From: Eledone cirrhosa | Lineage: Eukaryota | Length of the DNA stretch: 64,000 nucleotides | Assembly: GCA_964016885.1 (NCBI GenBank) | Contig: OZ024746.1 | Span: forward strand, 76,012,001 to 76,076,000 | Reading direction: 5' to 3' | In this document: positions 1 through 64,000 of the stretch, piece after piece | How the letters are laid out: each line of letters opens with the position of its first letter | Numbering within the stretch: position 1 is the stretch's first letter | The notes under the pieces: model-generated | What the model was told of the DNA's origin: nothing | Database searches by the model: none | The model's input: only the letters and a program-made list of their open reading frames with translations | Translations under genes and position numbers: made by a program

Positions 1-603
1 TAAACACCGATTCTTTACTCGTTTTTTGATATTTTTTACTGAACTTTACTGAACTCATTTTAAATGGCAAGACTGAAAATACACTTAGTGAGCACTTCTA
101 AACAAAATATTAAACAACTTGTTGTTTTACATTCTTTAACGCCATGAGTGAAATATTGTAGTGAAATATCTGTGTGAGATCGAGATTTTGATGGATAACA
201 TGGTTGAAGTTTACAAAAACATTTACATAGAGATGGCTGTACTCTGGGGTCGTTTTATATACAAAATCGTAATTTAGTACCGTTTTTGATTTAGCTTCAT
301 GGGTCGTATAATACTCAAGTCGTATTATACACAAAAGAAACACGATCCACGGCATTCGATGATCTTTCTTGTTTCTGCAATCTGTTCTATTAATCCTAAG
401 AATTACCCCTCACACTATTTCCTTTTGACCCCATTTATATATATATATGATTATACACAAGAAATTCTATACCATGTTAACAATTACTTTTGATGATTTC
501 AATTAAGATGTAATTATGATAGAGAATCTAAACAATGTATTGTTTATTTAGTCCCTCTGTTGTTGCCGGGGACCAAAAAGAAAATAAATTAAAATGAAAA
601 AAA

Positions 604-634
<31 letters not shown>

Positions 635-848
635 GAATTAATGAATAGCCTCTGGCAATCTTCCATTAAAAATATTGGAACAGTAAATTTAAAACTTCAA
701 CCTACACAAACGCAACCACCGAGCGTAATATATATATATATGTATATATAATATATATATATATGTATATATAATATGTATATATAATATATATAACTAT
801 TATTATTTTACTATCAACAAAGACGTATATATATATATATACATACAT

Positions 849-901
<53 letters not shown>

Positions 902-1067
902 GTATATATATTATATATATTATATATATATTATATATATATATATATTATATATATATATATATAATATATATGTATATATAATATATATATAATATAT
1001 ATATATAATATATATATATAATATATATAATATATATATAATATATATAATATATATACACATTATG

Positions 1068-1130
<63 letters not shown>

Positions 1131-1153
1131 GTCTTTGTTGATAGTAAAATAAT

Positions 1154-1340
1154 TGTTTCTACATTTGGCACAAGGCCAGCAATTACCCAGTGCATTACTG
1201 GTACTTTATTTTATCGACCCCGTAAGGATGAAAGGCAAAGTTAACCTCGGCGGGATTTGAACTCAGATCATAAAGGGACGTAACTCTATGCTTCAAAGCA
1301 TGGTGTCCGACTCTCTACCGATACTGCCAATCCACCGCCC
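1154..1340 (-). mobile_element. tRNA-derived SINE (family S1), full length, 18-bp TSD
   Basis: A box TGGCAGTATCGG, B box GAGTTCAAATCC. TSD TGTTGATAGTAAAATAAT at 1136-1153 and 1341-1358. Confidence 0.92.
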
Positions 1341-1900
1341 TGTTGATAGTAAAATAATAATAGTTATTTTAAGATGTATACTTCACAATATAACAAAACA
1401 ACTTCACTCAATGCATCATTAATGTATGATGGACATATTAGGTTAGTTGTTTCATGAAGACTGCTGCTGTTGTTGCTCTTCTTGTTGCTGCTGTTGTTGC
1501 TTCTCTTATTGCTGCTGCTGTTGATGCTGCTGTTGCTGCTGCTGTGGCTGTTGTTGTTATCAGAGATACAAACACAGTAAATAAATAAATGAATAATTAC
1601 ATAAATAAACAAATGACAGAGGCATCGTTGTGTGGTTAAGAAGTTCATTTTGCTATGACGGGGTTTTGGTTTAATTCTCGCCGTGTGGTATCTTCAGCAG
1701 GTGTCTTGTATTATAACCTGGGATTGACCGTCTCTGCCTGTAATTGCCCCTCACCTTCATCTTCTTATTTTTTCTTTCCTGATAAAGGACTAGCATCCGG
1801 TATTTTGATACATTCATTTTACTTTTCCAACAAGCGTGAAACTAATAAAACTTTGTGTAACTGTATCTCTGTGTTAGTCTTTTTTAATCTTGAGCTACAT

Positions 1901-2085
1901 AATTATTGTTTCTACTTTTGGCACAAGGCCAGCAATTATCTCAGTGTATTACTGGTACTTTATTCTATCGACCCCGTAAGGATGAAAGGTAAAGTTAACC
2001 TCGGCGGGATTTGAACTCAGTCCGTAAAGGGACGTAACTCTTTGCTGCAAAGCATGGCGTCCGACCCTCTACCGATACTGCCAAT
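1901..2085 (-). mobile_element. SINE S1
   Basis: High similarity to 1154-1340. Confidence 0.9.
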
Positions 2086-2093
2086 ATAATTAT

Positions 2094-2129
<36 letters not shown>

Positions 2130-2743
2130 CTATGTTTACGTTTTGTTGTCTGTGTCTGAGTTTATCGTAGTTTTGTGGCTCGACAAAAAAAAGAGATCGA
2201 CAAAATAAGTAGCAGGCTTGAAAAAATATATACCGAGGCTGATATGATCGACTAAATCAAGGCACTGCACCAGCATGGCCATATCCTACTGACTGAAACG
2301 AATAAAAATAAATGAATAAAAATTAAAAGAAAAAAAGAAAAGAAAAATTCCTAGTAAAGCTATTACCATAGAGGAACGGTATCGAATTCCCAATTTGGAT
2401 AATTGAACGATTTATGTGTTCTCGACTGTCAGTTTGGAATTAAATTGAACGTTAATATAGATACGGAAAATATAAATATATATATGTATACTAGTTGTAA
2501 TAGGTAGGTAAAAATATCCAAGGTAGAGAGCAACTCAAGTCCATAGGGCGAGGTGGAATATAATTATTAAGGCCAGTTACTATAAAGGTGAAAACGAAAT
2601 TTCTGGCATGGCGCTGTTGTAGTAACTGGCCTTAATAATTATATATATATATTTGGTAACCCTTGCAAGCAGGGAAAAGCGGACGTAAAATGATGATGAT
2701 GATGATGATGATGATGATATATATATATAATTTTATCTGAGTG

Positions 2744-3029
<286 letters not shown>

Positions 3030-3446
3030 CATATTCTGGTATTTAGGGTTTGGTTATGTGTATACGGGAGTTTTGCGTCTGCGTGAGTATTCAGGTTCGT
3101 ACGTATGGTGGGTGTGTGTATATGTGTACTTCTTGTTTTAGTTGACTTACGTCTCCGAACATTCGTGTATTTTTTTGTAGGTATGTGTGTGCGCTTGTTA
3201 TATACGTATTTATTTACTTATATACATTTATATAATTATTTATTTATTTGTACACAAGCATACACACACACACATATTTATATTTGCGTGGTTTTGTATA
3301 CCTATGGTAAGGTTTTGCGTATGCTTGTGTATGTACGTATCTGTTTGCGCGTATGTACTTATTTGTCTCTATTACTTCTGTATTGCATTTATTTACTTTG
3401 TTCTTAACTCTGTAGCGGAGATTCATTTGCTCTCCTAGTTAGAATT

Positions 3447-3715
3447 TTAGTCTACGACTTCTGCTATACCATTTACGAGGTTTTGTCTTTGCGTGCTATT
3501 GTTCTCCACGCTCCACAATTGACTTATTATCTTCGTTTTTTCGTTCATTGCCAGAGAACGTCTCTATGCACCACCTAAGAGAACATTAGTCTACGACCTC
3601 ATTTATACCATAAACGTGGTTCTGTCGTTGCGCGTAATTGTTTTTCACCGCTCCTATTAATGACGTATTATTCGTTTTTTCCCGTTCTTTGCCAGCGAAC
3701 GTTACCACGAACCAA
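3447..3715. repeat. Diverged 139-bp tandem duplication
   Basis: TTAGTCTACGAC at 3447 and 3586 with colinear downstream similarity. Confidence 0.75.
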
Positions 3716-3795
3716 AGTATCGTCTTCCTGTCTTCCTCCGGTTGCAACGTTTTTTGAAATATCCAGTTCTGCGTTTACAGATTGACTTTGTTAGT

Positions 3796-3948
3796 TTCAG
3801 AAGATCCCGTTAAGGGTGAAAGCAGCGATTCTTTGCTTAAACTTTAATCTGTTATTTTAATAAATATTTGCTCTACGGTTCTTATATATTTGATATATAT
3901 TTTCCTTATCGAGCCCTCTTTGGATTTTAGTCTCCATTTTATTATTAT

Positions 3949-3953
<5 letters not shown>
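3796..3953. repeat. TA-adjacent dispersed repeat
   Basis: Near-identical to ~57078-57238. Confidence 0.85.
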
Positions 3954-4000
<47 letters not shown>

Positions 4001-4068
4001 GCTTATCCCGAGTTCAATCGGGGGGTAACCACACTAAGTAAGGGACTCAATACATAGCAGAGTATAAA

Positions 4069-4190
4069 TATTTAATATAGAAATGGCTTCTACAGGACTG
4101 GAACTGTTTCATTCGGGAGAATTCGGCTTCCTGGTGATTTCTCCCGAATGAAACAGTTCTAGTCATGTAGAAGTCATTTCTATATTAAAT
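4069..4190. repeat. Imperfect hairpin between TA-rich arrays
   Basis: TATTTAATATAGAAATG...GGGAGAA / TTCTCCC...CATTTCTATATTAAATA. Confidence 0.8.
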
Positions 4191-4218
4191 ATATCTATCT
4201 ATCTATATATATATATCT

Positions 4219-4310
<92 letters not shown>

Positions 4311-4342
4311 AGAAATGTATATTCTAATATATATATTATTAT

Positions 4343-4414
<72 letters not shown>

Positions 4415-4772
4415 ATTATTAGAAATATATATATATAAATATATATATATATAGTCCCCCGTTTGTCTGTAAGTCTTATATTTTTATGTGAGCTGATAGA
4501 TGACGGTTTAAGGATTTACAGAAACCCAAGAAGCTAGATATTCCATCTCTCTAGTGGGTCCGGGTATGCTTTTTACATTCATTTCATTTTATCCCGAATC
4601 TTCCATATCGAACTTTTCGGTTATTTGGTTGATTGTAGACATATTCTACGTGTGACGGTATTTTAACGATAGTTATAGCTCTGATTTATTTGAATTATAG
4701 AGCCCTCTGCCGCTCATCTCGAATTTTGTTTATCGTGAACTCGTGCGCCGATTTTTCGATACTCGATTATTC

Positions 4773-4832
<60 letters not shown>

Positions 4833-5925
4833 AGAAATGTATATTCTAATATATATATATATATTATTAGAAATATATATATATATATATACATATATCA
4901 CTATATATATATCACTATATAGCGAGAAGACTCGGTCTGGCCTGATCATTTCAATTGATCATATCGCATTGCTATCTTAAAATCCAGGTATGATCGCTGT
5001 ATAATATGAATGTCAGAATTAATATGGTGATGTTCTTTAAATGTGTTTGCTGAGATTATTGATCACAGTCTAAAAGCAGCCCTAAAACCTAGCATTAGAA
5101 GTAACATGTAATGATATCAAGATTGACTACTGCAATCTATTAACATTCTAACACCATTCAACTGATCCGTGCTAATCCTTATCTATATATTTGAAGGTTT
5201 CCTTCAAAGACCTGACCCGAATACTTGCAACAGGGAGGAGCTTGCTAAAAAAAAAAAAAAAACAGTAAATAAATGGCAGTGTCAAACTAGGCAACAGATT
5301 AAGAGAAGTAGACTTATACGTCGTCTTCCTTAACACCACCATATGACTCTTGAGTGTCCACTCCGTTGTAAGAATTTGTGCCAGATCTCCAGATTGAGGA
5401 TATCTCATTTCCTTCTCCTCTCCTATGAGCCACGGAGGCAATGAAAGTGTCAAAGTCACTGCATTCCCCTCACGCCCGACAGGCTTCCACACACTTTCCG
5501 TCGACCAAATTATACTACTCACATTGATTGTGCAGACCCAAGACTATAGTAGAAAAAAAGTTTGCCAAAATATCGCGAACATCTTAACGTTATATCAACG
5601 ATTGAAGGGTAGAACATAAGAAATGTGAGCCACAAAGAACATAAGAAATATGAGCAACATAGTTTTGTTTTCTAGTTGAAGTTATTTCAGTTCACCTACG
5701 TCACTACTGTCCTCGAGAGGGACAAAGGGTTATACAGCTTAAACTTCATGTTTACTGGTAAGAAGGCAACAAAGGACAATTACAGTGTTTTCTCAATGGG
5801 AGTCTTGGCAAACTACATCCGGATACGTATATGAACAAAAACAACGACAACAACAACAAAATATTGATAATGAAAGTATTAAATCTATAAACAGTTGGGT
5901 GTGTGTTAGTGTGTTTGTTTGTTTA

Positions 5926-5961
<36 letters not shown>

Positions 5962-5974
5962 CGTGCGTGCGGTT

Positions 5975-6230
5975 GAAGGAACGTGGATTTGTGGTTAGGC
6001 TGTTCGATCGTAAGGTCGTGAGTTCGATTCCTGGTGCAAGCCACTTTATTTCATGTTGCTAGAATCCACTCAGCTGGAAAAAAAAATGTGTTATATTTGT
6101 AATTCAAAGGGCCAGCTTTGTTGTCACCCCCTGTGTCAGGCTGAATTTCCTTCAGAACTACGTTAAGGGTACACGTGTTTGTGGAATGGTCAAGCACTTG
6201 CACATTAATTTCGCGAGCAGACTGTTCCAT
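5975..6230 (+). mobile_element. Second tRNA-derived SINE family (S2)
   Basis: B box GAGTTCGATTCC and a block AACTACGTTAAGGGTACACGTG..GCACATTAATTTC. The block recurs at ~31445-31700, 37050-37230, 26085-26170 and 50870-51070 (-). Confidence 0.65.
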
Positions 6231-6477
6231 GTTTGTGTGTATGTGTGTGTATGTGTGTGTGGGGAGGGGGCACTCGTATGTGTATAAACATGACAGAGAG
6301 ACATAGAGCGAGAGAGAGAGAGAAAGGAAAGATGGAAGAAAGGGAGGAAGAAAGAAAGAAAGTGAAAGAGAGAGTGTGTGTGTGAGAGAGGGAGAGAGAG
6401 AGAGAGCGAGAGACAGAGAGAAAGAAAGAAAAGAAAGATGGAAGAAAGGATGGAAGAAAGAAAGTGAGAGAGAAAAA

Positions 6478-6515
<38 letters not shown>

Positions 6516-6838
6516 GTAACACGTGTGGATAGATAGTCAGTCGTTGGCTGAAAGGTAATTCTTTGTTTACGTTTGGTAATGTTTCTAATTATGCTGATTA
6601 TTTTGTTTTGGTTTTGCAGATTAAAACCTTCATTTGTTTATATCAGAGAGTTTTGTATTGTTTTACTACTGTCTGCCGTCTATATCTGTTGAGTGTCGAA
6701 TACACACAACACACGTTCCCAGAGAAAGAGAGAAAGACATGATCCGTCTAACTATATTATCAGCAACGTTGGAAACATGTTATCTTCGTCAACATTTTCA
6801 CCAGTATTCACCATCTCCCCCCCCTCTCTATCTATATA

Positions 6839-6946
<108 letters not shown>

Positions 6947-7408
6947 ATGGGTTCGATTTTGGGGTTGCGTGTTGTGTTCTTGAGCAAAACACTTCATTTC
7001 ACGTTGCTCCAGTATAATCAGCTGAAAATGAGTACCTGCAATGGACTGGCATCCTGTCCAGTGGGAAGTCTTGTACTCTCAGTCGCTTCACGCCATGAAA
7101 CCAGGGTAAGCACCGGCCAAATGAGCCTTCTGTCTGAAGACAGACTTTAGACTTTTAGACATATGTATGTATGCATATATATACGCATGTCTCTCTTTTT
7201 CTCTCTGAGTCGATCGACAAGTCGATCCCAGACCTCATTCGCTTAACGGTCTATCCCATTGCTAATACTATCTGTCGGTCGCAAAGGAATCTGGGAATGG
7301 AAATCACAAACTCACGATTACATACCCAATTCTCTAGCCACTCAGTCACGCACCTTCACAATGTATATATCATATATATCATATTATATTATATTAAGTT
7401 ATATTTAA

Positions 7409-7495
7409 CTTTGCCTTTCACCCTTACGGGGTCGATAAAATAAAGTACCAGTAATGCACTGGGTAATTGCTGGCCTTGTGCCTAAAGTAGAAACA
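7409..7495 (+). mobile_element. 5'-truncated SINE S1 with 21-bp TSD
   Basis: TSD ATTATATTAAGTTATATTTAA at 7388-7408 and 7496-7516. Confidence 0.88.
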
Positions 7496-7863
7496 ATTAT
7501 ATTAAGTTATATTTAATGGAAACTTAAATCAAGACACGGAGATGTCAGGATAATTTAAATTGTAAATAGAAAAAAGCTGTTATTAAATACGTTAACAAAT
7601 ATTATAAAGCAACCATTTTGTTTTAAATTACGGTTGAAGACTGATATCTGCTTATTCAAGTAATGAGAAAATATAACGGTTCGAAGATACATCATAATTG
7701 AAAACTGCAGTAAACAGTAACGTAAGAATATAAAAGAATCAATACCAATTTTTTTTAATTCTCGCAATCTACGTTCGAGAAATCGCTATGGTAATCCCTA
7801 AACCCCACACGTTAACTCATAAGATCGATATACTAAATTATTAAGGAAAGATCTCTTTCACTG

Positions 7864-7872
7864 ATACATACA

Positions 7873-7905
<33 letters not shown>

Positions 7906-8900
7906 CTAAGCACGCACGCATGCATACATACATACATATATGCACGCACGCGTGCATGCATATATACATACAATATGCACACACGTATGCATGCATTCAT
8001 ACATACATACATACACAACATACATACATACATATATGCATACATACATACATACATACATGCTTGCATGCATACATGTATGCATGCATACACGCTTGCA
8101 TACAAATATATATACATACGTACGTACATACATGCATACATACATATATCTAAGCACGCACGCATGCATTCATACATATATGCACGCACGCGTGCATGCA
8201 TATATACATACATATATGCACACACGTATGCATGCATTCATACATACATACATACACAACATACATACATACATATATGCATACACGCATACATACATAC
8301 ATACATACATACATACATACATACATACATACATACATACATACATACATACATACATGCTTGCATGCATACATGTATGCATGCATACACGCTTGCATAC
8401 AAATATATATACATACGTACGTACATACATGCATACATACATATATCTAAGCACGCACGCATGCATACATACATATATGCACGCACGCGTGCATGCATAT
8501 ATACATACATATATGCACACACGTATGCATGCATTCATACATACATACATACATACACAACATACATACATACATATATGCATACACGCATACATACATA
8601 CATACATACATACATACATACATACATACATACATACATGCTTGCATGCATACACGCTTGCATACAAATATATATATACATACGTACGTACATACATGCA
8701 TACATACATATATCTAAGCACGCACGCATGCATACATACATATATGCACGCACGCGTGCATGCATATATACATACATATATGCACACACGTATGCATGCA
8801 TTCATACATACATACACAACATACATACATACATATATGCATACACGCATACATACATACATACATACATACATACATACATACATACATACATACATAC
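7864..8900. repeat. Higher-order repeat built from (CATA)n variants, ~240-300-bp units
   Basis: Marker TATATCTAAGCACGCACGCATGC at ~7901, 8145, 8442 and 8709. Confidence 0.9.
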
Positions 8901-8901
8901 A

Positions 8902-9311
8902 TGGTGGCTGCCAACTCGTTTTCGAGTACGGCTACTACTTTATATCCATGTAGGAGAACCCCTACCAATGCACTGAACGAGTGTGACTTTTTAGTCCAGC
9001 CAGCGACTTGAAAACTCTGGTACAAACACTACACCTGTGACAATTATTGGCACATAGTGCTGGGCCCATGGTATCATGTGACGACAAGTGCAGGGAGATC
9101 TCCAGATATAAAGCAATGCCTGTGCCGTGAAGCTTTTATAGTGAGCAAAGGCACTGCACAAAGCCAGTCCCACTCTCTTAACCAAGATGATATTTACCAA
9201 AAAGAAGAACAAGTCAACATCATTGGATACCATCAGAGTTGCAGGTGTTATATCAGAGTTTTCCTTCTCCTAGAATTCTGCCTTGACAAAGGCTAAGGGG
9301 TCATCTCTCCC
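8902..9311 (-). mobile_element. 5'-truncated family A element, copy 4
   Basis: Matches the 3' ~410 bp of family A, starting at GGGAGAGATGACCCC. (CATA)n on both sides. Confidence 0.88.
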
Positions 9312-9330
9312 ACATACATACATACATACA

Positions 9331-9363
<33 letters not shown>

Positions 9364-9885
9364 GCACGCACGCATGCATACATACATTCATACATGTTTA
9401 GCAAAACAATTGCTAGTGTTGGCAGTAGCTATTTTAGTGGTTATGTGGTTGGTTGCTGTTTGTTGTTGGTCGATGTGATGTATGTGTTGTGGTATTCAGT
9501 GGCAGACTTGCCAGGTTGCCAGGTTACCCAATGGCAAGTGAACCCGAGGGGGCCTACGGTAACATTGCAAGAACCCACAGTAGTATTTTAGGGGCAAATG
9601 CTTTGCTTTAAAAAAATACCTGAAATCTAAGAGAAAGAATAAATAAAAAAATATAATAAATAAAACAATTAAGCAAAGCATTTGGTCAACCAATTCCCCG
9701 GGGAATTAATAGAAACCAAAATATACGATAATGCAAATAGCTGGAATCAGTGGTTGTACATTGTACTAAATCTAAAGCTTAGTGTATTCATTCATGCATG
9801 GAAACATACATATATAGACACACAAGCATATATATATATATATATATATATATGCTTGTGATGCAGTAAAAGAGATTTATTCGGT

Positions 9886-10000
9886 TCTTACGTACGTTTC
9901 AATAGACATCAATTTGCCTAGATCTCGCTACATCTATAATATTATATATTTAGTAGAGCATTCGATATCCAATGCACAATCGATCCCATATCATCAGAGA
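9886..10000 (-). ncRNA. Minimal hammerhead candidate
   Basis: TCT-CTGATGA-TATGG...CTATT-GAAAC-GTAC-GTA-AGA: short stem I, palindromic tetraloop. Confidence 0.5.
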
Positions 10001-10014
10001 TTATGTTTTGAAAA

Positions 10015-10287
10015 TTTTGAAAGTAGGTTTATAAGTATGAATTTTCATAAGGGTTTCGTAGTTGTCTCCGTGGCCTAGCGGTAGGTACTAGAGACAGTGG
10101 AGATCCTGGCCGTGGGTTCAATCCTGGTCAAGAGGTACAACCCATAGGGAAAAAAACTGAACCCTACTCCTGACCAGGATCGAACTTCAGACCAAGATCA
10201 CCACTGTCTATGATTCCTCCAGGTAGGCCACCGAGACAGCTACAAAAGTATAATGAAAATTGATAAGTATAAACCTACTTTCAAAAT
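10015..10287. repeat. Diverged inverted repeat with tRNA-like A/B boxes in each arm
   Basis: TTTTGAAAGTAGGTTTATA / TATAAACCTACTTTCAAAA termini, with GTGGCCTAGCGG and GGTTCAATCC. Confidence 0.7.
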
Positions 10288-10738
10288 CAAAGTTAAAAAG
10301 ATGTGGTGTCGTTCATGGCTTTCCTAGAGCTATTAGTAATATTTAGGGTCGACTTCTGGTCATTATTGAAAGTCTCTCTCTGGATTTCGCAAAATACATG
10401 ATATTTTTTATTGGAGAAGGTAAGATATTTTTTCCGCAAACATTTGATTGCACTGCTTTGTTTCCATGTATTTTTTGAAAATGTTATTTATTCATTATAA
10501 AAATTAAATGATAGCATTCTATATGTAGGTGGGCCCCCTTCATCTCCTGGCCACCAATATTTTTAGACCCAGTCCGCCATTGGTGGTATTGTTGAAAAAG
10601 AATCAGGACCACGATGAATTGCGAACAAATTTAGATATTTTTATTTCTTCCATGTAATGTCTTGTTGACTTTGTATTTTCTGTTCGCTTTTTTACATACA
10701 TACACACATTCACAAACACAAACACAAACACACACACG

Positions 10739-10792
<54 letters not shown>

Positions 10793-11159
10793 AGGTAGGA
10801 CTTATAACCCCATTAGAACTCAGTGTATTGTAGATACGAATAACCCATGGAAACAAAGTATAATTTGTTTTTTGTTGAAAAGTGTTATCTTATTACACGT
10901 TGTTGAGTATTCATAAACTATAATGTCAGATTATAAAGTTGACCAATGAAAACAAATAAGACAAAGTTTAGTACTTAATTAACCCACTGTTTACGATCGT
11001 TTCAAAGGGCAAAATAAGCTAAGATGTAATCGATATATTGTCTAACAGCAATTATGTAACTCCATAGTATTAACCTCGATAAAATACATCCATTCAATTG
11101 TTCATCCTTGTTTAATGGATTAATTAAGTACTTAAACTTGTCCTATTTGTTTTTATTGG

Positions 11160-12651
11160 GGTTTTGACTGGAACATTCCACCAGTACTGTTTCATGTTAT
11201 GTATACACATGCCCCCTGCATCACTGTAACTTTTTATATTTTATTCTCAGGGTTATCTTTTCTATGGATTGCATTGTATAGTGTTTTGATCACTACATCA
11301 TTCCTCATAGGTAGACAGTATCGTGATGACATCTTTAGACAGCTGCTTATGATGTGATATCCTCGGTGTTTCTTCCGTAGTCTGCGTATGTCGTCACATT
11401 TAGGTGTTTTGTTTGCATCTCTATCTCTTTTGTATTTTGTTGTTATTTCCTGTTCTTGGATCGCAAAAGGATATCCTTCGAATTGAAAGCTAATATACTA
11501 GTTGTTGGTCAAAGATAGACTACTTTGCTTATCTATATTATTATTTGAAGCTTTTTGGCAATATAGCCATGCTAGATATTTTTTTGCTGATAAGCAAGCA
11601 GCTTTTCATCCATAGATTCATCACTGTATTGCTGTGCAATTTCCCTGGGCGTGAGTTTTGGGTTTTCATGCAGGGAGTATTTCACAAGGAGATCCTTCAC
11701 AACACACATGATGTTATCTTTCTCCTGTAGAAATGGATGGGCGTCTACGCTTGGTGGTTCGTAGATGTTGTCGGAAAGATATGGTGCGACATTCAAATGC
11801 TGTTCAGACTGATGTTACCCCTTTGTCTTCCTGTTTACGTTTTAGATAATGACGGTCTATGTCACTGTCAATGTTGAAATTTCTGGTGCCAGTTAGAACT
11901 TTCGAGTTTTAACGTTAATGGTTCCAATTTTAGCGCCCAGTCAAGAATTCCAAATATTGGTGTCAGGACAGGCACAGCAAACACACTGTGGGTTACTGAT
12001 TTATTGTGTGCAGAGAGTTAAGAAAACTATATTTTTCTTATTCGGGCGTTGTATTCTCTGGCTACTCGTTCCTTGTGACCACTTCTATCATAGAATATAT
12101 TATCATCTATCCCTAACTATCTGTAGCAATCCTCGTCAGATACAAATGAAACATTCAGGCCATTGATAGAGATGTTGCTAGATTAGCTTGTAGTTTTACA
12201 CAGCTTTACAATCATATAGGAACATTTATCTTGGCGAAAATTCATCCCTACATCTTTCGAGAATGTCGTAACCAGGTCAAGGTTTTTGTTCAAACCGTTT
12301 ATATTTTTGGCATGAAGTTTTAGGTCATCCTCAAAGAAGTTATGTTAGGTTAGTGTTTCTGGCCTCCTGTGAACAAATTACGTATCATTCATATTTCTTC
12401 AGTATAAAGGGCAAGGAGTTTACTGACAGTATAAATAGCATTTCAGGTTCTGGCATGCAATAGGTAAGTAGTTTTTGCCAAGTGGGTCTCTTTGTTTTAG
12501 GGGATCAATCTTGTCTCTGTTAATGTCAACCAGCTTGGTATATGTGTATTTCCTTTGTGAGCTTGCTGATGTCTCTTCTTGGTGCTTTCTTCACAGTCTC
12601 AAGGGTAACATCATTGGTGGTGTATGATTTTGGTTTAACGCAGGGGCAGTA
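11160..12651 (-). pseudogene. Old, degenerate R4/Dong-like retrotransposon related to 28132-29889
   Basis: Minus-strand remnants with stops and frameshifts are colinear with the intact ORF: NYLPIACQNL, MLFILSVN, NFFEDDLKLHAKNINGLNKNLDLVTTFSKDVGMNF, NFNIDSDIDRHYLKRK, IQEQEITTKY, SSCLKMSSRYCLPMRND, QYWWNVPVKT. Its 5' end abuts (TATG)n at ~12652. Confidence 0.8.
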
Positions 12652-12749
12652 GTATGTATGTATGTATGTATGTATGTATGTATGTATGTATGTATGTATG
12701 TATGTATGTATGTATGCATGCATGTAAGTATGATTGTATGTCTCTTTCT

Positions 12750-12821
<72 letters not shown>

Positions 12822-12875
12822 CACTCTTATAATCATTTACTCATTTTACTCATTTTACTCGTTTACCCGTTTCAT

Positions 12876-13014
<139 letters not shown>

Positions 13015-13359
13015 ATACATGTGTGTTTAGAATTATGGTTTGCTTTCAGTTTCTTCGGTTCTCATAATTTATTGGAAGCTGTTGTGAAGTTGATAAGTCT
13101 GGAATCTAGAACAACACACAGTTGGCGATGCTACTTCGTCTTTCAATTAAAATGGCGTTGGTTGAGTTAAGTAGAGCTGATGTGTGGATGGATGTTTGAC
13201 AGGCAAACCATATCTAATTATCATCTGGTTGCTGAGAAAATATTTTGTGCGCTGTTGATATTCACAGTTTGTGCTTTATTTATTAGTAGGTTAGTTTGCG
13301 AATTTAATTGCATATTAATATGCCTTTCAAAGATATTGTTTCGTGTGTCTGGTCTGTGC

Positions 13360-13466
<107 letters not shown>

Positions 13467-13564
13467 GAAATATAACATGGTGATTTAGTTGTTCTGTAAA
13501 CCCAGTGGAAATTAGATGCATATTTCAGAGTATACTCATACGATATTATTATGGAAACAGCATA

Positions 13565-13962
13565 ATAATTGTTTCTACTTTTGGCATAAGGCCAGCAATT
13601 ACCCAGTGCATTACTGGTACTTTATTTTATCGACCCCGTAAGGATGAAAGTCAAAGTTAACCTCAAATCCCGCCGAGGTTAACTTTGCCTTTCATCCTTA
13701 CGAGGTCGATAAAATAAAGTACCAGTAATGCACTGGGTAATTGCTGGCCTTGTGCCAAAAATAGAAACAATTATTATTGGATTGGCAGAATCGGTAGAGA
13801 GTCAGACGCCATGCTTTCCAGCATACTTACGTCCCTTTACGGTCTGAGTTCAAATCCCGCCGAGGTTACCTTTGCCTTTCATCCTTACGAGGTCGATAAA
13901 ATAAAGTACCAGTAATGCACTGGGTAATTGCTGGCCTTGTGCCAAACGTAGAAACAATTATT
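13565..13962. mobile_element. Compound S1 SINE: inverted 3' half + direct 3' half + near-full copy
   Basis: 13565-13665 (-), 13665-13778 (+), 13779-13962 (+). Confidence 0.88.
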
Positions 13963-14265
13963 GTGGAAACACCAATAACTATTTTATGTAATGCATATGA
14001 CAAGGTAGGAATTATCACTTATATCACAATTAGATTCTCATATATATATATGTGTGTGTACATGTGTATGCGTGTATCTTTGTATATGTGTTTGTATGCG
14101 TGTATCTGTATATTTTGATCTCTATTTTTATGTTCATGTTTATGTATGTGTGCATGTATGTATATCTGATTCTGTGTGTACGTGTATTTTTTCCATTATT
14201 TTAATTGAGTCTCACTTCCATTTGTAATAGATTTTATTTCATATCTTATATCCATAACAAAGATT

Positions 14266-14335
14266 TTCCATCTGATGAACGAAACAGACGTTTCTGTTAG
14301 AATCGTCTAACTTCGTGAAACCTTGGGTAATGGAA
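14266..14335 (+). ncRNA. Type I hammerhead ribozyme candidate
   Basis: TTCCAT-CTGATGA-ACGAA...TTCGT-GAAA-CC(TTG)GG-TA-ATGGAA: 6-bp stem I, extended stem II, GUA triplet. AATAAA and a TA array follow. Confidence 0.8.
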
Positions 14336-14381
14336 TAATTATATTGTGTTGTTTATTACATAATAAATATATATATATATA

Positions 14382-14419
<38 letters not shown>

Positions 14420-14503
14420 CGAAACATGATCTAAAAGACTCCATCAGGTGGTGCTATTAAGTTAGACTTGGTCTGAGCCTATACTGGCCGAAACCTATCT
14501 AAG

Positions 14504-14585
<82 letters not shown>

Positions 14586-14613
14586 ATATATACATATATA
14601 TACGTATATATAT

Positions 14614-14708
<95 letters not shown>

Positions 14709-15271
14709 GACAATGCATTGAGAGTGGACCTTGTCAAATCAGCCAAATTAGTGAAAGCAACGAATATATTTAGACCTTCTCTCAAGGAAGCAGATTCACG
14801 TAGAACGTTCGACTCGACTAAAGATTGTGAATAGATAGAAACAAAAAAGAACATAAATAATGGTTTCTGAGTTTGGTGCAAGGCTAGCAACATTGCGGGG
14901 ACGAGAAAGTCGATTAAATCAACCCCGATGCTTTACTAGTATTTTATTTTATCGACCCCATAAGGATGAAAGGCAAAGCTAACCTCTGCGAGATTCGAGC
15001 TTAGAACGTTAAGAAATAATACGATGCACTGATTATGTGTATCAACAAGAGGTAAAGCGAAAATGGCGACGAATTGGCAGTCATCAGGGTGTTGGATAGA
15101 AGGCTTCGTGGTATTCATTCTGATTCTTTGTGATCTGAGTTCAAATACCGCCGAGGTCATCTTTGCTTTTTATCATTTTCGGAGTTTATCAATAAAGTTC
15201 TAGCCATGCAAGGGTTGTTTTCTCCTCATCCCACTCTACCTGACTGTCTCTCTTATACACACACACGCGCG

Positions 15272-15384
<113 letters not shown>

Positions 15385-15546
15385 CTCTTACACATACACA
15401 CATTCTCTCTCTCTCTCTCTCTCTCCCTCTCTTCGAGCCAGCTATAGAATGGGACCAAGAAAAAAGCGTTTACATAGCGTCCCCTGCAATCCCCCATACA
15501 CATTCCCCCTCTCTCTCTCTATATATATATATTATATATAAATATG

Positions 15547-15625
<79 letters not shown>

Positions 15626-15750
15626 TCTGAGTTTTTCGAATATTAATAATAACATTCGATTCGTTTGCAATTATGCAAACAAGCCTCATTTTTAAAGCCA
15701 TGTCAATAGAATGTGCCCCTCATTCTTGCTCTTGCGTTGGCATGTAAACA

Positions 15751-15800
15751 GAACTGCGGACACTAATGTTTCTGGGTATCACCCTTCATCAGTACAGCTC
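15751..15800 (-). ncRNA. Hammerhead candidate, slightly decayed
   Basis: GAGCTGTA-CTGATGA-AGGG(TGATA)CCCA-GAAAC-ATTAGT-GTC-CGCAGTTC. Confidence 0.55.
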
Positions 15801-15804
15801 ACTG

Positions 15805-15849
<45 letters not shown>

Positions 15850-15900
15850 TAATAAAACAATGAATAAACAAAGAAACGGTTCCTTATATTAAAAAAAATT

Positions 15901-16037
15901 CATCATTTTACGATCGTTTCTAGGATATATATGTGTTAGAGTTGGTATGCATATTCTATAGATCTATGTACAATATTTATACAAACTATCAGAGGGAATA
16001 TACATACCTACACATATATATGCTGTCTTCAGAAATA

Positions 16038-16040
<3 letters not shown>
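15901..16040 (-). ncRNA. Minimal hammerhead candidate with long stem II insert
   Basis: CATTATTT-CTGAAGA-CAG...CTA-GAAAC-GATC-GTA-AAATGATG: 8-bp stem I, palindromic tetraloop. Confidence 0.65.
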
Positions 16041-16131
<91 letters not shown>

Positions 16132-16827
16132 TGTATATATATATATATATATATATCATTCTCTTGGAGCCAGCTATAGAATAGGACCAAGAAAAAAAGT
16201 TTACATGGCGTCCTCAGCAATGCTTTCACCACCATACTGTGGACTCGAAAAGAAAGATGTAAAACTTCTACTTAGTTACTTCTCTGTATTAATACATACA
16301 CGTAACATGAAATCTGATTAACAGTCATTTGATGGTTTTTCGGGGGAGGAGGGGGAGTGATCTATCTAGTATTTATTTACTGTTTTCTTTTGCTACTCGC
16401 TGACTATAATGCTAATAAGTGAAACGGTAACGAAAAAAAAAGAAAAAAAAAAAAACGTTTCATCTTTCCCTGTAATTGACTGGAGCATCTTCAGCACGAG
16501 AAAGAAACACATAGAAAATGTATATATTTCAAGGAACAAAAAGGAAAAAAAATAAAATAAAAATAAAATAAAATAAAATAAAATAAAATAAAATAAAATA
16601 AAATAAAATAAAATAAAATAAAATAAAATAAAAATAAAAATAAAATAAAATAAAATAAAATAAAATAAAATAAAAATAAAAATAAAAATAATGTACAAGA
16701 AAGAAATTGTAGTTTAGAAGCTATCATTTTAAGAAATAATACCAAAAATTACGAAGACTGCACACTTTGCAATTTTTTCTCTCGAGGCCAAATAGCTGAA
16801 ATTTAATCAGAAGCTACCATGTGAAGA

Positions 16828-16867
<40 letters not shown>

Positions 16868-17128
16868 TAATAATAATAATTGTTTAATGATAATTGGTTG
16901 AGTATTGGATGTTGCTACATACTCAAACGTTAGTAAAAAAAAATAACATTTAGATGTAGACATACAAATATACGTTGAATTATAATATATAGAACGATGC
17001 AATTACGAACTTTACATAACTACGACACAATTATCAACGTACTTACCAAAGATGAGAATGACTTGTCGCACTCATTTCTCAAAGGTAATGGAGATAGTCA
17101 ATTAACAACAACGTTCACTAACACCTTG

Positions 17129-17199
<71 letters not shown>

Positions 17200-17203
<4 letters not shown>

Positions 17204-17590
17204 AGACTTACTTTTCTATGTCACTCATCTTTAAAGAGATTTCGTGAAAAACAACGTTTTTGCCCTCGACATGCGAATCTTCTCTCAAAACTGCTCAGTT
17301 ATGGGCACCATTTATTCGTAATCTCTTGGATCGGTTGCTTCCTAACAGATAACATTATAACGGCTTGTGTTGACGGTGCTTTCTCTTATCCCACACTGTA
17401 GCAAATTTTGTGTGTACTTCGGTGTATACTCTTACCCTTTTCTTTCTTTACATTAATTATTTACCAGCCATCACGTCCAACAAAGCCCACTCTTACACAG
17501 ATGATATCACCTTTCATTCATCCATGACCTTTCTCAATCAATGTCAATCAATGTCAATATGCAGATTGGCAATGATTAATTCACCTATAG
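17200..17590 (+). pseudogene. Degenerate Jockey/CR1-group reverse transcriptase fragment
   Basis: HANLLSKLLSYG..ISWIGCFLTD..VDG and TLFFLYINYL..HSYTDDITF (decayed YADD). Confidence 0.7.
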
Positions 17591-17815
17591 GTTTTAGCCA
17601 CTGGCTCACAATCAGGGCCTATGAGAGGGGGTCTTGTCGGTACTTTGTTCCGGGGCCCAAGATCTAAGAAGGCCTCACAGCAACCATGCAACATCCATTT
17701 TGCTTCGGGCCCCAAAGGGGTCTTGTACCGCCTTGCAAAATTTCTCTTGGAGGCGCTGCTCTGTCGCTACAATCGTTACCATATGACCTGTGTACCTCTA
17801 AATTAAGGTATTTCA

Positions 17816-17958
<143 letters not shown>

Positions 17959-19624
17959 TCTTTATCTACTACCACCTCTATTGTGTATAACCGCCTATTA
18001 CCATCTCCATCGTCATCTTTACCACCACATCAACATCTCTTTCAAAATTACCAACATTGCGCTAGCAGCAACATATAAAGATATAATTACAAAAACAAAC
18101 AAACAAGTAAATAAATAGTTAATTAAATGTCAATTATGTTATTTTACGCTTTTGATACCAACTTGCCTGAAACAACTCTATGGTTACAAAACAGTTTATT
18201 TCAAAGTAGTTTTATATGTATATCTAAAAGCCTCCCATAATAATTTTGCGTAAGAATGTTTGGTAACCTATGATCCAAATACCAGATAAGTAATGAAAAA
18301 GTTAGTTACATTATCAAAATCCTTCCAAATTCTTAATTATTTTCAAAATCATATGAAAGCCATAAGCAGAGTCTTTCATTATAGATATGGTAACGAAAGA
18401 GTTAAAATGTTTATATTAATGTTAAAATTTTACATCATAATTGTATGTAATAACCTTTGTCAAGCTAGGACCCATACACCAGCTGAACAATGAAAAAGTT
18501 AGATGCATTTCTAAATGCCTCCAAATTCTTGATTATTTTCAAAACTATTTAAAAGCCATAGGCAGTGTCTTTCATTAAAAATATGGTGTACCAATGGGTT
18601 AAATTCGTTTTCTTTATCCGAAAACTAAGTACTACGTTGTTAATATAGTTAATATATAAAATCGAAACAGTAAAATAAATCTATTTTAAAAGCCGGGCTC
18701 ACGTAACATAGACAACAAGCACGGAAAAAATATCCTAGATTGCATAACACATAAGTATCTTAACTCCTTGCTGGAAAATGTTCTTTAAGAGTTTTGTCGA
18801 TTGCTAATGAGCACGGTTACTATAGCTGCCAGAAAAACGATAAATTGGTCTGTTATTAAATTTTCTCAATTTTATTCTGTTTTTCTTTAACCTACTTACC
18901 ATCACCCTTGGAAAAAAAAACTTGTGTTTCGGGTTTTGCTATTTACATCGATCGATCAGTCGTCTACAAAACCAGCAAGTTGGCGAGCAGGAGAAAGTCA
19001 ACAAAATCAAACTCAGTATTTGACTGGTACTATATTCTATCGACTGTGGAAGGAGGAAAAGAAATTACAAGTACAACTTATTTACGCTAGCTGAATTGAC
19101 TAAATCAGCCGCCAGATCGAGGAATGGAACTCACGAACCATCCTAGAACTCATGTGGCATGTTCATTCATCTGATTAATAAAAAAAAAATCCAAATCCAG
19201 TGTTTCTGAACAGCCGAACACCCTAACCGCTTAGCCACGCGTCTTCTTAAAGATCAACAAATAAAATGTTAGCAGATGCTCAATGCTTTAAACTTGACAG
19301 ATAATTTGCAGAGTCGTTAGGGCACCGAATAGAATGTATTGCAGTATTCACTCTGCCTCTTTGACCTCTGAGTTCAAATTCTGCCTTTCGTCATGTCGAA
19401 GTCGATAACTAAAGTATCGGCTCAGTATTTGGATCGATTCTTCTCCTGGTGGTGGACTAGTGGTTAAGGTATTGAACATGCAATCATATTGCCGACGACG
19501 TTTCGATTCCTGGACAGGAAAGTGCGTTATGAAGAAGACTACATATATTAAGTATTTATTCCTCTGCTTTTGCAGCCAAAAATGCGCCTGCACACACACA
19601 CACACGCACGCACGCACACGCACG

Positions 19625-19683
<59 letters not shown>

Positions 19684-19918
19684 TCACACATACACACGCA
19701 CGCACGCACACACGTACACACATACACACATACAAAAGCATATGTAATTTTATACGGTCTTCTTTTATTCTTTTATTGTTTTTAAATCATTAACCTGCCG
19801 CTCTCCTGGGGTCTCGTCTTGAAGGAATTTTGTCGACCACATCGAACTCAGTATCTTTTTTTCATATCTGGGCACACGCACACATAAACATAGGTAAACA
19901 CACAGACACACACAAATC

Positions 19919-19950
<32 letters not shown>

Positions 19951-20245
19951 CACACACACGTGAGCGTGCACACATATGTATTATGTTAAACAATGAAAGA
20001 ATGAGAAAAACAAAGTGAAGTATTAATTGATTCATTGTTTTACAATCGTTTCAGAGTGCAACGTATCGATGTGCAGATTATTCAATGGTAGTTATGTAAT
20101 TCCATACCATCAGCCTCCAACAGTAGATCTTTTCTGTAACCGTTTTTCAGAAACAATGGATTTTATTTTTATTACTCATATGAGTAAGCAGGTATCACGT
20201 GTTGTCAGATGGTTATATATCCTGCCTTGCCTTGGCAGAACACTG

Positions 20246-20367
<122 letters not shown>

Positions 20368-20495
20368 ATATGAAACGATCGTAAAAACAATGAACTAATT
20401 AACTAACTACCTGCCTCTGACTTCTGTCTTGTTTTCATTGTTCTATTCACAAACAAACGCACACACACACACACATACACACACAAACACACACA

Positions 20496-20566
<71 letters not shown>

Positions 20567-20983
20567 GTGTGTTTGTGTGTACGTCTTTGTGTCTGTGCGT
20601 GTGTTTGTGTGTGCATGTGAGTGTCTCTCGCTCTGTGCCTGTGTGTGTGTGTGTGTGCTTGTGTGCGTGTGTCTATGTGTATGTACATTTGAGTGTGTGT
20701 GTGCGTCTATGTGTGAGTGTATTTGTGTGTGTATGAGTGTGTCTGTGTGTGCCCGCGTGCGTGTGTATAAATACTCAATCACAATTTACTGTGAAACCAT
20801 AAAGTAACACATTTGATATTTAAATTAAATTTGATCTTTTAAGAACAGTTTCAAGTTTCGTCTTTTCTTCAGAATATTGGTCTGTTAGATTGAAGTGGAA
20901 AATAGATTGGACCCCGACCCCCTCCCCTCTCTTGCACCCCACCAACACACATGCACACACAAATACACACACACACATATATG

Positions 20984-21082
<99 letters not shown>

Positions 21083-21455
21083 ATATATCATCACCAAGAG
21101 TTGTATATATGTATATATATATATAAACATAAATTATCGAGATTCGCATTTCGGCCCACGAAATAACGAAAAACAATCTCCGAGATGTGTGGCAAGTGCT
21201 CAATGATTCAGATGAACCAGAGCTATAACAAACGTTAAAGGCCAAACACACTGAGACGATGGTTAAACAATCATTCGCATAGCCCCCCAAAAAACGATCA
21301 AGTAATTCGGGTATTGAAAATTTACCCGGACCCCTGGAAGGTTGGTAAAATCCAGTATATGGGTTTCTGCGGCTCCTAAATCAAGTACCGACCGCTTACA
21401 TAAATAATGTCAGGCTTCTGGTAAGATGATTGAACAAGGAAGCCACTTTCTCAAC

Positions 21456-21553
<98 letters not shown>

Positions 21554-21558
21554 ATATA

Positions 21559-21662
<104 letters not shown>

Positions 21663-21742
21663 GCATGCATACATATCTATACGCACATATATATATATGT
21701 GTGTGTGTATGTATGTATATATATATATATATAAATATATAT

Positions 21743-22309
21743 AAAGCGAAGAAATACCAATGAAGGCTGGAAGATCACTGAGGAAGGACTAATTTAATTC
21801 ATATGTAACCCATGTGCAACCACGCAGCACGCCATTTTTCATATATTTATATTTTTTCCTTCGCTGCGACCTGTCTGTTTCTTTCTTACTGCTTCCCCTT
21901 TCTCTGTATCTCTCACCTTCTTTTTACCCCCTCTGCCAGTCACTCTTTCCGCTGGCCTCTTCCTCACACTTTCACTCACTTACTCTCTGCTTCTCCCCCT
22001 CTCTCACTTCCTCGCGTTTGACCTGTGTGAAATCCTTTTCTCGCTCACATCTCACACAGGTCGGATGGTCTGTATCTCTCCTCGTCTATGATTTCACCGA
22101 ACTTAAGTTCACATATATCACGAACTTGTTTATCCTCTTCCTATCTTTCTGTTGCATTACCATCTATGTTTGTTTACATGTCTCGCTCGCTTCACCCTAT
22201 TTTACGTGTCCCAATAACTTTCTTTAGTTATTGCTCGCACCAACCAGAGGCTTTAAAGCGAAGAAATACCAATGAAGGCTGGAAGATCACAGATGAAGGA
22301 CTAATTTTA

Positions 22310-22312
<3 letters not shown>
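21743..22312 (+). mobile_element. TA-flanked element with ~58-bp terminal direct repeat
   Basis: AAAGCGAAGAAATACCAATGAAGGCTGGAAGATCAC at 21743 and ~22255. Relative at ~54240-54700. Confidence 0.6.
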
Positions 22313-22374
<62 letters not shown>

Positions 22375-22446
22375 ATGTGTGTGTGTGTGTGTGTCGGATG
22401 GTATGCCGGTTGAGCACTCTATGCTCTTACAGAGCAGAGTATGATA

Positions 22447-22633
22447 TAATTGTTTCTACATTTAGCACACGGCCAGCAATTTACCCAGTGCATTACTGGT
22501 ACTTTATTTTATCGACCCCGTAAGGATGAAAGGCAAAGTTAACCTCGACGGGATTTAAACCCAGACCGTAAAGGGACATAACTATGCGTCAAAGCATGGC
22601 GTCCGACCCTCTACCGATACTGCCAATCCACCA
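22447..22633 (-). mobile_element. SINE S1
   Basis: High similarity to 1154-1340. Confidence 0.9.
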
Positions 22634-22639
22634 TAATAT

Positions 22640-23166
22640 AAGACGAAAAATCAGTAATGCATCTGAACTCAATTTATTGTGTGTTACAATTGTTTCGCTC
22701 TGGATGAATGTATGCTAATGTTTATACGTTTATATGTTCTCCTTAATGTGTGGGTATAGCGGGAGCATATGCGTACGACTGTCAGTATCTATGTGGTTGT
22801 GTATGTATGTGTGTGTGTATGAGTGAGTGCGCGCGTGGATGTATGGACTACCAAACACAACAGTAATTCATTGAAGTGTAGCAGACGTGGGACAGCGGAA
22901 TAATACCTGTGGTCAGAATTTATGATGACGTAGGCAACCAGCCGCCAATCACTGGACGCGCGTAGAGGAGTGTTTGACAGTACTGGCCCACAGGGTGAGA
23001 TACCCCAGTGGAAGAATATCCTCCGAATTCATTAGACGTGTCCGTCGAACCTGCGTATCCAGAATTAGACAGATCCACACAATGATCGCGTCTCGAGCTG
23101 TCCGCCGGCGAAACAATTGTAACACACAATAAATTGAGTTCAGATGCATCACTGATTTTTCGTCTT
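22640..23166. mobile_element. Element with ~60-bp terminal inverted repeat carrying GAAAC-AATT-GTA (Penelope-like)
   Basis: 22640-22698 is the reverse complement of ~23108-23166. (TA)n lies on the right. Confidence 0.6.
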
Positions 23167-23175
23167 ATATTATAT

Positions 23176-23206
<31 letters not shown>

Positions 23207-24550
23207 GCATGCGTGTGTGTATGTATGTATATATATGTATGTATGCATGTATGTATGCATGTGTGTATGTATGTATGAATATATGTATGTATATGTATGT
23301 GTATGTTTGTTTGTACGCATGTGAGCAAGCTTGCACGCATAATACACTACAAACATTCTGAAAAATCGAATGAACGAATGACTGACTGAATGAAAGAATG
23401 AGAGAACGACTAATTGTTCAATGGATCAGTTAACATATTCAGTTCGCCAGACATCTCTTACGAAACTGTTGAAAGGAAGGAAGTGTTACTTAATGCCTCT
23501 ATTATTGATCCCCTCTTAAAAACATTTTCTTTTATATATTTTAGTTTCTGTTGGTTTTTAATTTCTTATTCTCTTTTTTTTTTATATCTTATTATATATT
23601 TTGTTTCAGAAATAACCATCATAGTTTTCTAAATTACATGACTTTTACATTGTGTTTGTGAAGACGTGTGGCCTAGCCCCTAGAATGGTGAAAGTTTGGG
23701 GCACATAATCGTATGGACGTGAAGTAAATTCACCGGCCTGCCGTCGCTTTGTGTCGTTGAGCAAGATACTTTTTATCACGTTGCTCCAGTTCACTCAACT
23801 GAAGAAAAAAAATGACATCCAACTTCTGAAAAGGGGGTCGAAGTCGGCGTCTCAAAGGACAGTCGCTATATTGTAAAGGTTGATCTTATCAAAAGCTTTA
23901 GATTAGTTTAGATCAATCATAGCTCCACTGAAGTCAGATTTCTTAACCGCTCTCTCTATTGCGTACAATTCTGCACCTTCTCAACCACACTATTAACGAC
24001 AATATTTTTACTAGCACAGTTGTGGGATTTGTTAATTCATATGTTTATACTAACTTTACCAATGGACAGATTGTTGTGAAAATTTGTGGTATTATAAGCA
24101 AAGACTTATAAGTCGATATAGTTACATTGTTTTTTTTTTGTACTTTTCAGGTATATCTTGCTAATGCTGTTTCATGTGGTACAGGGCGTTAAGAGTTAAT
24201 AATATCTCAATCAAGATAGAACTGATAAAATCCAATATAGAGAAATAAAAGAGAAAATTAGGAAACTGTACCAAACGGAAGAGATAGTCTAACTTTATGA
24301 GCCGTATTGATAGTAGAAATAGAATAATTGGTTTGTAGCAGTAATTTGATACTCCCCTCAATAGAGTTTCTTTCACACTGTCAAGCGGCCACCAAGAAGC
24401 TGACCTTTGGTGGATTCATAGATAAGTGTCCCGGAGGCAAAGGAAAAGATACTGATAAATAACCTACTCCTTGTCAACCCAGGCAGCTGCAGAGTTCATA
24501 CCGACTAGCCAAGATGTAGTGGCCAACTGTCACATACACCGACCCCTTTG

Positions 24551-24637
<87 letters not shown>

Positions 24638-26256
24638 CTTTCTCTTGGTTTCTCTCTCAACTAAGTAAGTGAAATTCTTCCCATCAACAGAACTTTGGTA
24701 AATATATTTTTAATAATACTTTTATATTTATCATACCTGACAGATAACACGACACAATTCAACTGTAGTTATTGATCTGCATGTATTGTCATATAACTTC
24801 GACGTAAGTTATATTTAATAAATTAGTAACATAGCGGCTTTGTGTTATTGTGGTTTATATATTTCATTTCCTATGTGATCAGAGTAAATCACTTACCCAA
24901 AAAATCATCACATCGTCATCATACTCACTTGCACACCCGCAGTCACTGGTCATTGGTCACACTGTATCAGACACATCAGTCTTCTTTCGCCTACACTCTA
25001 ACCAATAGTGACCATATCACTGAGTAATCCACAAGTGAATACACAACACAACAACCGAATCAACACCACCATCCATCCTAGTACCAGATTCGCTATAATT
25101 GGTAACAAGAACCACTATAGGTTTAGGTACACTAACCAATCTAGTCATAATCTACAGCTTCAATATCATAAATGGGAAGTTAAGTGAACTGAAGATCCTA
25201 GATGAGTAAAGAAGGAAACTAATTGCTGTATTCAAAATACCTTCCTAATGTTGATGTAAATAGGATATACAGACAGAAATCTGAGCTAACGAAGAAGTCT
25301 TTACAGTAGCTAGATTTGTTAGAAATAGCAGCCAAATCTCCCTCAAACCACACCTTAGAAAAGGACACTAAAGATAATGTAGGCTAGGGTACATTACTGC
25401 TGGAACAAAAGACGGGTTAGTTATGGCGCCAATACCCTTTGTTCAAGACAGAATTTATGCAGCGAGGGGGCTCTGGGCTAGGGAACATTTGAGGCTTTTG
25501 CCTTAAGAAAATGAAAATTAAAAGCAGATGAATGTAGGCATACACAAAGAACGATGCTGACATTCCAGCCTCGTTTTCATGTCGATCTTCAAAACAGAGA
25601 TGACACCCACAGTAAACGAAATGTATTTAATAACAACTACAATATTCTAAATGATGACAAAAATATCGTTTTTCATGTCTATAAAGTATTTTAATATATA
25701 TTTAAAACGGGACGGAATGTCCTGAACTATGAGGCTCTGGACTGCAGCCCACTTAGCCCATATGTCAGTTCGATACTGTCTTTGTTCATAGGCCTGTTCG
25801 ATTATGGCTGATCTGGGGTTAAACAACAACATCAGAGAATAAGAGGCCAGATTCAAATAGAGAATTATTACAGATACACCAGAATAATCATAGAAACGGG
25901 TGGTAAAGAGACCAAACGTTCACTTGATTAGTATAACAAGTGACTATAGAGAAAAACAAACGAACTATAAAAACCTTACTATGTAACATGTGACAAAGTA
26001 TAAACTAGGAAATAAATATAATTGGAGGAAAAGCAATAGATAAAAACGAATATGCAGAAAAAGTGTGACATGTATCTTCCAAAGGCTCAGCCAATTACAC
26101 GTTAATTTCATGAACAGGTTATTCCGTGGATCGAACACTTAGGACCATAATCGTCAGAAATGACCGAGGTCCAACAACATGTATGTATGTATGTATGTAT
26201 GTATGTATGTATGTATGTATGTATGTATGTATGTATGTATGTCTGTATGTGTATGT

Positions 26257-26863
26257 CAGGTCACCAGTTGGTGCTACTGGTAACATGTATCCCAGTACAA
26301 CCTGTCTCATGGTCGGGTCGTTGGCGACTAAACTGGCAACCCCACCAAGGTTTCTTGGTGAGGAGGGTGACTTTGGACATCCTGCAGGACTAAAAACAAA
26401 ACCTGTCAAAGGGCAAAGGAGCTCTTAAGAGTCAATGGCCATCCAAAATCACCGGGAGAGATGACCCCTTAGCCTTTGTCAAGGCAGAATTCTAGGAGAA
26501 GGAAAACTCTGATATAACACCTGCAACCCTGATGGTATCCAATGATGTTGACTTGTTCTTCTTTTTGGTAAATATCATCTTGGTTAAGAGAGTGGGATTG
26601 GCTTTGTGCAGTGCCTTTGCTCACTATAAAAGCTTCACGGCACAGGCATTGCTTTATATCTGGAGATCTCTCTGCACTTATCCTCACATGGTACCATGGG
26701 CCCAGCACTATGTGTCAATAATTGTCACAAGTGTAGTGTTTGTACCAGAGTTTTCATGTCGCTGGCTGGACTAAAAAGTCACACTCGTTCAGCGCTTCGG
26801 TAGGGGTTCTCCTACATGGATATAAAGTAGTGGCCGTACTCGAAAACGAGTTGGCAGCCACCA
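26257..26863 (+). mobile_element. 607-bp bipartite non-autonomous RTE-derived element, family A, copy 1
   Basis: Has the RTE-type 5' UTR motif CTAGGAGAAGGAAAACTCTGA, a coding remnant HKCSVCTRVF.SLAGLKSHTRS resembling RTE C-terminal zinc fingers, a CTCG-AAAA-CGAG 3' hairpin and a (TGTA)n tail. Near-identical copies occur elsewhere in the window. Confidence 0.85.
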
Positions 26864-27190
26864 TGTATGTATGTATGCATGCTGCATGTATGTATGTATG
26901 CATGTATGTATGCATGCTGCATGTATGTATGTATGTACGCATCTATGTATGTATGCATGTATGTATGCATGCTGCATGTATGTATGTACGCATGTATGTA
27001 TGTATGTATGTATGTATGTATGTATGTATGTATGTATGTATGTATGTATGTATGTATGCATGTATGTATGCATGCTGCATGTATGTATGTACGCATGTAT
27101 GTATGTATGTATGTATGTATGTATGTATGTATGTATGTATGTATGTATGTATGTATGTATGCATGTATGTATGTATGGATGGATGGATGT

Positions 27191-27663
27191 AGAAATACTT
27201 AGGCTGGTGTCTGAGTGCGCTGTAAACCCACTGCGAGTGAAAGACCTCTAATATTAAATAAGGATATCTCTCTCTGGGAGAGGGAAACGCTAAAGTAAAA
27301 CCTGCGTCTCAATAGTAACCGATGATGTTGATTTAGTCTTCTTTTCGCATTATAGCTGTTGTTGCTCACAGAGAGGGATTGATCCAGTGCAATCCCTTTC
27401 TTCACCATAAAAAGCATAACGCGCAGGCATTGCTCGATATCATGGGATCTTTGAATAATGTGAATAGTTGACTGTAGCCTTTAAAGTGACCTGATGATGA
27501 AAATGAACGCTCAAAATTTCGATATCGAGAGCGTTGCGTACCTGCCAACTCTGCAAAATACTGTAAGTCACTTGCAGGTTCTAAAAGTAATATCCGTTCG
27601 CAAACCCACAGGAGTCAAACTGATGTCGTTTGATAGCCATACCCGATCACGGGGTGGCTGCCA
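27191..27663 (+). mobile_element. Diverged bipartite RTE-derived element, family B
   Basis: Shares colinear blocks with family A (CTGGGAGAGGGAAAC..AAACCTGC; GATGATGTTGATTTAGTCTTCTTTT; TCACCATAAAAAGCATAACGCGCAGGCATTGCT). Also has a frameshifted TCQLC-KYCKSLAG finger remnant, a CCCG-ATCA-CGGG 3' hairpin and TATG flanks. Confidence 0.7.
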
Positions 27664-27676
27664 TTATGTATGTAAA

Positions 27677-27861
27677 GGCGGTGGATTGGCAGTATCGGTA
27701 GAAGGTCGGATGCCATGCTTTCCAGCATAGTTACGTCCCTTTACGATCTGAGTTCAAATCCCGCCGAGGTTGACTTTGCCTTTCATCCTTACGGGGTCGA
27801 TAAAATAAAGTACCAGTAATGCACTGGGTAATTGCTGGCCTTGTGCCAAAAAATAGAAACA
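27677..27861 (+). mobile_element. SINE S1 inserted in a TATG tail, 12-bp TSD
   Basis: TSD ATTATGTATGTA at 27663-27674 and 27862-27873. Confidence 0.9.
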
Positions 27862-27875
27862 ATTATGTATGTATG

Positions 27876-28044
27876 ACAACACCGGTCCAATGGAGAGCAC
27901 AACTCTCTTCTGTCACCTGTGTCGTAAACCATGCAGATCTACAGCTGGTCTACAAAGTCATCTACGAAGTCACGGATGCAGATGGCATGATAACGAAGAA
28001 TCAATAAGAGACGGCAAGCGTCTACGAAGACGCTGCAATCCTCA
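27876..28044 (+). mobile_element. RTE LINE 3' fragment
   Basis: Encodes FCHLCRKPCRSTAGLQSHLRSH, followed by a GCGTCT-ACGA-AGACGC hairpin and an ATGTATG tail. Preceded by TATG repeats. Confidence 0.75.
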
Positions 28045-28050
28045 TGTATG

Positions 28051-30001
28051 TTTTCTCTTTCTCTTAATTTTGAGTATATTTTTTTGACCGGCCACCTACC
28101 TGGTGGCAAGGTTGTAAAAGAAAAGAAATTGTCATCCCTTGAATCGCAAGAATGTTTTGCAAATTTTGAAGGTGCCAGCTATCGCAGCCATTTGTAGACT
28201 ATGAATTAGGGAGCTGCGCTTTTTGTCCGCAAATCCAAGTTCAGTCATACTTTGGTCCAAGCGGGTTGGTATATAACCCGTAGCACCAATAATGATGGGT
28301 ATGAAGCTAAAGGTGTATCTTGGATACCGGATCTGTAAACTCCCCATCAATGGTCCGTAGATGTCCTCCTTCTCCTGTATTTTTCTGACAACGTTTACAT
28401 CAAGTGGGCAGCTGATCTCCACAACAGAACACGTTTTCAATGTGTGGTCCCAAACTACAATATCAGGCCGGTTGTGCTTTAATTTGGTGGCAGTTTTTAT
28501 TTTCAGGTTCCACCAGTATTCCTTAGTGCCATCTGTCTCAATATATTCTTCCTCGTTTGTTGTTAATTTTGTTTTCCGAAGTGCGTTCCAGATGGTTCTA
28601 GCTATCCCATCGTGTCTCATGGGGAGGTAGTAGCGAGATGACATTCTTTCGCAGCCGGCAACAATGTGGCTTACATCCTCGATCTTTGTTTTACATAGCC
28701 TACATTTATTGTCAGCTGCTGGCCCTCCTCTTTTGTGCAGGAGATATTTGGTAGGGAGTTCTTGTTCCTGTATTGCATAGAGATATCCCTCAAGGTGTGA
28801 TGTCATAAACCTGTCGGAACTCCATGCCAGGCTTTTTGAGTGGTTTATCCCCTCTATGGTCTGTGTTTTACGCCTCAAGTATCCATGCACAACTTTTTCT
28901 GTAAATTGGTCAATTTTTTTTTCTTGTTTGAACATTGAATAGGATCTTCCGATTTCTCTGGGTGAGAGATTTATATCGGGCTTTATTCCATATCTCTCCT
29001 CCAGATCAGTCGCTATTCTAATGATATTTCTTTTTTCATGGTCATAAACCTGGGCAAGATGGTTGCCAACCCTTTTCCTCTGTTGAAGGTGTTGCTTCAG
29101 TGTCACTATCCGGGTCTCATATGTTGTTAATATTGATTTTAGACCCCGGCCACCTTCCTTGCGTGAGAAGTATAGCCTATCCACATCACCATTGATGTTA
29201 AAGTTCCCAGTAACACTGAGAAGTCTTCGAGTTCCAACATCCATCTCACTTAGTTCTTGCAATGACCAGTTCAGTAGGCCAAATGTTGGCGTTAGAATTG
29301 GCACAGCATAAGTATTGTGGTCAATGTATTTGTTGTATGCTGACCGTTCTGATGACCATATTTTCTTTACTCTTCTGAGGTATTCAGTTCTGGTTCTCTC
29401 CTTATTTATGGGTCCATCATATCTGACATTCTCATCCTGTCCAAGATATCTGCAGTTGTCACCTGACTGCAGAGGTTGTATTGTCAGGCCGTTCATCTCT
29501 AGATTTCTAGAGGAGGGCACAGCTCTTCCACGTTTTACTGCCAAATATGCACACTTGGACTCACCAAATTTCATTTTGATGTCGGTTGAAAATTGTGTAA
29601 TGAGGTCCAATTGTTTCTTGATGTCATTGATATTTGGCCCATACAACTTCAGGTCATCAACAAAGAAAAGATGGGAGATACTTCTGGTCCCACTTCTTTG
29701 TCGACCTTGTTTCCTGAGTAGGTAAGATAGTGGACTCAGTGAGAGAACGAAGAGTAGCACTGACAAGCTATCACCCTGAAAGATGCCCTTCTGGTAATGT
29801 ATCTTATCAGTCTTAACCTGCTCCTTCTCACCTCTAAGGATCAAACTGGTGTACCAGTTCTTGGTCAGGCGTTCAACAGCAGCTACCAATGGTTGTGGGG
29901 ACTTTAGCTAACTGTAAAGCCTTAACAATCCACCCATGAGGTACACTATCAAATGCTTTTTGATAGTCCAGCCACACGACAGTCATGTTTCTGCGATTCT
30001 T
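28051..30001 (-). mobile_element. R4/Dong-clade-like non-LTR retrotransposon (RT + zinc knuckle + restriction-like endonuclease), 5'-truncated, inserted in (TATG)n
   Basis: Contains the 585-aa ORF. Upstream of a +1 frameshift near 29898 the minus strand reads NRRNMTVVWLDYQKAFDSVPHGWIVKALQ. The ~80-bp 3' UTR has a GCCACC/GGTGGC hairpin. Both ends abut TATG repeats (CATA on the sense strand). Confidence 0.9.
28132..29889 (-). CDS. Truncated retrotransposon ORF: reverse transcriptase C-half, CCHC knuckle, RLE (PD-(D/E)xK-type) endonuclease
   Basis: Motifs: GIFQGDSLS, LFFVDDLKLY, YLG, RLYFSRKEGGRGL, CRLC..EDVSHIVAGC, RHD, RPDIVVWD, VVEISCP, KEDIY, PIIIGATG. Confidence 0.9.
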   Translation of the reverse strand: MVAAVERLTKNWYTSLILRGEKEQVKTDKIHYQKGIFQGDSLSVLLFVLSLSPLSYLLRKQGRQRSGTRSISHLFFVDDLKLYGPNINDIKKQLDLITQFSTDIKMKFGESKCAYLAVKRGRAVPSSRNLEMNGLTIQPLQSGDNCRYLGQDENVRYDGPINKERTRTEYLRRVKKIWSSERSAYNKYIDHNTYAVPILTPTFGLLNWSLQELSEMDVGTRRLLSVTGNFNINGDVDRLYFSRKEGGRGLKSILTTYETRIVTLKQHLQQRKRVGNHLAQVYDHEKRNIIRIATDLEERYGIKPDINLSPREIGRSYSMFKQEKKIDQFTEKVVHGYLRRKTQTIEGINHSKSLAWSSDRFMTSHLEGYLYAIQEQELPTKYLLHKRGGPAADNKCRLCKTKIEDVSHIVAGCERMSSRYYLPMRHDGIARTIWNALRKTKLTTNEEEYIETDGTKEYWWNLKIKTATKLKHNRPDIVVWDHTLKTCSVVEISCPLDVNVVRKIQEKEDIYGPLMGSLQIRYPRYTFSFIPIIIGATGYIPTRLDQSMTELGFADKKRSSLIHSLQMAAIAGTFKICKTFLRFKG

Positions 30002-30105
30002 ATGTATGTATGTATGTATGTATGTATGTATGTATGTATGTATGTATGTATGTATGTATGTATGTATGGATGGATGGATGGATGGATGGATGGATGGATG
30101 GATGT

Positions 30106-30712
30106 CAGGTCACCAGCTGGTGCTACTGGTAACATGTATCCCAGTACAACCTGTCTCATGGTCGGGTCGTTGGCGATTAAACTGGCAACCCCACCAAGGT
30201 TTCTTGGTGAGGAGGGTGACTTTGGACATCCTGCAGGACTAAAAACAAAACCTGTCAAAGGGCAAAGGAGCTCTTATGAGTCAATGGCCATCCAAAATCA
30301 CCGGGAGAGATGACCCCTTAGCCTTTGTCAAGGCAGAATTCTAGGAGAAGGAAAACTCTGATATAACACCTGCAACCCTGATGGTATCCAATGATGTTGA
30401 CTTGTTCTTCTTTTTGGTAAATATCATCTTGGTTAAGAGAGTGGGACTGGCTTTGTGCAGGGCCTTTGCTCACTATAAAAGCTTCACGGCACAGGCATTG
30501 CTTTATATCTGGAGATCTCTCTGCACTTGTCGTCACATGTTGCAATGGGCCCGGCACTATGTGTCAATAATTGTCGCAAGTGCAGTGTTTGTACCAGAGT
30601 TTTCAAGTCGCTGGTTGGACTAAAAAGTCACACTCGTTCAGCGCATCAGTAGGGGTTCTCCTACATGGATATGAAGTAGTGGCTGTACCTGAAAACGAGT
30701 TGGCAGCCACCA
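30106..30712 (+). mobile_element. 607-bp bipartite RTE-derived element, family A, copy 2
   Basis: Same length and ends as 26257-26863. Flanked by (TATG)/(GATG)n and (TGTA)n. Confidence 0.88.
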
Positions 30713-30734
30713 TGTATGTATGTATGTATGTATG

Positions 30735-31058
30735 TCTCTCTTTCTCTTAATTTCGAGTATATTTTTGACCGGGCACCTTCCTGGTGGCAAGGTTGTAAAA
30801 GAAAAGAAATTGTCATCCCTTGAATCGCAAGAATGTTTTGCAAATTTTGAAGGTGCCAGCTATCGTAGCCATTTGTAGACTATGGATTAGGAAGCTGCAC
30901 TCTTTGTCCGCAAATCCAAGTTCAGTCATACTTTGGTCCAAACGGGTTGGTATATAACCCGTAGCTCCAATAATGATGGGTATGAAGCTAAAAGTGTATC
31001 TTGGATACTGGATTTGCAAACTCCTCATCAATGGTCCGTAGATGTACTCCTTCTCCCG
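30735..31058 (-). mobile_element. Short 5'-truncated copy of the same R4/Dong-like element
   Basis: Highly similar to 28051-28378 (C-terminus ...GTFKICKTFLRFKG* plus 3' UTR), with (TATG)n on both sides. Confidence 0.92.
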
Positions 31059-32164
31059 TATGTATGTATGTATGTATGTATGTATGTATGTATGTATGTA
31101 TGTATGTATGTATGTATGTATGTATGTATGTATGTATGTACGTATGTATGTATGTACGTGTGATTTTTTAACTAGATTTCTGAAAATTTCTGATGTTTCC
31201 TGTTCGCGATCTCGGAAATCTTAAACCCACAGTATACAAATTTATCTTGTAGTTGTTTTGACGCCCCAGGCCGGCCGTGATCAGAATAGGCAGTCTGTCA
31301 AACAACAGGAGTCGATCCACAGAGCTGAGAACTAAATTGCACATGTAGTTGTTCATTGCATACAATGTAGAGTGACAGAGTGGACGCAGGTATGGCTTCA
31401 CATGTAGTGATTAATCACATGGGATGTCGTGTAACAGAATGGACGCAACATGGCTGCGCGGTTAAGAAGATCGTTTCGCAATCAAAAGGTGCCGAGTTCG
31501 ATCCCACAGCGGGTTCATCCAAGTCTTGTAAGTGAAATTGGTTCGATGAAACTGCACGGAAGCCCGTCTGATGGACTGTACTTGTAATTCAAAGGTTCAA
31601 TCTTGTCATATATTGTTTCACGCTGATTCTGTTTGAGAATTACGTTAAGAGTACTCGTGTCTGTGGAATACTCAACCATTTACACGGAAATGCAGTGTCT
31701 GTAAGGTTACATTAATCATTATGTGCATGTCCATATATATGTATGTGTGGTGTGTATGTGTGTATATGCATAGGTATATGCATAGGTATGTGTGTGTGTA
31801 TGTGTTTGTGCATGATCGTGTATATATGTGGAGTATTTCTGTGTGTATTTGCGTATGAGTATGTGTGTGCTTGTCTGAGTATGTGTGTATGTTGTATATG
31901 TGGGATTCTAGACATGTTTGTGCATATGTAGGTCTGTATGTATATACGTGTATGGGCATGCTCGTGTGTGTGTGTGTGTGTGTGCATGTATGTACGGGCG
32001 TGTGTGTGTGCATGTATGTACGTGTGCGTGTGTATGTGCGCATGTGTGTTTGTGTGTCTGTGTGTGTGTTTGTACGCATGTGTGTCTTGTGTGAATTCGA
32101 AAAATGGTTGATGTTGGCACTGTTGTTGGAGGAAGAGGTTTGGCTCAGACAGAGCTCTCATTTC

Positions 32165-32869
32165 TAGGAGTGGTAGTGGTGTTAGTGGTGGTGGTAGTAG
32201 TTATGGTGGTGGGAGTGTTGATTGTGGTGGTGGTGGTGGTGGTGTTGGAGGCGGTGGTGGTGTGGTGGTGACGGTGGTAATAATAGTAATGGTGGTGGTG
32301 GTGCGGAAATAGTGATAAGTCCCAACAGGAATTGCAAGGGATGAAGACTAGAATGGTGGTGGTGGTGGGGGGGGGGGTGACGGTGGGGGTGCTGGTGCTG
32401 GTGGTGGTGGTGGTGGTGCTGGTGACGGTGGTGGTGGTGGTGCTGGTGCTGGTGACGGTGCTGGTGGTGGTGGTGGTGGTGGTGGAGGTGGTGGTGGTGG
32501 TGGTGGAGGTGGTGGTGGTGGTGGTGCTGGTGGTAGTGGTGGTGCTGGTGGTGGTGGTGGAGGTGGTGGTGGTGCTGGTGGTGCTGGTGGTGGTGGTGGT
32601 GGTGCTAGTGGCGGTGGTGCTGGTGCTGGTGGCAGTGCTGGTGACGGTGCTGGTGGTGGTGGTGGTGGTGGTGGAGGTGGTGGTGGTGGAGGTGGTGGTG
32701 GTGCTGGTGGTAGTGGTGGTGCTGGTGGTGGTGGTGGAGGTGGTGGTGGTGCTGGTGGTGCTGGTGGTGCTGGTGGTGCTGGTGGTGGTGGTGGTGGTGG
32801 TGCTGGTGCTGGTGCTGGTGCTGGTGGTGGTGGAGGTGGTGGTGGTGCTGGTGGTGGTGCTGGTGGTGC

Positions 32870-32900
<31 letters not shown>

Positions 32901-32962
32901 GCTGGTGGTGGTGGTGGTGGAGGTGGTGGTGGTGCTGGTGGTGGTGGAGGTGGTGGTGGTGC

Positions 32963-32993
<31 letters not shown>

Positions 32994-33133
32994 GCTGGTG
33001 CTGGTGGTCGTGCTGGTGACGGTGCTGGTGGTGGTGGTGGTGGTGGTGGGGGTAGTGGGGGTGCTGGTGCTGGTGGGGGTGGTGGTGGTGGTGGTGGTGC
33101 TGGTGGTGGTGGTGGTGGTGGTGGTGGTGTGGT
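32165..33133. repeat. (GGT/GCT)n trinucleotide array
   Basis: Direct inspection. Confidence 0.95.
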
Positions 33134-33397
33134 GAACAATAAAGAACATTCGAAAGAGAAAAGGAAGAGGCAGGTAATATACCGTCACTTGTTGTTTCAT
33201 GCAGATCGATACTTCGATACATGTAACGATATGTCTTCTATATGTAAGTATGTACTTATCTACACACACACACTCACATACACAGACACACACACATATA
33301 CACACACATATATACACACACAGATGCACAGACACACACACACACACAGAGACACATACACACATATATATATATATATATACAGATACATACACAA

Positions 33398-33453
<56 letters not shown>

Positions 33454-33570
33454 TGATACACACACAGACAAACACACACATACACACACATTTCTACACA
33501 CAGTATGATCTCATTCACCATTAATTTATCTCATCCTGTTTTTATTTTGCTTTTGTGCATTTTTTAAAAG

Positions 33571-34081
33571 CATCACCTCCACCACCACCACCACCACCAC
33601 CACCACCACCATCATCACCATCACTTCTACCACCACCACCACCTCCATCATCTCTACCACCATCACCTCCACCACCACCACCACCACCACCACCACCATC
33701 ACCACCTTCACCACCACTATCACCATCACCGCCACTAACACCACCATCACCTCTACCACCATCACCACTTCCACTACTACCGCCACTAACACCACTACCA
33801 CTTCCACCACTATCATCACCACCGTCACGACCACCACCTCCTCTACCGCCACCTCTATCCCCACCACTTCCTCCGCCATCACCACCACCAACACTATCTT
33901 CATCACCACCACCACCACCACCACTATCACAACCTCCACCACCACCACCATCATCACCACCACCACTATCATCATCACCACTTCCACCATCACCATCACC
34001 ACCGTCACCACCACCACCACCACTAACACCACTACCAGTTCCACCAACCACCATCACCACCATCACCACCACCATCACCAC
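33571..34081. repeat. (CAC/CAT)n trinucleotide array
   Basis: Direct inspection. Confidence 0.95.
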
Positions 34082-34443
34082 TCTTGCATATCTTTCCTAT
34101 TTCCCATTCATTAGTTCTTATCTTCCTATTTACCTATATAGATAGGTAAAAAGAAAGAGAGAAAGAGAGAGGGAGAGAGAGAGAAAGGAAAAAAAGTGAG
34201 AGGGTAGGAGAGAGAGAGAATGATAGATGCATGGATGAATAAAAATGTGTCGTGAATATGAGTCAGAGGCGAGAATGTAACAACGTCTTAATATCCTACC
34301 GTCCCAAGTGTGGTATGTATGTAAAGAATCAACAACCGATATTTTAAAGCTACTCTCATCAAACGTGTCACATCGTCTGCCATTGCATTTTTGTAGTAAT
34401 AGAGCAGATATAGGAAAAAGTAGAAGAAGTAAGAGGGACAGAA

Positions 34444-34485
<42 letters not shown>

Positions 34486-34667
34486 TGAGAGGGAGGAAGG
34501 AGAGATATGGTGATGGAGAGGTAGGAGAAGTAAGAGGGACAGTGATAGAGATATACGGGGTAGTGGTGGTGGTGGATGATTATAAAGTATGATGGGGGTG
34601 GGGGGAGTAAGAGTACAGTTTTTACCTTTATTTCGTCTGTGCAGCATATATATTTGTATATATATAT

Positions 34668-34705
<38 letters not shown>

Positions 34706-37341
34706 ATATATATGTTTCTTTATTTGTATATATATATAGAGAGAGATAGATAGCGAGGGTGTAAGAGGAGGAGAGATACAGCTAGAGATAGAGAGAGAAG
34801 GGATGAGGGGGGAGTAAAAATACTGTTTAGTAATAAAAATCGTTTATATTTCTCCCTTTTTCTTCCGTTTACCTTTATTTTGTTTGTACAGAATTTTTGT
34901 AGTAGTAGAGAGAGAGAGAGGTGGGGGGAAATAGAAATAGAATGAAAGGGGAAATAGAGTGGAGTGAGAGGGATAGAGAGGGGGAATAAAGTACTGAGTT
35001 TAGTGATAAAATTCCTTCTACTCCTCGCCCACCCCTCTTCTGATTATCTTCGTCTCGTCTGTACAATATTTTTGTAGTAGAGAGTGATGATAGATAGACA
35101 AATAGACAGATAGATAGATAAATAGATAGATATGTTTCTTTATTTATAGATAGATAGATAGATAGATAGATGAATAGATAGAGGGAGAAAAAAGGCGAGC
35201 GAGAGGGAAAGAAAGAGAGCAATAGATAAATACATAAACAGAGAGATAGATAAGAAGAGAGAGATAGAGGAAGATAGGGAGAGTGAGAGGAAGAGAAAGA
35301 GAGAGCGAGAGAGAGAGGGAAAGAGAGAATGATAGATAAATACATAGAGAGATAGATAAATAAATAGATAGATAGATTTCTATTTATTGCCACTAGGGCG
35401 CAAAAGAAGGGGACAAATACAAGGGGGGAGTTTACACAAAAAGGCGAGTAAAGAAAACAAATAACAAAATAAAATTAACAATAAAGAATAAATGGATAGA
35501 TAGATAGAAAGAGAGAGAAAGAGAGGGAAAGAGGGAGTGGGAGTACAGTTTAGTGATAAAATCGTTTGTACTACCACTACCCCCACCTCGCCCTCCGTTT
35601 CTTTTCCGTTTACCTTTATCTCGCCTGCACAGCATTTTGAGTCCGTTTTAATATCATTTACAAACAATGAATTAATTTTGTCCTGTTTTGTTTGTTTGTT
35701 TTTTTCTTGTTCTCATCCTTTTTTTTTTTACACCCTCCAAGAATGATTAATGGCATAAGGGTAACTCCTAAGATGTTTTTAGTTCTCAGATAATCTTTGT
35801 CTGTCATCACAAGCGTGACACACAGACACACAGACACAAATCGGTTGAATGAATGAAAGAAAGGAGTGAAGATATTCTTTTGTTTATAGGATCTCCTTTT
35901 TTATAATCTTTATCTGTGTACGTGTGAACTTTAAACCTTTTCATATATTATAGTGTGAAATAACGTAATAACAGTAAGTCCAGTTTAACACCGTACATTT
36001 GCTATCCTTTAAGTGTAATTAATATCTTTACATCTGTTTTGTTCCAACAAACTTATAACTTTGCCTTTCATTCATTTGAGACTCTACAAGTAAAGTACCA
36101 GTCTAGCAGTTATTCTTTTAATGTACAGTTGACCCCTGCTTGTGTGGTTCTAAATCTAGTTTTGTGCAGTAACTTTATATTTTGTTCCATATACTGCATG
36201 TACTTTCATAGTAAATGATAGTAAAAAAAACTTAAAACACCCATAAGATGTTAAGAATAACCAACACAAATACTTCTGAGATTCAGAGAAAATAAAACAC
36301 TGAGTCATGGTATCTGCCTCAAAGATTTCTGCAATTCTAAAATTTCCTCAAAATAAAGCCTACAGTGTAGGGCCATGGATTGGTGGGATCATTCTGAATT
36401 CAAATACCGCCGTGGTCCTTGGATTCATTAAACGGAGCCTACTCCGTTGCAAGCTTTCGGACCAGGTCTCCGGTATGAGGATGCCTTTCTCCTTCCTACT
36501 TACTAATCTCAGAGCTCCTAAGAAGGATCACGGGCGTTGCCCTTCATTCGTGACTAAACAATGAAAAATTATACAGAAGCCTAATAACTCACTTTTCATC
36601 TGAAGCTAAAAGTTCAATTCCCCGCAGTTTACTGTGAGATGTTTACATTGATATTTCTATAGGTCACCTTTGAAATGAATCTTACCAAAATCGTTTGAAA
36701 ATCCATGTGAAACCCTTATTCATAAATTTCTCATATCGAGCAATGACATTCCACAACCGAGACTTATTAATAGGATATGTAAGATAACGTGTATATCATC
36801 TGAATGTTTAACTTCTACTTAAGACAGGCACTGAGTTTGAATTCTTGGCATGCTTTCCATCTCTCCCTTTCTACCGCATTTGTCAACTTATCAATAAACA
36901 AGGCAAATGACAAGCAAACAAGGGAGCCTCTAAGTGATCGTTCGATTTGCGAGAAAAAGCAGCCAAATTTCTCTCAAATCACATACTACCTTCTGAAAGA
37001 AAGGATGCATTGGGTTATGTAGGTAAGTACATTGAATGGCGTACGTAAAGAATTCTCCAGTCAACTCAGCTCTGAAAAAGAAAACGAGTTCTATTTGTGA
37101 TTCAAAGGGCCATGCTTCTCACCACGCTAAATCCCCCCTGAGAGATATGTTAAGGGTGCATATATTTGTGGACTGCTCAGTCACTTGCACGTTAATTTCA
37201 CGTGCTGGCTGTGTTTCGTTGATCAAACAATGCAACCATAAAAAATAGTTTCTTATCTTTTGTTGTGTGCTTGAATAATACACTTTATTTCACATTGCTT
37301 CAAGCAACTCAGCTGGATAAAATGAGTTATATCCGTGATTG

Positions 37342-37454
37342 AAAGGATCTGCTTTATCACAATATAAAGGATCTGCTTTATCACAATATAAAGGATCTGC
37401 TTTATCACAATATAAAGGATCTGCTTTATCACAATATAAAGGATCTGCTTTATC
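37342..37454. repeat. 24-bp perfect minisatellite, ~4.7 copies
   Basis: AAAGGATCTGCTTTATCACAATAT. Confidence 0.95.
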
Positions 37455-39358
37455 GCCGAATATTCACATAAGTATTAAATAATAATTTAAAAAATCAAAT
37501 ATTTTTATATTCGGTTCTGAGAGATTCGGCGTGATACACTGTGTGACAAAGACGGCTCTCTAAAATACATGGTTGCGAAGGGAGCTCTTAATCACACAGC
37601 CATGTCGGGGCCAATAGAAATATTTTTGATATTCAAACAAAACCCAAACAAAGGGACCAAACAACTTCGTTATCAGGAATATGTTAAGTTCTCCGGATTT
37701 CACACCCTTTTTAATGTTTCGTCTCCTTACCAAGTTAACAAGGAAAATAGATTTCTTTGTTTTAAAACATTAGACTCATTAAAACTATATTAAAAAAAAG
37801 TTATTTTCATTTTATCATTACTACTTTAGCAACACTAATATTTCTTATCCGATAAATAAAATAAATATATTTGTGAAAGCTTGATCTTTATTTAACAACA
37901 TTTAATGACTGTAGAAAGGTATTATAACTCGTCTATTAGAAATTGAAATTCACACACACTCACACACATAATGAAAGCTATACTCATTTTCACAAGAGAA
38001 GACATCTCTCACCCACCACAAAGTAGGTGAGAGACCTCCCCGTCGGACGGGGAGGGTTGACAGGTCTGATATATATATAGTATATATTAATTACAATTTT
38101 ATACTTCTGTATTATCAGATAGGTATCTTATCAAGAGGAACAGCTTCAAGCGAGGTTCAGAGCCATTAGTTTCGCTGCTCATCTACGATATGTCGACATC
38201 CTTTTCTCACACTTTTATATTAAAATCAATATAATAATATATAGTTATATGGCGCCAGAATTTCGAAAAAATGATGCCCCAATATTTTGTACGTTTATCT
38301 GTCAATATTTTCCTATCCTGCAAATTAAATAAAGGGGACCAACAAAATATTCTGGATATTTTAAACCCGTGTTTGAATATTAGTAAAGGCGATAGGATAA
38401 TATTGCAAATTTTCCCTTTAAAATATTTTGTAACAAGAAGACTTTGTGTTATAAAAGAGGTGTTATGTGAAATAGGTATCGTTAAGCTATCATAGACTTT
38501 AGAGATAACATTTTACGGGATAGGATAGGAAAAAAAAATAACAACGAAATCGTTATATTCTAGAATAATTATTAAACATCTTTATGGAAATTTCTTCAGT
38601 TGTGAATCCCTCATTTTAGTCTGAAAGGAAAAAAAAAGATGGGTTTTAGTTTAGAAATGTTCTAGTTCAGCAGCTACAATCTCTTATCAAACCTCACCGC
38701 TGATTCTGATTTTACTGTCATCAAATGTTCCCTTTTAAACCTCGAGGGAGGGATTTTTTTTTCATTCCACCAGCTGCCAAGTTTCTTGTTACATAGCTGA
38801 ACATGTTCGTTAAAAATTTCTTTTTCATTTTGTTCTACTTTCTTCTCGATAGAAGAGATAGTTTTATCTTTAGTTGTCCGAACACATACAGCTATGCTCC
38901 CTTTCTTTTATATAAAATCCTGTACTTGCTGACTTGAGACTATTTCATTATATCAGCCAACTTCACGTGGCTTCAAATATGTCTAGCGTCTTCTCTAACT
39001 AAATATGTCTCGCTATTTTTACCATGTCGATTGATCCGACATTTACTGTAAACGTGTTTGTAATACAAATGATTCTGCCAAACCTAATTTAGGTATAAAA
39101 TCTGGTCAGCAGACAACAGTGATCTATCTTCAGCATCAGTTCTTATGAAAAGATATTTTTTTAATCATATCAAAGACGAACTTTTGACATTTAGTTTATT
39201 ATTTAAACGTAACGGAAAAAAAGCACGCATCACAACAGTTCGCTTATAATCTAGAATTTTCAAAATGGCGTAGTCATTGGAGGGTCGAACAAAATGTATA
39301 CGATATTTAGTTATGGCACTAATTCATGAGTTCAAATTCTTCCGAAATCGTCTTGCCC

Positions 39359-39423
<65 letters not shown>

Positions 39424-40940
39424 GCACACACACACAAAACACATGCACGTGCACAGAAACAATAATGCACACCCATGAAACGCACTCCCTCCATACACAT
39501 AACAACACCTATGACACACCTGGACTCTCTACCTCGGTCCCCACTCCTGAATACTGAACTACTCGCGTATCACCCCAGCTTTCTTAAAACCTTTTTTCTT
39601 TTCTTCTTCCAAACACCGATGCTCCAATCTTTTCTCTCTTTCTCCGAACTCTCCATTTCCCGAAGAAGGACTTATGTTCGAAATATCAAACCTATTTTTA
39701 CTTCTTCCTAAGCGTGACATTAATAAAACATTGTGTTTTTGCATCTCTGTGTTTGTCTTGTCATTTCTTGAACTATGTATGTATGTATGAATATAAGAAC
39801 ATGCACTAATCACCGTGTTCAAACACAATGTCAATGCCAAAAACGCTACCTTTAAGATAGCGTATTAGCGCTAATTCATTTTTTTTTAAATCCTCCTTTC
39901 CGATCTCCGCTAACCTTAGTATTTATTTATTTATTTATTTATTTATTTATTATTTGTTTTTCTCTCTTTTTTTTAGCATGACTTGCAAAGAAACAAACAT
40001 CTCTGTAATAGTTCAGAGCTTAAAACTTACTCAACTCATTTCATTAAATTAAGTGACTGGTTTCATGTATGACCCATCCATACTATGTGCTAAGATACGA
40101 GCTAGCAGCATAACTCCTTCCACCCCCACCACCTAATACAATGCAGCTCAAAATAATTAACTTGTGAATATAGCTTCAATTTTCACTCACTGACACACAG
40201 ATTATCCCACAACTAATGAAGAACATTTTTAATTACTGTCATTAATTAGATTTTTAACCCACACCCGAACCCAAAACTCCCAAACGTTTACATTTTTATT
40301 TTCTTTATTTTTTTATTATTATATTTTAAAAGAAATTCGTTATCTGTTTTCAGTAACTTAGACAGCGGTCATGATAGAAGTATTTTAAGACGTTTGGAAC
40401 TTGTTTTACTGATCTCTTTTGTTTGTCGAACCGCTAAGTTACGGTATATAACATAGATACAGACAGAGATGTAAACATACACTCAGATATACACACAGGC
40501 ACATATTTACACACACCCACACATATATACATATATATATATATATAACGGGACTCTGGAGTTTACGCCTAATAAATTTTACTCACTAGGTATTGGTCAA
40601 GTCAAAGCTAAAATAGAAGACACTTTCGAAAGTTGATTGAGCCGGGAACAGCATGGCTGCGAAGCGAACTCTCTACCCACACAACCACCATGCCAGCACT
40701 TATATTTATTCATTTATTTATGTTAATATTAACGGTGTGCTATTAAATGATTATGATCAAAGAAGAATGTGTCGGCTCGGAACTAAAGTAAATACTCAAA
40801 TGAACCATCTGTAAAAATCTATTATATAAACTATACCTTATTTCACCTCAGTACCGAGCATTGAAAATGGATAAAAATCCCGAAACACTAGATTTAGCTG
40901 TCTTACACGGCTACTGAGGTAGCTGTGACAAGATCATGAC

Positions 40941-41468
40941 TTAACCCTTCTGAACCAAGCTGACTGAAACTGACCCTGGTTTTCTGATACATAACTGTTC
41001 GTTTTAAATTGTTCATCATCATCATCATCACCATCATCATTGCAACCACAGTCGCAGTCGAACATTCCTGACAAAGTCTCTCCCTAATTCATGATTTTCA
41101 ATTGCTTCTGGCAACTGTTCTCTTCTGAGGTTTGTATCGTCTGAGAGTTGATTGATGACGATTTGAGCAGGTCTTCCTTTACTACATTTCCCATGAGTTG
41201 GTTCTCATAATAGTATAACTTCCTGCTTAATTCTCTAGGAATGCCCTGCAAATCGTAACCGTCTTTCAGCAATTGTATATATTATTCATATTTAAATTGA
41301 AACCTTCCAATATTATGCAATAACCTTTTTGTTAAATAATGCCCCAAACATCTACTTAATATTGAGAGAGTATTTCACTAAATCCTTCTCAAATTCTTCA
41401 TTATTCGAAATTAATTAAAACATATTGGCAGAGAGTTTCATTATAAATGTGGTAACAAAAGGGTGAAA
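40941..41468. mobile_element. Possible piggyBac-like MITE interrupted by an RTE fragment
   Basis: Starts TTAACCCTT and ends GTAACAAAAGGGTGAA. Similar ends occur at ~18390-18404 and ~18590-18603. Confidence 0.4.
41015..41272 (-). mobile_element. RTE/RTEX-type LINE 3' fragment with (TGA)n tail
   Basis: Minus strand reads ERRLRFAGHS*...LL*EPTHGKCSKGRPAQIVINQLSDDTNL. Confidence 0.75.
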
Positions 41469-41500
41469 ACACCCACAGGGTGACTTGTGTATGTTTAATA

Positions 41501-41582
41501 TAAAGGGTGTCCTAAAAAAATGTATACACACTTCAACAGCATTCTAATAAAAGTATGTATAAATTGTTTGGGACACCTTGTA
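41501..41582. mobile_element. Tiny Tc1/mariner-type MITE
   Basis: TA-flanked imperfect TIRs AGGGTGTCCTAAAAAAATGTATACACACTT / AAGTATGTATAAATTGTTTGGGACACCTTG. Confidence 0.55.
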
Positions 41583-42936
41583 TATGCTTTTATATACTTC
41601 TCTATTAGAGTTATTGAGGTCACATCACCCCCACCCGCAATCTCCATCTCCTCTCGCCTCCGCTAGTTTCAGGAATTGCCATTGAATAATACTATACAAT
41701 GTTGCTTTTTTTTCTCCAAATATCTTCGTTCCTTCTGATTAGTTCAGTCATCTTGGATGAATGCCAACTGCATGTTGGCTTTTGAACCAGCATTTCTTGG
41801 GAATTGATTACCAAACCATATAGTTTAACATGGTTTTAACACATATTGTGTGTGTGTATGTGAATATATATACATACATACACAAATACATACATACATA
41901 CATATATACATACATACATAATTATATATATACATGCATGCACACATATATACATACTCACGCGCGCGCGCGCACACACATACACACACACACACACATA
42001 TATATATATTCATATACATACATATATATATGCGGACATACATATATAATTATATACATACATGCATGCATGCACACATACATACATATTCAAGCATTCA
42101 TACATAATTATATACCTTCATCATGCATGAATGCATGCAAATATACATACATATATACGTAAAGAAATATATTTATACACACAAAAACATACATAGATAC
42201 ACGCACGCGCACGTACAATCATATCTTCACACAGATCTCAATACAAGCGGTAGACTTTATAGTTTTATACATACATGTATGCATATACAGAGAAACATAT
42301 ATATATATACGGATAATTATATCTTAAAGAAGATGCCACATATTCATTTTCGTTGAATATAGCCTAGTCCAGGTGGGGTTAGACTCACCAGGCGTTCTCT
42401 AATGTTCATTGGGTGTTTAGACCCTAAATCGTCCCATCTTCCCGATGATGACCAATAGTGACCAATTTACTATTCATCTTTTCCCCCTTGCTGCTATCGT
42501 ATCTCCTCTATTCTCTCCCTAATTCCATAATCCACAAGAGACTCTCTCTGCTCGGGGGCCACCGTAACATCATTATAAGCTCCTGGAGAAAACAAAATGC
42601 ATTGATCCATTTCCCCTAAATATACAACTACAACATATATATAGATTAGTATTGGTCCCTGGACTCGTTGGGATCCAAGCAATGTTCCTGTGTGCCCATG
42701 CCTTAAGATGTCCCCTTTCCTGCTGCCGCCCTCACCCTGAAAGCCTTCCTTTTTGAATGTATACATGTACGCATACATTCAGCTTGATTTACTTTTTTCT
42801 TTTACTGGTTTCTGTCCTTAGACTGCGGTCATACTGGGGCACCGCCGTAGCTTAGTCAATCATCACGATTCCCAGTACTTACTTTTCAAGTCTGGTACTA
42901 TTTTAGCAATCTATTTTTGCTGAACAGCTACGTTAC

Positions 42937-43031
<95 letters not shown>

Positions 43032-43389
43032 GGAGGATTAAAATCGAGACAATGCTAGCTATCGCAATAATTTCGACGTTGCTTCCCAAAGGACTGCTGA
43101 ATGCAAGGAGACATTGCTACAGAGTAAATCCATTGTGATACATTCTCAGAAAAGTGATACCCAAATAGAACATATTTGACTGATAACAATCAAAGAAATC
43201 TAAGAATTTAACAAAGAAATAATTGAAATACTTACATCGCAGCACCTTGACCATAGTTTCAACCCTTGACAAAATAAACCAATTATAAGTATTAGAAATT
43301 GATAATTAGCAAATCTCGACTGGGGCCACTTCTCAACAGGTAGTCCTAACAATAGAAAACAAATTCTCATCATGTCTGTTTAGAGACGA

Positions 43390-43669
<280 letters not shown>

Positions 43670-44045
43670 TACGGGCTTCGGCTGTTTCTGTCGACCAAAT
43701 TCTACCCACAAGGCATTGGTCTATTCAAACAGTTACCCAAGTAGCCAAGTACCGCTCAGCAGGATTGAAACCGTGACCGCATGGTGGCGAAGCAAGCTCT
43801 AAGCTATAAAATTCTACATTTCAAAAATGTTGACATGTTTACACAAACAATGAATTGCCTTTTACTCAACAGTTAAATAATAGACCTTTTTTTTTTTTGC
43901 TTTTGCCTGCTTTTTATGACTCCTGTGTTGTTTCACCATAATCTGAACTACTTTCTCGTAAAATAGCAACTTTTTTTTATATATAACTCCAGAATGTTTT
44001 GACACTTTTTTCTCTCTTTTGCTGAAAACAAATGAAAGAATAAAA

Positions 44046-44192
<147 letters not shown>

Positions 44193-44236
44193 GTATATAT
44201 ATATACAGGCACGCATGTGAGTGTACGTAGATACAT

Positions 44237-44270
<34 letters not shown>

Positions 44271-44317
44271 ACATATATATATACATATATATATATATAT
44301 GCGCGTGAGTGTGTGTC

Positions 44318-44385
<68 letters not shown>

Positions 44386-44684
44386 TATACATATAAAGAG
44401 ATAGATATAGGCAGTGGTGTAGGGCAGACGACATCGTTGGCAAAGAACATTTTGACAGATTATGTATGACGCGGACAAAAATGCTATACAGTTTTCTTTT
44501 TATCAACCGTGTTTTCCGAACCATTCTTGGTTAGTTATTTTGCTGTCAATTGAAATTTGAAAGAGTAAAAGAAAAAATTCATACTGTCCCATTCCAAAAG
44601 ACAGTAAACTTGATGAAGGCAAATTCTTTGAATGAACAGTTAGAACAATCCAGTAATATACATACATATATATATGTATGTATA

Positions 44685-44778
<94 letters not shown>

Positions 44779-44905
44779 GGTATCCACTGTAAGTTGTGGC
44801 GTCTATTCTGCATGAAGAACTCGATGTAACCCATATGTTGAAAATGTTGTAGGTTAAGATAAATCTCAGAAAACAATAAAACATTAAAAGGAAAACAGAG
44901 TCATG

Positions 44906-45397
44906 ATATAAGTTAAAACAATGAAATAAAAAAATCAAGTCATTAGAGATATACTTCATTGCTTTACGATCGTTTCTAGGTGGTGATAATACATTGTATC
45001 TATACTCAGTTATTGATCTATGTAAGTTTACAAACTATCAGATAGAGAGAATATTTACTTACATGCATATCACCAGCTGTTTTCAAAAGCAATAATAATT
45101 TTATTCAATAATAATTTTATTCAGAATTAGTAGCATATTAGTATCATGTCCTCCAAATAAGGACATGATCATGCTACTAATTCTGAGTAAAATTATTATT
45201 GAATAAAATTATTATTGCTTTTAAAAACAGCTGGTGATATGCATGTAAGTAAATATTCTCTCTATCTGATAGTTTGTAAACTTACATAGATCAATAACTG
45301 AGTATAAATACAATGTATTATCACCATCTAGAAACGATCGTAAAGCAGTGAAGTATATCTCTAACTAATGACTTGATTTTTTATTTCATTGTTTTAA

Positions 45398-45404
<7 letters not shown>
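44906..45404. repeat. ~500-bp near-perfect palindrome (fold-back Penelope-like element)
   Basis: Arms of ~240 bp with centre near 45155. The right end abuts (TA)n. Confidence 0.9.
44956..45095 (-). ncRNA. Hammerhead candidate homologous to 15901-16040, U3-A8 core
   Basis: TTATTGCTT-TTGAAAA-CAG...CTA-GAAAC-GATC-GTA-AAGCAATGA: 9-bp stem I. Confidence 0.65.
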
Positions 45405-45441
<37 letters not shown>

Positions 45442-45714
45442 AACCAAATAAATATATATATTTTTTTTAAAATAAGACTCCAGTTGCATTTTCGATTTCA
45501 TCTTTTGTTCTTTATACTTTCACTCGTGTAGGACACCAGTTATTTTTCATTTTGTGAAAAAAACCTCACTTTCTAATATATATATATATTTATATATATA
45601 TGGAGGATTCGGGATCCCGACGGGTGAGCTCCTGCCGCTTCAACAGCTAGATCCGAACGTTCGAACTCTACTACCCCAAGTATACTTGGGGTAGTAGAGT
45701 TATATATATATATC

Positions 45715-45900
45715 TATCTAAGGCGGGTAAAATTCCCGAGATCCATGGACGAGTTCTCTCCAGCGGTCTCTGTCCCTCATTATCGCTGCCATGTCCTGCG
45801 TCTCCAACAGACCAGTGTCTGACCTTAGGGCATCAACATACGTCAACCTTGGTCTTCCTCTTCCAGTGTGTCCATGTAGGGGCTCCCAAAGGAGCACTGA
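45715..45900 (-). mobile_element. RTE/RTEX-type LINE 3' fragment
   Basis: SVLLWEPLHGHTGRGRPRLTYVDALRSDTGL...MRDRDRWRELV, ending in a TAGA/TA tail. Confidence 0.8.
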
Positions 45901-46425
45901 GTGCAATGTCAATAAGTGGTTACACAACAGTTAGTTCACCATACCGAGAACAATTGTTTCACCTTAGCGGATCTTCAACTCGGAATGGGCATGGTTATAG
46001 GAACAGGAAGGACAACCGTACGCACGCGCATGCGCAGAAACCCGGTCACTTCACACAGGCAATACTAGACTGCGTGCGAGAGGTGTAAGGGAGATAACTG
46101 CGAAAGTCCGAAAAGTTTTTAGGTTGAAAATAAATTTACAAAGAATCAGTCCGGAGCCTTGTAGTTATGCAATAGGTGTTTGGCGACGTGTGGACAACGT
46201 GTGAAAAATTCATTTCTCGTGTTTAGGCAATCACTATTGCGTATTCGTTCGTCAATACATAAGCCACACGCTGGATTTGCCCTTGCGTATAGCTTGGACT
46301 TAGTGATGGCTTTCCATTGAATGGAGTAGTCTATACTTGTGTCTTTGAGGGACTATACGTGGCTCGCGAGTTTCATGGATGAACGTCTGTCTGAATATAT
46401 GTATAGTACATTTGGCAATATACCG

Positions 46426-46608
46426 TATGAATATATGTATAGTACATTTGGCAATATACCGTATGTTTAATTAAAAACATTTAGAAGACCATACGCTATC
46501 AGTTTTAAAGTAGTGATTATGTCACTTACTTCTTTTCGGCGAAGGTCTTCTAAATGTTTTTAATTAAACATACGGTATATTGCCAAATATACTATACATA
46601 TATTCATA
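46426..46608. repeat. Inverted repeat with ~65-bp arms, preceded by a 36-bp tandem duplication
   Basis: Direct sequence comparison. Confidence 0.85.
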
Positions 46609-46801
46609 TATACATCGCTATTTCAGAGCACCAATCCTAATACCATATATATATATATAATAGAAAAAACGAGGAAGTTTCGTTTACAATATTTATTGCA
46701 TATCGACGTGTTACGCGCGTTTCGCAGAAGATTGGCTCATGGTGAGTTATGGACCCGACTCCAGTATCGATCTGCTCTCAAAAGATATATATATATATAT
46801 A

Positions 46802-46942
<141 letters not shown>

Positions 46943-48770
46943 TTATATCTCGTAACTGAGTGGTTTGATGAAAAAAAGATCGATAAAATAAGTATCTAAA
47001 AAATATTGGATCTATTAAATCCATTTAAGGCATGACTGCAGCCATGTGATTGAAATCAATAAAAGAACGAAAGAATATAAAGCAATAAACAATCATTCAT
47101 ATGGGTAAATCTATCAGAAAACGACATTGGTAATGATTGCTACCTCCTTTGTCACGCTCCAGTATGTTTATGGCAATCAGAAAGATTATAGAAGAAAGCT
47201 ATGTGAAAGATTTTAGAAGAAATCTTATTTATGCAAGCTGTTTTAATGCCGTTCTTTCAAAGAAATAATCTTTGTAGGAAGAGAGAGAGAAAAGGCGATT
47301 GAATAGTGGTGTGAGATATTTGTAAGTGAAGCTTAGAGTTATTGTGCTGATATGAAATATAAACACAATGCTGGGGATTTTTCTATAGTATAGAGCTTAA
47401 CAATCGAAGAAAGAGGTTTGTAAAGTCTGCATGGTAAGTTTTTGTAGACCCAAATTCTTCTAGTCTTTTATGACTTCTTACAAAAGTGTGAATCTTGAAA
47501 ATATTTCAAGAAATATTGGTGCTATTATATATCCTTTATTTTTTTGTGAATAAATTTGTTCCAACTGAGACACGAAATCGTTTCAGAACGAACCCAACGG
47601 TTTATCACAGAATCCGTCACATTTGTGTTAAACTCTCAGCATGCAGTAAACATAATAATTCCCGAAGGATTGGAGAGGTTACACCAGCATCCGGGTTTTT
47701 GTGATGGCTCCGTGGATAGCAAAAGATAACATTGTGCTACAGAGTAAACCATAAAATCCAAACATCACCTGGTAGCATCAATGCTACTTGACACAGATGG
47801 AAGAAGTGATGTCGTTAAGAGCTCCAGCTGACAATGATAGCGGGGATGTCCCGCAGTGCAAACTGTATGTAAAATATAAAATGTATGTATGTATCTGTAA
47901 CTCCTATTGGAGTCTGGGGCACCATAGTGACATATGGTGTTTCTTGAGCCTATCTCTTTATACAAGAGAGAGTAAGTAATAGAGAGGAAGTGAGAAAGAG
48001 ATCTAGAGGAAGCATCGACGCCAGTACTGAACTGGTACTTTATTTCATCAATCTTGAAAGGATGAAAGGCAAAGTTGACCTCGACGGGATTTGAACTCAG
48101 ACTGCAGAAACCCCGAGGGCATACCGCAAAACATTCTATCCGGCGTTCTAACGACTCTACCAATAAGAAAAAAAAATGTTTCTTGAGTCTTTGTCACGTT
48201 TCTAAACTTAGCAAAGTGTTGATGATAGGCTTATATAATCTATTTCAACCTTCAATCACAATATTTTGAAGACGCTGAAATGTAAAGTGGTAAGCAACTA
48301 AACTGAACATTTGAATTTTCACAAATGCAACAAATCTAGGTAACAAACAAATGAAAATATTAGATGAGCTCCTTTGTTTTCTTTACTGGTTAGATTTTAC
48401 ACAAATAACTTTTTAAAGTTAGATTCTGTGAAGTCTATCCATATGTATTTGAAGTATTCTACACACATGTGATCTAAATTTAATAAAACTATATGAAGTA
48501 TCAAAACCAGTAGAATGGCTTTTGATTTGAGACAAGTTTTTACAGTTCATGATGTTTTTATTTATTACTCTTTTTCTAATTCTAGACATTTTTTTTATCG
48601 TGATAATAAAATCATTTTTAGCTTAAAATATAAAAGCCAAAATCTCCACTTACAGATTTCCGACTGGAAGTCAATCTCCATAAAAACAGAAGACAATAAG
48701 GAGGAAAATATTTGTTAATTAACAAGGAAGTGTTTTTGAGTTTACTAAAATAAAATTGATTGTTTTCATC

Positions 48771-49065
48771 GAGTACCAAAATAACCACACGTGGAAATAA
48801 CTACTTCACGTTCTTCTACATAGGAGTGAAAAACAAAATATGTTTATGAATCACTTAAAATAATCAGCTGGTCACCAGGAGTACCAAAATAACTACTTCA
48901 CGTTCTTCTTCTATATAGGAGTGAACAAAAAAATGTTTATGAATTAATTGAAATACGCAGATAGTGACCAGGAGTATTAAAATAACGACTTTATGTTTTT
49001 CTTCAATATAAGAATAAAAAATAAAATGTAAATGAATCACTTGAAATAAGCAACTGATCACCAGG
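48771..49065. repeat. Diverged ~100-bp tandem repeat, ~3 units
   Basis: GAGTACCAAAATAAC...ATGAATCACTT...CACCAG recurs. Confidence 0.75.
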
Positions 49066-50187
49066 ATATGCCTTCTGTGGTGATGTTAAGGATGGGAAGA
49101 AATTGTTGCATCTGACTGTCTAGCCAGACTTTTCGAGTATAATGGTATTATTCTACATCCACTTCTATGTTTTTATGCTCACCGTTGTTTAGAATTGTGG
49201 ACACATGGTCGAATGTTTAAGAACTTAGGCCAACGCTACAGCCGCCTAGGGGGCACACATCAGTAAGGTATGTAACTGAACCTTAAAGGATAATAAATAT
49301 ATAATAATTTCCTGCGATCAATAAATAAATCACTAAATAGCTTTATTGCATAGCAGATTTGCAGAAATATCCGAATCGAGAGAGAGGGTCATATGGTGTT
49401 ATGACCTGTCACATGATTAGGCGTGAGTGGGTTGTGGATTGTGTAGTAGCAAATGAGGGTTTAATAATTCTCTTAATGTGATTAGAGGAATAAGTGTCAA
49501 AAATTAGATTCGTCAGTTTGCCAACCTGTAATTTTGAAACTAATTTATTTCGGAGAATGGGATGCATAATTGGAAGAATGGGCGTTTAAAATTGTACAGC
49601 TAGCTTAGGGCAGTAAATATTCTGGTTTCGGTTCTGGTCTCCAGGTCTTGTCTGAAATAAATCAATATTATCACCGTACGGCTAAGGGTTGATTGTCCTG
49701 CTAAATATGCTGTACAATAATCTCTGAAATAATGTCTCTTTGGAGCTTTGTAACTTACTTTCAAGTTAGTTCTTTTCTTACACGAATGTCAACAATTCTT
49801 CAAAGTGTGGTATTCAAATAAAAACATGCCTACCATATTTCAAACTGAATCTCAAAGGGGGAGAGATTAACTGAAGGCAAACATTATTTACATGTCAGAG
49901 AAGGTCATCTGATAGTGTTTCGTGAAACACTTGATACACTTGATATCTTTACACGAAATTATTATACACAATAACAGCTATGATCGTAATAACTAACACG
50001 GCAAATATTTACAATAAACGACATTCATTATAACCATTCAGCTATTGGCTTTTTGACATTTTCACCGTAAAGTTGCTCTTGTTTATATTTCTTCTTGGTA
50101 ATATTTATAAGCGAAGTAGTTTTAAAAATATCTTTTCCTCCCTTGAAGAATCTCAGTGGATATACAGTACAGTAATAAATATATATG

Positions 50188-50772
50188 TGGCGAATTGGCA
50201 GAGTCGTTAGAACGTCGGATAAAATGCTTTGTGGTATTCGTTCTGGCTCTCTGCTCTCTGAGTTCAAATCCCACCAAGGTCAGCTTTGCCTTTCATCCTT
50301 TCAAGGTCGATAAAAAAAAGTAGCAGTCTAGTACTGAGGTCGGTTCTTCCTCTCTCTGGAAGAAATCTGCTGTACTCAGGCCTGGAGAGAAGGCTCCGCC
50401 AGGCTTAAAATGCCCAAGAAGCGCCGTATATCAATACGGTGCCCCTACTACTCTATCAGAAGTTACGGGACCATACATACAATATATATATAAAAGATTT
50501 ACAACGTTTCAGTTGTGAGAAGTTGTGGATTTCCGTCGGATCTAACGGCGTGTTTCAGTTATTTTTTTAAAATCTGTTGAAACCCGTTCCCTCTCCAGTT
50601 CTGAATACACCCGATTTCTTCCAGTCCTGGACTGGTACTTTTTTTTTATCAACCTGTAAAGGACGAAAGGCAAAGTTGACTTTGGCGGGTTTTGAACTTA
50701 AAGCACAAAGAGTCGATACGAATGCCACAATACATTTTATCCGACGTTCTAACGACTCTGCTAATTCGCCGC
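50188..50772. mobile_element. Convergent pair of older S1-related SINEs
   Basis: 50188-50335 (+) and 50631-50772 (-). Relatives at 48020-48163 (-), 14865-15200 and 19300-19430. Confidence 0.7.
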
Positions 50773-51599
50773 ACCCCAGAGATGTATGCACTTGCACAAA
50801 TAGAATTCTACAATAATTCTAGTGTTGGTGTTCTGCCTAAAATTCTGTTGGCTCCAGAGGGTCATCAAATAACTTTGATAAAGCGAAATATCCATCTAAA
50901 TGGACGTCCATCGGTTTCGACGATAAATGTTCTTGTTGTTAGACCAACGGAACAACTTGCTTATGAAGTTAACGTAAGTCCCTGAGCATTTTACAGATAC
51001 GTGTTCCTTAACGTCATTCTTAGAGATTCATCGTGATACAGTGTGCAACAAGGTCGGCTCTTTAAGTTACAAGCACAAGTCACAGTCCATCCGACGGACT
51101 ACCAAACAATTTTTGACTACCCAGTTTCATTCACAAGATCAATCTGAGGCTATGGTAAATGAAACTTGCCCAAGATGCCACGCTGTGGGAGCGAACCAGG
51201 GGCCTAATAATTACGAAGCGAACTTAACCATTCGGCTATACAGCGCCCATGAACGTCCATCTAAGCGTAATACAAACGACGTACACAAAACTCATTCACA
51301 CTCACAATCTCTTTAAAAAAATTATTCCTAGTAAGATAAGCTCGCTTTAACAAGGTATCTTACTACAGTTTCCTAATAGATTATAAATAATATAAAACCC
51401 ATCAATATAAAGCAATACACATAATATTTCACTTCAAAACAGTAACTATTACTTCCTGCTCGTTCACTGAATCATGTAATATATGTTATCTATGTATACA
51501 TTAATCATTTATGACATTCATAAATAGATTATAGTTTCTTTCCCGTGTAAATCTCTACTTTGTACATTAGTGTCTTTCTATTTTTGTTTCATTACAGGG

Positions 51600-52190
51600 T
51601 GTATACTCCTATCGTCCAACTCCATCGCAACGATCGTCCCGTCGTTCTCCTTTAACAGAAAGACAGACAGTTTTCCTTTCTCCAGTGGTTGTGGCGAAAG
51701 AGGTTGTGGTGAACAAAGCTGAACGCACTAAAAACAGACACATTCCGCTTCTGTCAAGCTCACATCGACTTTTCACATTTTACTTGGACATGAATGTGAG
51801 GGTGGAGAGGGATATCCGCTTTTCCAATAAATTTATCAAAAGGTGGGTGAAAGTAGCGAAAACAGCAAGAGAAAATGAGTATATTCTCACCATATATGTT
51901 GGACAATTGACAGTTTGGATAGGGTACTCATTCTTGGTGATTATGGATCTATGGAGTTCCTCAATTAACTTTAGCGATTCCGTGTTGTACCAAAAGCATT
52001 GAATAACTTTGTTTTTGTATACCACGTGTACCTAATTTGTATACTACGTGTACCTAATTTGTATACTGTGAACTCGTTATCTATTTTTTTCTCATTTCCA
52101 TGTCAACCTCCAGCTTCATATTGTAACTTGTTTTTGTGACATCTCTTTCATCAGATACCCTTGTGGCAAATGCAAGAACTTTTTATCATT
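51600..52190 (+). pseudogene. Probable Tx1-type LINE 3' remnant
   Basis: VVAKEVV and VRVERDIRFSNKFIKRWVKVAK resemble Tx1 ORF2 C-termini (from memory). Confidence 0.45.
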
Positions 52191-52207
52191 ATGATTACTG
52201 CTATTAG

Positions 52208-52403
52208 GGTGGTGGATTGGCAGTATCGGTTGAGGGTCTGACGCCATGCTTTACAGCAAAGAGTTACGGCCCTTTATGGTCTGAGTTCAAATCCCACTGA
52301 GGTTAACTTTGCCGTTCATCCTTACGGGGTCGATAAAATAAAGCACCAGTAATAAACTGAGGGTAATTGCTGGCCTTGTGCCAAAAGTAGAAACAATTAT
52401 TAT
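52208..52403 (+). mobile_element. SINE S1
   Basis: A/B boxes and the S1 3' end GCTGGCCTTGTGCCAAAAGTAGAAACAATTATT. Confidence 0.9.
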
Positions 52404-52405
52404 TA

Positions 52406-52595
52406 CTGCCTTCAACAACGTCGTCGGACGCTGGACAGAAGGATCGGTAAAGTTGCTCGGGGTCTGGTTCGATCCGGACCTCCAGATTCATAAGAACTGG
52501 GGCGAGGTAACGAGCAGGGTGCCCACTCTCAGCCAGATATTGGCCGAGAGGAAGCTATCCCTGAAAGGTAGAGCGGAAGTAGAGAAAGCGTTCTA
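52406..52595 (+). pseudogene. L1/Tx1-type ORF2 fragment (post-RT region)
   Basis: VKLLGVWF...KNWGEVTSRV...RKLSLKGRAEV. Confidence 0.7.
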
Positions 52596-52633
52596 TGCTC
52601 TTACCCTCGGATATTTCTACCAAACTTTTACTA

Positions 52634-52691
<58 letters not shown>

Positions 52692-52925
52692 ATTAGAAAC
52701 ACACAGATACATGCGGACACACACATATATACATGAATGCATCCGCACCCAACTGTGAGTTAAGGGTGCCAACTTCACCGATGTTGCTCAATGAATGACT
52801 GGGACAGACCAATTCAGTTGAACTAGACTGAACCAGTATCAGAGTTAAAAATACATTATGAAGAGAGAAGAAACATTTAGATATAATTAGTAATAAAATG
52901 TATCATACCTAAACTGCTCCTAAAT

Positions 52926-53015
52926 TCCTCGACTACGTAGTTTCGTGGCATAAACAAAAACAATATATCATAAAGATATAGAGTCCCTGCGAGGTCTGCC
53001 GACTTATCAAGAGGA
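52926..53015 (-). ncRNA. Type I hammerhead ribozyme candidate, U3-A8 core variant
   Basis: TCCTC-TTGATAA-GT(C)GGCA...TGCCAC-GAAA-CTACGTAG-TC-GAGGA: 5-bp stem I, palindromic stem III, GUC triplet. Confidence 0.75.
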
Positions 53016-53520
53016 TACCTCGTTTTACTAGTCTCAAGAACGCGTCTACACGACGTGAGAAAGAATCCCAAAAGGCGGAGGGGGAGATAGTCACGCGATA
53101 TAACGGTCGAGAAACAGAGCTAAGCCTCTTATAACCCCGAAGAAAATACCACGGAGGCGGAGGGGGTACTCATATCGAGGCCGTAGAAGAGGTGGTGAAG
53201 AAGGCGAGAAGTATGAGTAATGGAAGCCTTCCAGCTGTCCCCACACTTCAAAGATTGCTCGACCACAGGGAGTTATTAACAATATAATTAGAAACACACA
53301 GATACATGCGGACACACACATATATACATGAATGCATCCGCACTCAACTGTGAGTTAAGGGTGCCAACTTCACCGATGTTGCTCAATGAATGACTGGGAC
53401 AGACCAATTCAGTTGAACTAGACTGAACCAGTATCAGAGTTAAAAATACATTATGAAGAGAGAAGAAACATTTAGATATAATTAGTAATAAAATGTATCA
53501 TACCTAAACTGCTCCTAAAT

Positions 53521-53610
53521 TCCTCGACTACGTAGTTTCGTGGCATAAACAAAAACAATATATCATAAAGATATAGAGTCCCTGCGAGGTCTGCCGACTT
53601 ATCAAGAGGA
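53521..53610 (-). ncRNA. Second hammerhead candidate of the tandem unit
   Basis: Same sequence as 52926-53015, shifted by 595 bp. Confidence 0.75.
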
Positions 53611-53823
53611 TACCTCGTTTTACTAGTCTCAAGAACGCGTCTACACGACGTGAGAAAGAATCCCAAAAGGCGGAGGGGGAGATAGTCACGCGATATAGCG
53701 GTCGAGAAACAGAGCTAAGCCTCTTATAACCCCGAAGAAAATACCACGGAGGCGGAGGGGGTATTCATATCGAGGCCGTAGAATTATTACTAATTATATC
53801 TAAATGTTTCTTCTCTCTTCATA

Positions 53824-53854
<31 letters not shown>

Positions 53855-53859
<5 letters not shown>

Positions 53860-54213
53860 ACCCGCCACCACCCTACACACCCCACACCCTTCCACCACCT
53901 GTTTTACCCCCCTTTTAATTTCAGTTTATTTTGATCATGCTTTTATATTTAATTTTATTTCATTCCTTGTATTTTGATCATGCTTTATTTTTATTTTTAT
54001 TTTTAATTTCATTCGCACCGTTTCCTTTCGCTATATGTCTCTCCACCACTCCCCTACACACCCTTTGAACTCTGTTCCCACACACTTCTCACCTGAGGAA
54101 GGGCTTATGCCCGAAACGTCGTTCCCCACCACCACCCCACTCTCCAGAGCGTGAAATTAATAAACATTCGTTGTACTGCCTCTCTGTTTTGTTCCTGTTC
54201 AAATTTTTCCATT
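53855..54213 (+). mobile_element. Penelope-like 3' end remnant with hammerhead-core motif
   Basis: CTGAGGA-A-GGGC(TTAT)GCCC-GAAACGTC at ~54093-54120, then AATAAA. TA-flanked. A decayed relative lies at ~39480-39770. Confidence 0.55.
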
Positions 54214-54690
54214 ATATATATATATATATATATATATCTATTACTACCTCTCCTCCTCCTCCTTCTTCCCGTTTGACCTGTGCGTAATTCTTTTCTTTCG
54301 CACGCTTGGTCAGGCTGGTTCGCCTTTTTCCTCTCTCTCGTCTACGATTTCACAGAACTTATGTTCACCGAATTCACAGACTAGATTCCTTCTTCCTCCC
54401 GTTAGACCTGTACGGAATTCCTTTCTTGCTCACATTCCAACCAGGTTTGATGGTCTTTATTCTCTCTCGTTCACGATTTCACCGAACTTATATTCATGGA
54501 AATTTGGGACTTGACTCGTTCTTCCTCATTTTTCGTTGCTTCACCATCTTTGTTTGTTTACACTCTCGCTGTCCCCTTTATTTACGTGTCCCAACGACTT
54601 TTTTAGCCGTTGCTCGCACCAACCGGAGGTATATGGTCTTTAAAGCGAAGAAATATCTGTGATGGTTGGAAGATCACTGATGAGGACCAC

Positions 54691-54731
<41 letters not shown>

Positions 54732-54740
<9 letters not shown>

Positions 54741-55544
54741 TAAAAAGGAAAAGAAAATGCTGACAAATTTTCCCAGTGAAAAATAGTTTAATTAGGAATA
54801 AGTATAAATTAGTAATAAGTATTGGTTAGTATTCAGTTTTAGTTTTAAGTTTTTACCGGTTGCGCATTTCTAATGCTTTTCAAAAATAATTTTGAGATAG
54901 AGCGCTCGTGATGTTTACTCTAATCTGATCAGTTTGGGAAATTTTTCCTGTTTTCGACAAACCTACATTTGGCGCCAAACCAGTTCGCGCTAAAATCAAT
55001 TTTAACATTCACGTGACTTCTACCGATCAATCAAAATTGTTTTGACTACAAGAATTTTTGCAACACGAATTGGCGCGAAATTTATAGTACTTATTCACGT
55101 GACATTCAACAACCAACCAAATCTTAATACCTCTGGAGCCCCTTTTTTCACATAAAACAGGAAGAATTTCCAAAACTGATCAGATTAGAGCAAACATCAC
55201 GAGCGCTCTATCTCAAAATTATTTTTGAAAAGCATTAGAAATGCGCAACCGGTAAAAACTTAAAACTAAAACTGAATACTAACCAATACTTATTACTAAT
55301 TTATACTTATTCCTAATTAAACTATTTTTCACTGGGAAAAATTTGTCAGCATTTTCTTTTCCTTTTTACTAATATATCACAACTCGTGTGTCACACCTCT
55401 ATTTTTTTAAATAAATATATATATATATTTAAAAAAATAGAGGTGTGACACACGAGTTGTGATATATTAGTAAAAAGGAAAAGAAAATGCTGACAAATTT
55501 TTCCCAGTGAAAAATAGTTTAATTAGGAATAAGTATAAATTAGT

Positions 55545-55548
<4 letters not shown>
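54732..55548. repeat. Nested double inverted repeat between (TA)n arrays
   Basis: 54732-54953 is inverted at ~55155-55376. A second palindrome ~55290-55548 is centred on a TA run near 55420. Confidence 0.88.
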
Positions 55549-55612
<64 letters not shown>

Positions 55613-55857
55613 GAAAATAGAGAAATTAATGTGAACAAGGAGCCAACAGCAATTCATAATATATAAGTGACTATTACGTCAAGATGGAAAATATTTAACG
55701 TAAGATATGGGAAAATAATTCAATTTCAATAAAAAAAAAAGTCAAGACAAATTTTATCCACAGATTTTGTGTAATCCAGGGAAAAAAACCAATAGAGTCT
55801 TAACTCAGAATAAAATTAAGGGTAAATACTTATCCTTCAATTTCAAATCTACAAATG

Positions 55858-55936
55858 CTCTATATAGTCTTAAAAAGACTATTTCACGAAACTTTTCAGT
55901 GGGGTTAGTCACGGTTGGAATCGTTCATCAGTAGAG
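55858..55936 (-). ncRNA. Type I hammerhead ribozyme candidate with full stem III
   Basis: CTCTA-CTGATGA-ACGA...TCGT-GAAA-TAGTCTT(TTT)AAGACTA-TA-TAGAG, AUA triplet. Confidence 0.78.
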
Positions 55937-56072
55937 TGGGTAATAGGAGAAAGTATGACCTCGACGGCAGAGCTCAAGCCGTTTCGACGGCTATTTCTGG
56001 ACATGAAATAGCCGTCGAAACGGCTTGAGCTCTGCCGTCGGGGTCATACTTTCTCCTATTACCCACTCTACT
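55930..56072. repeat. Near-perfect hairpin, ~68-bp arms
   Basis: AGTAGAGTGGG...GCTATTTC / GAAATAGC...CCCACTCTACT. Confidence 0.9.
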
Positions 56073-56827
56073 ACCCTAAGTATTGAGTACTCTGGTGCGT
56101 TATGGTCCACCTGGTTCCTTACCACAACTACTTCGTTATATATATATATCGAAAATATCCTTACTTGATATATATATATATACATGTGTGTGAATGTTTG
56201 TATGTATGTATGTCTATGTACGTGTGTATATATATATATTTATATATATATGTGTATATGTGTGTGTATATATGTGTGTATATATCCATTTATATTTTGT
56301 TTGTTTCTTTTTCGGCTGTCTGGTCAGATGGATACATATATTAAGTTAATAACCCGAAATGCGCTTATGTTTGTATCTATGTATACTCACGCATGTATAT
56401 ATGTGTGTATGTATATATATGTATACCTATATATGTGTGTGTATGTATGTGTATATGTATGTGTGTATGTATGTGTATATGTATGTGTGTATGTATGTAT
56501 GTGCGTGTATGTACGTATGTATATGTGTATGTATGTGTGTGAGTATATGTATTTATATGTATTTATTTTTACCCCCTAACCTTACGTTCTGCATCAGTGT
56601 GTATATTTTTCCCTTTATTTTATTTTATATATCTCTTATCTTTATTTTATTATATTTCAGCCTCGTTTTCAATTATAATAGCCTTTGTTTTTAAATTCGT
56701 ATCTTACGTCCATATTAAATTTTCATTCTGATGAGCGATTTCAGACATCTCTGTCGAGTCTCGTCTGTCTTCTTGAAAACTTGAAAACTTTAGTGAATGG
56801 AATAATTGTCTCATGTTGTTTATTACA

Positions 56828-56915
<88 letters not shown>

Positions 56916-56967
56916 ACTATAAAGTATGTCCATAGAATCATTGATAATATATATACACCATATATAT

Positions 56968-57076
<109 letters not shown>

Positions 57077-57618
57077 TTTCAGAAGATCCTGTTAAGGGTG
57101 AAAGCAGCGATTCTTTGCTTAAACTTTAATCTGTTATTTTAATACATATTTACTCTATGGTTTTTATATATTTGATATATATTTATCCTTATCGAGCCCT
57201 CTTTGGATTTTAGTCTTCACATTTATTATTATTACTATATAAATATATTTATATATATATACATACATAGACAGATACACAACATGTCAACATACCAACA
57301 CACAGATTCGTTGGATAAAACCACTGATTAGCAGAACTTTTTTGTAGATAAATCAATTACTTGATCCAATAGTTTTCTACTAGCAAAACATCTCATATAC
57401 ATGTTTTCTATCTGTGAGATGTGATAACAGAAATTATGTAAATAAATTAGGAATGTCTTTGATAAATATAGACATCTTCCAGGTCAACATATTATATCTG
57501 GTGCAATCATATTCACTGATGAAACCTAGGTGTAAACATATACCAAAATGCTGTCCCCACCCCTAATTAAGTTTTTGATAAGATCGTATATGTACGATAG
57601 AAATGTGTAAGCAATTAG

Positions 57619-57656
<38 letters not shown>

Positions 57657-57809
57657 CGTGTGCGCGTGCGTATGTGTGTGTGTGTGTGTGTGCGTGCGCG
57701 TGTGTATGTATATTTATATATATATATATATAAACCAGTATATATATATATATATACAGACTAATTACTTGTATATTTCTATCATATAGACCTACGTATA
57801 AGATATTAT

Positions 57810-57909
<100 letters not shown>

Positions 57910-57911
57910 CT

Positions 57912-57956
<45 letters not shown>

Positions 57957-58327
57957 TTGTTTGATGATCCTGCGAGTGCGCATGAGAAACTCCAGAGTAA
58001 CAAGATAACAAGACCTGCTACTTAACCATAATAAATGTATATATTTTTATAGATATAACTTTGACTGCTGGCGCATATCTTAATATACATATTGATTAAT
58101 CACCAACAGGAGCGTTAATTATTACCTCCATTTCAGAATAATACTAAGAGCGAATGGGTATATATACTCATTAAATGTGGCGATTGGATGATATATAAGT
58201 CTTCTGAAATACAATGAACAGGGAAATTTGTATTTTGTGGCATGTTTACATGCCTACATATTTGATATGCGTATATGTATGTATCAGCCTTAATGTATAG
58301 ATGTGAGACATGAACAAAATACTGTGG

Positions 58328-58640
58328 GCATATCGAACACTTCCCCCAACAATGCTTGTGCTCCATCCTCAAGATCTCAAACACCAAGCACTGATGTGCT
58401 GCAGCGGGCCTGTCTGCCAAACATCGAGACCATGATCACGAAAGAACGTCTTCGGTGGTCAGGTCACTGACTCACTCTGCAGGTGGGCTAACACCACACC
58501 ATAAAGAATACAATGCCAATTAAACTCAAGCAGGTGGGAAATTTAACTGTGCACTATGTGTTATGACATGTAAGTCACTTGGTAGTCAACATATAACATT
58601 CTTAAAGGGCGTGATCCTCTGTTGGTTTCGGCGATGAGCA
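58328..58640 (+). pseudogene. Degenerate, internally deleted RTE fragment
   Basis: Remnants IEHFPQQCLCSILKI, TDVLQRACLPNIETMITKERLRWSGH and FNCALCVMTCKSL. Confidence 0.65.
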
Positions 58641-59094
58641 TTCAGTTGTTCAATGATGAACGTTTATACCAGCTGAATTTACCACAGACACGTGTACTGT
58701 TTACGAAATTCTCAGTTCGAATAAAATGCCGCAATATTTGGCAGGGCCGAGCTATTGAATTAAATGCACAACAACAACAAAACAATATTCCAGAGAGCTG
58801 GAGTTAATGTAGAGAAAGCCTCGATCACGAAAACTCTTCGTTTTCGTACTTGGTATCATGGAGAACAATGGCAACTTGGTTTCAAACACACCAGTCACTC
58901 TTATTCACAAAGACGTTCAGCAATGTATTGAAGAGCAGTACCATTATATAATAATATATATAATAATAATAAAATGTGGAGAGGAGGCACACGAGTTAGG
59001 ATATATATATATATATATATATGAAAACAGGGAGAAAGAGACGATTATGAGGAAGAAAAATATATTTTTTTCCTTTTTTGTTTCATATATATAT

Positions 59095-59161
<67 letters not shown>

Positions 59162-59354
59162 CGCGTGTGTATTGCGCAATTATGAGAACATTGCGTACGT
59201 TTTCCCTCGTTAATTCTAAATAGCAAAGCGGAAGGATTTGTCATCAAGGAATCAACACGTTTCCGAGAAAAACCTGTTGTCTTGTTTGAAAAAAAAAGCA
59301 ACTCCCCCGCAAAAAAAAAAGAAAAAAACAACTGTTATCTAGATATTACCCACC

Positions 59355-59430
<76 letters not shown>

Positions 59431-59528
59431 GTGTATATGTATATATAAATATATATATATGTATATATAAATATATATATATATGTATGTATATATGTAT
59501 AAATACAGACATATATACATAGAAATAT

Positions 59529-59583
<55 letters not shown>

Positions 59584-59585
59584 CG

Positions 59586-59650
<65 letters not shown>

Positions 59651-59959
59651 ATAGACACACACACTGAGAAGTGCATAACACTCCGACAAAAATGAAAGAC
59701 GGAAGGATTTATATAAAGAAACTATTGAATAAAAGGTAAGATTTTAATCTTGAATAATGACTGAGTCATATTCGTTGGCTCCAGTCCAAATGTTCACACA
59801 GTTTACCTCTGAATTGTCTATTAAGACTGACAGAAAATATAATAAAATTCATTGAAACAAAATAATGTAAATATATCAATAAACAAAGAACTGACTGCAT
59901 TTGTTGAAATACATGCATACACACACACATATTTACACACACACTCAGACAAACAGACA

Positions 59960-60014
<55 letters not shown>

Positions 60015-60400
60015 CTACATACGCACACACAGACAGACACACAGACACACACACATACACACACAAACAGACAAACACAAACACACTCACACACTCACAC
60101 ACACACACATACCTACATACACACACACAGACAGACAAACACAGACACACAAACACACACAAACAGACAGACACACACACACACATACACACACAAACAG
60201 ACAGACAGACACACACTCACACACACACATACCTACATACATAGATACACACACATATACATATATATACATATATCACACATGTACATGCACACACATT
60301 CATAGATACATTCATACATACACAGACACATACATACATACATACATCCACATAAGTACATGCATACATACACACACACCTACATACATACATACATACA

Positions 60401-61007
60401 TGGTGGCTGCCAACTCGTTTTCGAGTACGGCCACTACTTCATATCCATGTAGGAGAACCCCTACCGATGCGCTGAACGAGTGTGACTTTTTAGTCCAGCC
60501 AGCGACTTGAAAACTCTGGTACAAACACTACACTTGTGACAATTATTGACACATAGTGCTGGGTGCATGGTACCATGTGATGACAAGTGCAGAGAGATCT
60601 CCAGATATAAAGCAATGCCTGTGCCGTGAAGCTTTTATAGTGAGCAAAGGCACTGCACAAAGCCAGTCCCATTCTCTTAACCAACATGATATTTACCAAA
60701 AAGAAGAACAAGTCAACATCATTGGATACCATCAGGGTTGCAGGTGTTATATCAGAGTTTTCCTTCTCCTAGAATTCTGCCTTGACAAAGGCTAAGGGGT
60801 CATCTCTCCCGGTGATTTTGGATGGCCATTGACTCTTAAGAGCTCCTTTGCCCTTTGACAGATTTTGTTTTTAGTCCTGCAGGATGTCCAAAGTCACCCT
60901 CCTCACCAAGAAACCTTGGTAGGGTTGCCAGTTTAGTCGCCAACGACCCGACCATGAGACAGGTTGTACTGGGATACATGTTACCAGTAGCACCAACTGG
61001 TGACCTG
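60401..61007 (-). mobile_element. 607-bp bipartite RTE-derived element, family A, copy 3
   Basis: Reverse complement of copy 1 with the same ends. (CATA)n on both sides. Confidence 0.88.
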
Positions 61008-61939
61008 ACACATACATACATACATACATACATACATACATACATACATACATACATACATACATACATACATACATACATACAATCCATTAATGGAACA
61101 GCAAACATATGTAAAACATTCCAAAAATGTTGCATCTAATAACTGCATATACACATGTACAGATACAAAGCATATACACATGCACACATACAACTCAAAA
61201 CATACACATCCACACATACAATAACATCCATATCTACACATGCATGCATACATACATATCTACCTAGTTGATGTTGTCTAAATTCCAATGAGAGAGTCTT
61301 GTATCTATGTTAGAAACCGACTCTCTCTCTCTCTATTGGTAAAACTTTGTGAAATTATAAGACCAGAAGAACATACATACATACATACATACATACATAC
61401 ATACATACATACATACATACATACATACATACATACATACATACATACATACATACGCGTATATATCACTTGCAACAATAATTTTCTCAACTTTAGGCAG
61501 CAATATTAGAAGAAGAAGAAGAAGAAGAAGAAGAAGAAGAAGAAGAAGAAGAAGAAGAAGAAGAAGAAGAAGAAGAAGACCTGCCATTTAATGGAGGAGT
61601 GGTTGATTTGTTATAAGGACTTCCTGAAGAACTGGTGCCAAGGAAATGCTTGAGATGGTTTATCTTCAGAGAAGTCACCAACATGAAACAGCTGGTTCTA
61701 GGGAATGGCAGATATACTGACTAGAATGTTGAATATTTCCCCCAACGGGATTGGAAAGGAAAGAAAAAGGCCCTTAACTCTTGATGAAGTCGTAGGGGCG
61801 CATTCATGATACACGCCGTGTCTTGGGTATTTTAAACCTGGTGGTGCCCATCCCTGACCAGGTTTCAACACAGCCGACTTCTTTCAGAGAAAAAGAGATA
61901 GAAAGGGAGAAAGTTATAAAGAAATGAAGAATCGACCTC

Positions 61940-62193
61940 AGTAGTGTACTGGAACTTCTTTTATCAACCTCGTAAGGATGAAAGGCAAAGTTGAAGAGGG
62001 TGGGATTTGAACTCAGACGCAGTCAGCCGGAGGTAAATGCCATTTCGCCGGCAATAGGATTGGGGTATTATTGGCGTGAGTTCAAATCCCGTCGAGGTTA
62101 ACTTTGCTTTTCATTCTTACGGGGTCGATAAAATAAAGTACCAGTAATGCACTGGGTAATTGCTGGCCTTGTGCCAAATGTAGAAACAATTAT
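61940..62193. mobile_element. Two S1-related SINE pieces in opposite orientation
   Basis: ~61940-62030 (-) and 62078-62193 (+). Confidence 0.75.
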
Positions 62194-62363
62194 TAATAAG
62201 ACCGACTAGGCTAAAGTCTAGGGGTCCCGTAGGGTCTAGGCATCTCCAATTTTCTTTTTTAATTGTAGTTGGGTGAAAAATGGAAGTGCCAGGGGATATC
62301 CGGAATATATGAAAGTCCAGGAGCCCAGTAATGAGTTAATACGACCAAGAATGGGATCAGAAT

Positions 62364-62415
<52 letters not shown>

Positions 62416-62429
62416 TATATATATAAAGA

Positions 62430-62510
<81 letters not shown>

Positions 62511-62558
62511 AGGTAGATAGGTAGGCAGGTAGATAAATAAATAGGCATATATATATAT

Positions 62559-62962
62559 ATATTGTTATACTTTGGGAGGGTCATGCTGCCAATAAAAACA
62601 CACGCACCAGTTGGTTTTCACTTTAATCTATTATAAATTTCCGGTTGGTTGGTTGGTTGGTTCGATAACCAGAAGGTTATTTATATATTGTCAAAGCTCT
62701 TTCGTCACACATTCTGGCAAACTAAGCACACAACACACAAAACAAGATGGTGTAGGACAGAACAAAGGAGAGACACAAAATAAAAACCTAGTCACTGAGG
62801 AGGTCACAGAATGTGTGACGAAAGAGCTTTGACAATATATAAACAACCTTCTGGTTATCGAACCAACCAACCAACCAACCGGAAATTTATAATAGATTAA
62901 AGTGAAACCCAACAGATGCGTGTGTTTTTATTGGCAGCATGACCCTCCCAGAATATAACAAT
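62559..62962. repeat. Fold-back element with ~155-bp inverted arms
   Basis: ATTGTTATA...CACACATTCT / AGAATGTGTG...TATAACAAT. Confidence 0.9.
62791..62833 (+). ncRNA. Minimal hammerhead candidate inside a fold-back element
   Basis: GTCA-CTGAGGA-G-GTCAC(AGAATGT)GTGAC-GAAA-GAGC-TT-TGAC. Confidence 0.5.
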
Positions 62963-63029
62963 GTTTCAACACACGTTTTCAGATAAGAAATCTTGCAAAA
63001 CAAATTAAAAAACGAAGTATATATGTGTG

Positions 63030-63118
<89 letters not shown>

Positions 63119-63304
63119 ATACACAGATAGATAGACAGACAGATATATACACAGACAGATGGATAGAGGGATAGGTAGAGTTAAGATAAGAGGAGGTATG
63201 TGTGTATGTGTTATTTTGTATTTGCATATATGTAAAAGTGAGCTATTTTCATACAGAGTAAACAAAAGAGGTATGTATGCATGAGTGTATGTATGTACAT
63301 GTAC

Positions 63305-63361
<57 letters not shown>

Positions 63362-63654
63362 TACATATGCTAACGGATATTTGCATATATGCTAAAGTTT
63401 GCTATTTTCGTTTCGTTCAATCTACATAGTTTTTGGGTGACCCTCTGCCGTTTCTAAATGACAGGTGTACGATTAAAGACGCTGCTGAATTCCTCGTTAG
63501 ATACACGTACTAAATGAGGTGCCATATGTCATCTCAAACAACAAACTGTTTAGCAGGGAATCACGAAATAGCCGTCTCGAATGTCACTGTTGTTGTTTAC
63601 CAAATGACCCCCCCCCCCCCCCAACACACACACACATATACACACACACGCACG

Positions 63655-63689
<35 letters not shown>

Positions 63690-63895
63690 GCACGCCCACA
63701 CAAACACACGCACGCCCACACAAACACACGCACACACACATATACACACACACGCACGCCCACACAAACACACGCACACACACGCCCGCCCACACGCACA
63801 CACCGCGCGTACACAAACACACACGTGCGCACACCCACAACACACACTGACATACATACATGGATATATAGATAGAGAGAGTGAAAGAGATATAA

Positions 63896-64000
<105 letters not shown>

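Follow-up and report, generated by a model that had tools for sequence, protein, structure and literature searches.

The palindrome of about 500 bp at positions 44906-45404 of the Eledone cirrhosa DNA analyzed here (the window, 64,000 nucleotides of contig OZ024746.1) most probably represents two head-to-head, 5′-truncated pLTRs of a multi-copy Penelope-like family, or of a non-autonomous derivative of such a family, lying in (TA)n, with each arm holding the family's type I hammerhead and its helix II of about 100 nt. Penelope-like elements (PLEs) are already known to have hammerheads with U3-A8 in the core, to occur as pairs on opposite strands and to carry a palindromic helix III for dimers; what appears to be new is the rod-like, covarying helix II of 103-105 nt, and the rest is mainly known PLE biology.

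Anatomy of the Insertion and its Family

The arms of the palindrome (44906-45152 and 45160-45404) are 93.6% identical over 251 columns, differ by 6 substitutions and 3 indels and enclose a 7-nt spacer (45153-45159), in agreement with the earlier note, which had described a palindrome of this size. What it had not noticed is that the element extends about 120 bp past the left arm. The surrounding window is AT-rich and contains many microsatellites and retroelement remnants. The parts of the insertion, and a relative elsewhere in the window, are as follows:

44680..44775 (bounds approximate), unstranded: left (TA)n flank
44780..45400, unstranded: whole insertion, an inverted pair of 5′-truncated element ends between (TA)n runs
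44780..44905, minus strand: one-sided 3′ extension (the tail) of about 120 bp, family sequence; many copies end at 44906 in (TA)n
44906..45152, minus strand: left arm
45150..45162, unstranded: inversion junction, with complementary 3-bp ends on either side of the 7-nt spacer
45160..45404, plus strand: right arm, with the core at 45221-45227 (G5A at 45223), helix II at 45228-45330 and GAAA..GUA at 45331-45342; without tail
45400..45440, unstranded: right (TA)n flank
15845..16040, minus strand: single-arm relative (the homolog), 67% identical over 192 columns, flanked by (TA)n runs; it has C3-G8 and a helix II of 105 nt

The insertion is abutted by (TA)n at both ends, where any target-site duplication would lie. 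In public sequencing runs the stretch is matched by 952 contigs (run X1), 478 reads (X10), 3 contigs (X4) and 4 contigs (X6), depth in these runs not being equivalent to copy number; runs X6-X9 contributed small shares and were left out of host-range inference. Depth goes on past 44906 and individual pieces bridge this position, as expected for a tail that belongs to the family, and loose (TA)n ends occur at 44906 in 10 contigs from X1 and 22 reads from X10. The family shown by the public runs is dispersed and multi-copy, and its two 3′ ends lie about 120 bp from each other. The two arms have rare features in common, namely minority alleles and a 16-bp duplication that is apparently skipped by 6 contigs from X1, and they also differ at sites where the family commonly has either state; the inversion may thus have arisen by fold-back or from two templates.

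Several features of the PLE type are found together here: head-to-head inverted, 5′-truncated repeats, a 3′ tail on one end, a dispersed multi-copy family and microsatellite targets. The PLE plan set out in passages of PMC3846280 and PMC8557442 combines inverted arms, a palindrome at their junction and a tail confined to one arm, and the latter source also gives (TA)n as the preferred target of several PLE clades. The palindrome, for which the earlier note had identified no such context, is explained by this Penelope-like setting. We infer PLE membership from these features, since the window yielded no PLE ORF: among the 114 window ORFs scanned (of 324 candidates) none had a PLE RT or GIY-YIG domain, the copies being truncated. 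Short motifs from the window gave no relevant match to the PLE consensus files of PMC8557442, including octopus Naiad and Hydra, and Naiad 3′ ends compared by eye are unlike those of the window family.

A plausible origin can be outlined from the PLE literature. A PLE RT-endonuclease would nick a TA repeat, and cDNA synthesis would start at internal sites, yielding short and tailed ends; two internal RT start sites that set the tail, and priming on both target strands, are described in parts of Frangieh et al. (2024; PMC11167929). Copying would then have halted some 65 nt upstream of helix I; fold-back or twin priming, with a 3-bp match at the point of joining, may have linked the product to an inverted copy and so given the palindrome.

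Hammerhead Motifs in the Arms and the Homolog

Read outward from the palindrome center, each arm presents the elements of a type I hammerhead in order: helix I, core positions 3-9, helix II, GAAA, helix III and GUA. The earlier note's account of an intact motif in the left arm, an inactivated one in the right arm, a relative with its own fully paired helix I and an unusually long helix II insert of about 100 nt was borne out in each particular. On the minus strand of the left arm there is a 9-bp helix I, a UUGAAAA core at 45086-45080, a 103-nt helix II and GAAACGAUCGUA at 44976-44965. The right arm carries the same motif, also with 103 nt in helix II, except for an A at 45223 in place of G5, a catalytic position of the hammerhead. 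The homolog motif (16032-15909, minus strand) has CUGAAGA at 16032-16026, a 105-nt helix II and a paired helix I of 8 bp that includes one G-U. The components of the left-arm motif are:

45087..45095, minus strand: helix I, 5′ strand
45080..45086, minus strand: core positions 3-9, UUGAAAA, with U3-A8; N7 at 45082 is variable in the family
44977..45079, minus strand: helix II, rod-like, 103 nt, with C.A at its base
44965..44976, minus strand: GAAA, self-complementary 8-nt helix III and GUA; predicted cut between 44965 and 44964
44956..44964, minus strand: helix I, 3′ strand

The helix II of the homolog differs in sequence and folds into the same rod as those of the arms (fold z-scores -2.6 and -2.5 for the arms, -4.5 for the homolog). 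The published core pattern, YUGANRA with GAAA and an NUH triplet, is present in the left arm and the homolog, and the right arm departs from it at G5. Positions 10.1/11.1, which had not been remarked on before, are C.A rather than G-C in both arms and the homolog; since G10.1-C11.1 is missing, the motif is classed as a variant rather than as a member of the published PLE descriptor, which also specifies a helix II of at most about 8 bp with a small loop, as against the 103-105 nt seen here. Natural motifs with mismatches in place of G10.1-C11.1 are on record in part of PMC3088659. The missing pair, together with a possible U3-A17 pairing that extends helix I in the co-fold described below, could lower activity.

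Controls Against Chance

A likeness to the hammerhead by chance is excluded. A window descriptor consisting of the core and a helix I of at least 7 bp, formulated once the motif was known, had 4 matches in the window, of which 2 are the two arms of a single insertion, whereas 200 Markov resamples gave 0.015 on average. In all 161 matches to bare core patterns in metagenome and viral contigs (120 metagenome loci, with 27 of 64 parts scanned, and 41 viral loci, found with looser patterns) helix I was at most 4 bp, compared with 8-9 bp in the window motifs. None of these looser-pattern loci matched the window copies by blastn (E<=1e-3), and the family-specific pattern had 0 matches in metagenome contigs. 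Rfam returned no hammerhead among the 150 listed of 268 window matches, nor at E<=10 in 44790-45400 or 14220-14370; this blank says little, because the ordinary-type motif at 14272 was also missed.

Covariation and Selection on Structure

The earlier note had argued that the double change between C3-G8 and U3-A8, with covariation in helix I, suggests selection on ribozyme structure. When the 3/8 pair was followed across the window copies it was paired in 4 of the 5 copies having these columns and mismatched in 1; the full tally for 6 copies (U-A in 2, both arms; C-G in 2; C.A in 1; gap in 1) amounts to one independent double change. The C3.A8 mismatch belongs to the copy at 20041, whose helix II no longer folds (z -0.39). 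Selection on the hammerhead fold retains support from compensatory changes in helices I and II, the variable N7 and pairs that are mostly kept, whereas the 3/8 covariation contributes that single event. Across the 6 aligned copies 82.7% of cells pair, compared with 69.5% when shuffled and 29-51% in slid registers, and both sides have changed in 9 of 20 pairs spread over helices I, II and III, figures that come from 6 sequences only, of which 2 are arms of one insertion and 3 are decayed, with the structure derived from the same sequences.

Variation within the family points the same way, although as one-sided transitions these variants are weak evidence alone. Of the 40 best-supported differences (121 in all) 29 were examined and 27 fell within motifs, where about 64% of positions are paired; 10 lay at paired positions and 8 of these preserve the pair (7 distinct positions, 6 preserved). 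Core variation among the same 40 is confined to N7, whose variant makes up 18% of X1 depth and 27 of 110 X10 reads, and to 45223.

The pairing of an intact with an inactivated hammerhead, which had also drawn comment, is real in that both states are present, but there is no sign of design: G5A is nearly absent in the family, the arms are on opposite strands, and read-through RNA would form a duplex. Depth at 45223 is 83, against thousands nearby, because G5-bearing sequence aligns to the left arm, and G5A is therefore rare in the family. Lying on opposite strands, the two motifs do not form an on/off pair. The G5A change has the look of decay in the right-arm copy alone and would have arisen after insertion.

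Predicted Dimer Formation and Cleavage

In the monomer, helix III is only 2 bp. Co-folding of two left-arm motifs predicts that helix III forms between the molecules over 8 bp while both helix II arms are retained, at -74.4 kcal/mol compared with -64.6 kcal/mol for two monomers, and dimer pairing through helix III has been published for PLE motifs (passages of PMC4209133 and PMC6765202). In source transcripts two motifs would be predicted to pair through the self-complementary 8-nt helix III and to undergo a slow dimer cut after GUA, perhaps aided by the element's protein. In parts of PMC11167929 the hammerhead is described as cutting only with protein present and as dispensable for insertion in vitro. 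The two arms of the present insertion cannot form a ribozyme dimer, because they occupy opposite strands and RNA reading through both folds as one duplex of about 245 bp (-355 kcal/mol). Of 16 joint ends in X1, 3 lie at a distance of 1-3 nt from the predicted cut site, which could reflect fold-back at the palindromic helix III just as well as cleavage.

Alternative Explanations

A non-LTR retrozyme-like unit of about 175 nt, replicating through circular RNA and with a terminal redundancy as the motif at its short 3′ end, is improbable. In the arms and relatives a motif resembling the helix I 5′ strand does recur immediately ahead of the short 3′ end, retrozymes of animals consist of repeats of 150-450 bp that carry type I hammerheads (sections of PMC7229834), and their derivation from PLE pLTRs has been argued (portions of bioRxiv 10.64898/2026.07.22.740005). 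Against these likenesses, the window holds no tandem direct copy, there is no second core beyond the repeated motif, the tail has a different sequence, and the layout is inverted with the tail on one side. It is very unlikely that the locus is kept as a functional unit, whether as a pair of active and inactive ribozymes or as a source of long dsRNA used by the host: although read-through RNA would give the duplex of about 245 bp and G5A strikes a catalytic position, the motifs are on opposite strands, the duplex would destroy both folds, A5 is rare in the family (depth 83 at 45223) and the arms have drifted at 9 places.

The long terminal inverted repeat, the TA-rich DNA and the lack of an Rfam hammerhead match at E<=10 might recall a fold-back DNA transposon, or a MITE, with only an accidental resemblance to a hammerhead. 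This is hardly credible given that the controls exclude chance, that compensatory changes are present, that Rfam misses the 14272 motif too, and that the copy at 15845-16040 stands as a single arm between (TA)n runs instead of having both TIRs. Scarcely any weight attaches either to the palindrome being an assembly or library fold-back artifact of one real copy; none of the pieces listed from the public runs spans the whole stretch, but the arms differ by the 6 substitutions and 3 indels given above, some of the differences exist as both states in the family, and comparable outward-facing pairs are found at other sites in the window. Head-to-head pLTRs of a Penelope-like family stand as the preferred reading.

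Comparison with Known Systems

The window motifs share with the PLE hammerheads of PMC4209133 (in the parts available) type I topology, U3-A8 (about 1,300 Schistosoma matches), a palindromic helix III that implies dimers, mostly solo copies and some opposite-strand pairs, there 100-700 bp apart, and the identical UUGAAAA core is listed there for S. mansoni (4). They differ in helix II, which is 103-105 nt here compared with about 25 nt or less in 56 rows of Fig. S3 of that paper, in helix I (8-9 bp compared with 4-5) and in being without G10.1-C11.1. With the Hydra-clade and PLE-X hammerheads in File S2 of Craig et al. (2021; PMC8557442) they share (TA)n targets and a longer palindromic helix III; a mismatch at the helix II base is also common to those motifs (U.U, or C.A in PLE-X1_cBra), whereas the longest helix II in the table from that study is 53 nt. 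In overall plan the insertion resembles Adineta vaga Penelope (Arkhipova et al., 2013; PMC3846280) and PAc Poseidon (Frangieh et al., 2024; PMC11167929), which are described as having head-to-head inverted repeats with a junction palindrome, solo pLTRs and a one-arm tail from two RT start sites; the tail is about 120 bp in the window element compared with 30-40 bp in those descriptions, and the window arms have no ORF between them. Animal non-LTR retrozymes, as presented in sections of PMC7229834, likewise combine a short non-coding repeat with a type I hammerhead, but form head-to-tail tandem arrays, whereas the window element is inverted and dispersed. Active Penelope families have been described in Octopus vulgaris (PMC13282606), in passages that make no mention of ribozymes.

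Nothing beyond ordinary PLE biology is seen in the palindrome, in the U3-A8 core or in the right-arm copy with its dead motif. A limited check of titles and abstract openings found no helix II of about 100 nt in a PLE hammerhead, although the dimeric variants of Lunse et al. (2017) may include such. If the motif cuts, the range of hammerhead shapes in animal retroelements would be wider, and Rfam and the usual descriptors would undercount them in such genomes.

Helix II and the 3′ Hairpin as Candidate Control Elements

Two further features were considered for a possible role in control:

45245..45289, plus strand: candidate 45-nt stretch of helix II that contains AG, donor-like and branch-like motifs; its counterpart at the matching place in the homolog has 44 nt
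44914..44966, minus strand: alternative 15-bp 3′ hairpin, whose formation would hide the cut site together with the 3′ strand of helix I; it ends just before the short 3′ end

The donor-like site is paired inside the rod in the arms and the homolog, the 20041 copy is without donor and acceptor motifs, and donor-like hexamers are frequent in the window (0.36 per 100 nt, two spellings combined); from its motifs, the stretch could at best be called faintly intron-like. A coding role for helix II was rejected, as the reading frame of its shared apical motif is not the same in arm and homolog, and a 4-nt insertion is common.

The 3′ hairpin is able to bury the cut site in all 6 related copies (z -3.2 to -0.6), and the real tail lowers the predicted helix I probability from about 1.0 to <0.1. 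In a shuffled-tail control for this drop the left arm scored 3 of 100, a clear result, and the right arm, homolog and 20041 copy scored 15, 9 and 5, respectively; in the homolog and the 20041 copy almost any shuffled tail lowers helix I probability. RNAalifold gave no consensus structure for the 6 tails. With the controls mostly unconvincing, these folds only hint that the hairpin might serve as an off-switch.

A more ambitious proposal would hold that a class of PLE hammerheads with a helix II of about 100 nt has been overlooked, that the long arm is a control module burying the splice-donor-like site of a 44-45-nt intron-like stretch, and that a 3′ hairpin at the RT start site keeps the ribozyme off until the element's protein binds. 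This conjunction is unlikely to hold in full. The core search described in PMC8557442 took spacers of 7-17 nt only; such a class could have been overlooked because published searches took short spacers only, and some "ribozyme-less" PLE families may therefore have hammerheads. If the proposal were true, PLE intron retention and hammerhead function would both be testable in one small RNA.

Other Motifs and Repeats in the Window

Related outward-facing motifs occur at 20150-20041 (minus strand) and 20372-20383 (plus strand). The former, not noticed before, combines the mismatched C3.A8 with a helix I of 8 bp and an insert of 91 nt that has lost its fold, and the latter is interrupted by a (TG)n run. 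A second outward-facing pair, about 410 bp apart, lies at 22696-22685 (minus) and 23110-23121 (plus), with near-identical tails of about 45 nt after GAAA..GUA; the first core half was not found in this pair. At 11003-10992 (minus) a related 3′ half is without its first core half and has, judged by eye, an inverted copy of its own tail about 40-55 nt upstream, and at about 9996-9889 (minus) a decayed motif with a long insert has CUGAUGA as its core and U.U at the base of helix II. The 9889, 10992 and 20041 copies and the 22860-23135 region fold no better than shuffles. At 46723-46712 (minus) a GAAA..GUA motif with a palindromic loop and a basal helix II of 5 bp accompanies a damaged first core half. 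A more ordinary type I hammerhead of another family is found at 14272-14329 (plus), with CUGAUGA, a 38-nt helix II, a 6-bp helix I and no Rfam match.

A frame of 591 aa at 28135-29907 (minus) with RVT_1 and zf-RVT matches is the remnant of a non-LTR retrotransposon, a second piece of whose C-terminus lies at 30816-31220 (minus). Four copies of a young repeat of about 430-700 bp with 95-98% identity adjoin (TACA)n at 26180-26881, 60383-61084, 30103-30735 and 8879-9311. About 260 bp to the right of the insertion there is a perfect 38-bp palindrome (45664-45701), and a near-perfect hairpin of about 93 bp with a TA-rich loop occupies 55374-55466.
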